The notes: generated from the letters alone by a model not told the origin. 64,000 nt of DNA from Candidatus Latescibacterota bacterium (GCA_965203175.1 OZ241867.1:4128001-4192000), one strand, 5' to 3'. Counted from the stretch's first letter, positions 1 to 64,000 are shown. Numbers and translations: made by a program.

Positions 1-1553
1 ACGTCGCCGATATCTTCTACTTCGGAGCGCCAAGTTGCTAGGTCCGCAGGTCCTTCGCCATCAAGCCGCTCGGTCAGCCGCTGGGTGCCGATGCGGCAGG
101 GGAAGCACTTGCCGCAGGATTCCTCAGCAAAAAAGGCCATGGCTTGGCGGGCAATATCCACCATATCGCGGTGGTCGTCAAAGGCCATGATGCCGCCCGC
201 GCCGAGCATAGAACCGCGAGCGCGGACTGCCGGTTCGTCAAGGGTGGTATTAAGGTCGTCGCCCGCGAGAAAACCGCCCGAGATGCCGGCCATAGTAACG
301 GCTTGGATCTGACGGCCCGGCTCCGGCCCGCCCGCCCACTCGTGGAGCAAGGTGTTGAGGGGCAGGCCAAAGGGGACTTCGTAATTGCCCGGCCGCTGCA
401 CGTCGCCCGACAGGCTAATGACCTTGGTGCCCGGATGGTCGTCGAGGCCCAACGAGCGATACCACGCGGCACCGCGCCGCACGATCGGGGGCACCGAGGC
501 CAAGGTTTCGACGTTGTTGACGGCCGTGGGCAAGTCTTCAAAACCGTGCGTTACCGGGTAGGGCGGACGATTGCGCGGATAGGGATGTTTGCCTTCGAGG
601 CTGTTGAGTAAAGAACCTTCCTCGCCGCAGATGTACGCGCCAGCGCCGCGGCGGATGTGGAGCGCACAAGAGAAGTCGCTGCCGAGAATGTGCTCGCCGA
701 TCAGGTTGGCGGCGCGGGCCTCGGCTATCGCGTTGGCGAGGATGGCGTTGATTTCTGGGTATTCGTAGCGCAGATAGATAAAGGCGCGGGTTGCACCGGT
801 GGCGTACGCGGCGAGAAGCATGCCTTCGATGACCGCGTGTGGATCCCATTCGAGGAGGGCGCGGTCTTTAAAGCAGCCCGGCTCGCCCTCGTCGGCATTG
901 CAGACGACGGTTTTGGGCGCGCCTGGGGCCTCGGCGACGGCCTGCCACTTCTGGCCGGTGGGAAAGCCCGCGCCGCCCCGGCCGGCGAGTTGGCTATCGG
1001 CAATGAGGGCCACCAGCTCGGCAGGTTCTCCGGCGAGGGCTTGTTGCAGTGCTTGATACCCGCCGGTTTGGCGATAACCGGATAGGGTGGCGCGGCCGGG
1101 GGTGCGAATGTCGGCAAAGACGCATTCTTCGTACCCGCCGGGATTGGGCACAGGCAGGGGTGAGGGACTGGGTGCAAGGGTTTCTGCGTCGGTCCCGACC
1201 AGCACTTGCTGGCCTTTAATGACCGGAATGGGATCGTCGCAGCGGCCGGCGCACGGCATGGGCGTGGCGTCGGCGAGGCTGGCGCAGAGCGCATCGGCTC
1301 CACGCAGTGCACATATTGGGCCGGTGCAGACGCGCGGGGCACTTTGGCCGGGCGCTTGGCGGGCGAAGTGGTGGTAAAAGGTAACGGTGGCGAAAAGCTC
1401 GGCGAGGGGGACTTTCAGGCCCGTTGATACGGCCTTGAGCGCTTCCTCCGACAAATAGCCGTCGCGGTCGTGGAAGGCGTGCAGGAGCGGCAAGAGGGGA
1501 GCGGTTTCGCGCTGCCAGCGTGCGACGAGCGCGTCGTTTGTAGGGGAGATCAA
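1..1553 (-). CDS. NuoE-NuoF-type fused NADH-binding flavo-iron-sulfur subunit (formate dehydrogenase/hydrogenase diaphorase-like), 3' end runs off the window
   Basis: Own translation from TTG at 1553: LLPLLHAFHDRDGYL...VTFYHHF, CTGPIC...CAGRC (NuoE 2Fe-2S), then GRGGAGFPTGQKW, CNADEGEPGCFKDR, GAGAYICGEE, NNVETL, ESCGKCFPCRIG (NuoF motifs). Confidence 0.9.
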   Translation of the reverse strand, partial: MISPTNDALVARWQRETAPLLPLLHAFHDRDGYLSEEALKAVSTGLKVPLAELFATVTFYHHFARQAPGQSAPRVCTGPICALRGADALCASLADATPMPCAGRCDDPIPVIKGQQVLVGTDAETLAPSPSPLPVPNPGGYEECVFADIRTPGRATLSGYRQTGGYQALQQALAGEPAELVALIADSQLAGRGGAGFPTGQKWQAVAEAPGAPKTVVCNADEGEPGCFKDRALLEWDPHAVIEGMLLAAYATGATRAFIYLRYEYPEINAILANAIAEARAANLIGEHILGSDFSCALHIRRGAGAYICGEEGSLLNSLEGKHPYPRNRPPYPVTHGFEDLPTAVNNVETLASVPPIVRRGAAWYRSLGLDDHPGTKVISLSGDVQRPGNYEVPFGLPLNTLLHEWAGGPEPGRQIQAVTMAGISGGFLAGDDLNTTLDEPAVRARGSMLGAGGIMAFDDHRDMVDIARQAMAFFAEESCGKCFPCRIGTQRLTERLDGEGPADLATWRSEVEDIGD

Positions 1554-1742
1554 GCTAGATACCTTTTATTTCGTAGCCGCCGGAAGGCGACCGCATTTGC
1601 GTATATAGATGAATAATTTAGGAGTTGCGCCAACGGGGGGCAACTGAGCACGGCGGCTGCGCGTAGGGCTAGCTATAAGCGGTTAAACGGAGCCGAAGTA
1701 CTCAACGCCGTACAAGCCGCTTAGTCTCGGTGGCGCACTCTT

Positions 1743-1787
1743 GGCCCGCTCCCCATCGACTGCGGCTTGGTCGGTGGGGAGCGAGCC
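1743..1787 (-). terminator. GC-rich hairpin downstream of the large secreted-protein gene
   Basis: cgctccccatcgac (1747-1760) pairs with gtcggtggggagcg (1770-1783); no clear U-tract. Confidence 0.45.
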
Positions 1788-1822
1788 TCCCGTTGGTCCT
1801 AACAAAGCGGCCGGGGTGTGTG

Positions 1823-4800
1823 CTACTTGAGCAACAGCATCTTCTCGACTGCGAGGAACTTTCCACCGGCTTGGAGACGGTAGAAATAGATCCCCGCCGA
1901 CACGCTGTGCCCGCTGTCGTCGGTCGCGTCCCACTCTACTGTGTAGTGCCCGGTGCTCTGGTGCTCGGCGACGAGGGTGCGAACCGCTTGGCCAACGACA
2001 TTATAGACGGTCAATTCTACATCCATCGCGGTCGGTAGCGCATATTTGATCGTCGTCGTTGGGTTGAACGGGTTCGGATAGTTATGCGATTCAAACGTCA
2101 GCAGCGGGTTGACGCCCTTGGCGGAGGCTAGGGACGGTATCTCTGCATTGGTCAGGGTGATGGTTGCCGAGCCGCCAGCCAAACCCTCAATCGCACTGTT
2201 GAGCGCGATCGTCTCGTTGCCCTCGTCCTCGTCGTCGGCGATTGGATCGATGAAGAGGGATACCGCACCCGCTATCGAGCCGGCCGGAATCACAAGTAGC
2301 GGATCGAACAGCGCGGAGTAATCCAGATCGCGCTGGGCGGACGAAGCAGCGTCGATGGAGAGCTTCACGGCCGCGTCTTGGGGCAACGCCTTGCCGTCCA
2401 AGGTCGCCGTTATTGTAATCTCGGTCTTCCCGGCCCCCTCCTGTACCGTGTGTGGATTCACCGACAGCGCGATGGACGTACTCGCCGTTTCGTCGTCGTC
2501 GATCTTTATATCCGTCTGGGCTGAGCCACCGGATGCGGTGGCCTGCACCCCTAGGAACGTATCGCCATCTACCTCGTCGTTGTCGAAGGGGGTAAGGCGC
2601 AGCGTCGTCGTCGCTTGGGTCGCGCCGGCCGCAATGGGCACCGACCCCTCCAGTACTGCGGAGTAATCCGCATCGCGCACGGCCACTGTGCCTTGGGTGG
2701 GTACGGCAATGGTGAAGTACACGGTCTCGGCAGCGGGGGCGGCCGCAGCCAAGGTCGCGGTCAGGGTGATTTCCGTCGTCTCTCCATCCTCGCGCAGCGA
2801 CGAATGCGTTGACGTCACGCTAGCGACTGCAACCACGGGCGGCGGTGCCTCAACGACTGCGATTTTGAAGGTCATGGCCCTGCTTTCGGGCTTGGCTTCG
2901 TCGCCGTCGATCACCGTGTAGATGATGGTGGCTGTTCCGACCGCGGTCGGCGTGCCGGCAATCGTCCGCGTGGCTCGGTCAAACGACAGGCCGGCGGGCA
3001 GAGTGCTTGAGACGCTGTACGTCAGGTCGCCATCGCCGGTAGCTGGCGGCAGTTCGAGTGGTCGCATCGCCTTGCCAACCGCGACCGAGATGTCCGACTG
3101 GTTCTCGACGAAGGCCGGGGTTGTGTCGCCTGTCGGACTTACAGCCGCCCACGCACCCGTGTCTTTCAGCGCGATCGTCGCGGTGCTGACCGCGATTTCC
3201 TTCTTATCGTCGTTTTTGGGATTTTTCATCGCCTTTAGGATGATCTTCTCGTCTGCGTCCTCTATCCCGTCGTCTTTTGGGGTGATAGAGATGGTCTGCG
3301 ATCCCTGCGCTTGGCCGGCCGGAATCGTCACCGAACGAAGGAGCGATATGTAGTCGATATCGTGCGTCGCCGTAGCAGCATCACTCGTATCGAGGGCCAA
3401 GACTACGGTCACGTCCTTGGCCAATACCTTGCCGTCTAAAGTTGCGGTCACTGCAATTTCCGTTTCGCCGGCGTCCTCCCTCAGTTCATTAGTACTCACC
3501 TCCAGCGTTATGTGCTCGCTCGTGGTCTCGTCGTCGGTGATCTTGATCGCCGCGTTCATAAGCGCGGTTCCGACCTTAGCCGTCAGCTTGAAAGCCTTCG
3601 CCGCATTCACCCGCTCGTTGTCGATGGGGGTCAGGGTAAGCGTCGTCGTTCCCACGGTCTCGCCCTGCCGAATAGTGAGACTGCCTACGGTCGCGGTGTA
3701 ATGTGCATCGCGCACCGCCGGCTCTGCATCTGAGAGAAAGGCGTTGAGGGCGTCGTTGTCGCTAATGTCGTCAACATGGGCCGCCATAGTAAACAGCACC
3801 TTGGCGTCTGCCGCTAGGGAGTCCTGCAACTCAACCGTCAGCGCGATGTTTGTCGGCCCCTGATCCTCGCGTATCGCGTTAGGTCTCGCCGTCAGTCCTT
3901 TAATAGCCGCAGCCGGAGGATCCTTTAGCTCGATTTGGCGGTGGCCAATGGTTATGCGGTCGCCGCGTTGGTTCGTAGCGGACTTACCGTCCAAGTCGAT
4001 AACATTTAGAGGAACCTCGGCATCTAACGTGGCGTTGGGATCGCGCTTACCCACTAGCCGGATGATGCCAGTTCCTTTGTTCTTGGGAGCGATGGTAATC
4101 GTCGTCTGGCCCGACGCCTTGTTCTTTGGAATTGTTATACGGCCCAAGTTCGTCGCCGTGTAATCCACATCGCGCACCGCGTGATCGGGTGCGGCCTGAA
4201 TGCCCAAGTTAAAAGGCAGGGGCATGGTTAGCACCTTTCCGTTTAATTCTGCTCTTACGACGATATGGGTCGCATCCGCCTCCTTGCTGAGCGCGGACTT
4301 AGAAACCGAGAGGGTGATATTGGTGCTTGCCTTGTCGTCGTCGATCAAGCGCAGAAGCGGCCCGGGGGCGACTGTGTGAACACCGGCATTGCCCGTGATT
4401 TGGAGAACGAGGTCGTCGCCGTCGCCTGGGTCATTCTTAGTAGGGTCGTCGCAGGCCCCTTCGCCTTCGTCGTGTGCATCGTTTCCTTTGCGATCATCGT
4501 CAATGGGAATGAAGATGATCGTCCCAGTCGCTGCGCTCTTGCCCGCTGGAATAATGAGCGTGGGCAGCGTTAGGCGGTAGCGACTGTTGAGTCTAAAATC
4601 ACAACTCTCTGGGCTTTCGATCTCCAAGGTCACATAGATATCTTTTTCGACGGTCTCGACCTGATCGTCAGCGTAATTTCGGGCTGTTACCTCGATTTCG
4701 GTCTCACCGGCATCCTCGCGGACGAAGACAGTGTCTCTGGGGGAGTAGCCGTGCTTCAGCGTTAGCTTAATGTCCGCTCCTGCTTCACTAGCCCATCCCA

Positions 4801-4837
4801 ACGCCACTAGCCACAGCAACAACTGCGTGCGAATCAT
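1823..4837 (-). CDS. Secreted repeat protein: Calx-beta-like repeats, putative Ig (He_PIG-like) domain, FlgD/T9SS-like C-terminal domain
   Basis: Signal peptide; about 6 repeats of (R)EDAGxTEIxVTAxL...AxRDxDY...TIPxG...TPxDD; LPAGLSFDxATRTIAGTPT; C-terminal NYPNPFNPTTTIKY...WDATDDSG...GIYFYRL. Confidence 0.85.
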   Translation of the reverse strand: MIRTQLLLWLVALGWASEAGADIKLTLKHGYSPRDTVFVREDAGETEIEVTARNYADDQVETVEKDIYVTLEIESPESCDFRLNSRYRLTLPTLIIPAGKSAATGTIIFIPIDDDRKGNDAHDEGEGACDDPTKNDPGDGDDLVLQITGNAGVHTVAPGPLLRLIDDDKASTNITLSVSKSALSKEADATHIVVRAELNGKVLTMPLPFNLGIQAAPDHAVRDVDYTATNLGRITIPKNKASGQTTITIAPKNKGTGIIRLVGKRDPNATLDAEVPLNVIDLDGKSATNQRGDRITIGHRQIELKDPPAAAIKGLTARPNAIREDQGPTNIALTVELQDSLAADAKVLFTMAAHVDDISDNDALNAFLSDAEPAVRDAHYTATVGSLTIRQGETVGTTTLTLTPIDNERVNAAKAFKLTAKVGTALMNAAIKITDDETTSEHITLEVSTNELREDAGETEIAVTATLDGKVLAKDVTVVLALDTSDAATATHDIDYISLLRSVTIPAGQAQGSQTISITPKDDGIEDADEKIILKAMKNPKNDDKKEIAVSTATIALKDTGAWAAVSPTGDTTPAFVENQSDISVAVGKAMRPLELPPATGDGDLTYSVSSTLPAGLSFDRATRTIAGTPTAVGTATIIYTVIDGDEAKPESRAMTFKIAVVEAPPPVVAVASVTSTHSSLREDGETTEITLTATLAAAAPAAETVYFTIAVPTQGTVAVRDADYSAVLEGSVPIAAGATQATTTLRLTPFDNDEVDGDTFLGVQATASGGSAQTDIKIDDDETASTSIALSVNPHTVQEGAGKTEITITATLDGKALPQDAAVKLSIDAASSAQRDLDYSALFDPLLVIPAGSIAGAVSLFIDPIADDEDEGNETIALNSAIEGLAGGSATITLTNAEIPSLASAKGVNPLLTFESHNYPNPFNPTTTIKYALPTAMDVELTVYNVVGQAVRTLVAEHQSTGHYTVEWDATDDSGHSVSAGIYFYRLQAGGKFLAVEKMLLLK

Positions 4838-5454
4838 TACTCAACCTCCTTTTCCACAGGAAAGTATTCCTGCTTGTGAAAGTGGAAATTTTAACGGAGG
4901 GACGGTCTTGTCTGTCCTCGGCACACAGAGGGAGCCAAGGCATACGCCGCTGCGAAAATAGGACTGTACAGACCGCTAGCGCCCGACAGCGAGTGGAGTG
5001 CGAAGGTGAGTGGCGATCCCTTGGCGAAATCCGAGAGATCGAGGCCTAATGAAGGAGGAAATAGGGGAGAGTAAGTGTTTGTTTTAAGGAAACTTACGGT
5101 GTATTGATGGGAAGTCTTAGAACTGGAAGGGAAATGTAGCCACAGCAGTAGGATCTGCCGGCGGCAACGTCGTATTAGGTGTTGGTTATATCTTCCCGGT
5201 TATCCCTCGACGAGCGGGAACTCCGTTGTGGTACTACGCCAAAAAGGGTAGTGAAAAAGCAAAGGTGTTGTCAAGGAGGTTGCCGAGAATAGAGCGTCGA
5301 TTGGGACTGGAGTGCGGTTTAGTGCTCGCACCAATACCTTTAGGCGGGGCATCTGCGAAAGTTTGACGCAGTATGGTACACGTATATTTTTACCCTATAA
5401 AAATATGCGTGTGAGAATTTTATCACGGTTGTATTATGTGCGTAGAGGAATGAC

Positions 5455-6831
5455 ATGTTTCGAGTTGCAATTTGCGATCTGAAGAACTGGCAGACCAAAC
5501 CAAAGCGCAAACCGCTGGTGGTTCGGGGAGCCCGGCAGGTGGGGAAGACCTATCTGATCCGGCAATTCGGACGTGAGTGCTTCCACAATACGGTGGAGTT
5601 AAATTTCGAGCGGCAACCAGAACTGGCACAGTTATTTGCGTCCAAAGACCCCAACCAGATTCTCCCGTTGATCGAGTTGCAGTACAACACAGCTATCAAC
5701 CCCGGAGAAACGCTCCTGTTCCTCGATGAGATCCAAGCGGCTCCACAGGTCTTTGAGGCGCTGCGGTACTTCTTTGAGGAGCGCCCCGATATTCACGTCA
5801 TCGCCGCGGGTTCACTGCTCGAATTCGCGCTGGCAGAGCCATCCTTTGCAGTGCCTGTCGGCCGCATTGAATACCTGTATCTCGGTCCTATGACCTTTGA
5901 GGAGTTTCTGCTGGCCCAAGGCAAAGAGCGCCTCGTTTCTTTTCTCCGATCCTTTGAATTCCCTGCCACCATACCCGAGTCTTTGCACCGTCAGCTACTG
6001 GATGCCGTGAGGGAATACCTAGTGGTGGGAGGGATGCCTGCCAGCGTGTTTGCCTATACCCGGTCCGCGTCGCTTGCCGATACCGAGTCGGAGAAACAAT
6101 CGATCCTCGAGACCTTTGCCGAGGATTTTGGCAAATACGCGCGCAGGGCCGATCCCGACCGGCTGCGCAAGGTGTTCACCCGCCTCCCGATGCTGATCGG
6201 TCAGCGGCTGAAATACACCCATATTGACCGGGACGATCAGGCGCGAAATCTGGCCCATGCCTTGTCGTTGTTGTGCAAGGCCCTAGTCGCCTCGCGCGTC
6301 CATCACAGTGCCTGCAACGGCGTTCCGCTGCGGGCGGAAATCAAAGAGACTGTGTTTAAGCCGCTGTTCCTCGACGTTGGCTTGATGTCTAGTGCTTGTG
6401 GCCTCAACTTGCTGGACTTTGCCAGCGCAACGGACGTGCTGCAAGTGAACCAAGGGAGCGTTTGCGAGCAGTTTGTCGGACAGCATCTGCTCTACGGGCA
6501 TCCTTCCTTCGTCCGGCCGGAGCTATTCTTCTGGATGCGGGAGAAGTCTTCTTCCAATGCCGAGGTCGATTACGCGATCAGTATGGGCGCTAAAATCATC
6601 CCCGTCGAAGTCAAGGCGGGTAAGACCGGCACGCTCAAGTCGTTGCAGGTCTTTCTCAAGACCAAGGCACAGAACATAGGGGTGCGCGTGAACAGCGGTC
6701 CTCCTACTTGGCATACGGCCAACTACGCCTTGCCTGGGATGGCGGAGCAATCCTTTGAATTGGTCTCGATTCCTTTTTACCTAGTGGGACAATTGCGTAG
6801 GTTACTTGGAGAAAAGCAAAGCAACGGCTAA
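5455..6831 (+). CDS. AAA_14 ATPase with DUF4143 C-terminal PD-(D/E)xK-like domain
   Basis: GARQVGKT Walker A, LFLDEIQ Walker B, GGMP, EVDY...IPVEVKAG. Confidence 0.9.
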   Translation: MFRVAICDLKNWQTKPKRKPLVVRGARQVGKTYLIRQFGRECFHNTVELNFERQPELAQLFASKDPNQILPLIELQYNTAINPGETLLFLDEIQAAPQVFEALRYFFEERPDIHVIAAGSLLEFALAEPSFAVPVGRIEYLYLGPMTFEEFLLAQGKERLVSFLRSFEFPATIPESLHRQLLDAVREYLVVGGMPASVFAYTRSASLADTESEKQSILETFAEDFGKYARRADPDRLRKVFTRLPMLIGQRLKYTHIDRDDQARNLAHALSLLCKALVASRVHHSACNGVPLRAEIKETVFKPLFLDVGLMSSACGLNLLDFASATDVLQVNQGSVCEQFVGQHLLYGHPSFVRPELFFWMREKSSSNAEVDYAISMGAKIIPVEVKAGKTGTLKSLQVFLKTKAQNIGVRVNSGPPTWHTANYALPGMAEQSFELVSIPFYLVGQLRRLLGEKQSNG

Positions 6832-6842
6832 TACACTGGTTA

Positions 6843-9800
6843 TTGAACATGGACTCCAACTTTTCGTCTCGCTGCCTTTCGCTCGACCTTGAGGTCGGCA
6901 AGCAGGATTGCCGCATTCATGCCTTCGCCGCGGTACGTCCGGATGTCGATCAACCGCTGGTTTTCCAAGGGGGCGACTTAGCGGCAGCATTGACAGAACT
7001 CGACAAATTCGCTGATGGTGCGGACTTTCTGCTTGGCCACAACCTGATCGATTTCGATCTGCCCCATCTGAAAGCAGCAAAGCCCGATCTCCGGCTGTTG
7101 AAGCTGCCGGCGGTGGATACGCTGCGGCTCAACCCCCTCGCCTTTCCTCGCAATCCCTATCACCACCTCGTCAAGCACTATCAGGATGGACAACTCAAAC
7201 GCGGGCGACGGAACGACCCGGAACTCGACGCTCGGATTGCGCTGGAAATTTTCGACAATCAGCAAACCGCGTTGCGCGATGCGCTGCTTGGCTTGCTCGC
7301 CGCGTGGCATTGGCTGACCGGAACGGGACCCGACGGTGAGGGGTTCGACGCCGTTTTTACCTCCATACGGTACGCGCCTCGACCAACTGATGCGGTCGCG
7401 AAAGCGGCGATCCACGAGCGGCTTGCGGGCATCGCCTGCCAGAATCGCGGTCGGGATGTTTTCGATAATGTCGCCCAAAGCGGCTGGCCACTAGCGTACG
7501 CGCTAGCTTGGCTGTCAGTTTCCGGCGGCAATTCCGTGATGCCGCGGTGGGTTCGACATCAGTTCCCAGAAGCCGATAAGCTGATTCGCCGACTACGGGA
7601 TATGCCCTGCGACGAGGCGGATTGTGGCTGGTGCCGGGAAAGACACGACGCTCGCAAGGAGCTTAAGCGTTGGTTCGGCTTTGACGATTTCCGGCCGGAG
7701 CCGAAGGACATGGACAAACAACAGCCCATGCAGCAGTCCATCGTTGAGGCGGCAATGGCCGGGGAGCACGTTTTGGGGATTCTGCCCACCGGCACCGGCA
7801 AGTCGCTCTGTTACCAGATCCCGGCCCTATCCCGCTACTACAAGACTGGCGCTCTCACGGTGGTGATTTCACCCTTGGTTGCGCTCATGGCGGATCAGGT
7901 GGCGGGACTGGAGGCTCATAGAATCGACTCGTGCGTAGCCATCAATGGATTGCTGTCCATGCCCGAGCGGGCCGATGCGCTGGATCGGGTACGATTGGGG
8001 GATGCAGGCATTCTCATCATCTCGCCGGAGCAACTCCGCAACCGTTCTCTGCGCCGTGCATTCGACCAACGCGAGATAGGGGCTTGGGTGCTGGACGAGG
8101 CTCATTGTCTATCGAAATGGGGGCATGACTTTCGGCCGGATTACCGCTACGTGGGGCGCTTCATCTGCGAAAAGGCGGGACAGGACCCGATCCCGCCGGT
8201 GCTATGCCTGACTGCGACCGCTAAACCCGACGTAGTGGAGGACATCAAGCAGCATTTTCGGGATGAACTCGACGTAGGACTGAAGGTCTTCGACGGCGGT
8301 GCCCATCGCACCAATCTGGAGTTCATAGTAGTGCCGACAACCGCCGAAGAGAAGTTCTCGCGCATCCACCAGATTCTTATGGCCGATCTGCCGCCGGATG
8401 CGTCCGGCGGTGCCATCGTCTATTGTATGACGCGTCGGCGGACCGAAGAGATAGTGGATTTCCTTCAGGATAAAGAGGTTGCGGCAGACTTCTTCCATGC
8501 CGGGCTGCCGCCGGAGACTAAGAAGAGTGTACAGCAGCGCTTCATCGACGGCAAACTGCGCGTGATCGCGGCCACCAATGCCTTCGGCATGGGTATTGAC
8601 AAGCCGGATGTGCGATTGGTGATCCACGCCGATATTCCGGGATCGCTGGAGAACTACATGCAGGAGGCTGGCCGCGCTGGCCGTGACCGCGAGATGGCTC
8701 GTTGCGTACTGCTCTATGCGACGGATGACGTGGAGAGGCAGTTTGGCCTGTCGGCGCGTTCGCGGCTCACTCAGGAGGAAATTAGCGGTGTCCTGAAGGC
8801 ATTGCGAAACTTAGATCAGAAGAATCAGAAGAAGCGTCTGAATGGCGAAGTCGTAGCCACCGCCGGCGAGATCCTCGGCGAGGACGAGGAAAAGGTCTTT
8901 GAGCGGGACTCCGCCACCGACGATACCCGCGTGCGAACCGCCATCTCTTGGCTTGAGGAGGCAGTACTACTGACCCGGGAAGAGAACCAAGTGCAGGTGC
9001 TTCCTTCGTCTCTCCGGGTGGACTCGGTGAAGGAAGCACGCAGTCGGTTGGCGAAGGCGTCCGTTGCCCATGACTACCGGCAACGGCTGCTTAAAATAGC
9101 CGAGACCCTGATTGATGCCGACCCCGACGAGGGCATCTCTACCGACGAGTTGATGGGTGTATCCGGTCTGAGCGCCGAAGGTGTGCGTGGTGCTCTGTAC
9201 GACTTGGAAGAGCTAGACATTGCCAGCAACGAGATGGCACTGACCGCCTTCGTCCACGCAGGAATAGTGCGCAGTTCTCAGAAGCGCTTTGATGAGGCGG
9301 CGGAGTTGGAGGCCGCCCTGATCGCGCAGATGCGCGAGGCTGCACCGGATATGGGCAAGGGAGATACGTGGCCCCTGCATTTGCGCTTCGCCGCGCAAAC
9401 TCTGCGTGATCAAGGGGTGGCTGATCCGTTGCCGGAACGACTACGGCGCATTCTCCGCAGCATTGCCTACGACGGGCGCGGTGAAGGGGGCGACGCCGGC
9501 AGCATCGGGGTGCAACAGCGGGATGCGGAGACGATGCAGGTGACGCTGCGGCGCGAGTGGTCGGCGTTGGAGGAGTTCGCGTCGCGCCGACGCGATGGAG
9601 CAAAATTCCTGCTGGCTCACTTGCTCGCTTGCCTGCCGCCTAGGAGTAAGGGCATGGACTTGCTGGCTAAGACTACCCTCGGCAAGCTGTTGGAAGTGAT
9701 AAAGTCCGACCTGTTCCTGAATAGAAAGAGCACAAACCCCGATAAGTTACTGGACCGTGCCCTTCTATGGCTGCACGAGCAGGAGGTTATTCGCCTGAAC

Positions 9801-12038
9801 AAAGGTCTAGCGGTATTCCGTCCGGCTATGACTATCCGGCTAGCCGAAGAAAGACGCCGCTTTACCAAGACCGACTTTGAGCTGCTTGAACTCCACTACA
9901 AGGGGCAGGTACTGCAAATCCACGTGATGAAGGAGTTCGCTGAGCGGGGCTGCGAGGCCATAACCGAGGTCATGCTTATGGCCATGGACTACTTCAGCCT
10001 AACAGAGGAGGAATTCCTCCGCCGTTGGATGCCAGATCGGGACAAGGAGACTGCGCGGCAGACCACGCCCGAATCGTGGCGAGACATCGTCGAAAGCCTG
10101 AATAATCGCACCCAACAAGCCATCGTCGCGGATGATCGAAAGCAGACAAACGTGTTGGTGCTCGCTGGTCCCGGCTCCGGTAAGACGCGAGTGCTAGTGC
10201 ATCGTATCGCCTACCTCGTGCGCGTAAAGCGCGAAAATCCTCGCGGCATCCTAGCCTTGGCCTACAACCGGCACGCAGCGGTCGAGATACGGCGACGCCT
10301 CATGGATTTGATCGGCGACGATGCCCGTGGGGTAACCGTGCTTACTTGTCACGCGCTGGCCATGCGATTGGTCGGCGTCAGTTTCCAGGAGCGGGAAAGG
10401 AAGCAACTTGACGACGGTGCATTTCGGGAGGTGTTGCGCCAAGCAGTGGCACTATTGCGCGGCGAGGGTCTGGAGCCGGAGGAAGCAGACGATCAGCGGG
10501 AGCGGCTCCTCGCGGGTTTCCGCTGGATACTCGTGGACGAATACCAAGACATTGGTGCGGATCAATACGAGTTGATATCGGCCTTGGCTGGACGGACCCT
10601 GAAAGATGAGGATCGCAAGCTCACGCTCTTCGCAGTAGGCGACGACGATCAGAACATTTACGCCTTCAACGGTGCTTCGGTGGAGTTCATCCGCCGTTTC
10701 GAAGAGGATTACGGGCCGAAGCCCTCCTACCTGATCGACAACTACCGTTCCACTAGCCACATCATTACAGCGGCCAATGAGTTGATCGAGCCAGCTCGAC
10801 AGCGGATGAAAACTGGACATCCTATCAGCATCGACCGGGCGCGTACGAAGAATCCGCCCGGCGGCGACTGGAGTGAACTGGATTCGGTCGCTCAAGGTCG
10901 GGTGCAGATTCTGCCAGCATCCCTCGACCCAAGCTCCCAAGCGCAGGTTGCGATGATGGAGTTGCAGCGCCTCGCCGCCCTCTCACCGGACTGGGACTGG
11001 TCCAAGTGCGCGGTGATCGCACGCGAATGGAAGTATCTGGATCCGGTACGTGCTTTCTGCGAAGTCCACCGTATCCCGGTGCAGATGGGGAATGAAGAAA
11101 TCCCGAGCTTTTGGTTCCTGCGAGAAACTCGAACGTTTGTTGAATGGCTGCGTGGACGGGAAACCCGGACCGTGGGCAGTGCTGATTTGAGAGGTTGGCT
11201 GGATGCGCAAACGCCGGGCCTATGGAATGACCTGCTACGGCAAGCCTTGGACGAGTTCTCCCTAGAAACTAGCGACGCGGAAATGCCGGTGGATCACTTC
11301 ATCGAGTGGTTGGCCGAGTGGGGACGAGACGTACGCCGCCGCCAGCGCGGGCTCTTGCTGTTGACCGCGCACCGCGCCAAAGGATTGGAGTTTGATCACG
11401 TGGCCGTGCTCGATGGAGGCTGGAACAATGTCGATAGGGGCGAGGACCCGGATGCGCCGCGTAGGCTCTACTACGTGGCCATGACACGCGCCCGGCAGAC
11501 CCTTGCGCTCGTGCGTTTTCAAGGATCGCGCCCCGCCGGAGGTAGCACCCTGCCTGATTTCGTAAAAGAGCCTGAACCTCCGGCGTACTCGGGGCGCTCG
11601 CACTCGCTGCCATATACATTTCCGAACAACGGCTCGGTTTTGCGCCGCACATCCGATGGCTTGCAGCCGGAAACCCCGGAACTCTCACGCCAATATCGGC
11701 GGCCTAGTCTGCGCGAGGTCAATCTGGGCTTCGCGGGACGTTTCTATGCCAACCATCCGCGGCATCGTGCGATTGCCGCTCTGTCGTCCGGCGATCAGCT
11801 AGAAACGCGAATTACCAAAAATGGATATTGGGAATTGCTGAACCGGTCGGGGATGGTGGTAGGGCGTCTTGCCCAAGCGTTTGAACCCCCACCGGGAACG
11901 CGGTGCAGGTCCGCCACGGTCTTCGCCGTCGTGGCTTGGAGCCGCGAAGCGTCGGAGCCTCAGTACCGGGACAGCGCGAAATGCGATGCTTGGGAGGTTG
12001 TGGTACCGGAGCTAGTGTTCGAGCCAGAGGGCGAGTAA
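6843..12038 (+). CDS. Multidomain helicase: N-terminal DEDD-type exonuclease-like domain + RecQ helicase + UvrD-like SF1 helicase
   Basis: LDLEV...GHNLIDFDL...DTL; PTGTGKS, DEAHCLSKWGHDFRPDY, QEAGRAGRD (RecQ); AGPGSGKT, VDEYQD, VGDDDQNIY, HRAKGLEFD, YYVAMTRAR (UvrD). Confidence 0.9.
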   Translation: MNMDSNFSSRCLSLDLEVGKQDCRIHAFAAVRPDVDQPLVFQGGDLAAALTELDKFADGADFLLGHNLIDFDLPHLKAAKPDLRLLKLPAVDTLRLNPLAFPRNPYHHLVKHYQDGQLKRGRRNDPELDARIALEIFDNQQTALRDALLGLLAAWHWLTGTGPDGEGFDAVFTSIRYAPRPTDAVAKAAIHERLAGIACQNRGRDVFDNVAQSGWPLAYALAWLSVSGGNSVMPRWVRHQFPEADKLIRRLRDMPCDEADCGWCRERHDARKELKRWFGFDDFRPEPKDMDKQQPMQQSIVEAAMAGEHVLGILPTGTGKSLCYQIPALSRYYKTGALTVVISPLVALMADQVAGLEAHRIDSCVAINGLLSMPERADALDRVRLGDAGILIISPEQLRNRSLRRAFDQREIGAWVLDEAHCLSKWGHDFRPDYRYVGRFICEKAGQDPIPPVLCLTATAKPDVVEDIKQHFRDELDVGLKVFDGGAHRTNLEFIVVPTTAEEKFSRIHQILMADLPPDASGGAIVYCMTRRRTEEIVDFLQDKEVAADFFHAGLPPETKKSVQQRFIDGKLRVIAATNAFGMGIDKPDVRLVIHADIPGSLENYMQEAGRAGRDREMARCVLLYATDDVERQFGLSARSRLTQEEISGVLKALRNLDQKNQKKRLNGEVVATAGEILGEDEEKVFERDSATDDTRVRTAISWLEEAVLLTREENQVQVLPSSLRVDSVKEARSRLAKASVAHDYRQRLLKIAETLIDADPDEGISTDELMGVSGLSAEGVRGALYDLEELDIASNEMALTAFVHAGIVRSSQKRFDEAAELEAALIAQMREAAPDMGKGDTWPLHLRFAAQTLRDQGVADPLPERLRRILRSIAYDGRGEGGDAGSIGVQQRDAETMQVTLRREWSALEEFASRRRDGAKFLLAHLLACLPPRSKGMDLLAKTTLGKLLEVIKSDLFLNRKSTNPDKLLDRALLWLHEQEVIRLNKGLAVFRPAMTIRLAEERRRFTKTDFELLELHYKGQVLQIHVMKEFAERGCEAITEVMLMAMDYFSLTEEEFLRRWMPDRDKETARQTTPESWRDIVESLNNRTQQAIVADDRKQTNVLVLAGPGSGKTRVLVHRIAYLVRVKRENPRGILALAYNRHAAVEIRRRLMDLIGDDARGVTVLTCHALAMRLVGVSFQERERKQLDDGAFREVLRQAVALLRGEGLEPEEADDQRERLLAGFRWILVDEYQDIGADQYELISALAGRTLKDEDRKLTLFAVGDDDQNIYAFNGASVEFIRRFEEDYGPKPSYLIDNYRSTSHIITAANELIEPARQRMKTGHPISIDRARTKNPPGGDWSELDSVAQGRVQILPASLDPSSQAQVAMMELQRLAALSPDWDWSKCAVIAREWKYLDPVRAFCEVHRIPVQMGNEEIPSFWFLRETRTFVEWLRGRETRTVGSADLRGWLDAQTPGLWNDLLRQALDEFSLETSDAEMPVDHFIEWLAEWGRDVRRRQRGLLLLTAHRAKGLEFDHVAVLDGGWNNVDRGEDPDAPRRLYYVAMTRARQTLALVRFQGSRPAGGSTLPDFVKEPEPPAYSGRSHSLPYTFPNNGSVLRRTSDGLQPETPELSRQYRRPSLREVNLGFAGRFYANHPRHRAIAALSSGDQLETRITKNGYWELLNRSGMVVGRLAQAFEPPPGTRCRSATVFAVVAWSREASEPQYRDSAKCDAWEVVVPELVFEPEGE

Positions 12039-12126
12039 TTCGACGGTAACTCAGGGGAAACTACTGGAAGCAGAACTTAGCTTGTAATCTCGGAAACGTC
12101 TGTGCGTTCCGCCAACGAAACCATCC

Positions 12127-12444
12127 TTATGCACTTTGCCTGCCCTTTCCGCCCCTATCTTCAAGCCACTTCTTTAGAGATTCGGGACTCTCACCCGAAC
12201 GGTATCCCTCCAGAATACCTTCAGCAGTCAGATCTTCATCCAAATCCGGCCAGTGAACATAAGCACCATCGCCAAAAATCTCATAATGATCGCGCTCCTG
12301 TGGCGTACCGTACCAAAGACGAGGATACCACATCAGAGGCACACTGATCGTTCGTCCGTCAACTATCTCCAAAGTCAGTGTATCATCGCTGATCTGCACA
12401 CTTTGAGCACGCACTTCTCTCTTGTTATTGTCCAAAGAACTCAT
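12127..12444 (-). CDS. DUF2442 domain protein (putative antitoxin)
   Basis: DGRTISVPLMWYPRL...HWPDLDEDL pattern; ATG at 12444 overlaps the upstream DUF4160 gene. Confidence 0.8.
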   Translation of the reverse strand: MSSLDNNKREVRAQSVQISDDTLTLEIVDGRTISVPLMWYPRLWYGTPQERDHYEIFGDGAYVHWPDLDEDLTAEGILEGYRSGESPESLKKWLEDRGGKGRQSA

Positions 12445-12661
12445 GCCATCTCTCCAAGAATAATTCACGATGTGTTTCAACCAATTTTGCAATTCGGTTT
12501 AATTCAGCACGGTTAAAACCGCCAGTTTGTTGAAGTGAAATAGGATCAAGCCAGAATTTTGCAACGCAATTATCACGTCTTATGTGAATATGCGGTGGTT
12601 CTCCACGATCCAGAGACAAAAAGAAAAACCGGTATGGACCTTCAAACAGAATAGTTGGCAT
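12425..12661 (-). CDS. DUF4160 domain protein (putative toxin partner of DUF2442)
   Basis: MPTI...YRFFF...EPPHIHI...AKFWL...FLERWHEFF, typical of the family; adjacent to DUF2442. Confidence 0.85.
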   Translation of the reverse strand: MPTILFEGPYRFFFLSLDRGEPPHIHIRRDNCVAKFWLDPISLQQTGGFNRAELNRIAKLVETHRELFLERWHEFFGQ

Positions 12662-12718
12662 CCAATCCTTTCGCGATCAGTATCAACATGCCCCTCGTTT
12701 TAATAGGCGGTCGGCTGG

Positions 12719-13015
12719 TTAGCCGCTGGTTAGTTTGGTCCACAATTGTAGCAAAATCACCACAACGCCCAACACGGCGATCCCCCCCTGTAATTGGTTC
12801 AAGCCCTTTCTAACTTCCTTTATCTGACTCGTGAATTCCTTGCTCAACTCGGCTTTGAGTTCGGTTATATCGGTCTTGAGCTCGGCTTTGAGTTCGGCCA
12901 TATCAGTCTTGAGCTCGGCTTTGAGTTCGGCCATATCGGCCTTGGTAGCGAGGTGATTGTACACGCCTTCGAGCTTGGCTAGACGCTCTTCGGGGGTTAA
13001 AGGGGAATTGGTCAT
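12719..13015 (-). CDS. Small coiled-coil protein with C-terminal TM helix (DUF1640/CCDC90-like)
   Basis: HLATKADMAELKAELKTD repeats followed by hydrophobic GIAVLGVVVILLQLW; ATG at 13015 downstream of a GGAG. Confidence 0.7.
   Translation of the reverse strand: MTNSPLTPEERLAKLEGVYNHLATKADMAELKAELKTDMAELKAELKTDITELKAELSKEFTSQIKEVRKGLNQLQGGIAVLGVVVILLQLWTKLTSG
12848..12946. repeat. 3 x 33-bp tandem repeat encoding 11-aa coiled-coil units
   Basis: ctcggctttgagttcgg(tt/cc)atatc(g/a)g(t/c)cttg.. units start at 12848, 12881 and 12914. Confidence 0.9.
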
Positions 13016-13200
13016 AGCAGGCTGTTGTCTCCTTGGGTTGGAAGGTACAGGATGGCGTGGAGCGGTGTCAATGCGCCTGAGATTAGAAGAGCAATATCCG
13101 TGCCCGTTCAAGGCATAGTACTCGCGTGGTAAGGTTGACATCGCGTAGGCCAGCGGCCTTATTTGCGCCCTCCAACCAAATAGCCAAAGGAGCCTGAGAA

Positions 13201-13752
13201 ATGCCGGATGTTATCGTCGTCGGAGATGGGCCGGGTGGATTGAGCGCCGCGCTCTTTCTTGCCAAAAACGACATGAGCGTCACTGTCTTTGGCCAAGACA
13301 AGACCCTCATGCACAAGGCCATGCTGTACAATTATTTGGGCATTCCCAAGATCGCCGGACCTGAGTTCCAGCAGATCGGTCGCGAGCAGGTGCGCGGCTT
13401 TGGCGGGGAGATTCAGGACGTCGAAGTCAGTAGCGTTGAAAAGGGCGAGGGGGGGTTTGTCGTCGAAACCGCTGATGGCCAAAGCCATCAGTCTCAATAT
13501 CTGATCTTGGTTACCGGGCCGAGCAACCCGCTGGCCGAAAGCTTGGGCGTGGCCAAAGAAGCCGATGGGTTGGCGGCCGATCGCAATGGACGCACTTCGG
13601 TCGAAGGGCTATACGTCCTTGGCTGGAGCACCCGCCTGAAGAAGATCCAAGCCATTATCTCTGCCGGCGACGGGGCCTGCGCCGCGCTGGACATCCTCTC
13701 GGCTAAAGCCGGCGAGGATATCCACGACTTCGATCTGATCGAAGACGAGTAG
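13201..13752 (+). CDS. Small FAD-dependent oxidoreductase (thioredoxin-reductase-like)
   Basis: DVIVVGDGPGGLSAA, TSVEGLY, QAIISAGDG. Confidence 0.85.
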   Translation: MPDVIVVGDGPGGLSAALFLAKNDMSVTVFGQDKTLMHKAMLYNYLGIPKIAGPEFQQIGREQVRGFGGEIQDVEVSSVEKGEGGFVVETADGQSHQSQYLILVTGPSNPLAESLGVAKEADGLAADRNGRTSVEGLYVLGWSTRLKKIQAIISAGDGACAALDILSAKAGEDIHDFDLIEDE

Positions 13753-13753
13753 G

Positions 13754-14716
13754 CTAAAGCGAGACGACGCGCCCTTCTATGGCGGATTGGGTGGCCGCGA
13801 GCGTCACGGCTAAGGTTTTGACCGCCTCTGCGTAGTCGCAGCGGATGCATGAGGCATCGCCGGTTTGCACGGCTTGGAGAAAGGCGCGATCCTCCGCTTG
13901 CGTTGGATTGTTGCCCTGTTCGACAACTTCTCGGCCGCTGGGGCGGTCGATGGTGAGTGCGCCGGATGCGATGCGCAGGACTTGGTCTTTCTGGTAGAGA
14001 TCCAAGCCCACGTGCCCGCCCGCGGATAGCATACAAGCCGAGGTAATGCTGGCCACTGCGCCGCTTTGGAAGCGGAGATTGGTGACGGAGGCGTCGTGGA
14101 CATCGTAGTTGGGGACGTCTTCCATCAGGCCGGTGCGCGCCATGGCGTGGACGCTCTCCACCTCGCCGAGTAAGTAGCGGGCCAAGTCGAAGATGTGCGT
14201 GGTTTGTTCGACGATCTGGCCGCCGCTTTCGGCCAACACCCGCCACCAAGACACTCCGGGCATGCCGCCGGTCCAAGCGCCGAGGGCAAAACCCACTTGC
14301 TCGTCGCCGAGGAGTTCGATTGCTTTGGCGGTCGTATCCATGTAGCGCCAGTGATAGCCCACGGCGCTGATAAGATTTTGGGTGCGGAGAGCCGCTTTCA
14401 CGGCGCGGGCTTGTTCCAGGGAAGTCGCCACGGGTTTTTCCACGAAAATGGGCAAGCCGCGCTCAATGGCCGCTAGCTCGGGTTGCGCATGGGCAAAAGG
14501 CGGCAGGCAGATATAGACCGCGTCTAGGGACTCGCTGTCGTACAGGGCCTCGTAGTGGCTGTAGGCCTTGCCACCGTACTCGCTGGCTGCGGCGAGCGCC
14601 TTTTCTTCGACTACGTCGCAAAAGGCAACAAGCTCGGCCTCGTCGAGCTGGGTGAGAGTGCGTAGGTGGTGGTTGGCGATGCCACCCGTGCCGACAAAGC
14701 CGATTCTGACCGTCAT
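13754..14716 (-). CDS. Gfo/Idh/MocA family oxidoreductase
   Basis: IGFVGTGGIA, FVEKP, EQTTHIFD. Confidence 0.9.
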   Translation of the reverse strand: MTVRIGFVGTGGIANHHLRTLTQLDEAELVAFCDVVEEKALAAASEYGGKAYSHYEALYDSESLDAVYICLPPFAHAQPELAAIERGLPIFVEKPVATSLEQARAVKAALRTQNLISAVGYHWRYMDTTAKAIELLGDEQVGFALGAWTGGMPGVSWWRVLAESGGQIVEQTTHIFDLARYLLGEVESVHAMARTGLMEDVPNYDVHDASVTNLRFQSGAVASITSACMLSAGGHVGLDLYQKDQVLRIASGALTIDRPSGREVVEQGNNPTQAEDRAFLQAVQTGDASCIRCDYAEAVKTLAVTLAATQSAIEGRVVSL

Positions 14717-14796
14717 AGCGACCTCCTTTTCCAGAGAATTACAATGATGGGCAAGGTGTTATACAGCGCGGCGCAGCCGCTGTCAAGCTGAGTACC

Positions 14797-16302
14797 ATGG
14801 CTGGACAGGATCGACAGGGTGGACGAGGTCGGCTGACTCGCAAGATTGGCGTCGTAGCTGCTGGCCGCGCGGCCAATACCGCTAGTCTCATAGCCATCTA
14901 TGCGCTGGTCGCCCGCGCTTGGACTGCGGAAGAATGCGGGCTCTTTATGGCGGTTTGGGTGGTGGGCAACGCGCTGATCCCGGTGTTTTTGCTCGGGCTG
15001 CCCACGAGTTTGCTCTACTTCTTTCCGCGGCGGAGCGAACCGCGCTTACTCGTCGGTCAAGTACTGCTGTGTTTGGCTGCGTCGGGTTTGATATTGGCTG
15101 GATGCCTGTGGTTGTGGGGGCCGCAGTTGGCCGGTGTGTTGGTGCAAGAAGGCGGCGATAGCGAGCAGGTTGCCGCGTACCTGCTGCCGTTTTTGCCCTA
15201 TCTCTTTGCGGTGATCGCCGCTGGTGGGGCTGAAACGGCCTTGGTGGCCGCCGACCGCGAGCACTACTTGGCTTGGCTGCAACTGGCTATGGGTGGCGCA
15301 TTAGTCACCGGTGCGGGGGGCGCTCTATGGCTGGGCTGGACGCCCGAGCAGGTGCTGGCGCTGTTTTCGGGGTTGGGCGTGTTGCGCTTGCTCGCCATCT
15401 GCGGACTGGTGCGCTTGGCGTTGGGGGGTGGGCGCTGGTGGGAATGGGAAGGATTGGGTGAGTTGATGCGCTATACGCGTCCAGTTGGCTTCAACGACGC
15501 AGTAGGTAGCCTCTCGCGCTACGTCGATCGCTTTGTGGTAATGCACTTATTCGCGGCTGGCGCGTTTGCCGAGTACAATTTTGGGGCTATTGAGGTGCCG
15601 ATCAGCCTGCTGCTGTCGGCGGTGACAGCCGTGTTGATCCCGGAAGTCAGCCGGTTCTTCCAAGAGGGCCAGCTCGATGAAATACTGGCGCTGTGGCAGC
15701 GCGCGGTCTCTCGTCTAGCCCTGTTGGTGTTGCCGCTGGCGGCCTTCTTGCTCGCTTTTGCTGGGTCGCTGATCGGTTGGCTCTTCCCGGAATACGACCG
15801 CTCGGCTTGGGTCTTCCGCATCTATCTATTGGTGTTGCCGCTGCGCTGTGCCGCGTACAGTCCGCTGCTGGTGGGCATGGGCAAGGCGCGCTGGGCGCTG
15901 TGGGGTAGCGTGGGGGATCTGTGTTGCAATATCGGCTTGAGCTTGGTGCTCGTTGCCTATTTGCAGGCAGCGCATCCCGAGTGGGCCTTCCTCGGCCCGG
16001 CCGTGGCTACCACACTGGTGACGTACTTACAAGTAGCCTTCTTATTGGTGGCTATTGGCTGGCACTTGCGCTGTGGCTGGTATCGGCTCATGCCTTGGGG
16101 CCGCTTGCTGAGGATCGGCGCAGGAGCCGGGGCGGCCGCTGTGGTCTGCCGTTGGGTTAGCGCGGACTTGGGCGGCGACCTTTTGCAGGTGGCTGTAGGA
16201 GGGATGTGCTTTGTGGTGCTGATTGGTGCCCTGACTTGGGCCTACCCACAAGACCGGGCGGAACTGACCCACACTTGGCGGGCGTTGACGCGGATGCGTT
16301 AA
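14797..16302 (+). CDS. MOP-superfamily oligosaccharide flippase / polysaccharide biosynthesis membrane protein
   Basis: About 12-14 hydrophobic segments; LGLPTSLLYF and YVDRFVV...EYNFGA patterns. Confidence 0.75.
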   Translation: MAGQDRQGGRGRLTRKIGVVAAGRAANTASLIAIYALVARAWTAEECGLFMAVWVVGNALIPVFLLGLPTSLLYFFPRRSEPRLLVGQVLLCLAASGLILAGCLWLWGPQLAGVLVQEGGDSEQVAAYLLPFLPYLFAVIAAGGAETALVAADREHYLAWLQLAMGGALVTGAGGALWLGWTPEQVLALFSGLGVLRLLAICGLVRLALGGGRWWEWEGLGELMRYTRPVGFNDAVGSLSRYVDRFVVMHLFAAGAFAEYNFGAIEVPISLLLSAVTAVLIPEVSRFFQEGQLDEILALWQRAVSRLALLVLPLAAFLLAFAGSLIGWLFPEYDRSAWVFRIYLLVLPLRCAAYSPLLVGMGKARWALWGSVGDLCCNIGLSLVLVAYLQAAHPEWAFLGPAVATTLVTYLQVAFLLVAIGWHLRCGWYRLMPWGRLLRIGAGAGAAAVVCRWVSADLGGDLLQVAVGGMCFVVLIGALTWAYPQDRAELTHTWRALTRMR

Positions 16303-16586
16303 TCGCTGAGCAGGGCGCTGGCGATCTCCTCCCATTCTTCGGCCAGCGACGCCTCGCTGTGCGGCTTGTGCGCCCGCCGGTACCAATATCCAGCATTGCT
16401 TTCGTCGCCTTCGACCCGGTGCAAATAAGCGTGGACCCAAGCTCCGACGGGGTCGGGTACTTGCTGGGCTAGCTCGTGGGCTTTGTCCCATTCGCCCTTG
16501 GCATCGTACCAGAGGGCTTGCAGGGCTTGGGAGGTCTCCGGTGGGGTCTGTTCTTGCAGGCTCAATTTGAAGGCTTTGAGGTCCAT
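16299..16586 (-). CDS. Conserved small hypothetical protein
   Basis: ALWYDAKGEWDKAHELAQ...WVHAYLHRVEGDESNAGYWYRRA, a recognisable widespread family. Confidence 0.75.
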   Translation of the reverse strand: MDLKAFKLSLQEQTPPETSQALQALWYDAKGEWDKAHELAQQVPDPVGAWVHAYLHRVEGDESNAGYWYRRAHKPHSEASLAEEWEEIASALLSD

Positions 16587-16734
16587 AACGGTAGGCTCCA
16601 ATCGTCGTGTGTCCCCTTAATATAGGGTGTCTCGGTGCGGCTATCCACCGAGGCGCGCACCTTGCCAAAAAAGCGCGTCGCCCTCTATATTTAAAACTTT
16701 TAACTTGATGCGAAACAAGGAATTGGGCAAAGAC

Positions 16735-18027
16735 ATGCCAGTAGGAGTGGGATTGATCGGTTTGGGCACGGTCGGCAGTGGCGTGGTCGAACTGTTGCAG
16801 GATGCACCCGCGTCGCTACGGCGGCGCAAGCACGTGGATTTCGCATTGCAGCGCGTGGCGGTGCGCGACTTGGACAAGCCGCGCAGCCCCGCCCTAGCAC
16901 CGGAGCTGTTGACCGCGGATGCCGACGCGGTGGTAGCCGACCCGGATGTGCAACTAGTGGTGGAACTAACCGGTGCCCCCCCGGCCTTTGAGTGGGTGAG
17001 CGAGGCCCTGCGACAGGGCAAGGATGTGGTGACGGCCAACAAAGCCCTGCTCGCCGAGCGGGGCGAGGAACTTTTTGAATTGGCGCTGGCCAATGGGGCG
17101 GATTTGATGTTTGAAGCCAGCGTCGCGGCCGGCATCCCGATCATTCGCTCGTTGCGCAACGGCTTGGTCGCCAATCGGGTCGAGTCCCTGTACGGCATTC
17201 TCAACGGCACGACCAACTACATGCTCACGCGCATGAGCCGCGGTGCGGGTGACTACGACGACGTCCTCAAAGAGGCTCAAGACCAAGGCTACGCCGAGCC
17301 GGACCCGACTATGGACGTGAGCGGCATGGATGCCGCGCAGAAGTTGGCCATTCTCTGCCGCATTGCCTTTCACTGCACGGGCACGGGCCGCGACGTATTT
17401 TGCGAAGGCATCGAGGAGATCGAGAGCCGGGACATTGAATACGCTCGCGAGTTGGGGTATGGGATCAAATTGTTGGCTATTGCCAAGCAGCAGGACGGGC
17501 GCGTCGAGGCCCGGGTGCATCCGGCTATGGTACCGGAGGACGCGCTGTTGGCCAACATCCACGACGAATTCAACGCCATTCAGGTGCAGGGGTCTGCGGT
17601 GGGGCCGCAAGTGTTTTCCGGTCGCGGGGCCGGGCGGCTGCCCACGGCCAGCGCGGTGGTGGCGGATATGGTCGAGTTGGTCGAGCGCAAGGCGGCCGGT
17701 GCCAGCACGTCCATCGGCGATATGATCTTGGGCGAAGATGCTGTCTCGGTCGTACCAATTGAGGACGTGCAGATGCGCTACTTTATCCGCGTCTTAGTCC
17801 GCGACCAGCCCGGGGTGCTCGCGGGTATTGCGCGCATTTTGGCCGAGGAGCGCATCAGCATTGCCTCGGTCATCCAAAAGGAGCGCGACTTCGAGGGTGG
17901 CTCAGTGCCGTTGGTCATTGTCACCCACGAGGCGCGCGAAGCCGCGATGCAGCGGGCGCAGCAGGCCGTGGCCACTCTCGACGCCGTGCAGGGTGCGGTC
18001 AAGCTCATTCGCATGGAGGATCTCTAG
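16735..18027 (+). CDS. hom: Homoserine dehydrogenase with C-terminal ACT domain
   Basis: GLGTVGSGV, VVTANKA, FEASVAAGIP, GILNGTTNY, GYAEPDP, GAGRLPTASAV; start could be a few codons earlier. Confidence 0.95.
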   Translation: MPVGVGLIGLGTVGSGVVELLQDAPASLRRRKHVDFALQRVAVRDLDKPRSPALAPELLTADADAVVADPDVQLVVELTGAPPAFEWVSEALRQGKDVVTANKALLAERGEELFELALANGADLMFEASVAAGIPIIRSLRNGLVANRVESLYGILNGTTNYMLTRMSRGAGDYDDVLKEAQDQGYAEPDPTMDVSGMDAAQKLAILCRIAFHCTGTGRDVFCEGIEEIESRDIEYARELGYGIKLLAIAKQQDGRVEARVHPAMVPEDALLANIHDEFNAIQVQGSAVGPQVFSGRGAGRLPTASAVVADMVELVERKAAGASTSIGDMILGEDAVSVVPIEDVQMRYFIRVLVRDQPGVLAGIARILAEERISIASVIQKERDFEGGSVPLVIVTHEAREAAMQRAQQAVATLDAVQGAVKLIRMEDL

Positions 18028-18028
18028 C

Positions 18029-19219
18029 GTGCGCTACGTCGTGTTGGTGCCCGATGGAGCGGCCGACTATCCGCTCGATGAATTGGACGGGCAGACGCCG
18101 TTGGAGGCAGCCGTCACGCCCTGCATGGATCGCTTGGCCCGCGAGGGAGCCGGGGGATTGGTGCAGATGATCCCGGCGCAACGGCATCCAGGCAGCGACA
18201 TCGGCAATCTCGAAATTTTCGGCTACGACAGCCGGGTGCACTACACGGGCCGCGCGCCGTTGGAAGCAGCGAGCATGGGCGTTGATTTGGGCGATGAGGG
18301 GGTGGCCTTCCGCCTGAACCTGATCTACGGAGAGGGCGACGTACTGGTCGATTACAGCGCCGGCCACATTGACAGCGAAGAAGCAGCCGAATTGGTGGAG
18401 GCTTTGGCGGATGAGTTGGGGGGACCGTCTTTGCGCTTCTATCCCGGGGTGGGCTATCGCCACTTGTTGGTGTGGGAGCGCGGCCCGGAAGGAGTGGAGA
18501 CCTATCCGCCGCACGACATCATGGGTGAGTCCATGGCCGCGCATGAGCCTACGGGCGCAGGAGCTGAGAAAATTCGCGCCCTCATGGACGCGGCTGCCCC
18601 GATTCTCGCAGCCGCGCCGGTCAATGCAGCCCGCTCGGCTCGCGGGGAGCGGCCGGCCAATGCGATATGGCTCTGGGGGTCTGGACGCGCGCTGCGGTTG
18701 ACGCCCTTGTCGGAGCGCTACGGATTGCAGGGCGGCGTCATCTCGGCCGTTGACTTGGTGCGCGGCATCGGCAAGAGCGCGGGCTTAGAGGTCATTGAGG
18801 TGCCCGGTATTACCGGGTATCTGGACACCAACTACGAGGGCAAGGCCGAATATGCGCTGGCGGCCTTGCAGCGCGCTGATTTTGTCTATGTCCACGTCGA
18901 GGCCCCAGACGAAGCAGGGCACAATGGTGATCCAAAGGCCAAGGTGCAGGCCATCGAGGATTTCGATGCCCGCGTCGTCGGCCCGATCTTGGCGGGGCTA
19001 GAGTCGATGGGGTCGCATCGGGTGCTGCTCACCCCCGACCACCGCACGCCCATTGTGCGGCGCACCCACAGCCGCGAGCCAGTGCCCTTTGTGCTGTGGG
19101 GGACGGGGATTGAGGCCGACTCGATGCAAGCTTATGGAGAACGGGCAGCCGAGTGGGGTAGTATGCAGGTAGAACACGGACATGTATTGATGGATTATCT
19201 CACGGAGAAATGCAGGTGA
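18029..19219 (+). CDS. apgM: Cofactor-independent phosphoglycerate mutase-like (ApgM family; proposed homoserine kinase subfamily)
   Basis: GTG start, DGAAD, PGSDIGNL, YTGRAPLEAAS, HVEAPDEAGH, TPDHRTP..RTH. Confidence 0.9.
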   Translation: MRYVVLVPDGAADYPLDELDGQTPLEAAVTPCMDRLAREGAGGLVQMIPAQRHPGSDIGNLEIFGYDSRVHYTGRAPLEAASMGVDLGDEGVAFRLNLIYGEGDVLVDYSAGHIDSEEAAELVEALADELGGPSLRFYPGVGYRHLLVWERGPEGVETYPPHDIMGESMAAHEPTGAGAEKIRALMDAAAPILAAAPVNAARSARGERPANAIWLWGSGRALRLTPLSERYGLQGGVISAVDLVRGIGKSAGLEVIEVPGITGYLDTNYEGKAEYALAALQRADFVYVHVEAPDEAGHNGDPKAKVQAIEDFDARVVGPILAGLESMGSHRVLLTPDHRTPIVRRTHSREPVPFVLWGTGIEADSMQAYGERAAEWGSMQVEHGHVLMDYLTEKCR

Positions 19220-20238
19220 CCGATACGTACAACGTAGCTATTATGGGCGCGACTGGCGCCGTAGGGCAGGTGCTGTTAGAAATACTAGCCGAGCGCGACT
19301 TTCCCGTCGGCGAGTTGCGGCTGTTGGCCTCGGCCCGCTCGGCTGGGCGCGCCATTTCCTTTAACGGCAGCTCGATTCAGGTGCAGGAGCTCGGCGAGGA
19401 TTCCTTCGCCGGCGTGGATATTGTCTTGGCCTCGGCCGGGGGCAGTTTGAGCAAGCAGTTTAATCCACACGCAGTGGCCGCGGGCGCGGTGGTGGTCGAT
19501 AATACATCGGCCTATCGCATGGACCCGGACGTGCCGCTGGTGGTGCCCGAGATCAATCCCGAGGACTTGGCGGCGCATCGCGGCATCATCGCCAATCCGA
19601 ATTGTTCGACGATCATCATGGACGTGGTGGTCTGGCCGCTCTATCAGCGACGGCCAGTCAAGCGCATTGTGGTCTCGACGTATCAGGCCGTCAGCGGTGC
19701 GGGGGCGCGGGCCATGGAGGAGTTGGAGGCACAGACGCGGCAAGTGCTCGCTGGGCAGGAGGCCGAGCCGGCTGAATTCCCGCATCCGATCGCCTTTAAC
19801 TTATTCTCGCACGATTCGGCTGTCGGGCCGGAAGGGTATTGCGAAGAAGAGCTGAAAATGGTGCGCGAAACTCGCAAGATGTTCCACGACGACGCGCTGC
19901 AAATTTCGGCCACGACCATTCGCGTACCCGTGTTGCGGGCGCATTCCGAGGCGATCAACGTGGAGTTTGCCGAACCCTTTTCGGCCGCCGAGGCCGAGGC
20001 CATCTTGGCGCAGGCTGAGGGCGTGCGGATCGTGAATGATCCCGAACAGAATTATTTCCCCATGCCGATTGAGGCCTCCGGCTGCGACGAGGTATTGGTC
20101 GGGCGCATTCGCCAGGATATTTCGCGGCCCGAGGGGACTGGGTTGGACTTGTGGGTCAGCGGCGATCAGTTGCGCAAGGGCGCGGCCCTAAACGCCGTGC
20201 AAATCGCCGAGGAGCTCATCGCGCGCAAATTGCTATAA
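19210..20238 (+). CDS. asd: Aspartate-semialdehyde dehydrogenase
   Basis: GATGAVG, DNTSAYRM, ANPNCST, STYQAVSGAG, DQLRKGAALNAVQIAE. Confidence 0.97.
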   Translation: MQVTDTYNVAIMGATGAVGQVLLEILAERDFPVGELRLLASARSAGRAISFNGSSIQVQELGEDSFAGVDIVLASAGGSLSKQFNPHAVAAGAVVVDNTSAYRMDPDVPLVVPEINPEDLAAHRGIIANPNCSTIIMDVVVWPLYQRRPVKRIVVSTYQAVSGAGARAMEELEAQTRQVLAGQEAEPAEFPHPIAFNLFSHDSAVGPEGYCEEELKMVRETRKMFHDDALQISATTIRVPVLRAHSEAINVEFAEPFSAAEAEAILAQAEGVRIVNDPEQNYFPMPIEASGCDEVLVGRIRQDISRPEGTGLDLWVSGDQLRKGAALNAVQIAEELIARKLL

Positions 20239-20252
20239 CGAGGGAAACCGCC

Positions 20253-21062
20253 ATGGATGTCTTGAGTAGGGAAGAACTGGATTTCTTTGCCGAAGAGGGG
20301 TACGTGGTTGCGCGTCAGGTAATCGACCGCGACCAGGCCGAGCGCACTGGGCGGGCAGTGTGGGCGTTTACGGGCATGGACCCAGACGATCCCGAGACTT
20401 GGTACCCAGAGGATCGGCGCGGCATCATGGTCGAGATTTACCACCACCAGACCATGTGGGACAACCGCACGGCCCCTCGGGTACACCGGGCCTTTAGCCA
20501 GATTTGGGGCACGGACAAGCTATGGGTCAGCCACGACCGAGCCAGCATCAATCCGCCGACCCTAGACAAAGATGCGCCCGAGCACAATCTGCACTGGGAC
20601 GCGTCCTTCGATAAGCGTCCTTTGTCCTTTGGCGTGCAGGGCGTGCTCTATCTGAGCGACACGCCAGCAGAACAGGGGGCCTTTATCTGCGTGCCGGGAT
20701 TCCACCAGCGCCTAGAGGCGTGGCTCGATGAACTGCCGGAGGAAGCCAACCCCCGCGAGCAAGACCTTTTGGCCTTGGGAGCGCAGCGCATCGGTGCTGA
20801 AGCGGGCGATTTGGTTATCTGGCGCACGGCGCTGCCGCATACGGCGAGCGTCAATCGCGGCGATGCACCTCGCGTGGCGCAGTACATCACCATGAGTCCA
20901 GCCGGCGAGAGCGAAGAAGCGCGGCGGTTGCGCACGGACTTTTGGCAGCGGCGGCTGTCCGGGCTGGGGCGCTACGCTGAGGAACGCGAGCATCACGAAG
21001 AGAAGACGGCTGAGTTGACAAGTGTGGGGCGGAAGCTGGCTGGGGTGGATCCTTGGGATTGA
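20253..21062 (+). CDS. Phytanoyl-CoA dioxygenase (PhyH) family Fe/2OG enzyme
   Basis: FFAEEGYVV, LHWD, VQGVLYL, VPGFH, GDLVIW...PH. Confidence 0.85.
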   Translation: MDVLSREELDFFAEEGYVVARQVIDRDQAERTGRAVWAFTGMDPDDPETWYPEDRRGIMVEIYHHQTMWDNRTAPRVHRAFSQIWGTDKLWVSHDRASINPPTLDKDAPEHNLHWDASFDKRPLSFGVQGVLYLSDTPAEQGAFICVPGFHQRLEAWLDELPEEANPREQDLLALGAQRIGAEAGDLVIWRTALPHTASVNRGDAPRVAQYITMSPAGESEEARRLRTDFWQRRLSGLGRYAEEREHHEEKTAELTSVGRKLAGVDPWD

Positions 21063-21153
21063 GGGGACGAGAGATGTCTCCTGATCCGCAAAGACCTTGC
21101 GACTTTATTAATTTCTACCTTTAAGAAATTCCGACGTTAGCTCTTTTCGGTCT

Positions 21154-22284
21154 CTATACGCAGGTGTGCTCAATGAAGCGGGCGTAGAGATCGACGCCTG
21201 CGTGCAGTTGGTCGGTTTTGATCCATTCGTTGGCGGTGTGGGCTTGCGCAATGTCGCCCGGGCCGAGGACGATCATTTGTTTCATCTTCTTGAAAAAAGC
21301 CATGCCGTCGGTGCCGTAGGCCACGGTAGTGGGTTTGCGACGGCCCGTTAGCTTGAGCGCCGTGCGGACTAGTGGAGCGTCCACCGCGGTGTAGAGCGGC
21401 TCGCCGCGATGTTTGAGTTCGAAGTTGAGGCCGTGTTTTTTCGCACTTTTGCGGGTTCTGTCGATAATATCATCGACGTCGGTGCCGGGCATGGGGCGAT
21501 AGTTGAGGGTACAGATGCTCTGGGCGGGGGAGATGTTGGTGGCGCGGTTGTGGTCGTTGATGCCGATGCACCACTCGGAATGCGGCGGCGCGAATTCCTC
21601 GTTGCGGTAGCGACGCGCGCTGAGCACTCGCTCGTTGAATTTCTTCATTTCCGCGAGAAAGGGAATCATCTTGAGGTTGGCGTTGGTGCCCTTCAAGGTG
21701 CTAGTGTGCGCGGGCCGTCCTTTGGCCGTGACTTGCATGGCGAGCGATCCTTTGTGGGCGTGGACGACGCGGAGGCTGGTGGGTTCGCAGATAATGCCAC
21801 AGCCCGTGCTGGCTTCGGCAAAGAATTTGGAGTGAGCCGTGACCTTTTGCGCGCCGACGCAGAGGACCTCTTCGTCGGCCGTGACGACGATGTAGAGCGG
21901 GGCTTTGAGATCGGCGGCCTTGAAGCGGGCGGCCGCGCAAATCGAAGCGGCAAGGGGGCCTTTCATGTCGCAGGAGCCGCGGCCGTAGAGCTTGCCGTTG
22001 TCCTCGTAGGATTCGTAGGGGTCGCGAAGCCAACCGTCGGCGGGATTGGCTGGAACGACGTCGTCGTGGCTCATCAGGGCTAGCCCGCCCTCTCCAGTGC
22101 CCAACTTGCCGACGATGGAGAGCTTATCCACGCCCGCCTCATCGGTGTAGGGCACCTCTTCTATGTGAAAACCGAGTTGGTCTAAGACCCTGGCTACGTG
22201 TTGGGTGACTTCGACGTTGCTGGTTTGGCTTTCCGAGGGATAGGCGACTAATGCCTTGGTCAGTTTGACGACATTGAGTTTCAT
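21154..22284 (-). CDS. M20 family metallopeptidase, acetylornithine deacetylase (ArgE)-like
   Basis: SHDDVVP, GRGSCDMKG, ADEE, CEPT, GPGDIAQAHTANE. Confidence 0.9.
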   Translation of the reverse strand: MKLNVVKLTKALVAYPSESQTSNVEVTQHVARVLDQLGFHIEEVPYTDEAGVDKLSIVGKLGTGEGGLALMSHDDVVPANPADGWLRDPYESYEDNGKLYGRGSCDMKGPLAASICAAARFKAADLKAPLYIVVTADEEVLCVGAQKVTAHSKFFAEASTGCGIICEPTSLRVVHAHKGSLAMQVTAKGRPAHTSTLKGTNANLKMIPFLAEMKKFNERVLSARRYRNEEFAPPHSEWCIGINDHNRATNISPAQSICTLNYRPMPGTDVDDIIDRTRKSAKKHGLNFELKHRGEPLYTAVDAPLVRTALKLTGRRKPTTVAYGTDGMAFFKKMKQMIVLGPGDIAQAHTANEWIKTDQLHAGVDLYARFIEHTCV

Positions 22285-22399
22285 CGCAGATTCGCTTTCG
22301 CAGAGAGGGTGATTGGCACAAAGTACAAACTTAGTAGAGGGCCATCAAGGGCGTTGACAGCACGGCCAAAAGGCGGTATGAATAGGCGAGCGAGAAGCA

Positions 22400-22436
22400 A
22401 TAAAGCGGCCCGCTTCCAACGAGCGAAAGCGGGCCG
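22400..22436 (-). terminator. Rho-independent terminator after the DUF5069-like gene
   Basis: cggcccgctt / aagcgggccg stem (22406-22415, 22427-22436) followed by cuuuauu on the minus strand. Confidence 0.6.
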
Positions 22437-22459
22437 ACAGACGAGTGGGACACGTCCTG

Positions 22460-22894
22460 TTAGCTCAGGGCGTTGTGCAGTTCAGTCCAGTCGTCGAGGT
22501 TGTTGAGATTGACGGCGTCGAGAATGCTGCCGTCGTCGCTGAGGCCAGCGGCACCGAGGATGTCGGTGCGGGTCTCGTCGTCGTGGTTGTAGCCGCGGAT
22601 GGCGGCGTTGGAAGCGTCGATTTCGCTCTGCGGAATGGAGCCGCCGCGCTGGGCCTGGACCCAGTTTTCAAATTCGATGTAGCTGGCCTTGTTGTCCTTG
22701 ACGTAGGCCACGGCCGCGTCGCGATCGATGCTGAGGCCGTCGAGGACCATCTGATCGAAGCCTGCGCCGCATTCCGGGTAGTCTGCGGGCAGTTCGCCAG
22801 CCGCGCTTAGGCGCAGCTTGGACCACAAGCGGGGTAGGTGAATTGCGCCGAGCGGTCCGGCGATATCCGAACTAATGTTAGGTATAATGGCCAT
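22460..22894 (-). CDS. DUF5069-like protein
   Basis: GPLGAIHLPRLWSK...GELPADY...GFDQMVL...NNLDDW. Confidence 0.7.
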   Translation of the reverse strand: MAIIPNISSDIAGPLGAIHLPRLWSKLRLSAAGELPADYPECGAGFDQMVLDGLSIDRDAAVAYVKDNKASYIEFENWVQAQRGGSIPQSEIDASNAAIRGYNHDDETRTDILGAAGLSDDGSILDAVNLNNLDDWTELHNALS

Positions 22895-22977
22895 GAGATT
22901 CCTCCTGTAGGGAATGGGTTGAAAAAACGGCCTACAACAGTACGGTTGTTCGGGCCGATTGTCAAACGGTATAGAGC

Positions 22978-24081
22978 ATGGACAAAATACGCTTTGGTGT
23001 GATTGGTGCTGCTGGTCGCGGAAGCGGCTTTACTCCCACCCTGTTGACCCATCCAGCCACGGAAGTTACCGCGCTGTGTGACGTCCGCCGGGAAGAGGTT
23101 GAGCAACACGCGGCTGAATTGGGTGTCGAACAGGTCTTTACAGATACGGACGAAATGCTCGACTCTGGGAGGGTGGATGCGATCGTCGTGGGCACGCCCA
23201 TGCCGTGGCACGTGCCTCAGTCTATCGCGGCCTTGGAGCGCGACATCCACGTGCTAAGCGAGGTGACGGCCGGCGTGTCGGTCGAGGAGTGCCGCGATTT
23301 GACGCGCGCGGCGCGGCGCAGCCGAGCCGTGTATATGATGGCCGAGAATTACGTGTACACCAAGCCCAACACACTGGTAAAAGCGTTGGTCGAACGCGGC
23401 TTTTTCGGCGAGCTGTACTACGCCGAAGGGGCTTATATCCACGAACTGAAAGAGCGCAACGAGACCACGCCTTGGCGGCGGCGCTGGCAGACGGGCGTCA
23501 ATGGCTGCACCTATGGCACGCACAGCTTGGGGCCGGTGCTGACGTGGTTTGCCGGGCAGCGAGTGGTGGCCGTCTGCGCCGTGGGCACTGGGAATCACTA
23601 CCGCGACCCGCGCGGCGATTTGTACGAAATGGAGGACTCGGTGACCATGATGTGCCGGCTGTCGGGCGGTGGGCTGGCGCATATCCGGGTCGATATGCTC
23701 TCGGACCGGCCGCACCACATGGTGCACTATGCGTTGCAGGGGACCGATGGCGCGTACGAGTCGGCTGACGGCTTTGAGGCTGCGGCCAAAATCTGGCTGC
23801 GCAATCGCAGTGAGCAGCCGCGCTGGGAGCCTTTGGAAGCCTTAGAGGAATTTTTGCCCGATCATTGGCGGCATCCGCCCGCAGAAGCCCTCGCCGCTGG
23901 CCACGGCGGTGGCGACTATTGGGAGGTACAGGACTTTGTCGCGGCCATTCGCGGGGAGAAGGAGCCGGCCATTGGCATCGACTTGGCGATGGACATGACC
24001 TTGCCCGGCCTCGTCAGCCAACAGTCAATTGCCCAAGGGTCAGCTTGGGTGGCCGTGCCCGATTCGCGCAACTGGACCTGA
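22978..24081 (+). CDS. Gfo/Idh/MocA family oxidoreductase
   Basis: FGVIGAAGRG, HVLSEV, AENY, YGTHSLGP, GHGGGDY. Confidence 0.9.
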   Translation: MDKIRFGVIGAAGRGSGFTPTLLTHPATEVTALCDVRREEVEQHAAELGVEQVFTDTDEMLDSGRVDAIVVGTPMPWHVPQSIAALERDIHVLSEVTAGVSVEECRDLTRAARRSRAVYMMAENYVYTKPNTLVKALVERGFFGELYYAEGAYIHELKERNETTPWRRRWQTGVNGCTYGTHSLGPVLTWFAGQRVVAVCAVGTGNHYRDPRGDLYEMEDSVTMMCRLSGGGLAHIRVDMLSDRPHHMVHYALQGTDGAYESADGFEAAAKIWLRNRSEQPRWEPLEALEEFLPDHWRHPPAEALAAGHGGGDYWEVQDFVAAIRGEKEPAIGIDLAMDMTLPGLVSQQSIAQGSAWVAVPDSRNWT

Positions 24082-24093
24082 AGGAGCGAGACT

Positions 24094-25677
24094 ATGCCAA
24101 AGCCAAGAATCATGTTTTACCACGATGGGCGGCATCCACTGATCTACATGTACGAGCCGCCGATGCAGAAGGAGGAGTACGAGCAGGGGGTGGATGAACT
24201 GTTGGGCACGCCGGTCGAAGCTATCATGTTTTGCCTCGGCGACGGCCGCACCGTGCTGCACGACACCGAGGTAGGGGAGCTGTGGGGGCACAATATGAAG
24301 CGGTGGCCGCATCTGATTTTTCGCCGCGCCCATCAAAATGCCCGCGACCTAATCCGCAAGGGGCACGATCCCCTGCGCCTGATTTGCGACCGCGCCCACC
24401 AGTACGGCAAACAAGTGTATACGACGCTGTTGGTACAGCAGGGTCGAGGACCGCGAGAAGAGGACGTGCGCTGCTCGGATTTCCGCTTTGACAACGCCCA
24501 TCTAGAAATCGGCGCGCAAGACGGTGTCCCCGACGACTATCCTGGCTACACCTGTCTCGACTTCAAGCACAAAGAAGTCCGCGACGAGCGCTTTGCCCTG
24601 ATTGCCGAGACTTTAAAAAAATATCCGGTCGATGGCTTTGAGCTACAGATGAACTACCAACCCTACTACTTCCACCCAGATGAGGTCGATGCTGGCCGCG
24701 AGATTATGACCGAGTGGGTGCGCAAGGTGTACCGCGCTGTCAAGCGGAGCGGCAAGCAACGCGAATTGGCCATCCGCATCCCCTATAGTATCGAGGGATG
24801 CTATGCCGTCGGCATGGACGTCGAGGCGTGGCTGCGCGAAGGGTTGGTCGATGTGCTGATCGGCCAGTCGTTTTCCGGCCCTGAACTGCTAGATTCGACC
24901 ATTGATTTCCGGCCTTTGGTTGCGGCGGCCGAAGGCACAGGCTGTCGGGTACACGCAGCCTTGCAAAGCCACGTGGACTCAGATCGCTTGGGAGAGGCGA
25001 CCATTGAGATGGTGCGCGGGGCCGCCTGCAACTACTGGGCGCAGGGCGTCGATGGCCTGTACTTGGCGCACTGGTTTGGGAACTGGCCGTATCAGGCTTC
25101 TTTTTACGAGAAGTTGCGGGAAGTGCCCTATCCAGAGGTCATGGCCGCGCGCGACAAAATTTACTACATCCCGACTGTGACCGGGCGCTACCCCAATCCC
25201 ACCACCGAGCCGGGGACGACCATGCAGCTGCCGGCCTATCTGCAAAAGGGCCACAAGGCTTCCATCACTTTGTCGGTTAGCGACGATCTGCGACGCTGGG
25301 CCAAGGTTGGCCGGGTACACGAAGTGTTGCTGCGGGTGCGGGTGATGAGTCACACTGAGCGCGACCGACTGAAGTTCTATCTCAATGGCCGGGAGTTGCC
25401 CGCCAGTCTGTTGCGCAAAATCAACGAAATGTACCGGATGTCGGCTCCGCGCTATCGCACGGGATCGGGATATTGGTACGCGTTTAGGCTGGATGCCAAA
25501 CACTGGCCGAAAAAGGGGAACAACACGCTCGCAGTCGAATTGGTGCGGCGAGACGCCCAAGCGCTGCCGGAGATTTTTGTGCGCGACGTGGAGTTGGATG
25601 TCAAATACCTGATGGGGCGCAATTATCACCGCGGCCAAGACATAGATCTGGGGCCGAGCGAACCATCGGGAATATGA
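24094..25677 (+). CDS. Uncharacterised glycoside-hydrolase-like (GHL10-type TIM barrel) protein
   Basis: FYHDG, DPLRLICDRAH, LDFKHKEVRD...YPVDGFELQM, WLREGLVDVL, GVDGLYL. Confidence 0.65.
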   Translation: MPKPRIMFYHDGRHPLIYMYEPPMQKEEYEQGVDELLGTPVEAIMFCLGDGRTVLHDTEVGELWGHNMKRWPHLIFRRAHQNARDLIRKGHDPLRLICDRAHQYGKQVYTTLLVQQGRGPREEDVRCSDFRFDNAHLEIGAQDGVPDDYPGYTCLDFKHKEVRDERFALIAETLKKYPVDGFELQMNYQPYYFHPDEVDAGREIMTEWVRKVYRAVKRSGKQRELAIRIPYSIEGCYAVGMDVEAWLREGLVDVLIGQSFSGPELLDSTIDFRPLVAAAEGTGCRVHAALQSHVDSDRLGEATIEMVRGAACNYWAQGVDGLYLAHWFGNWPYQASFYEKLREVPYPEVMAARDKIYYIPTVTGRYPNPTTEPGTTMQLPAYLQKGHKASITLSVSDDLRRWAKVGRVHEVLLRVRVMSHTERDRLKFYLNGRELPASLLRKINEMYRMSAPRYRTGSGYWYAFRLDAKHWPKKGNNTLAVELVRRDAQALPEIFVRDVELDVKYLMGRNYHRGQDIDLGPSEPSGI

Positions 25678-25695
25678 GTTGATGGACAAACGAAG

Positions 25696-28128
25696 ATGAT
25701 ATTGAACAGGCGTTACAAAGTTGTGCTGGCGGCGTGCGTCGCCGGCTGGTGTAGTGCGGGGCCGACGGAGGCCGGCTACATCCCGGATGTACCCTATTTT
25801 CACCAGCACAGCAATCGCATCAATCCCTCTGGCTCCTGCCAAAATACCAGCGTCGCTATTGTGCTCAAATACTACGGGGCCGATGACATTACTCCCGACA
25901 TGATCTCCGCCAAATGGGGTACGCACGTCGCCCAGACCACTGGTGGTCTCGAAAAGGTCTTTAACGAGGAAGCTGCGCTGCGCGGTCTCACTGTACGCGA
26001 CCAAGCGACTGAAACCGGACTCTTGCGGGAATTGCACGCGCTGTTGGACGTTGGTCGGCCAGTAATCGTCCACGGCGGCTTTTCCACGGTCGGGCACCTA
26101 ATGGTGTTGGTTGGGTACGACGAGCGTTTTTACTACGCGATGGATCCGGCGAGCCAGTGGACCGAGCGGCTCAACGGGGGATTTACCAACACTGACGATC
26201 CGCACATAGGCCGCTACACGCGCTATGGTCGCGACGCAGTAGAAAACGCCATCGTCTCCCGGGGCTTCATCCGCATGCACCAGATTTATTTTGTTCCGGG
26301 GCCGTTGGCCGCCGAGTGGGAGGGGAGCTTCTCCGATTCGGTTGCCGTGGGTGCGGCGGTGGAGTTTGCTGGCGGTATCCGCATCCGAGATATGCTGGCC
26401 AATGGCGAGGACCTGCATGTGTCTGCGGACTTGAGCGCGTTGGGGGGGCCGTCGGACCAAACACTGACTGAAGCCTCGCCGGGATTTTATCCTTTTGTAG
26501 AGACCCTAGTCGCCGGTGGGGGCGCAGGGCGCAAGACCGTCGTCTTCCACATCCGCCGGGGCGAAGCCGCCGTCAAGGTCAAGCGAACCGTGGTGCTGAT
26601 GCCAGCCGAGAACCAAGTTGTCTTCGACGGAGGGTTGGGTGTTGGTTGGCACGTGGGTTTTGCTACTGGTGCTGAGCTTGCGGTGTCAGCGGGAGCACCG
26701 CTAACTGTGGAGACGCGCGGCTTCACGTTGGAATTGCTTCCTTCTGTACCCTTAGAACCCGTCGGCTATCGCGCTCTGCGCTTTTCCTTCCATCCCGGCG
26801 ACGCGACGGTCGGTTCGAGGGGGGCGTTCTCCGTGCAGTTCAACGAGAATCCGCGCAAGATTGAACCGCTAATCGGCGGTTTTTTCCGTGGCATTGACAT
26901 GGAGCGGGCCGAGTGGCAGACAGTGGAAGTGCCGCTGTGGGCTTTTGCGCCGTTGGAAGAGCCGATTGAGTCCATTCGCTTCTTCGGCAATCTGCGCGGC
27001 ACATTCTATCTCGACGATCTAGAGCTGGTCAGCGCCCTGTTCCCGACTCCACGTCTAGTGGCCGATTGGCAGAGTGCGTTGCCGGACTCCGCGCTAGCTG
27101 GGGCCGAGTTGGTCCTGCGCGAGCGCCTGCGCGTCACTAGCCCCGTGCCCGATGGTCCTGTGCCCAAGGTCTTAGCCGATCTGAGTGAATTGGGGGGCGA
27201 CACTGAGGTGGCGCTAGAGCGAGTTGACGCGGGACTGTACCAACTAATGGGGACGCTGTCTGCCGATGTGCCCAATGGCCTAAAGGCCGTGCGGATTCAC
27301 CTTCGTCAAGAGACTCCAGACGGGCCACTGGAGACGACCCTAGTGAAGGAGTTGGTGGTGCTGCCAACGGCGGACCAGGTCATTTTTGCCGACCAATACG
27401 GCGAGAACTGGACCCAAGGGTTTACCTCCAACGTCGAGGTAAATGAGCAGGTCTTTGCCGGCACTTGGGCACAGGTGCTTGTCGCCGAGGCATTTACCCT
27501 CGAATATAAGACGCTCGTGCCAGTGGAGCCGGTGGGGTACCGCGCTCTGCGGCTGGCCTTCCACCCCGGTGATGCCGCAGGCGGCACCCAGCCTGTCTTC
27601 AATGTCATGGTCAATGGGGATACGCCGTCGTTGGTCGCGCTGTTCGAAGGAGATGGCTTGGATTTCGCGCGGCAAGAATGGCAGGTGATAGAGATTCCGC
27701 TGGAGCGCTTCTTTCGGCTCGACGGGTCGATTGAATCCATTCGCCTGTTCGGCAACTTGCGCGGCACGTTCTACTTAGGCGATGTGCGCTTGGTCGCCGC
27801 TAGGACTCCTGTGCCCACGGCGGTGCTACAGCAGCACGGAGTAGTGCCAGAGGCGTTCTCCCTAGCGCAGAACTATCCCAATCCATTTAACAGTACCACT
27901 GCGATTGGCTTTGCCCTGCCGCGAGCAGGGGCGATCCAGCTCGCAGTCTTTAACGCACTCGGCCAGCAGGTCGCCGTCTTAGCCGAGGGAACCTATCCAG
28001 TCGGTTCATACACCCTGCGCTGGGATGGAGTAAACGACGGCGGGCGCGCCTTGGCCGCGGGCCTATATTTCTATCGGTTGCAAACCCCTTGGGGCGAGCA
28101 AACGCGTAAACTACTTTTGTTAAAATGA
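25696..28128 (+). CDS. Secreted C39-like cysteine peptidase with duplicated accessory module and FlgD/T9SS-like C-terminal domain
   Basis: Signal peptide; VPYFHQ...SCQNTS...[10 protein letters not shown]...MDP (C-H-D); two copies of [15 protein letters not shown]...[15 protein letters not shown]; QNYPNPFN tail. Confidence 0.85.
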
Positions 28129-28192
28129 AAGTATAGTGGTCGGCGATCAGCGCCCGTTATCGCTTGGCCTCTATCAAACCGAAAGGAACCCC

Positions 28193-29911
28193 ATGCCCAG
28201 AGGTATTCGCAACTTCGCCATTTTTGCCATCGCCCTGCTCTCGTCTTGGATTATAGGTGTCAATGTAGCGCCGACGTGGACGATTGAGCGGATCGAGTTG
28301 GACGTGAAAACGGACGACGACGGCAAGCTGTACTACGTCTATCGCGAAAAACCCGCCTATTTCGAGGCCGTGCCCATGGCGCAAGCCCAGCTCAACCCGG
28401 CTAAGATTGAGGGGTCGAGGACAACCCCGCCGATCACGGAAGAATTTGTCTCCGTGGCGGAGACTGGCCGCTACTACAAATTAGTAGCCAAGCGCCACTG
28501 GAGCTATTGGTCGCTGCTGCCGGCGGTAGTGGCCGTGCTGTTGTGTTGGCTGACCAAAGAACCGGTCACCTCGCTGTTAGGTGGCATCGTCGCTGGTGCT
28601 CTGCTGATGGGCCGGTACGACTTCACTGGCGATGTACTGATCCCCTCGTTGGCGACCAAAAGCGCAGCCGGAGTTCTGCTGCTCTACTTGTGGCTGTTGG
28701 GGGGGCTGATGGGGATATGGTCGCGCACGGGGGCGGCCCAGGCCTTTGCCGAGTTTATGACCGAGCGCTTTGTGCGCGGGCCCAGAAGCGCCAAGCTGGT
28801 CGCCTGGCTGCTCGGGGTCATCTTCTTTCAGGGCGGCACCGTCAGCACGGTACTGGTCGGCACCACGGTTAAACCGATTGCCGACAATGAAAAGATCAGC
28901 CACGAGGAGCTGGCGTACGTGGTGGATTCAACGGCCTCGCCGATTGCATCCCAGCTCGCGTTCAATGCTTGGCCCGGCTACGTGCAGGCGTTCATCTTCG
29001 TCTCTGGCGTCAGTTTCCTGGCGACTGAAGCCGATCGCATTGCCTTCTTTTTTCAAAGCGTGCCCTTTTGTTTTTACGCCATTTTTGCCGTCTTGGGCAC
29101 GTTCTTGCTCAGCATTGAAAAACCGCTCTTTTTGGGCTCGCAACTGAGGGCAGCGATGGAGCGCTCGCGCGCAACCGGCGAGCTCGACGCTCCCGGTGCC
29201 GATCCCCTGAGCGCCAAGGAACTGCAAGGGAGCAACGTACCCGAAGGCTACACTCCGCACGTCCTCGAATTCTTCTTGCCGCTGGGCACGCTCATCGCCA
29301 TTGCCGTTGGCACCTTTATCGTTGGCGGATCGCCCAATGTGCAGTGGGCTTTTGGCATTGCACTCCTGTTGGCTGCGGGCATGGCCTTGGCCAAGGGCAT
29401 GGCGCTCAGAGACCTCATCGCTGGCTTTCACGATGGCATTAAGGGCGTGGTGCTCGGCTCGGTCATTTTGCTGCTGGCGATCACCATCGGCGGTATTAGC
29501 AAGGAGACGGGCGGCAGCATCTTTTTGGTCGAACAGCTCGGCGAGGCCATTCCGTATTTCCTCCTGCCGGTCTTGCTGCAGATTCTCACGATGGTCATTG
29601 CCTTTTCCACTGGCACGAGTTGGGGCACGTATGCGGTGGCGTTTCCGCTGGCCATGCCGCTTGCTTGGGCGGTGGCTGGTGCTAACGGCCTAGCGCATCC
29701 AGAGCTTTTTATGACGTTGTGTTTTGCTGCGGTCATGGACGGCAGCGTGTACGGAGACCAGTGCTCGCCGATTTCGGATACCACCGTGCTTAGTTCCATG
29801 TGTACGGGCTGCGACCTGATGGATCACGTCAAGACGCAGATCCCGCAGGCGACGCTTGCGGCGGGCTTGGCGGCTTTGTGCTGGACGGCCGTGGCGTTCT
29901 TTACCGCCTAG
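28193..29911 (+). CDS. Na+/H+ antiporter NhaC family transporter
   Basis: [55 protein letters not shown]. Confidence 0.9.
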
Positions 29912-29997
29912 GTTTCCTAACTAAACCCGGATTCACGTTAAGTATTAAGAGACACCTATTGACGTTAGCATTTTTCTCTATTTTGGGAGCCTGTGTT

Positions 29998-30999
29998 ATG
30001 CCTACTTTTCTCGACTCAAACTCTATTATCGACGACCCACCCGCGCTCCGCGATCGCATGCAGCGCGACGGCCATCTCTTTGTCAGCGGCCTGCTGCCTG
30101 CCGATGAACTCGAAGCGCTCAGGCTGCGCTTTTTGGCCATTGTTCGCGATGCTGGCTGGGTTAAGGTAGATACGCCACTCGAGGACGCCATCGCTGACCA
30201 AGACGGCTTCTGCGTCGAGCCGACGCCCGAGTATATGGACGTCTATAGCCGGATGTACGCCTTGCCCGAATTCCACGCCTTGCAGCACCACCCCGCGCTC
30301 GTCGGCCTGCTCGAAAGGCTGTTCGACGGCCCGGTGCTGCCGCACCCTCGCCTCATCGGCCGCACCATCTTTCCCAAGCGCGAATCCTTTACCACGCCGC
30401 CGCATCAGGACTTCATCCCCATTCAGGGCACGGCTGAGACTTATACAGCATGGTTCCCGCTCCACGATCTGCCGCCGATTATGGGTGGGCTGGAGGTGGC
30501 CGCTGGTGCGCATCGGGGGGGCGTTTATAATTTCCAGCCGGCCTTGGGGGCCGGAGGATTGGCGATTACCGACTCTTTTGAATGGACCGGCGGCCTTTTC
30601 GCGCAAGGGGATGTGCTGTTCTTCCACAGCATGATGCCCCATCGCGGCGTCCCCAACACCGGCGAGCAACTGCGCCTGTCCATCGATGCCCGCTACCAGC
30701 GCTTGGCCGATCCCATCTCCCCAGGCAGCTTGCTGCCGCACAGCCAGCCCAATACTTGGGAGGCCATCTACGCCGACTGGCCCGACGCCCGCTTGCAATA
30801 CTACTGGCGCGAGCACGAACTGGACGTGGTTGACTACGACAATAGCTATCACGAAGAGCGCGACCGCCAGGCTTTGGAACTGGGCGAGCAAGGCGATCCG
30901 CTAGCCGTCTCGGCACTTCAGCGCATTATCGCCCGCGACAAAGATCCCGACAAGCGCCAACGGGCTGCCGAACTACTCGCGGCTATGGAGGAAAAGTAG
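29998..30999 (+). CDS. Phytanoyl-CoA dioxygenase (PhyH) family protein
   Basis: RMQRDGHL, TPPHQD, TAWFPLHD, GDVLFFHS..PH, RLSIDARYQ. Confidence 0.88.
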   Translation: MPTFLDSNSIIDDPPALRDRMQRDGHLFVSGLLPADELEALRLRFLAIVRDAGWVKVDTPLEDAIADQDGFCVEPTPEYMDVYSRMYALPEFHALQHHPALVGLLERLFDGPVLPHPRLIGRTIFPKRESFTTPPHQDFIPIQGTAETYTAWFPLHDLPPIMGGLEVAAGAHRGGVYNFQPALGAGGLAITDSFEWTGGLFAQGDVLFFHSMMPHRGVPNTGEQLRLSIDARYQRLADPISPGSLLPHSQPNTWEAIYADWPDARLQYYWREHELDVVDYDNSYHEERDRQALELGEQGDPLAVSALQRIIARDKDPDKRQRAAELLAAMEEK

Positions 31000-31034
31000 C
31001 GATAGCGCCTGGGGGAGATTTTTTAAGAAGGATC

Positions 31035-31069
31035 ACAAGAGCCGTCGGCCATGGACCGTCGGCTCTTGT
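31035..31069 (+). terminator. Hairpin / terminator candidate
   Basis: acaagagccg (31035-31044) and cggctcttgt (31060-31069) inverted repeat followed by tgttt. Confidence 0.6.
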
Positions 31070-31191
31070 TGTTTGGTACCGTCTGCAAGCAGCAGCTTGT
31101 AAATTGAGTGCGTAGGGACATAATTTTTTGCAGCAGAAGTAACACTCCGCGCCACCATAGGTGTTTAAGTAGTAACACCGCCAGGGAATAC

Positions 31192-31665
31192 ATGGACGTA
31201 GATACACTGTACCGTCGCTACGGGCCGATGGTCATGCGTCGTTGTCGGCAGCTTTTGCGCGACGAAGACCAGGCGCTCGACGCCACCCAGGACGTTTTTG
31301 TGCGGCTATTGACGCGGCGCGATCGCCTGCGAGATGACGCGCCCTCCAGCCTGCTCTATCGCATGGCCACCAACCTCTGCCTCAATCGCATTCGCGATAC
31401 CCGGCGGCGGAAGACCACGGCCGACTCGACGCTGTTGGAGCAGATCGCCTGCTGGGAGGACGCCGAGGGCCAGATAGATGCGCGCGCCGCACTCGCCAAG
31501 CTCTTTGGCCAGCAACTTGAGTCAACGCGCACGATGGCCGTCTTGTACTACGTGGACGGCATGACCTTGGAGGAAGTAGCCAGAGAAGTGGGCATGTCCG
31601 TGTCCGGCGTGCGCAAGCGGCTGCTCGGCCTGCGAGCATCGCTGCAAGAGATGGAGAAGCTATGA
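31192..31665 (+). CDS. ECF (sigma-70 family) RNA polymerase sigma factor
   Basis: LYRRYGPMV...ALDATQDVF...LYRMATNLCLNRIR (region 2); DGMTLEEVAREVGMSVSGVRKRL (region 4). Confidence 0.92.
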   Translation: MDVDTLYRRYGPMVMRRCRQLLRDEDQALDATQDVFVRLLTRRDRLRDDAPSSLLYRMATNLCLNRIRDTRRRKTTADSTLLEQIACWEDAEGQIDARAALAKLFGQQLESTRTMAVLYYVDGMTLEEVAREVGMSVSGVRKRLLGLRASLQEMEKL

Positions 31666-32426
31666 ACCAGCAAGACAAACACCCCATAAGCGACTACCAG
31701 CTAGAGCGCTACCTGCTGCGCGAGGGAACGGACGACGAGTTGGCGGATTTGGAACGCCGGTTGGCGGATGATCCAGAACTAGCGCAGCGGTTAGCGGCCC
31801 TAGAGCGTTCCAATGAGGAATTGCATCGGCGCTACCCACCCGAATGGATGCGCGGCCAGATCGAGCTAAAACTCAAGCGGGCGCAGGGCCGGCGCGTCCA
31901 ACGAACGTGGAGTGGGTATCGCCTTTGGGCCGTGCCGGCCGTGGCCCTGATCCTGGCGGTGGTGGCGGTGCCCACTCTCCTTGATGACCAAGAGACTTCG
32001 GAAGCACCTGCGACGCGCATTAAGGGCGGCGATCAGGAGCCGCGTCTGCTGGTTTTCCGCAAGCTGTCCATCGGTGTGGAGCGTCTGCAAGACGAAGCCT
32101 TGGCCCGAAGTGGGGACTTAGTGCAGCTCGCTTACCGCTCGGGTGGCTTGCAGTTCGGGGCGATCCTGTCCGTCGATGGGCGCGGTACTGTAACCCAACA
32201 CCTGCCCGCGACTGGAGCAGAGGCCGTGCCGCTGGCGGCGCAAGATACTCTCGACGTTGCCTACGAACTGGACGACGCGCCGCGGTGGGAGCGGTTTTAC
32301 TTGGTGGCGGCCGATCGTCGATTTGGCTTGGCAGCAGTCAAAACCAAGCTGGCCGCCGGCGATGTGGCGTTGGGGGATGACGTCCGCCTATTCCGATTTA
32401 CTGTGAAGAAACCTAGGGAGCCCTAG
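31662..32426 (+). CDS. Putative membrane anti-sigma factor (ActD-like / DUF4384-like extracytoplasmic domain)
   Basis: ATGA overlap with the sigma gene; N-terminal LERYLL.E...LE helical domain, single TM (WAVPAVALILAVVAVP), C-terminal GDLVQLAY...ILSVDGRGTV...AYELDDAP.WERF. Confidence 0.75.
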   Translation: MNQQDKHPISDYQLERYLLREGTDDELADLERRLADDPELAQRLAALERSNEELHRRYPPEWMRGQIELKLKRAQGRRVQRTWSGYRLWAVPAVALILAVVAVPTLLDDQETSEAPATRIKGGDQEPRLLVFRKLSIGVERLQDEALARSGDLVQLAYRSGGLQFGAILSVDGRGTVTQHLPATGAEAVPLAAQDTLDVAYELDDAPRWERFYLVAADRRFGLAAVKTKLAAGDVALGDDVRLFRFTVKKPREP

Positions 32427-32541
32427 CTCCGCCTAGGGCAATCACGAGGAGGAGGTTGGCAACCAACGACGAGGAGTGAGCGTCGTTGTGTTGTCGTTGT
32501 AGAGGCGACCCTTGTGGTTGCCCTATTGTCTCTGAGGAGTT

Positions 32542-34602
32542 GTGCCCATGTCTTTGGTGCGCGTCCTGCTGATCGTTGTCGCTGCGGCGGGTCTGTCCCA
32601 GCCGGTGGAGGCGGAAGTGCGCCGGCTGATACTGGCAGCGGGGGCCAACAATGGCGGGGTGGATCGCGAATTGCTGCGCTACGCGGTCTCGGACGCGGAA
32701 CAATTCGTCGAGGTGTTGCAGGAGATGGGAGGCTTGGACCCAGCCGATGTGTTGCTGCTGCGCGATCCCGACTTGACGGCCTTCGAGCAGGGACTGGCCG
32801 ATCTAGGCAGGCGGGTAAAGACAGCTAGCCGACGGGGGGACCGCTTAGAGGTGCTGCTGTATTACTCGGGCCACGCCGACGAAGAGGGCCTGCTGTTGGC
32901 CGGCGATCACCTCGGCTATCAGCAATTGCTCGACTCACTGAAGACGGCCAACGCCGCCGTCCGCATCGCCGTCCTCGATGCCTGCAACTCCGGGAGCATA
33001 ACCCGCATCAAGGGTGGCAAGCCCAAGCCGCCCTTTTTGGTCGATGAGTCTTTTGACATGCGGGGGTACGCCTTTCTCACGTCGAGTTCGGCCGACGAGG
33101 CAGCCCAAGAGTCGGACCTGATCGAGGCGTCCTTTTTTACCCACTATCTAATTTCCGGGATGCGCGGCGCAGCCGACGTTACCGGCGATGGCCGGGTGAC
33201 TCTGCACGAGGCGTACCAGTTTGCATTCGACGAGACGCGGGCGCGGACTCTTGGGACAGTGGGAGGCACTCAGCATCCGGCCTATGAGGGCCAGATGCGC
33301 GGCACTGGCGGCGTGGTGATGACCGAGGTGCGCCGCAATGCCGCGGGTCTGTCGCTGGACGAGGCCCTCGCTGGTCGGGTCTCTATCCGCAATGGCCAGC
33401 AGCGCCTAGTCGCCGAACTGAACAAATCCCCTGGGCGGGAGGTCGAGTTGGGATTGGTGCCGGGGGATTATACCCTGTTTTTGGAAACGTGGGACGCGGA
33501 CTGGCGCTTGGCCGAATTGGTTTTGACCGAAGGAGAGTTCGCCAAGGTGAGTACCGGTGACTTTCGCGCCTTGACCCCGGAGGAGACTAAGCTGCGCGGC
33601 GGCTCGGGGCGGAAGATTACCTTGGGGCGTCAGATCGAGGTCGCCACCGGAGAGGGCTACACCTTGTCGCTGGGGCTGTTGACCAATACGCAGGACGAGG
33701 CGTTTCGCGGCGTCCAGTTCGCCTGGTTGGTCAACCAAGCGCGCGGGCGGACGGGCAGTCAGGTCGGCGGGTTGGGCAACTTGGCGCTCAGGGAGGTCGA
33801 TGGCTGGCAGGCATCCGTCGTAGGGGTCAACTGGGCGATGGGGCCGTTGCAGGGTGGACAGGTGGGCCTGCTCAACATTGCCTCGCAAGTGCGCGGTTGG
33901 CAGGTGGCGCAAACGACCAACATCGTCGGCAAAATTCGCGGTTGGCAAATAGCCGGGCTCACCAATTTCGTCGGCGAGGTCAAGGGTGGTCAGGTTGGAT
34001 TACTGAACGTGGCGAGCGAGGTCAGGGGGTGGCAGGTGGGCTTGGTCAATCTTTCCGGTCACATCGAAAGCGGCATACCCATCGGGTTGATCAACTACTC
34101 GCGCAGCGGGCTTTTCAATCTCAGCACTTGGCGCGACGAAATCGGCTTTACCATGTTCACCCTCGCCTCGGGCAGCCGCTCGTTTTACACTGCTTTTACT
34201 ACTGGCTTTACTGACAAGGATGGACAGCGGCGCTGGGCGGTGGGCGTGGGCGGTGGGGTGCAGAAGCGCGGGCAGCGATTCTTCCTCGGCCTCGATGTAC
34301 ACAGCTACCGGATCAGCCGCGACCTCGATGACGATTACAGTGCGGGCATTGGGTTTTGGCCGCCCGCAGTGGACTTTGGTCTAGATCGCTTGGCTAGGGA
34401 CAACTATCTGGCGCGGATCAAACTTGAGACGGGGGTCGCTTTGCACAACCATCTGGTGCTGTTTGGTGGCGTCTCCCTGAACCAGTTGTGGACCGATGGC
34501 CATCAGCGGCTGATTGAGTCGGGCAGTCGCTACGAAAAGGAGTTAAAAGATGGGATTTTCACGTGGCCTGGTTTTTTCTTTGGCTTGCGCTACGGGCGTT
34601 AG
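32542..34602 (+). CDS. Secreted caspase-family (peptidase C14) protein with LA_2272-like repeats and probable C-terminal beta-barrel
   Basis: Signal peptide; LRYAVSDA, YYSGHAD (His), VLDACNSG (Cys), AQES...SFFTHYL; G(W/G)Q(V/I)GL.N repeats; ends GFFFGLRYGR. Confidence 0.88.
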   Translation: MPMSLVRVLLIVVAAAGLSQPVEAEVRRLILAAGANNGGVDRELLRYAVSDAEQFVEVLQEMGGLDPADVLLLRDPDLTAFEQGLADLGRRVKTASRRGDRLEVLLYYSGHADEEGLLLAGDHLGYQQLLDSLKTANAAVRIAVLDACNSGSITRIKGGKPKPPFLVDESFDMRGYAFLTSSSADEAAQESDLIEASFFTHYLISGMRGAADVTGDGRVTLHEAYQFAFDETRARTLGTVGGTQHPAYEGQMRGTGGVVMTEVRRNAAGLSLDEALAGRVSIRNGQQRLVAELNKSPGREVELGLVPGDYTLFLETWDADWRLAELVLTEGEFAKVSTGDFRALTPEETKLRGGSGRKITLGRQIEVATGEGYTLSLGLLTNTQDEAFRGVQFAWLVNQARGRTGSQVGGLGNLALREVDGWQASVVGVNWAMGPLQGGQVGLLNIASQVRGWQVAQTTNIVGKIRGWQIAGLTNFVGEVKGGQVGLLNVASEVRGWQVGLVNLSGHIESGIPIGLINYSRSGLFNLSTWRDEIGFTMFTLASGSRSFYTAFTTGFTDKDGQRRWAVGVGGGVQKRGQRFFLGLDVHSYRISRDLDDDYSAGIGFWPPAVDFGLDRLARDNYLARIKLETGVALHNHLVLFGGVSLNQLWTDGHQRLIESGSRYEKELKDGIFTWPGFFFGLRYGR

Positions 34603-34608
34603 ACAGTC

Positions 34609-36156
34609 CTAGCCGTAGCGGACTAATACCTCGACATCGGTTAGTATCAAGTCGCAAGCAAGTTGGGGATGGCGTTGCAAGAGAACGACTTCTAGGCGAT
34701 GGAGGCCACGGGCGGCTTGGTCGGCTGTGAGCGCGAAGCTGTGCCAGGCGGCGGCGCTGACATCGGAGATGGGTTGGGGGTCGCCGCCGTGGCAATAGCT
34801 GATATCCGGATCGGCCAAGACCTCGCCGTCCCAGCAGCAGCGAACCTCGTCGCCAGCGACCCAATCTTGCAGACGCAGACGCAGGGTAATGGTCGCCGGT
34901 GGGTCTGCGCTCAAGTCGTCGGCGAGGTCGAGGTCGAAGTGCGGGCCGGTCTCTCGCATGGTTGGGTAGAGGGGGACGGGTAGGGTGCCGCGCAACCGGT
35001 CGTGCTGGTACGCGCCGCGCCACTCCCCGCTATGCTGGCGGAAGCGGTGGGTCGCGTTGTAGAGCTTGTCCTGGCGGCGCAGAGTCTGTACCGCGCCCAC
35101 TTGGGTTAGCAACTCGCGCTTTGAATCGCGGTCGGCGTGCCAGTTGAACGCGTATATGCCGGTCGCGCCTTGGCCGTGATACTGCATGGCCGTGGCTTTG
35201 GTGCGCATGTTGTGGCGGGCCGATTCGCCTTCGGGACCGGCTGCCGGGCCGGGGACACCGCCGTCAAAACCTGGATAAAGGGCGATGTCGTGGTCGGCGC
35301 AGAGGGCGCGGAAGGCGCTGACTTCAATGGCTGGATCGGTAGCGGCGGCACCGGCCGGAATCAGGATATCGACGAGGTTTTCTTTTACCCACGTTTCCAC
35401 GTCGTAGCCAATGCGGTGGCAGCCCTCGATGGAGCCGGCGACGCGAGCTGCTAGGTAGAAGGGTCGGCCGTGCTCTTGGGCTAGTTCGTCGGTCATCTGC
35501 CGCGCCGCCCGCATGAAGTCGGTGAGGACGTAGCGCAGGCGATAGGCATAGTCGGCGGGGAAGTGGAAGGGATGGCGTTGCCAGTCGAGTTCGACGCCGT
35601 CCCAGGGGTAGTTTTGGCAAACTTCGCGCAAGTGTTGGAAGCGATTTTCGCGCACTTGGGAGATGGCCATATTCCACGACAGGGCAAACCACTCCTCGGT
35701 ATCCTCGCCGAGGAGCCATTCGGGGTGGTCCTTGCGCAGTTGGGTCAGTTCGACGTGGTGCAGGGTCTGGAGGTCGCTTAGCTGAGCGCCGTTGAAGTGA
35801 TTGTCGTTCATGCGCAGCGAGGCATAGACGTGGAGGTTTAACTCGTGGCCGCGGTCGATGACGGCCTGTTGGGGATCTTCGCCTCGATCCAACATGCGGC
35901 GGATGTTTTCAGTGTGCGTGTAGTTAGCAGCGTTCTCGTAGCGGCGCTGATGAGTGTCGCCGAGGAGTTCGAGCGCGTCGCTTGGCCAGCGGGTGGCGTG
36001 TTCGCCCACGCACCAGAACAGGGCACCGACTTGGGTGTCTTCGAGGGGACCATACGTCTTGTCGAGAAAGGCGTCCATGGATTGGGGAACGGGCGAGTAG
36101 CCGTGCGGCGCGCCGTCCCAGTTGTAGATGATGCCGTAGTCAGGGGGATGGGACAT
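34609..36156 (-). CDS. Uncharacterised glycoside-hydrolase-like (GHL10-type) protein, paralog of 24094-25677
   Basis: IYNWDG, DPQQAVIDRGH, SLRMNDNH, YPWDGVELDW, WVKENLVDIL, GATGIYAFN. Confidence 0.65.
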   Translation of the reverse strand: MSHPPDYGIIYNWDGAPHGYSPVPQSMDAFLDKTYGPLEDTQVGALFWCVGEHATRWPSDALELLGDTHQRRYENAANYTHTENIRRMLDRGEDPQQAVIDRGHELNLHVYASLRMNDNHFNGAQLSDLQTLHHVELTQLRKDHPEWLLGEDTEEWFALSWNMAISQVRENRFQHLREVCQNYPWDGVELDWQRHPFHFPADYAYRLRYVLTDFMRAARQMTDELAQEHGRPFYLAARVAGSIEGCHRIGYDVETWVKENLVDILIPAGAAATDPAIEVSAFRALCADHDIALYPGFDGGVPGPAAGPEGESARHNMRTKATAMQYHGQGATGIYAFNWHADRDSKRELLTQVGAVQTLRRQDKLYNATHRFRQHSGEWRGAYQHDRLRGTLPVPLYPTMRETGPHFDLDLADDLSADPPATITLRLRLQDWVAGDEVRCCWDGEVLADPDISYCHGGDPQPISDVSAAAWHSFALTADQAARGLHRLEVVLLQRHPQLACDLILTDVEVLVRYG

Positions 36157-36223
36157 AAGTCTGCTCCTTTGCGAATTGGGCCCAAAGTACGGAGATTGTC
36201 AGAGGCGGGCAATGGAGGCCAGT

Positions 36224-36439
36224 ATGGCGAGAAAGTGGATGCTCTGCATGGCGTTGGTCGGTTGCGGGTTGAGCGATCCCCAAGGGCCGGCCGATTTGCC
36301 CAAGGATCCGTGGAAGCGCACCGAGGAACAGCGGCTGGAAGCGCTTGAGGAAAATTGTAGTGGTCCGTCCTGGGAGCGCGGGTGGCTCTGTCCGCGTGGC
36401 GCAGTCGATGTCGATACAACCAAATCTCAAGGTGGGTAA
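36224..36439 (+). CDS. Small putative lipoprotein
   Basis: GGAGG RBS before ATG 36224; MARKWMLCMALVGC signal with lipobox-like LVGC. Confidence 0.55.
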   Translation: MARKWMLCMALVGCGLSDPQGPADLPKDPWKRTEEQRLEALEENCSGPSWERGWLCPRGAVDVDTTKSQGG

Positions 36440-36451
36440 AGGAGTACTAGG

Positions 36452-37603
36452 ATGGAAGACATACTGCAGGCCGTCGATGAGCAGCGCCTAATTGATACGG
36501 CTAAGAAGCTGATTGCGGTGCCCAGCCCGACGCTGGATGCTGGCGCGGTAGCTGATGCGTTGGCGGCCATATTGGCTGAGGAAGGGTTTGCCGTGGAGCG
36601 CCCCCAAGCCGATTGGCCGCAAGCACCGGCCGTGGTGGCTCGCTTCGACAGCGGCCAACCCGGGCGGGTGTTGCAATTCGATGGGCACTTGGATACGGTG
36701 CATCTGCCCTTTGTGCCGCCCAAGGTGGAGAACGGCCAGCTCTATGGGTCGGGTTCGTCCGACATGAAGGGAGGAATCGCCGCCTTCGTCGAGGCCGTCA
36801 GGGCGTTGAGGGATACGGGCGCACTGACCAAGGGGGCGGTCTTGCTTACGGCCCACGACCATCACGAAGCGCCCTGGGGCGACCGCCGCCAGCTTTTGGC
36901 CTTGATCCGCGAAGGTTTTGTCGGCGATGGGGTGCTGCTGCCGGAGTATCTGGGTGATGCGTTGCCAGTCGCCGGGCGCGGGATGGCCGTGTTTAGCGTG
37001 GAGGTCGAGCGCGATGGCGCGCCGGTACACGAGGTGCTGAGTCCCGCCGGGCTGCCGGACGTGATCGCCGCGGGGGCCGAGGTGGTTTTGCGGCTAAACG
37101 CCCTAAACGAGCATCTGCGTGAGCGAACCGCCCCCCATGTCGGCAGCGACACGCTATTTATCGGCCGGCTCGAAGGCGGTCAGATCTACAATCAGGTGCC
37201 GGTCCAGTGCCGCGTCGAGGGGACGCGCCGCTGGGTAGCGGCTGGCTCGGAGCCAACCGCACGCCGCGAAATTGAGGACCTGCTCGCCGACGTAGCTGCG
37301 GCAAGCGGCACCCGCATCCGGCTCGCGGATTGGAACATGCCCGGCGATGCCTTTGCGGTAGATCAAAGCAGCCCGCTGGTGGGTGCGTTTCAGGCCGCGC
37401 ACGAGCAGGTGACCGGGGCACCGCTGCCCTTGGGAGGCAAACCTTTTATCGACGACGGCAATGTCTTTATGGCTGCCGGGATTGAGGCCCTAACCCACGG
37501 TCCTTGCGCCACGGGAGCACACACGACCGACGAGCAGGTACCGGTGGCCGAGTTGGTGCGGGTGGCGAAGGTGTATGCGCTGACGGCGCAGGCGTTTTGC
37601 TAA
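36452..37603 (+). CDS. M20/M25/M40 family metallo-hydrolase
   Basis: DGHLDTV, GSGSSDMKGG, HGP...AHTTDE. Confidence 0.88.
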   Translation: MEDILQAVDEQRLIDTAKKLIAVPSPTLDAGAVADALAAILAEEGFAVERPQADWPQAPAVVARFDSGQPGRVLQFDGHLDTVHLPFVPPKVENGQLYGSGSSDMKGGIAAFVEAVRALRDTGALTKGAVLLTAHDHHEAPWGDRRQLLALIREGFVGDGVLLPEYLGDALPVAGRGMAVFSVEVERDGAPVHEVLSPAGLPDVIAAGAEVVLRLNALNEHLRERTAPHVGSDTLFIGRLEGGQIYNQVPVQCRVEGTRRWVAAGSEPTARREIEDLLADVAAASGTRIRLADWNMPGDAFAVDQSSPLVGAFQAAHEQVTGAPLPLGGKPFIDDGNVFMAAGIEALTHGPCATGAHTTDEQVPVAELVRVAKVYALTAQAFC

Positions 37604-38889
37604 GCGGTCTCAAGGGCGCGCGCTGCGGCCGTGCCTCGCTCCTCATCGACGAAGTAGAGGCAGATTCCGCCCGCGACGAAGAGGACGACGATCGACAAAA
37701 TCCCCACGCGCGGGCTGCCGGTCAGCACTCCAATCCAGCCCACGAGCACTGGACCGATGACCGCGGCGAATTTGCCTAGCATGTTGTAAAAGCCGAAAAA
37801 CTCCGCCGCGCGGTCGCGGGGAATGAGCCTTGAGTAGAGCGAGCGGCTCAGGGCTTGCACTCCGCCTTGGACTAGGCCGACGGCCACGGCTAAGGCATAA
37901 AATTCCCAGACGGCATCTAAGAAGTAGCCCCAGACCGTCGCCGCAATATAGACGGCTAGGCCGATGAATATCCCCTTGCGGGTGCCAATCCGCTCGCCGA
38001 GCCAGCCAAAGGCAATGGCCGCGGGGAAGCCCACGAACTGAGTGATGCCCAAGGCGATGAGCAAGTCGTTGGTGTCAAAGCCGAGGGACAAGCCGTAGTC
38101 GATGGCCATCCGGACGATGGTATCGACGCCGTCGATGTACAGCCAGTAGCCGATGAGAAAGACAAAGGTCGTGCGTAGCTGCCGAATGTCGCGGCCGGTC
38201 GAGATGAGCTGTCGATAGCCGGCCGAGACTGCGCTCCAGCCGCGGCGGGCACACACTGGAGGCGATTCCTCGACCCACAAAAAGAGCGGTAGCGAAAAGC
38301 CAGCCCACCAGATGGCGACTAGCAAAAAGCACACGCGCACCGCCTCGCTGGCATCGGCCAACCCGAAGGTCGTGGGATGGAGAACCATCACCACATTGAC
38401 CGCAAATAGCAAGCCGCCGCCCAGATAGCCGAGGCTGTATCCGAGCGCCGAGACCGAGTCGGACTTGTCGCGCTCGGCTACTTCTACGAGGAGTGCATCG
38501 TAAAAGGTATTGCCACCGGAGAAGCCGATGGCGGCCAAGACATAGACCACAACTGCCAGTTCCCACGCGCCTTGGGCGACCATGTAGAGGCACCCCGTGG
38601 CGAGGATGCCCAAGAAGGCAAAGGCAAACAGGAACTTGCGCCGGGTGCCGCCTTGGTCGGCAATAGCTCCTAAGAAGGGAGCTAGCAGCACGACGATCAG
38701 GCTGCTGAGCGAGTTGGCTAGCCCCAGTTGGAAGGTGCTCTCGGTGACATCGCTGCCGGCGCTCCAGTAGGATTTAAAAAATACCGGGAAGAAGGCGGCG
38801 ATGACCGTGGTGGCAAAGGCCGAGTTGGCCCAGTCGTACAAAGCCCAGGCGATGATCGGTTTTTTGGCGTTGGTCGGCATGGTCGGCAT
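37600..38889 (-). CDS. MFS transporter (UMF1/ATG22-like)
   Basis: AWALYDWANSAF, LAPFLGAIAD, FYDALL, QALSRSLYSRLIP, EFFGFY. Confidence 0.9.
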   Translation of the reverse strand: MPTMPTNAKKPIIAWALYDWANSAFATTVIAAFFPVFFKSYWSAGSDVTESTFQLGLANSLSSLIVVLLAPFLGAIADQGGTRRKFLFAFAFLGILATGCLYMVAQGAWELAVVVYVLAAIGFSGGNTFYDALLVEVAERDKSDSVSALGYSLGYLGGGLLFAVNVVMVLHPTTFGLADASEAVRVCFLLVAIWWAGFSLPLFLWVEESPPVCARRGWSAVSAGYRQLISTGRDIRQLRTTFVFLIGYWLYIDGVDTIVRMAIDYGLSLGFDTNDLLIALGITQFVGFPAAIAFGWLGERIGTRKGIFIGLAVYIAATVWGYFLDAVWEFYALAVAVGLVQGGVQALSRSLYSRLIPRDRAAEFFGFYNMLGKFAAVIGPVLVGWIGVLTGSPRVGILSIVVLFVAGGICLYFVDEERGTAAARALETA

Positions 38890-39024
38890 GGTATTGGTTG
38901 ACGCAGGGGGCACCCTTGGTTGGAGGTCGCCGTACCGATAACAGTATAAGGCAAAAAGGGTGCGGTTGCCGCCTACATCCTTTATGGCTAGCGTAGGGAG
39001 GTCTTTATAAAGGACGATTCCTAT

Positions 39025-40071
39025 ATGAACGATGAAACGTTCCACTCACTTGCTGTCGCAGAATGGCTGCGTTTTGACGCGGCTACTAATCCGTATGGGC
39101 CGTCGCCCCGGGTCCGGGAGGCAATGGCCGCTTTTGCCCGCACGGGTGATTTTAGTCGCTACAGCGACGAGGAACGCGCCGAGTCGTTGCGCGAAGACTT
39201 GGCGGCGCATTGGGGGCTTTCACCCGATCACTTCATCGTATACAACGGGTCTGGGGAGGCCGTGGTCTGGCTTTTCTTGGCGCGGTTGCTGCTAGAGCAG
39301 CAGCGCTTGCTCATTCCGTCTCCGTCGTACGAGCGCTTTGTGGCGTTGGGACAACGGTGTGCTGCTGAAGTGATCTCGGTGCCGCTGCACGAGGAAAATT
39401 TTGCGCTGGTGCCCGAGCGCTTTATCGAGGCGGGCCAGCAGTCGGGAGCGCGGGTGTTGCTGATGAGCAGCCCCAACAACCCCACGGGCAATCTCCTTTG
39501 CGGCGACGCGGAAATGACGCGCTTGCTCGACGAGTTGCCCAACTGCCTGTGCATTGTCGATGAAGCGTATGCAGACTATGCCGGCCATAGCCGCGTGCCT
39601 TGGGTACAAGAGCGGGAAAATTTGGTGGTGCTGCGGACCTTTTCCAAAGCATACGGCATGGCTGGTTTGCGGGTCGGCTACGCGGTTGGTCCTAAGCCCG
39701 TTATCGCCGCCCTCGATCAGATGCAGGTTCCCTGGGCAGTCAATGCGCTGTCGCTGGTGGCGGCACAGGCGGCGCTGGCCGACCAAGGCTATTTGCAGGA
39801 GGTCGTCGCGCAGGTCCGCGGCGATTGTCAGGCGCTCTACGAGGGGCTGAACGAGCGGCCGTGGTTGCGAGCCTATCCGAGCGCGGCGAATTTCTTTTGG
39901 GTGCGCTGTGAGGGAATCGGCTCGGAGCGGCTGCGGACGGGTTTGGAAAAGTGGCGAATCCGCGCCCGCTGGCGCCAAGACGCGCCCGGCTTTGTGCGGC
40001 TGACGTCGCTGCGCCCCCAAGACAACGAGTATTTGTTGGCAGCGCTCGATGAGGTCGGGCAATTAGATTAA
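39025..40071 (+). CDS. PLP-dependent class I/II aminotransferase, histidinol-phosphate aminotransferase family
   Basis: NPYGPSP, SPNNPTGN, VDEAY, RTFSKAYGMAGLRVGY. Confidence 0.85.
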   Translation: MNDETFHSLAVAEWLRFDAATNPYGPSPRVREAMAAFARTGDFSRYSDEERAESLREDLAAHWGLSPDHFIVYNGSGEAVVWLFLARLLLEQQRLLIPSPSYERFVALGQRCAAEVISVPLHEENFALVPERFIEAGQQSGARVLLMSSPNNPTGNLLCGDAEMTRLLDELPNCLCIVDEAYADYAGHSRVPWVQERENLVVLRTFSKAYGMAGLRVGYAVGPKPVIAALDQMQVPWAVNALSLVAAQAALADQGYLQEVVAQVRGDCQALYEGLNERPWLRAYPSAANFFWVRCEGIGSERLRTGLEKWRIRARWRQDAPGFVRLTSLRPQDNEYLLAALDEVGQLD

Positions 40072-40086
40072 CACAAGAGGAGGGGT

Positions 40087-41067
40087 ATGGAATACCGCAA
40101 TTTGGGCAAAGCTGGCATCAAGGTGTCCAAGGTGTGTTTGGGCACGGCTTTTCGCGGCGAAGAGGACGAGGGGGCCTGTATTGGGGTGGTGCAGCGGGCC
40201 TTGGACCTAGGCTGCAATTTTATCGATACGGCGCTGTATGGTGGGGGACGCTCTGAACAAGTAGTGGGCAAGGCCATTAAGGGACGGCGCGAGGAAGTGG
40301 TACTGACGACCAAGATTTTCGGCACCTTAGGCAATAGTCCCAATCACGTGGGGTTGTCGCGGGTCAATTTGCTGCGGGGCATTGAGGCGTCGCTGCAGCG
40401 GTTACAGACCGATTACGTCGATCTGTACTTGCTGCACTCCTTTGATCCGGTCACGCCGCTGGAGGAGACCTTGGGTGCGCTCGACGACATTGTGCGGCAG
40501 GGCAAGGCGCGCTACGTGGGATGCTCTAATTTCCCGCCGTGGAAGATCGTCGAGGCCCTGTGGATTTCGCAGCGCGAGCACTTGGCCACTTTTGCCTGTA
40601 TCCAGAATCAGTACAACCTGCTCAACCGCTGGGAGATGGAGCCGGAGCTGATGCCCATCTGCCGTCAGTTCGGCTTGGGCATTATGACCTACAGTCCGTT
40701 GGCTATCGGCCTGCTCTCCGGCCATTTCCGCCGTGGGCAAGAGCCGCCGCCGGGGACGCCGTGGAGTACGGACGAGCTGCGCGGCATGAGTCCGGGCAAA
40801 TACAATTTTGCCGAGGCCATGACCGAGCGGGTCGATACCATCGTCCAGGCGCTAATCGATATTGGGGCGCAGCACGGCAAGACCCCGGCGCAGGTAGCCA
40901 TTGCTTGGATTTTGGATCACGATGAGATCAGCGCTCCCATTTTGGGGGCTGACGAGCCAGCGCAGGTGGATGAGATCTGCGCCGGCTTGGACTGGTCCTT
41001 GGCACCAGAAGAGCGGGCTTTGTTGGACGAGGTCTCTGAGGTGAAAGGGCCGCAGAAATACGCGTGA
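40087..41067 (+). CDS. Aldo/keto reductase
   Basis: FIDTALYG, SLQRLQTDYVDLY, GKARYVGCSN, QNQYNLL, YSPLA.GLLSG. Confidence 0.93.
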   Translation: MEYRNLGKAGIKVSKVCLGTAFRGEEDEGACIGVVQRALDLGCNFIDTALYGGGRSEQVVGKAIKGRREEVVLTTKIFGTLGNSPNHVGLSRVNLLRGIEASLQRLQTDYVDLYLLHSFDPVTPLEETLGALDDIVRQGKARYVGCSNFPPWKIVEALWISQREHLATFACIQNQYNLLNRWEMEPELMPICRQFGLGIMTYSPLAIGLLSGHFRRGQEPPPGTPWSTDELRGMSPGKYNFAEAMTERVDTIVQALIDIGAQHGKTPAQVAIAWILDHDEISAPILGADEPAQVDEICAGLDWSLAPEERALLDEVSEVKGPQKYA

Positions 41068-41080
41068 AGGAGATGCATCC

Positions 41081-41179
41081 ATGAACAGACGCAGACTCCC
41101 CACCGGCATCCAGACCTTCCGCGAGGTCCGCTTTAATCGTATGAATAAGCATGATGCGGCTCCTGTGTGTAGGGTTTAG
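41081..41179 (+). pseudogene. N-terminal relic of an AAA-ATPase-like (PF09820-type) gene
   Basis: RBS + MNRRRLPTGIQTFREVR, matching the family start (xxLPxGIQxFxExR), then unrelated sequence and TAG at 41177-41179. Confidence 0.6.
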
Positions 41180-41265
41180 ATGCAATCTGCGGCGATTACG
41201 AATAGATCTAAAGCAGGGCTGCACCACGACTTAGCTTACTGTTGTGTGATTAGCAGGAGAAGTAT

Positions 41266-41772
41266 ATGGCTCTAATCGAGAATCTGGAACATGAAGGCTG
41301 GGAAGAATTTCTTCGGGATAGTTTCCGGTATGCACTCGAGGTCTTGAAGAATGATCGCTTTAGACCTGTCGGTAGTTCTGTGGACGATCTAAAAAGTTGG
41401 CTTACTGCGGGTGGAGTCGCCCGAGTCCGCACACATCTCAACAAGCAGATGGAAATGCGCCGTTTTCCCTCATCCCGAAAATCGGCAGTCAACGACTGCA
41501 TTGAGCAGTTGGTGCGAGAGAACCGGGGTGCGCTTCTGGACTTGATGGCCGATGGTATTGTCCCTACTACAAGGCAGGAGCAGTTCGAGATCTACGGCCT
41601 GCCAGAACAGGACTTCCAAGATATTCTCAGCCGTATAGTAGCAGGTGAACGCCCCTTTGAAGAATGGATGCATGCACATGGACATTCTGACGAAGAGATA
41701 GAGGAGATCTATAGGATGGTTGACCAATGGTTGATGCAGAAGGGGATCATTCCCCAGAGGTCAGGAGAGTAA
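41266..41772 (+). CDS. Hypothetical protein (168 aa, helical, acidic)
   Basis: AGGAG RBS and ATG start; clean ORF with no recognisable motif. Confidence 0.7.
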   Translation: MALIENLEHEGWEEFLRDSFRYALEVLKNDRFRPVGSSVDDLKSWLTAGGVARVRTHLNKQMEMRRFPSSRKSAVNDCIEQLVRENRGALLDLMADGIVPTTRQEQFEIYGLPEQDFQDILSRIVAGERPFEEWMHAHGHSDEEIEEIYRMVDQWLMQKGIIPQRSGE

Positions 41773-41820
41773 AATTTGGTGTATGATCTGTGTGAGTTGG
41801 TCTAAAACAGGCTTTGGGCT

Positions 41821-41913
41821 TGTGAGAACACCCATGTGCCTCTGCTTTCCCATACTGACCTTCGAACCTACGGAACCCTGATCGACTAGGAGACCGGAAT
41901 ATGGATGCGCTGC
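41821..41913 (+). repeat. Left degenerate direct repeat: decayed copy of the 5' end of the HAD gene at 54468
   Basis: tgtgagaacacccatgtgcctctgc..catactgaccttcga.acctacggaaccctgatcgactaggagaccgg...ggatgcgctgc aligns with 54455-54552, with indels and TGG>TAG. Confidence 0.9.
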
Positions 41914-41958
41914 TCTCGTGTCAGGACTTCGTTGGGTAGATCCTAGTTCACGCTATCC

Positions 41959-43545
41959 TTATTCCTCGGTCGTGATGTCCCTCGGCTTTGCTAGGTCTCG
42001 GGCGAGGCTTTCACAGAGGCTGATCGCAGACAGGCAAAACGTAGCTGCGATTGGCACGGACACGATACTCCCCTCTCTGTGCTGTCCGAAGTTACCGACC
42101 GAGTGGAGGTGGTCCACGAGTAAGCACGTTTGCTTCGTTACAAATCTTGAGACGGGGTCGTGGTCCTCTGTCCCTGTGATGAGACGCAGTATGCCGCACT
42201 GCGGCCCGCGTTTCCTAGGGAGCCGATCCCCTTCATCGAACTTTACCCCCACGAACTTCCAGTTATGTGGCATAGACCTGTTTGCTGGGAGTTCGGCTTC
42301 CCAGATTAGATCCAGCGCACGTTCAGCGATGCTTCGGGCCCAGTTTACAGATTGGGTTGGCTCGGGGAGCAGGTCCCGGATTGCCTTCTCAATATCCCCG
42401 AGAAGCCTTGAATCCGCCCCGGTGATCTGAGCGAGACGGAGTTCGAGGAGGCTTTGAATGTTGCTCTCGAAGCGCTCCGCATCGTCGAATAGCCGCCGCA
42501 GGTTCTCCACCTCGCCCGCTTGCTGCTGCGCATACTGGTCCATCAAGCGACATGACGACCGGAGCTTGTTGCCGGACGGACAGGCAAATCCTTGTAGTTC
42601 GAGATCGCGCCTCCGCTGGTCCGGCACTTCGGAGAGTGGCACCTCGCCGTTGGCGAGTTCGGCCAGATTGGACCGAAGTTCGATAGGGCAGTTATCCCAT
42701 AGGGCTGCGAGCAAATCGCGTTTTTCTTTGGCCGTCTCCTTTGCGATCGCGTCCACGTGCGATTTGGAGAGCGATGTGCCTTGGGGTGCTCCGACGAGGA
42801 GCCGCTCTGCCAGACTAGCTGCCAGAATCGGAACGCCGCCGGTCCAATTGGCAATCTCCTTGAGAGCAGAACTATCTAACGTGACGTCATGCAGTTTGAA
42901 GGGATTGAGGAAACCGCTCCAGTCATGGTCCTTGAAGCAACCGACCTCCAACGGGGAGTCGTAGAAAATCTCCCAGAAGTCTGATGTCCGAGACTCCTCG
43001 GTCTTGCAAATCTCCCGGAGTCTTCGTCGGCTTCCAGTCACAAGGCGGAGGCTGGCCTTCTGGCCGAGGTCGCGCATTTCGTCCCAAAGGTTTCTTGTTA
43101 TGCCGCTTCCGGCGAGAACGTGGTCGAACCCGTCGAGTACTGCGAGGAGGCGAAGCCCCTTGTGCTCCATATCGTCGAAGACGAGCTGAAGAAGATCGCG
43201 TAGCCCTTCCTCTTCGAGCTCCAAATACTCGGCAAGCTCAGGCTGCACCGACTGGAGGGTATCTTTGATTCGTTCCGCGAAACGCTGGCGGAACTCTTCA
43301 TCCGTCATGGGAGTGCCATGTCGGAAATCCCAGTACAAGGAGGTAACGTAATGATCTCCTGCGTCCTTAAAGTGAGAAGCAAGGTGGTTCAGGAGCACCG
43401 ACTTTCCGAACAACGGAGGACCTACGACGCACATGTGATCCGGCGTTGGCTTAGTCAGGTGGCGACATAGCTCTACAAAAAGCCGCTCGCGGCCGAGCAT
43501 CGGCGGGATTCCTACACCGAGGACTTGGTAGGGATTGTCGCTCAT
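41959..43545 (-). CDS. STAND/AAA-like ATPase with putative HEPN (DUF4145-like) C-terminal domain
   Basis: NPY...MLGRE, VGPPLFGKS (Walker A), VLDGFD (Walker B-like), WTGGVP; tail ARSIAERAL...HLHSVGNFGQH; ATGA overlap with upstream gene. Confidence 0.75.
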   Translation of the reverse strand: MSDNPYQVLGVGIPPMLGRERLFVELCRHLTKPTPDHMCVVGPPLFGKSVLLNHLASHFKDAGDHYVTSLYWDFRHGTPMTDEEFRQRFAERIKDTLQSVQPELAEYLELEEEGLRDLLQLVFDDMEHKGLRLLAVLDGFDHVLAGSGITRNLWDEMRDLGQKASLRLVTGSRRRLREICKTEESRTSDFWEIFYDSPLEVGCFKDHDWSGFLNPFKLHDVTLDSSALKEIANWTGGVPILAASLAERLLVGAPQGTSLSKSHVDAIAKETAKEKRDLLAALWDNCPIELRSNLAELANGEVPLSEVPDQRRRDLELQGFACPSGNKLRSSCRLMDQYAQQQAGEVENLRRLFDDAERFESNIQSLLELRLAQITGADSRLLGDIEKAIRDLLPEPTQSVNWARSIAERALDLIWEAELPANRSMPHNWKFVGVKFDEGDRLPRKRGPQCGILRLITGTEDHDPVSRFVTKQTCLLVDHLHSVGNFGQHREGSIVSVPIAATFCLSAISLCESLARDLAKPRDITTEE

Positions 43546-46500
43546 TGTTCATCCCCCAGTGTCGTGGAGTTGTAATTATTTCTATGGCTAGCTCCATAGC
43601 CACTGCCGTCTCCCCGGCCCCGCCCATCGCCGAGCCCGTACCCGTACCCACTGCCGTCTCCCTGCCCCCGGCCGTCGTACCCACCACTTATCTCTTCACT
43701 TTCGCGGACAGCTTGTTGGCGCTGATCCTCGAAGTCGATGTTGCGTCGTATCCAAGCGGCCATCAGAGGAACTGCGAGCATATATGCTGAGCCTCGTGCT
43801 GTCTCTTGGAGTTCAAGGAGTTCGAGCTCACGGAGAAACTCTAGATCGTCTCCTAAGCGGTCTTCTTGAGGGAGAGCAATGCCGTACTCCTCGAGCTTCG
43901 TCTCCAGCAAACTCAGTGTGATGGGATCCGGCTCTCCCTCTAGCTGCTGGCACAATGCTAGGATAAAACGTCTACGCTCTGTTTCAGCGTAACCCCACAG
44001 CGTGCGGAAGTGTTCGTTATCCTTCACCATCTCTTGAGCTGTCGTGTTTACCGTCCCTACCGTCACTGTTCGCTCACCCGAACGAGCGGCGTGATCGAAA
44101 ATCCGGTTGCACAAGGACTGGATCAGGAAGGGTTGTTGTGAACACAGTTCGACTACGCGATTCCTCGCCTCGGGCACGTACGTGAACCGCTCCATGACCG
44201 GCTGTGTCACGAGGAGGCGGGCATCCTCCAGTGGAAGTTCGCGTACGGAGACTGGGTGGCCGAACCCGAAGAGCGTTGACCAATACTCCTTCCGCAGTCG
44301 CGTGAGCCGATATGAGCCGGTGAGTATAGCTGACATGTCCGAGTAAGTGTGGAGCAGGTAGCGGATGTTCTCCGGGACCTGTGAGCTTGTGATCTTGGCG
44401 TCGATCCCTTCTTGGAGTTTGTCGAACTCATCGAGCATGAGTAGGAGGCGTCGCGGACTGGCAGCCTCTAGGACAGACTGTATATAAAGTTCGAAGATCT
44501 CGAAGGGTCGCGCTCCAGAGAACGCTGTTGAGAGAGCTTTCGCAAACGTGACCTTGAATGGCTTATCCGGGTCAGGGGAATTCATGTCTGGGAGCCACAC
44601 TCGAAGCCCTGCGTCATGTGTCGCCCAGCCGATGTCGCGCGCCATAAGTCTGAAGACCTCGTTGGTGGGCAAACCGGCCTTGCTTTCGTGGCCTTCGCCA
44701 CCTTGTAGGGAGCAGTACACGACAATCCAGCCCGGAAGCACGTTGGGAGCCTGCAGGCGCTTGAGAATTGAGGTCTTGCCTGTTCTGCGGTTGCCTTCTA
44801 GAAAGATGACGTTGGCTTGGTGGCTGGTAGAGAGCTGTCGCTGAATCGTGTCGATGATGTCTTGGCGTCCGAAGAACATCTCCTCACGATCAATTGGGCT
44901 TCCGACGATGTATGGGCTGGTGCCGAGCTCAGCGAGGTGGACGGCCTCTCGCGTGGAACGAATCTCTACCGCAAGTGGCAGTTCACCAGATACAGGCTGT
45001 CCGTCAAGGCGGTCGGCTTGCCATCGAAGCTCGAACTGGAATGGCCTGGTCTCTGTACGCGCTGGGATCTTCGCCGTAAAACTGAGCATCTCGTCCTCAG
45101 CGAGGTAGCCGATATGGGTCGAGCCGACCGGGGGTGATGTGGAGACCGAGACGTTGCGCAGCGCTAGAGGCGACAGGTTTTTCACGCGGATCTGGATTTC
45201 GTTCTCCGTCCCCGCTACGACCGCGCTCGGTTCAATACTCGGATCCAATTCGATGTCTTCTAGGAGGGAGTCCAACTCGGCCCGAACGAGCTGGGAAATC
45301 CTTCTGGTGACATCTATCGCAGAGGCGAATGCCGGCAGCAGCGTCTCTTTGACAGGAAGCCCCGAGTGGAATCCCACACCGGACTTCCATCCTGCCAAAT
45401 AGGAATCTCCTCGTCTTCTGATCGTCGAATAGACCTCCTTAAGGCGGTGCTGTGCGCTGTCGAGGAGCGCCATGCGCCCCGACCCGGGTGGTACGTGATT
45501 CAGGCCCTGTAGCATCTTCACGGCCTCCGCGAGATCCTTCAGCCACGAGGCGAATTGAGGGGAAGTGCGCGATTGAGCGACCTGATTTTGGAGTTCCCAG
45601 ACCGAATGAGCAACCCGTTCCAAAAGTGCCACGCGGCTGGCCGTCTGGTCCGATCTCCGCAACTCTTGCACATCGGGAGATCCCATCAACCATGAGACAA
45701 CCAACTCCTCGCTGTCGCCCGTCAGGATACGTACGAGGGCGGCAAAGGGATCGTCTCCCTCCTCATCCATCTGCTTTACAATATGCTCTTGGATCGGAAC
45801 TTGCGGCACCAAGACGGGAAGATGTCGTAGCGTTCGAATGGAGAGGTGCTGGATAGTTGCCCCACGTACGTGACCACGGATCCATTCTTGGTAGGCATCA
45901 GAGGCGAGGAGACTCTTCAAAAACTGTGAAGAGATCTGTTCCTTGGGGCGTATGACGACCAAGCTCTTGGCGGCCACTGAGTCCACGGTACCTGTCGGCT
46001 CGGACACGATCGCCAGTTTTCCGATGGTGCCAGAGATGGTGAGCAGGATATCGCCGGCACGTAGCCGGTGCTTCGGATGCACTCGTTCGCTACTTCCATT
46101 GGTCAGGAAGATGGATGGAGGTTGTATACCAGTGCGGTTCACATCCGCTACGCGTACGAGGCCAGCGAACACCGATGGATCGTCTCCGTGCGGCGTGGTT
46201 ACTGACTTCCTGTACGAAACACCGGTAAAAATCTCCGCTACCTTGTTGAGTGGCTGTATGGAGACTTCGACATCCGCCTCTTGCAGAGCTTGAAGAAAGC
46301 GAGACAGAGCTTCCTCACCTGTTCGCTTAGCAACCAACTCCCAGTCCCTAGTCTTGAGTTCCTTGACCGGGGTTTCCCAGAGGCTGCCGTTTGGTGTGCC
46401 GCTCCTGAATTCGTCAGCGATACTGCGCACCGCTTCGCCTGCCTTCTCACGGCTGAACCCGTCTTCTGGTCGGATAGAGGGCCACTCCTCTACCTGCATG

Positions 46501-54552: not shown

Positions 54553-55187
54553 AACCGCTCTGCGCGCGTCTAGCTGACCCGCCGACTCGCGAGGCAGCCC
54601 TCATCGCCTTCGCGCAGGTGGAATCCGCTTGCCAAGCGGCCAATCCCGACCTCCTCTACGCTGACCTCCTAGCAGCTACCCACCGTACGCTGGCCCGGAA
54701 CTGGGGCAGCGAACCCGACGAGGCCGAAAGCATCCGCTTCGGTCAGTCGGTCGGGGACTGGCCGGCCTTTGCCGACGCGGCCGAATCGCTCGCCTATTTG
54801 AAGCGCCACCACCGACTGATCACCCTCACCAATTGCGACCGCGCCAGCTACCGGGGCAGCGCCGCCCGCCTCGGCGATCCTTGGGATGCGATCTTTACCG
54901 CCGAGGAGATCGGCTCGTACAAACCGTCGCTGGCCAACTTCGAATTTCTGCTCGCCCGGGTGGCCGCGGACTTCGGCGGCGATCCCGGAAGCATCCTACA
55001 CGTCGCGCAGAGCCTCTTCCACGATCACGTGCCGGCCAAGGCAGTCGGCCTGACGACGGCATGGATTGACCGGCGGGCCGGGCGTGGCGGCGGCGCGACG
55101 GCACCTCCACCGGAGGCTGTAGAACCGGACTTCCGTTTCAAAAACATGGCGGAACTGGTCGTCCAACACCGCGCCGAACGGGCCTGA
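54468..55187 (+). CDS. HAD-superfamily hydrolase (haloacid dehalogenase type II-like)
   Basis: LTFDTYGTLIDWE, LTNCD, IGSYKP, HVAQSLFHD. Confidence 0.9.
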   Translation: MRLCDFTILTFDTYGTLIDWETGIWDALQPLCARLADPPTREAALIAFAQVESACQAANPDLLYADLLAATHRTLARNWGSEPDEAESIRFGQSVGDWPAFADAAESLAYLKRHHRLITLTNCDRASYRGSAARLGDPWDAIFTAEEIGSYKPSLANFEFLLARVAADFGGDPGSILHVAQSLFHDHVPAKAVGLTTAWIDRRAGRGGGATAPPPEAVEPDFRFKNMAELVVQHRAERA

Positions 55188-55268
55188 ATCCGCCCCGGCG
55201 GCGTGTGGACGACAGCGGAATGTGCCGCTAATTTCTTGGGAATCCTTTTTGGCGGATATCGAACCCCC

Positions 55269-56027
55269 ATGAGCACACCTCTCCACGGTCGCATTGCCTT
55301 AGTAACCGGCGCAGCCGGCGGCATTGGCCAAGCAATATGCCGTGCCTTGGCTGCCGAAGGCGCGACGGTCGCCCTGCATTACCACACACAGAAGGACGCG
55401 GCCCGCGCGCTCGTCGCTGAACTAGGCGGGGCTGCCTTTGAGGCCGATATAACCGAGGCGAAGGCCGCGCAGTCGCTGGTCGAGCGCGTGGCTGGAGAAC
55501 TGGGTGGGTTGGATATTCTGGTCAATAACGCCGGTATCACCATCGGCGGGCAGTTCGTAGCCGATATGGCGCTGGCGGATTGGCACCGAGTGCTCGATGT
55601 CAACCTCAATAGCGTCCTCTACATGTGCAAGGCCGCCCTACCACGGATGCGGGCGCGAGGCGGCGCGGTCGTCAACATTGCCTCGAATGTGGTCAACACC
55701 CTGCCGGGCGGTGCGGCGGCTTATGCAACCACCAAGGCCGGGGTCGTGGCCTTGACGAAAGTGCTGTCGAAAGAGGAAGCCGAGCACGGCATCCGCGTCA
55801 ATGTGGTGTCGCCGGGGATCATTGACGCGGGGATGGGGAGCGGGGCGCTGGCGCGGCGGACGCCAGAGGTGCGGGCGCAATTTCTCAGCAGTATTCCCAT
55901 GCGCCGGGCCGGCGGCCCCGAAGAGGTGGCTGCGGCTGTGGTTTTTCTCGTGTCTCCGGCGGCTAGTTACGTGACGGGGCAGCACATAAGCGTCAACGGC
56001 GGAGACCGCACCGAGTCCTACCAGTAG
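55269..56027 (+). CDS. SDR family oxidoreductase (FabG-like)
   Basis: TGAAGGIG, VNNAGI, YATTK, IRVNVVSPG. Confidence 0.92.
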   Translation: MSTPLHGRIALVTGAAGGIGQAICRALAAEGATVALHYHTQKDAARALVAELGGAAFEADITEAKAAQSLVERVAGELGGLDILVNNAGITIGGQFVADMALADWHRVLDVNLNSVLYMCKAALPRMRARGGAVVNIASNVVNTLPGGAAAYATTKAGVVALTKVLSKEEAEHGIRVNVVSPGIIDAGMGSGALARRTPEVRAQFLSSIPMRRAGGPEEVAAAVVFLVSPAASYVTGQHISVNGGDRTESYQ

Positions 56028-56134
56028 GGTTAGACACCCAGACTAACAGCTTATATATTAGAGACATAGGCCCCTCTGGAGTACCGGAGGGAATCACTTC
56101 TACTGGTCTGAACGACCTTACTTAATAAAAATTG

Positions 56135-58147
56135 ATGAAGTACTTGCTCACCGGCGGCGGCACGGGTGGCCACGTGTACCCGGCCTTGGCCATTGCCAAC
56201 GAAATTCGGCAGACGCGGACAGACGCTGAATTCCTCTACGTGGGGCATCGAGACAAGCTGGATGCTTGGGTCGTGCCCGATCAGGGGTACCGCATCCGCT
56301 TTGTGCGAGCCCGCTCCTTCCCGCGCACTCGTTCCCTTGTGCCCTTATTGCGATTTGCCATCGTGCTCGCGGTTGGAGTCGTCCAAGGGTCGCTCATCCT
56401 CTTGCGCTACCGGCCCCAAATTATCATTAGCACGGGCGGCTTCGTCAGTGCGCCGGTCCTCTTCGCGCACGGCGTGCTAGCCAAGGTCGGCCTTTCTCGC
56501 GCTCGCGTCTTTATCTACGAGCCGAATGCCTATCCCGGACTTTTGAACCAAGTTACCGGACGGCTAGCGCAGCGAATCGGCGTGGCGTTTGAGCAGGCGG
56601 GTCGCTGGTTCGACGCGAAGAAGGTGGCTGTAGTCGGTTATCCGGTGCGCCGCTCTTTTCTGAACCTCGACCGGCACGTCGCGCGGGAAAAGTTGGGCAT
56701 TGACCAAGGCCGCAAGGTCGTGCTCGCCTTTGGCGGGTCAGGTGGTGCCAAAGCCATCAACGAGGCCGTGCTCGCAGCCTTACCCCTGTGGCGCGCGGCC
56801 GGACTGATGGTCATCCACGTCACAGGTCGCTACAAGGGATCGGATTACGACGCCGTGGCGGATACTAAGGCCGATTTAGCTGAGATGGGGATAGAGGGCG
56901 AAGGCGACTGGTATCGACGCCTTGATTACGCGGATGAGATCGTCGATCTGATTGCAGCGGCGGATCTAGTCATTTGCCGGGCGGGCGCAGGGACTCTTAC
57001 CGAGATGGCGGTCAGTGGGACGCCCACGCTGATCGTGCCACTGCCGACATCGGCTGAAGACCACCAGGCGCTGAATGCCCGGGAGATGGAGCGGATAGGG
57101 GCTGCTCAGGTGCTCTATCAGGAGGCGTTTTGGGACAGCGCCCGCATCTATAGTGGACTAGACAGCGAGAAGTTGGCGCAGCAGGTACTCGCGTTGTGCG
57201 CCGACGAGGAGCGGTTACAGGCCATGAGCGCGGCCGCCAAGATCATGCCCAAAGCCAACAGCCTCGAACTGATCACAGCTGAGTTGGACGGCCTTATTGC
57301 TGGGCAGCGCCCACCGGAGTTGCGCTTGGAGTTGCCCTCGGCCAAAAGCGGCTTGCCGACCGCCCCCAATGCCTTGCTGCGCTGGGTGCAAGCGCGGGTC
57401 AAGGAGGTAGGGAGCGTGGAGGCGATGGAGCCCGGCGAACTGGCCTATCTGCGCTATCAAGCCGACCGCCTACTCGCGTCCGAGGGTTGGTGCGAAATCC
57501 CGTTAGGGCAGCGCAATGTGGGCATCAAGCTCGTTGCGGTCTTAAACTACCAAGAGCGACTGCCGTTGCTGCTGCACATCCTCACCGACCGCACTACGAC
57601 TGGGTGGATGCGCCGTTTTTGCGGGGGAGACTTCCACCACGGAGGCATTATACGCCGGAATGTGGTCGAATACGGCTTGCGCGGTTTGAGGGTGACCGAC
57701 GCGCAAACCCGGGCCGCGTTGCTTAACGCGCTAGAAGCGGATCCCTACTTTGAGGTGCGGGCGTGGTCGGCGCAGGCCTTCGGCGAGATGTTTACAGTCG
57801 ATGACGAAATCGATAGTGCGCTTTGCGCGGCACTCGATGATAGCGCGCCGGAAGTGGTCGTCCAAGCCCTGAGTGCCCTTGGGAAAATAAGCCGCAATCC
57901 CGACCTGCTAACGCGGCTGCGCCGCTTCTACCTGCACCCGAACTGGCAGTTCCGCCAGCAGGTCGTGCTGGTGCTGATCGAGTTTTTGCAGCGCGGCGTC
58001 TTGGAACCGGCGCAATTGGAGCGCGATCTCGACCAAGTCTTGATCTCAATGCCTTATTTTGAGCCGGAATTCACCCTCGGTGCAAATCTGCGCGAATTGG
58101 CTGAACGCGTGCGCGCCGGCTTGCCACTAGCGGCCTCGCAGCGATGA
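56135..58147 (+). CDS. murG: MurG-like glycosyltransferase with long C-terminal HEAT-repeat extension
   Basis: GGGTGGHVYPA, TGGFVS, EPNAYPG..N, GGSGGA, RAGAGT, HQALNA; then DPYFEVRAWSA, ALDDSAPEVVVQAL.ALG, NWQFRQ. Confidence 0.85.
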   Translation: MKYLLTGGGTGGHVYPALAIANEIRQTRTDAEFLYVGHRDKLDAWVVPDQGYRIRFVRARSFPRTRSLVPLLRFAIVLAVGVVQGSLILLRYRPQIIISTGGFVSAPVLFAHGVLAKVGLSRARVFIYEPNAYPGLLNQVTGRLAQRIGVAFEQAGRWFDAKKVAVVGYPVRRSFLNLDRHVAREKLGIDQGRKVVLAFGGSGGAKAINEAVLAALPLWRAAGLMVIHVTGRYKGSDYDAVADTKADLAEMGIEGEGDWYRRLDYADEIVDLIAAADLVICRAGAGTLTEMAVSGTPTLIVPLPTSAEDHQALNAREMERIGAAQVLYQEAFWDSARIYSGLDSEKLAQQVLALCADEERLQAMSAAAKIMPKANSLELITAELDGLIAGQRPPELRLELPSAKSGLPTAPNALLRWVQARVKEVGSVEAMEPGELAYLRYQADRLLASEGWCEIPLGQRNVGIKLVAVLNYQERLPLLLHILTDRTTTGWMRRFCGGDFHHGGIIRRNVVEYGLRGLRVTDAQTRAALLNALEADPYFEVRAWSAQAFGEMFTVDDEIDSALCAALDDSAPEVVVQALSALGKISRNPDLLTRLRRFYLHPNWQFRQQVVLVLIEFLQRGVLEPAQLERDLDQVLISMPYFEPEFTLGANLRELAERVRAGLPLAASQR

Positions 58148-59250
58148 TCTACTACCTCGGGATCTACCTGCAAGAGGCTGTCGAGGCCCTGTCGTTTTTG
58201 CGCTTGGTCGATTCGATCAGCTTTCGCGTCATCTGCGGTGCGATCACTTCGTTGATTCTTACTATCCTCTTTGGCGGGCGGGTCATCCTTTACTTCTACA
58301 GCCGGGGGCACCGCGACATGCCCCGCGACTATTTCAACTCCGAGGCCGTCAGCAATCAAGCCAAAACCTACGGCGGAGGCTTAATCGTCGCTGCGATCTT
58401 GATTAGCGTCGGCCTGTGGTGCAAGCTGCACAGCCTCTTCGTCCTGTTCTGCGTGGGGGCGATTGTCTGGTTTGCCGCGCTCGGCTGGATCGACGACTTC
58501 CTCAAGGTGCGCCATCGCTCTAGTGATCGCGGGCTGTCGGAGAAGGCCAAGTTGGCGCTGCAAGTAGCTTTTGGGCTAGCGTTTGGCACTGCGTACATCA
58601 CCCAGGCCCTTCCAGCGGAGTCGGCCGGTTTGGCGACTCAGCTCTATCTGCCCTTTTTCAAAAATCCGGTCCTCGATCTTTCGTGGGGCTATGTGCCTTT
58701 TATTGCCTTCACGGTGACGGCCATCTCCAACTCGGTCAATCTCGCCGATGGTATCGACGGCTTGGCCGTTGTGCCAACTTCTTTTGTCGTGCTCGTCTTT
58801 GGGGTGTTCGCCTATGTGTCGAGCCACGCCGAGATCTCGGCGTTCCTCATCTTTCCCTTTATGCCGGGCGTGGGGGAAGTCGCCGTGATTTGTTCTATTG
58901 TCTTTGGAGCCTGCCTCGGCTTTTTGTGGTTCAATTCCTATCCGGCCAATGTCATTATGGGCGATACCGGGTCCATGGCACTGGGCGGCCTGTTGGGCAC
59001 GGTCGCCGTATTGGTCAAACAGGAGTTCCTCTTCCTAATCGTCGGGGGGATCTTCGTCGGCGAGACCCTGTCGGTGGTAATCCAGGAAAAAATCGGCATC
59101 CGGTGGCTGGGACGGCGCTTTTTTACCCGCTCGCCGATTCACCATCACTATCAGCAGCGCGGCTTGGCCGACACGAAGATCGTCATTCGCTTCTGGATCG
59201 TGGCCGGCATCTTGGCACTGTGTGGCTTGGCGACGCTCAAGATTCGCTAA
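58144..59250 (+). CDS. mraY: Phospho-N-acetylmuramoyl-pentapeptide transferase
   Basis: GWIDDFLK, SNSVNLADGIDGL, FLWFNSYPA, MGDTGS, PIHHHY. Confidence 0.9.
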   Translation: MIYYLGIYLQEAVEALSFLRLVDSISFRVICGAITSLILTILFGGRVILYFYSRGHRDMPRDYFNSEAVSNQAKTYGGGLIVAAILISVGLWCKLHSLFVLFCVGAIVWFAALGWIDDFLKVRHRSSDRGLSEKAKLALQVAFGLAFGTAYITQALPAESAGLATQLYLPFFKNPVLDLSWGYVPFIAFTVTAISNSVNLADGIDGLAVVPTSFVVLVFGVFAYVSSHAEISAFLIFPFMPGVGEVAVICSIVFGACLGFLWFNSYPANVIMGDTGSMALGGLLGTVAVLVKQEFLFLIVGGIFVGETLSVVIQEKIGIRWLGRRFFTRSPIHHHYQQRGLADTKIVIRFWIVAGILALCGLATLKIR

Positions 59251-59252
59251 CT

Positions 59253-59723
59253 CTATAGATAGAGGCCATAGACGCAGAGGAGGACGATGGCCGCGCCTAG
59301 CAGGAGGGCCGCGGACATGGGGAGCGGCGCGGGCAGGCGGTTGATTTCGCGCTGATAGTGCCTGTACTCCGCCGACAAGATGCTGTAGCCGGAAACGAGA
59401 GCGGCAATGAGGCCCGCGATGAAGCAGGTGAGGACCACAGCGTCGGTCGAGAATGCGCGAGCGATGCTAGCGACATACGCGCCGATGTTGATCAGCAGGC
59501 TATACCGCTTCGTCATCAGGCCGTAGAGTACGAGCCCCACGCAAAGCGAGCCGACGGCCAACGCCGCGAAGATCGACAGCCAGTCGCGCGCGTCAGACAG
59601 TGCTAAGAAGCCCGTGCCAATGAGCAGGTGGAGCCACATCCCAACATAGGCGTAAAAGAAGGGCGCGCGTCTAAACGGCGCGTGTCCCATTAGATAGTGG
59701 GCGAAAGCAGTGGACTTGGGCAT
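59253..59723 (-). CDS. Hypothetical membrane protein
   Basis: ATG start; about 5 hydrophobic segments; convergent with mraY. Confidence 0.7.
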   Translation of the reverse strand: MPKSTAFAHYLMGHAPFRRAPFFYAYVGMWLHLLIGTGFLALSDARDWLSIFAALAVGSLCVGLVLYGLMTKRYSLLINIGAYVASIARAFSTDAVVLTCFIAGLIAALVSGYSILSAEYRHYQREINRLPAPLPMSAALLLGAAIVLLCVYGLYL

Positions 59724-59779
59724 GGCAATATGTGGCCAAAGATAGGCTGCAGCCCAAGTGCGTCAACGCATGGCCAACC

Positions 59780-61783
59780 ATGGAAATCCTGTCCATCCCC
59801 ATTGAAAAAATCAAAGGTGTAGGGGCCAAACGAGCGTCTGCGCTCAAAGACGTAGAGATCCTGACTCTGGGCGATTTGTTGTACTATCTGCCGCGCCGCT
59901 ACCTCGATCGCACGCAGATTTTGCCCATGGCCCGGGCGCCAATCGGCCAAGAAGTGACCCTCATCGGCGAAGTACGTCAGACGCGCTTCATCCCCGGGTC
60001 GCGGCCTCGCTTCGTGATGGTGGTCACCGACGAGACCGACGATATCACCTGTACCTTTTTTCAGGGGGGGCGCTACTTGCAGCGCAACTTTGCCGTTGGC
60101 GACGAACTGGCGATAAGCGGCAAGGTCGATCTCTTCCAAGGGCGGCGGCAGATGGTCCATCCCGAGTACGAATTCATACGCGGGGAGGAGCGGCTCCACA
60201 CGGGTGTTGTCGTTCCGCTCTATACGACCAGTGCCGATATGAAGGAACGCGGCCTGCGCAGCCGGGGGTTCCGCCGTTTGATAAGCGAGGCGCTGGATAC
60301 CTTTGCCGAGCGGATCGAGGACGATTTGCCCGCGGTCTTGCGCCAGCGCTTGGGCCTTGCAGAGCTGGGCGCTAGTCTGCGCCAAGTGCATTTTCCCGCC
60401 AGCCTCGCCGAGGCGGAGCGCGCGCGGCAGCGCTTGGCCTTTGGCGAGTTTTTTGCCTTTCAACTGCGCTTGGCGCGCCGGCGCAAAAAAAACCATGAGC
60501 AGGCCGACGGCATTGCCTTTGCGCCGAGCGAGAAACTGGTGCCGGCCCTGTGGGATTCCCTGCCGTTTGACCCCACTCGCGCCCAACTCCGGGTCGTCGC
60601 CGAGATCGCCGCGCAGATGCAGCGCCCCCAAGTTATGAATCGCCTCGTCCAAGGCGATGTTGGCTCGGGCAAGACCTTGGTGGGCCTGAGTGCGATGTTG
60701 ATGGCTGTGGAGAACGGCTATCAAGCGGCGATGATGGCTCCGACCGAGATCCTCGCCGAGCAGCACTTTTTCAATATCCAGGCACTCGTCGAGCCCCTTG
60801 GCTTGACTGTGGTCTTCCTCAAGGGTGCCCAGCGCAAGGCACTTCGGCAGGAGTTGTTGACGGCCATTGAAAGCGGCGCGGCCCACATTGTGGTGGGTAC
60901 CCACGCGCTGATTCAGGAGCAGGTGCAATTTGCCCGCTTGGGGCTGGCGGTCATCGACGAGCAGCACCGCTTTGGGGTCGTGCAGCGCGGCGCGCTCTAC
61001 AAGAAGGGCACCAAGCCCGATTTGCTGGTGATGACGGCCACGCCTATCCCGCGCACCTTGGCTCTGACTCTGTACGGTGAGTTGGATGTGTCGATCATCG
61101 ACGAGTTGCCTCCTGGGCGCAAACCGATCCGCACGGCCCTGCGCGGCAACGACCGCCGCGCGGCGATTTTTGAGTTTGCCGGCGATCAGGTGCGGCAAGG
61201 ACGGCAAGTGTACGTGGTATATCCGCTGATCGAAGAGTCGGAAAAGGCGGATTACAAATCCGCAGTCGAAGCCTACGACGAGTTGCGCCACGGCCCGTTA
61301 GCCGACTTCGCAGTGGCCCTGCTGCACGGGCGCATGGCGGCCGAAGAAAAGGCCGCGGTCATGGAGGATTTTAAGGAAAACCGGATCCAAGTCTTGGTTT
61401 GCACCACGGTCGTTGAGGTCGGAGTGGATGTGCCCAATGCCACGGTGATGATCATCGAACACGCCGAGCGCTTTGGCTTGGCGCAATTGCACCAGTTGCG
61501 CGGCCGCGTGGGGCGCGGTGGGGAGCAGTCGTTTTGCATCCTCATTAGTTACGTCCACGCCGGGGCCGAGTTGGCGGATTCGCGCGAGCGGCTCCAGACT
61601 ATGGAGCGCACTCAAGACGGCTTTGAGATTGCGGAAAAGGATTTGCAACTGCGCGGCCCTGGCGAGTTCTTCGGCGTGCGCCAGGCCGGGATGCCCACAT
61701 TTAAGGCGGCGGATTTGATCGCCGACGGAGACTTGCTGCAAAGCGCGCGCGAAGAAGCCATGCGGATTGTAGATAGCGAATAG
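59780..61783 (+). CDS. recG: ATP-dependent DNA helicase RecG
   Basis: RLVQGDVGSGKT, MAPTEILAEQH, DEQHRFGV, MTATPIPRTL, QLHQLRGRVGRG, DLQLRGPGE. Confidence 0.97.
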   Translation: MEILSIPIEKIKGVGAKRASALKDVEILTLGDLLYYLPRRYLDRTQILPMARAPIGQEVTLIGEVRQTRFIPGSRPRFVMVVTDETDDITCTFFQGGRYLQRNFAVGDELAISGKVDLFQGRRQMVHPEYEFIRGEERLHTGVVVPLYTTSADMKERGLRSRGFRRLISEALDTFAERIEDDLPAVLRQRLGLAELGASLRQVHFPASLAEAERARQRLAFGEFFAFQLRLARRRKKNHEQADGIAFAPSEKLVPALWDSLPFDPTRAQLRVVAEIAAQMQRPQVMNRLVQGDVGSGKTLVGLSAMLMAVENGYQAAMMAPTEILAEQHFFNIQALVEPLGLTVVFLKGAQRKALRQELLTAIESGAAHIVVGTHALIQEQVQFARLGLAVIDEQHRFGVVQRGALYKKGTKPDLLVMTATPIPRTLALTLYGELDVSIIDELPPGRKPIRTALRGNDRRAAIFEFAGDQVRQGRQVYVVYPLIEESEKADYKSAVEAYDELRHGPLADFAVALLHGRMAAEEKAAVMEDFKENRIQVLVCTTVVEVGVDVPNATVMIIEHAERFGLAQLHQLRGRVGRGGEQSFCILISYVHAGAELADSRERLQTMERTQDGFEIAEKDLQLRGPGEFFGVRQAGMPTFKAADLIADGDLLQSAREEAMRIVDSE

Positions 61784-61791
61784 GAGATGCC

Positions 61792-62922
61792 ATGAAAAGC
61801 GAAAGCCTCATTCCGCCCGCGGATTTTGTCGGGCTCGACGCAGTGACCCATCTCTGCACAGGGGGCGAAGCGCCTTGGTTAAAAGGGCAGAGTGAGGTGT
61901 ACGCGGAATTTGCTCAGTACAAAAGCGGCGGTGACCGAGGACGGCGCGCCATCTACGCCCGCGGCGAGCGCTGCCGCCAGCGCATGGGGCAGTTGTGGGG
62001 CGTTCCAGACGAGCGGATCGCCTTTACGCCGTCGGCGGCTGAAGGCATGGCTTGGTTGGCGCGGGGCTTGAACTGGCAGCCGGGCGACAACGTGGTGACC
62101 ACCAATTTGGAATTTCCCTCGGTGGCGTACAATTGGCGCAACGTGCGCGAGCAAGGGGTCGAATTGCGGCTGGTGCCGCATCGCGATTGGCTGGTGCGGG
62201 AGGAAGATCTGTTGGCCGCAGTCGATGAGCGCACTCGGGTCTTGGCTGTGAGTCAAGTCAGCTTTTACACGGGGCAAAACCTCGATATCGAGCAATTAGC
62301 GGCCGGGCTTGCCGGGCGCGACGCGCTCTTGGCGGTCGATGCGACCCACGCTGCGGGCGCAGTCGCCGTGCCGGCGGCGTGTACTGACTTGTGCGTCAGT
62401 TCGTGCTACAAGTGGCTGTTGGCGACGCACGGGGTTGCGCCGTGTTATTTGAGCCAACGGGCCGAGGCGCAAGTGCGCTCCACGGCTTTTGGCTGGCGCA
62501 ACTTGGCGGTGTGGCCGGCGCAAGGGGCTGTGCGCGAACTAGATGCCGACGAAAAGCCAATGCCCGACAAAATGGAGCCGGGCAATCCGGCTATGGTGGC
62601 GGTGCTCTATCTCGATTACGCTTTGGGGCGGCTATTGGACGTGGGGATTGAGCGGATAGAGGAGCACAACCGCGACTTGTCCGAACAAATCAGCGCCGGG
62701 CTGGAGCGTCTCGGGCGGCAGGTTATTTCGCCGAGTGCGCGGCCGCAGCGCTCGGGCAATACCTGTTTTGCGGACGACGACGCGCACGGGCTGTGTGAGG
62801 CTCTGGCCGACCGAGGGGTGTTGGTGTGGGGGGAATACGGGCGGGTGCGGGTCTCGGGGCATTTGTATAATAACAGTGACGATGTGGAGCGGTTTTTAGG
62901 GGTTTTGGGCGAGTTGGTGTAG
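61792..62922 (+). CDS. Class V PLP-dependent aminotransferase / cysteine desulfurase-like
   Basis: EFPSV, VSQVSFYTG, VDATHAAG, SCYKWLL, RVSGHLYN. Confidence 0.88.
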   Translation: MKSESLIPPADFVGLDAVTHLCTGGEAPWLKGQSEVYAEFAQYKSGGDRGRRAIYARGERCRQRMGQLWGVPDERIAFTPSAAEGMAWLARGLNWQPGDNVVTTNLEFPSVAYNWRNVREQGVELRLVPHRDWLVREEDLLAAVDERTRVLAVSQVSFYTGQNLDIEQLAAGLAGRDALLAVDATHAAGAVAVPAACTDLCVSSCYKWLLATHGVAPCYLSQRAEAQVRSTAFGWRNLAVWPAQGAVRELDADEKPMPDKMEPGNPAMVAVLYLDYALGRLLDVGIERIEEHNRDLSEQISAGLERLGRQVISPSARPQRSGNTCFADDDAHGLCEALADRGVLVWGEYGRVRVSGHLYNNSDDVERFLGVLGELV

Positions 62923-62970
62923 GGAGGCTGAGACATAAAATATGGAGACGACAAAACAGGAACCTTAAAA

Positions 62971-63297
62971 ATGAATATCGCAGCCTCGGAAACGTTTATA
63001 TCGACTATGGTGGACCGCATCGTGGAAGCCTTCCAGCCTGCACAAATCGTCCTTTTCGGTTCCCACGCACGAGGTACGGCAACTGAATGGAGTGATGTGG
63101 ATTTGCTCGTAATTCTGCCGAAGGTGTCTGACAAACGGGGCACGGCTATCGAGATCCGCCGGGTCTTGGGGGATCTGCCGGTTTGCAAGGACATAGTGGT
63201 GGCGACTCCCGAAGAAGTCTCTCGTCGCGGGCACCTTGTGGGAACTGTATTGCGCTCAGCTCTCCGCGAGGGGAAGGTTATTTATGAGCGACTCTGA
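62971..63297 (+). CDS. Minimal nucleotidyltransferase (MNT) antitoxin-like
   Basis: IVLFGSHARG...SDVDLLVI. Confidence 0.88.
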   Translation: MNIAASETFISTMVDRIVEAFQPAQIVLFGSHARGTATEWSDVDLLVILPKVSDKRGTAIEIRRVLGDLPVCKDIVVATPEEVSRRGHLVGTVLRSALREGKVIYERL

Positions 63298-63694
63298 ACT
63301 CGTTGATGAAGCTCGCCGCTGGCTTCGTTTCGCGACGGAGGATCTCGATGTTGCACAACGCTTGCTAACAGCGGATGGGGCACCTCCTCGCCACGCTTGT
63401 GCTCTAGCCCAACAAGCTGCTGAAAAGGCGTTGAAGGCAGCACTGGTACTTGAGGGAATAGACTTTCCATTCCGACACGACTTGGATGCCTTGCGCAACC
63501 TGCTCCCAAGCACTTGGTCGGTACGGCGTACGCACACTGATCTTGCTCAATTGACGGAATGGGCTGTCGAGGCACGATATCCAGGAGATTGGCAAGAGGC
63601 CACAGCAACCGATGCCGAACAGGCGGTGCCGCAGGCACGAGGGGTTTACAACTCGATAGCGGCTGAGTTTGAGCGGCGCACAAACGCTGACTGA
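63284..63694 (+). CDS. HEPN domain protein (MNT-HEPN pair)
   Basis: WLRFATEDL..A, AQQAAEKALKA, HDL, EARYP; overlaps the MNT gene. Confidence 0.88.
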   Translation: MSDSELVDEARRWLRFATEDLDVAQRLLTADGAPPRHACALAQQAAEKALKAALVLEGIDFPFRHDLDALRNLLPSTWSVRRTHTDLAQLTEWAVEARYPGDWQEATATDAEQAVPQARGVYNSIAAEFERRTNAD

Positions 63695-64000
63695 ATCTGG
63701 CTCGTCGCTTTCGCCTTGAAGAGGACTCAACGTTGGGACTCAAGCACGTATCGCCGTCCGGCGACCGCTTCGACGAATCGATTGTTCCCCGCACCTCGCC
63801 AGAGTATCTCGACGAGGAACTGACGCGCCGGTTTCTCCGCGAAGACGCCGAGCTGACCGAGGATACTTTGCACAAGCTCCGCATCGTCGCTGCCGACGAG
63901 GAAGACGTCGTCCGTCTCACACTCGCTGGCGTTCTACTATGCACGCAGCAGCCGCAACAATGGATGCCCCACGCATACATACAAGCCGTCAGCTATGCAG
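63691..64000 (+). pseudogene. Internally deleted AlbA_2/HATPase 'RecG-like transcriptional regulator' remnant, running off the window
   Basis: Open frame with no good start: LARRFRLEEDSTLGLK (AlbA_2 start-like) joined directly to RFDESIVP...LTLAGVLL...PQQWMPHAYIQAVSY (post-AlbA region). Confidence 0.55.

Follow-up and report, generated by a model that had tools for sequence, protein, structure and literature searches.

To our knowledge, bacterial relatives of the caspases are abundant and almost none of them has a known natural substrate, and we know of no established mode of activation for most ECF sigma factors. MaOC1 of Microcystis reportedly cuts the product of a neighbouring gene, an antitoxin. 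In regulated intramembrane proteolysis, as carried out by DegS and RseP on RseA-sigmaE or by PrsW and RasP on RsiW-sigmaW, an extracytoplasmic cut is followed by the action of a site-2 protease. In the FecI-FecR-FecA system, an ECF sigma factor and a single-pass anti-sigma factor are combined with an outer-membrane protein that reaches toward the anti-sigma factor. The closest precedents for the locus described here are the Craspase pair Csx29/Csx30 and DdvA. The caspase-like Csx29 of a type III-E CRISPR system cuts Csx30 in a flexible linker between its sigma-binding N-terminal domain and its C-terminal domain, the latter being DUF4384 in one group of Csx30 proteins (bioRxiv 10.1101/2022.08.17.504292). 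In DdvA of Myxococcus xanthus, a periplasmic CHAT domain is proposed to cut the protein's own juxtamembrane linker, after which RseP would act, and the same article quotes the Craspase cleavage sites as lying after Met or Leu (PMC11506125).

The window analysed here is a stretch of 64,000 nucleotides from Candidatus Latescibacterota bacterium (GCA_965203175.1 OZ241867.1:4128001-4192000). It contains an ECF sigma factor gene, an anti-sigma gene and a gene for a caspase-like protein, the first two with the following features:

31139..31165, + strand: ECF-type promoter GTAACA-N16-GGTGTT, upstream of the sigma gene
31192..31665, + strand: ECF sigma factor gene, most likely starting at ATG and not at GTG 31108 of the mechanical ORF
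31662..32426, + strand: single-pass anti-sigma gene, whose ATG overlaps the sigma stop codon (ATGA)
31932..31982, + strand: predicted transmembrane helix, residues 91-107 (AF2 helix, hydrophobic stretch)
31983..32027, + strand: juxtamembrane linker, residues 108-122 (pLDDT <50; hypervariable except for the motif discussed below)
32043..32408, + strand: predicted periplasmic Ig-like beta-sandwich, DUF4384-type (AF2 strands 128-249, pLDDT >90)

The start of the sigma gene was most likely ATG 31192, since the promoter lies 3' of 31108 and homologues align from this Met. Its product is a sigma factor of the ECF type (sigma-70 group 4), with regions 2 and 4 only and scores above the family thresholds (Sigma70_r2, 56.4 bits; Sigma70_r4_2, 27.5 bits; TIGR02937, 80 bits against a cut-off of 42.9). 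The pattern GT[GA]AC-N16-19-[GT]TGTT, which was derived after inspecting examples, was present in 48 of 59 upstream regions across phyla, compared to 0.135 in mononucleotide shuffles, and a promoter at this position upstream of the sigma gene makes autoregulation likely. An anti-sigma homologue immediately precedes the caspase gene in 102 of 110 loci, with two more on finer inspection, and the sigma gene lay upstream in 83 of 92 unique loci; apart from sigma and anti-sigma, the caspase gene had no conserved neighbour in these 92. Judged by record titles, the module occurs in Latescibacterota/Gemmatimonadota, Fibrobacterota, Myxococcota, Spirochaetota and others, and the anti-sigma family comprises 2316 clusters at 50% identity (E up to 1e-30).

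In the AF2 model, the anti-sigma protein has four N-terminal helices (residues 11-18, 24-36, 38-57 and 60-79) ahead of helix 91-107 and, as modelled, fits the class I single-pass layout of N-terminal helices, one membrane helix and a sigma-coupled gene. The gene order and this domain layout suggest that it binds and inhibits the sigma factor. Its match to NF052375 'antisigma' (E 1.2e-5) falls under the cut-off of that model, and the NCBIfam anti-sigma models match only at sub-cut-off level. DUF4384 (PF14326) matched 12 of 50 family members at E up to 0.01 (best 5.7e-6), with no match for the protein in the window, and the ectodomain weakly resembles macroglobulin and Ig-like domains in its fold (Z 8-9).

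The third gene encodes a protein of several parts:

32542..34602, + strand: caspase-like protease gene (mechanical ORF from GTG 32542; ATG 32548 is the likelier start)
32542..32616, + strand: predicted signal peptide, residues 1-25 (hydrophobic N-terminal helix 3-17 in AF2; first strand at 26)
32614..33324, + strand: caspase/metacaspase-fold domain, residues 25-261 (His111 at 32872-32874, Cys148 at 32983-32985)
33325..33576, + strand: beta-sandwich after the caspase domain, residues about 262-345 (AF2 strands 250-344, high pLDDT)
33604..34110, + strand: predicted beta-helix stalk, residues about 355-523 (~15-residue G-x-Q...N repeats, LA_2272-type)
34099..34599, + strand: C-terminal 8-stranded outer-membrane beta-barrel, residues about 520-686 (~167), predicted from structure matches

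ATG 32548 is preferred as the start because it lies 8 nt after GAGGAG; many homologues are 684 aa long, and residue numbers here run from 32542. The protein is a member of Peptidase C14 (clan CD), with the caspase-haemoglobinase fold and the SGH and D-x-C-x-S-G motifs. PF00656 scored 30.6 bits against a cut-off of 21.4, VIA-align gave Z 21.2 to Arabidopsis metacaspase 4 (6w8r; rmsd 2.7, 207 aligned), 20.1 to caspase 3 and 20.0 to caspase 9, and Foldseek returned legumain, MALT1, metacaspases and caspases at probability 1.00. In 61 sequences, H111, C148, S109, G110, S150, G151 and D146 were invariant, and D51 was present in at least 90%. Profile alignment set 'YYSGH' and 'LDsCaSG' against 'YSGHG' and 'DSCHSG' of metacaspases, and the D51 region against 'ND(A/V)'. 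D51 lies in the loop that follows strand 1, and D146 precedes the Cys by two residues. Positions of the D51 and D146 type presumably form the acidic S1 pocket of the metacaspase TbMCA2 (Asp95, Asp211), and their presence here points to a metacaspase-like subfamily with a predicted specificity for basic P1 residues.

The stalk matched beta-helical structures (3p4g, 8cpk and 2odl; Z 12-13.5) and the NF047436 LA_2272_repeat model at 24.3 bits against a cut-off of 25. For the barrel, the matches were the OprF N-terminal barrel (4rlc, Z 15.0), NspA (14.0), OmpW (12.6), PagL (12.5) and the OmpA transmembrane domain (12.0). As modelled, the protease would be tethered to the outer membrane through the stalk and the barrel. 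The order of protease, beta-helix and C-terminal barrel led us to consider an autotransporter (type V secretion), in which a 12-stranded C-terminal barrel exports a passenger; no autotransporter barrel was among the structure matches listed, the query having been the whole model and not the barrel domain alone. The gene logic of an ECF sigma factor, a single-pass anti-sigma factor and an outer-membrane protein extending into the periplasm is also that of FecIRA, unlike which the protein here combines a small barrel (~167 residues) with a protease on the periplasmic side. Pfam searches with the whole caspase protein and with its C-terminal 335 residues found no TonB-dependent receptor or signalling-domain family, and cell-surface signalling of the FecIRA type was set aside for want of such a transducer.

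The anti-sigma factor and the protease carry the same hexapeptide, and a variant of it occurs further along the protease:

32013..32030, + strand: site A, TRIKGG in the anti-sigma factor (codons ACG CGC ATT AAG GGC GGC, in frame, residues 118-123)
33001..33018, + strand: site B, TRIKGG in the caspase (codons ACC CGC ATC AAG GGT GGC, in frame, residues 154-159)
33586..33603, + strand: site C, TKLRGG in the caspase protein (codons ACT AAG CTG CGC GGC GGC, residues 349-354)

A first-pass annotation of this DNA had reported these motifs, placing them just outside the membrane helix, shortly past the catalytic Cys and before the repeat/barrel region, and direct reading of the sequence confirmed both the motifs and their placement: site A begins 11 residues past predicted helix 91-107, site B 6 residues on from Cys148, and site C lies in the linker ahead of the repeats. 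TRIKGG is the sole hexamer that the two proteins have in common. At least one shared hexamer arose in 410 of 20,000 residue shuffles of this one pair, which was picked post hoc once the hexamer had been noticed, and 0.023 are expected from composition; the match is mildly unlikely by chance, a suggestive but weak result. The case for a shared motif rests on conservation.

All three sites fall in segments with pLDDT <50, in AF2 models whose mean pLDDT is 87-88, so the loops that hold them are probably flexible. Site A is in the stretch that joins the membrane helix to the ectodomain, a linker which is unalignable and places the Lys 9-37 residues from the helix end (median 19, 150 representatives). 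Site B is in the post-Cys loop, where pLDDT is <50 at residues 157-163 and 166-168, between strands 140-147 (the Cys-bearing side) and 175-180; it is in this same loop that cleavage separates the large subunit of caspases from the small one. Site C is in a linker (pLDDT <50 at 348-357) and falls right at the junction of the protease part with the beta-helix/barrel anchor. A motif that stays invariant within a flexible linker looks like a recognition or cleavage site and not like an element of the fold.

We then examined conservation in 92 unique sigma/anti-sigma/caspase loci from many phyla. The anti-sigma factor had K-G in 92/92 and R-x-K-G in 86/92, the caspase post-Cys motif had K-G in 92/92 and R-x-K-G-G in 90/92, and the third site had R-G in 88/92 and T-x-x-R-G in 79/92. 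The sampled genomes are mostly kin, so that these counts inflate the number of independent events; many of the 92 loci are close relatives, and the motif K and G were invariant also in the 52 loci with less than 70% caspase identity. Among 150 representatives of the 50%-identity anti-sigma clusters, K-G was found in all 150 and R-x-K-G in 137, and K121 and G122 were invariant in an alignment of 50 sequences. By these sequence comparisons, motif conservation far exceeds chance, and the co-conservation of R.KG across homologous operons, to which the first-pass annotation had tied its prediction, is borne out in both the 92 loci and the 150 representatives.

From the gene order, domain architecture, motif conservation, loop locations and promoter described above, we infer that the sigma factor, the single-pass anti-sigma factor and the secreted metacaspase-like protease form a self-contained envelope signalling cassette. 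The reading that we put forward, and to which we give about even chances, is that the protease makes the site-1 cut in the anti-sigma factor, at T-R-x-K|G, and matures itself at the same motif. The protease would prefer Lys or Arg at P1 and Gly at P1' within T-R-x-K|G or T-x-x-R|G. It would cut its own post-Cys loop at R-I-K157|G, be released from its anchor by a cut at K-L-R352|G, and cut the anti-sigma factor at R-I-K121|G, in the flexible linker that leads from the membrane helix to the DUF4384-type ectodomain. The short periplasmic stub left over could then become a substrate for an RseP-type site-2 protease, for which a gene is present in this genome (M50 type, 227.9 bits, 437-aa frame), and the freed sigma factor would transcribe its own operon from the conserved GT(G/A)ACA-N16-GGTGTT promoter. 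The cuts, their specificity, their order and the signal that would set them off all belong to the proposal.

Basic specificity and self-processing agree with the family: in line with the annotation, a C14 review states that non-caspase C14 proteases prefer Arg/Lys at P1 and that orthocaspases autoprocess (PMC5756287). Our protease resembles the C14B enzymes, which comprise metacaspases such as Arabidopsis metacaspases 4 and 9 and orthocaspases such as MaOC1, in fold, His-Cys dyad, acidic pocket, expected Arg/Lys P1 and expected self-processing; unlike them, it is predicted to be secreted, continues into a beta-sandwich, a beta-helix and an outer-membrane barrel, is linked with a sigma/anti-sigma pair, and has a candidate self-processing site only nine residues after the Cys. 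This spacing, Lys157 to Cys148, speaks against self-maturation at site B. The self-processing sites of characterised metacaspases lie farther from the Cys.

Like Craspase, the module pairs a caspase-fold protease with a sigma-holding target that has a flexible linker, the cutting being our proposal here, and the DUF4384 domain of one Csx30 group is the domain type that some members of the anti-sigma family match just past the motif. Craspase is cytoplasmic and RNA-guided, with a TPR-CHAT protease and a target that holds the ECF-like sigma factor RpoE, whereas the protease here is of the C14 type and predicted to be periplasmic; the module also differs in its membrane-spanning anti-sigma factor, its outer-membrane anchor, the proposed basic P1 and the absence of CRISPR genes from the cassette. 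With DdvS-DdvA, it shares an ECF sigma factor, a single-pass anti-sigma factor and a proposed cut by a periplasmic caspase-fold domain in the flexible linker beside the membrane helix, followed by RseP, whereas in DdvA a TPR-CHAT region with an incomplete active site is fused to the anti-sigma factor and the cut is proposed to occur in trans within a dimer (PMC11506125). In our module, a C14 protein of its own, anchored in the outer membrane, provides the protease, the ectodomain is a small sandwich of predicted DUF4384 type, and a shared motif marks the candidate site. The RseA and RsiW systems likewise have a single-pass anti-sigma factor; the genome studied here has an M50 protease, and the cut that we propose would leave a stub of 9-37 residues. 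Unlike in those systems, the site-1 candidate is a caspase-fold cysteine protease that comes from the same operon, has an outer-membrane anchor and would act on a conserved basic-Gly motif.

The alternative that survives best is that the motifs are kept for separate reasons and that the caspase, instead of activating the sigma factor, is one of its outputs, which we regard as unlikely although a real contender. R-x-K-G-G would then belong to the active-site loop of the protease or mark the place where it matures itself, and K-G in the anti-sigma factor would be a cutting or binding site for some housekeeping protease of the periplasm, or have another role for the ectodomain, with DUF4384 sensing the signal. 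The known site-1 proteases DegS and Prc are housekeeping enzymes encoded elsewhere, and the site in the anti-sigma factor could equally serve a different periplasmic protease of basic specificity. The residue that varies between R and K fits this alternative, since it showed no covariation between the partners in the 92 pairs (the same in 27), and in Fibrobacter, I in the anti-sigma factor is paired with A, L or V in the caspases. In the most divergent sigma-linked subclade, the loci L120 and L121 have an anti-sigma factor with K-G-P twice and a caspase without the post-Cys R-x-K-G, so the coupling of the two motifs is not strict. Family members that lack a neighbouring anti-sigma gene (L130, L135, L073, L093, L095 and L108) retain K-G-G, 'T-R' occurs at almost the same position in unrelated C14 paralogues, which means that the caspase motif may be partly structural, and an operon with its own sigma-dependent promoter makes the caspase a member of the regulon in any case. 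What this alternative leaves unexplained is the restriction of post-Cys K-G-G to the sigma-linked clade: among 25 Peptidase_C14 matches from five genomes, post-Cys R-x-K-G was found in eight of the ten with an adjacent anti-sigma homologue (including three members of the divergent subclade, whose anti-sigma factors too have R-L-K-G) and was absent from nine paralogues without a sigma/anti-sigma neighbour. Nor does it account for the recurrence of one P4-P1' pattern (T/aliphatic, R, x, K, G) in the anti-sigma factor, the caspase loop and the anchor linker, or for the pair being adjacent or co-occurring in every genome tested; the anti-sigma factor was present elsewhere in 5/5 tested genomes of members without an adjacent one, and in three genomes the caspase gene and the sigma/anti-sigma genes lie at separate loci with the motifs retained in both proteins. 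The first-pass reading of the motifs as cleavage sites is partly supported: it agrees with co-conservation, flexible loops, retained pocket residues and the position of site C before the anchor, and loses ground on covariation and on the uncoupling in L120 and L121.

It is decidedly unlikely, in our estimate, that the motif in the anti-sigma factor serves for docking or as a pseudosubstrate and not for cleavage, with the linker filling the substrate groove to tether or inhibit the protease and signalling by binding and release. That an invariant motif lies in a flexible linker and matches the loop motif of the protease itself would suit this, and clan CD proteases are often kept inactive by loops or partners in the substrate groove. 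However, a strictly kept P1 Lys followed by a small P1' Gly looks like an ordinary substrate, with no hint of cleavage resistance in the sequence, and the release of a sigma factor from a membrane anti-sigma factor normally requires proteolysis; the precedents, Csx30 and the DdvA proposal, both entail cleavage. Some clan CD enzymes are transpeptidases (legumain-type ligases, GPI transamidase and PorU), and the structure comparison gave matches to an asparaginyl peptide ligase (5h0i, Z 18.2) and to GPI transamidase (7w72, Z 17.6), while Gly-Gly after the scissile bond resembles the motifs of ligation systems. An enzyme that cuts K/R|G and joins the new end to another envelope molecule is nevertheless highly improbable here, because the ligase and transamidase matches are no better than plain proteases among many clan CD matches, no conserved acceptor or partner gene lies nearby, and the sigma/anti-sigma context suits regulated proteolysis. 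That the shared hexamer is a meaningless coincidence, noticed post hoc in a pair of which some 2% of shuffles yield one, has next to no chance of being right, being contradicted by K-G invariance in 92/92 pairs and 150/150 representatives.

The cassette unites an enzyme, a candidate substrate, an exact candidate scissile bond and a reporter promoter, and a caspase-driven periplasmic sigma switch is thus decidable with a few mutants and one cleavage assay. If true, sigma release by a caspase-fold protease, as in Craspase and as proposed for DdvA, would extend to a widespread stand-alone envelope system. Full-text literature searches gave no description of this module, and supplements, including that of the ECF classification paper, may list this neighbourhood. 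A wider version of the proposed site-1 mechanism, which we consider rather unlikely as a whole, would make the cassette a geometry-gated sensor. Hanging from the outer membrane on a rigid beta-helix stalk, the protease would get to the invariant T-R-x-K|G beside the inner membrane only after self-release at T-x-x-R|G, or upon a change in envelope spacing or integrity. DUF4384 would be a general domain that presents the linker to caspase-fold proteases, common to the periplasmic module and to cytoplasmic Csx30, and a sigma-binding head, a cleavable linker and DUF4384 would make up an ancient, reusable switch. The same version includes an LptE-linked output: the same promoter also precedes an extra gene for an LptE-like lipoprotein, which hints that the output concerns outer-membrane or lipopolysaccharide assembly.

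We examined a cassette of three genes that point the same way in the window and encode an ECF sigma factor, a single-pass anti-sigma factor and a caspase-family protease. Its features, with the caspase residues numbered from 32542, are the following.

31139-31165: ECF-type promoter GTAACA-N16-GGTGTT, before the sigma gene
31192-31665 (most likely extent): ECF sigma factor gene, Sigma70_r2 at 56.4 bits (Pfam) and TIGR02937 at 80 bits (NCBIfam)
31662-32426: gene for the single-pass anti-sigma, its own ATG overlapping the sigma stop codon (ATGA)
32013-32030: TRIKGG in the anti-sigma, residues 118-123
32542-34602: caspase-family gene, 686 codons, PF00656 at 30.6 bits (cut-off 21.4)
33001-33018: TRIKGG in the caspase, residues 154-159, six after Cys148
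33586-33603: TKLRGG in the caspase, residues 349-354

For the caspase gene, the ATG at 32548 is a likelier start than 32542, and the matches of the anti-sigma to Pfam and NCBIfam anti-sigma models all lie below cut-off. The two TRIKGG copies differ in their codons. In shuffles of this one pair of proteins, a common hexamer turned up in 410 of 20000, so that its sharing by chance is mildly unlikely. The pair was picked after the fact, and the weight of the case rests on the relatives.

The first-pass annotation had placed all of these motifs correctly, as reading the sequence confirmed, and had predicted that the shared TRIKGG is a cleavage site of the caspase both in itself and in the anti-sigma. 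The co-conservation that this implies was found among 92 unique locus pairs: K-G is present in 92/92 of each partner, R-x-K-G in 86/92 of the anti-sigmas and R-x-K-G-G in 90/92 of the caspases after the Cys, while the third site retains R-G in 88/92 and T-x-x-R-G in 79/92. When only the 52 loci below 70% caspase identity are considered, K and G are invariant in the anti-sigma, K and G after the caspase Cys are kept in at least 95%, and so is R of the third site. The anti-sigma as a whole has just nine invariant positions in this subset, the motif included. The 50%-identity clusters of the anti-sigma number 2316 at E up to 1e-30; among 150 cluster representatives K-G occurs in 150 and R-x-K-G in 137. 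The stretch from the membrane helix to the Lys cannot be aligned, and its length runs between 9 and 37 residues, with a median of 19. Four positions ahead of the scissile one, all three sites carry Thr or an aliphatic residue. Kin are not independent, and the counts are therefore higher than the true tally of separate events; the spread of the motif across phyla is nevertheless real.

We also looked at where the motifs lie in predicted structures. In the AlphaFold model of the anti-sigma (mean pLDDT 86.8), four N-terminal helices are followed by a membrane helix (91-107) and, from residue 128, an Ig-like sandwich; the segment 108-122, which contains the motif, falls below pLDDT 50. In the caspase model (mean pLDDT 87.9), a signal-type N-terminus leads into residues 25-261, a caspase-fold domain with Z 21.2 to Arabidopsis metacaspase 4 and about 20 to caspases 3 and 9. 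A beta-sandwich then extends to about residue 345. It is followed by a beta-helix (about 355-523, Z 12-13.5) of LA_2272-type repeats and, at about 520-686, by an outer-membrane barrel of eight strands, which scores Z 15.0 against the OprF N-domain, 14.0 against NspA and 12.6 against OmpW. The sole low-confidence stretches of this model are 157-163, 166-168, 348-357 and 606-608. The first two begin at the motif's K-G-G and lie in the loop that joins strand 140-147, which bears the Cys, to strand 175-180; in caspases 3 and 7, this loop is the place of the cut that separates large and small subunits. The third contains TKLRGG, between sandwich and stalk. Judging by the models, then, all three invariant motifs probably lie in flexible loops. 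The Foldseek search with the anti-sigma model gave no match at E up to 0.001, and the VIA-align matches were all generic ones to Ig-like and macroglobulin domains (Z 8-9, in the background range). Among the best fold matches of the ectodomain (window 32043-32408) are macroglobulin domains from the protease-bait proteins alpha-2-macroglobulin and complement, at this same background Z. Three anti-sigma homologues (P0148, P0167, P0199) are named 'ActD-like protein' in public records, a lead that was dropped after literature on actD and the Myxococcus act operon gave no text on ActD.

A single-sequence PDB search with the caspase found no match, and a profile search with its family matched metacaspases, aligning 'YYSGH' and 'LDsCaSG' to the metacaspase 'YSGHG' and 'DSCHSG'. 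S109 and D146 do not vary among 61 sequences, and D51 is present in at least 90% of them; they presumably correspond to the acidic S1 pocket in the metacaspase TbMCA2. In a review (PMC5756287), all characterised non-caspase C14 enzymes are described as favouring Arg or Lys at P1, owing to an acidic pocket, and orthocaspase self-processing as a prerequisite for activity, which agrees with the background that the first-pass annotation had invoked on both points.

We put about even confidence in the best-supported reading, in which the protease would serve the anti-sigma as its dedicated site-1 protease and cut it between K and G of T-R-x-K-G. The same motif in the protease's own loop would then be its maturation site, and a cut between R and G of T-x-x-R-G would free it from its anchor. 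An RseP-type M50 protease is present in the own genome. Two published systems resemble this model, one of which works and the other is proposed to work in the same way. Csx29 cleaves a flexible linker of Csx30, freeing a sigma-bound head, and in one group the Csx30 C-terminal domain after the cut linker is a DUF4384 (bioRxiv 10.1101/2022.08.17.504292). For DdvA, the proposal is that its periplasmic CHAT domain cleaves the protein's own juxtamembrane linker before RseP acts (PMC11506125). DUF4384 (Pfam) is matched by 12/50 members of the anti-sigma family. Full-text literature, supplements aside, yielded no description of this stand-alone C14 module.

The chief rival, which we regard as rather unlikely, has the motifs conserved for separate reasons and the caspase as an output only. 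The position between R and K is free to vary: its residue is the same in both partners in 27/92 pairs and shows no covariation between partners across the 92 pairs. In a comparison of 25 Peptidase_C14 matches in five genomes, an anti-sigma homologue adjoins ten, eight of which have R-x-K-G after the Cys; three divergent members of these eight (L124, L126, L127) have R-L-K-G in their anti-sigmas too. In the remaining two (L120, L121) the caspase is without the motif and the anti-sigma linker has K-G-P twice. Of the 15 matches without an anti-sigma neighbour, nine are without any such motif, two (L130, L135) clearly belong to the family of the window's caspase and retain K-G-G, one (L133) has S-R-G-G, and in three the Cys could not be placed. 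A whole-genome Peptidase_C14 search of the window's own genome gave no match, missing even this gene, and carries no information on paralogues there. The caspase motif therefore marks the sigma-linked clade, and L120 and L121 indicate that the coupling is not absolute. These two loci are Myxococcota paralogues in a divergent sigma-linked subclade, with 'C-H-S-G-S-G-K-S' in the caspase and no R-x-K-G. At a locus of a same-class sister family (L111, G036:C1:1930500-1939500), a sigma/anti-sigma pair is followed by two shorter caspase paralogues about 1.7 kb apart (2022-3593 and 5304-7028; 523 and 574 aa) with a differing C-terminal part and T-R-L-K-G-G in both. The next rival, in which the anti-sigma motif is a docking or pseudosubstrate element, strikes us as improbable; an alignment-based complex prediction of caspase 27-360 with anti-sigma 105-254 scored 0.00, under the mark, and speaks neither for nor against binding.

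The association of the three genes is widespread. The caspase query found the gene in 35/41 related genomes, and a pattern scan with one genome per species found 514 relatives in 600 matched stretches; the titles of the best 80 loci, which were retained, cover Latescibacterota/Gemmatimonadota, Fibrobacterota, Myxococcota, Spirochaetota, Leptospirales and others. With an iterated profile, an anti-sigma homologue was located immediately upstream of the caspase gene in 102/110 loci. Of the other eight, two (L082, L074) have an anti-sigma on a finer look, one (L024) is cut off by the contig end, and five (L042, L073, L093, L095, L108) have none at the locus; all five genomes carry one elsewhere, three of them with sigma and anti-sigma at one locus, the caspase at another and the motifs kept in both proteins. 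A sigma gene lies upstream in 83/92 unique loci, and in six of the nine without it the anti-sigma ORF begins at most 300 nt from the start of the stretch, mostly a contig end. No further conserved neighbour was seen in the 92 loci. Among 168 genomes of the phylum, no informative orphan anti-sigmas without a caspase were found, and the positive genomes have one full-length anti-sigma each, plus decayed remnants. In a decayed cassette of G116 (L113 3532-5785), the sigma is shortened to 92 aa and the anti-sigma to a 129-aa ectodomain that has lost the motif, beside an intact caspase; another in G029 (L112 3581-4289) consists of sigma and ectodomain fragments, without a caspase.

We then considered the control of the cassette. 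In 48/59 loci across phyla, GT(G/A)AC-N16-19-(G/T)TGTT is found 50-92 nt ahead of the sigma gene, where shuffles expect 0.135, a very large excess for a pattern derived after examples had been seen. Since the window's promoter is downstream of the mechanical ORF start (GTG 31108), ATG 31192 is the likely sigma start. The cassette is probably self-activating, by this promoter pattern. In this genus, the anti-sigma and caspase genes are 115 nt apart (window 32427-32541); in most other phyla they abut or overlap (gap 0-5 nt). A scan of the gap found terminator-like hairpins only (32490-32522), and by eye it holds no sigma-dependent promoter with the right spacing before the caspase gene. The genome contains four occurrences of the exact promoter pattern, versus none for the reversed control. 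One of them (G000:C1:3605111-3605634; L139 212-735), a near-copy of the sigma promoter whose likeness continues past the -10 element, is placed 56 nt ahead of the gene for an accessory LptE-like lipoprotein (LptE in Pfam, 24.3 bits with a cut-off of 23); this promoter is found in 3/6 loci of the paralogue and 0/24 loci of the core LptE gene. The LptE-like gene may be a regulon member, linking the module to outer-membrane assembly. The other two matches, one before a PLD/helicase-like gene and one before no convincing gene, were not taken as regulon members. A second, weaker match to the loose pattern, GTAACC...AGTGTT, lies at window 43989-44014 (+).
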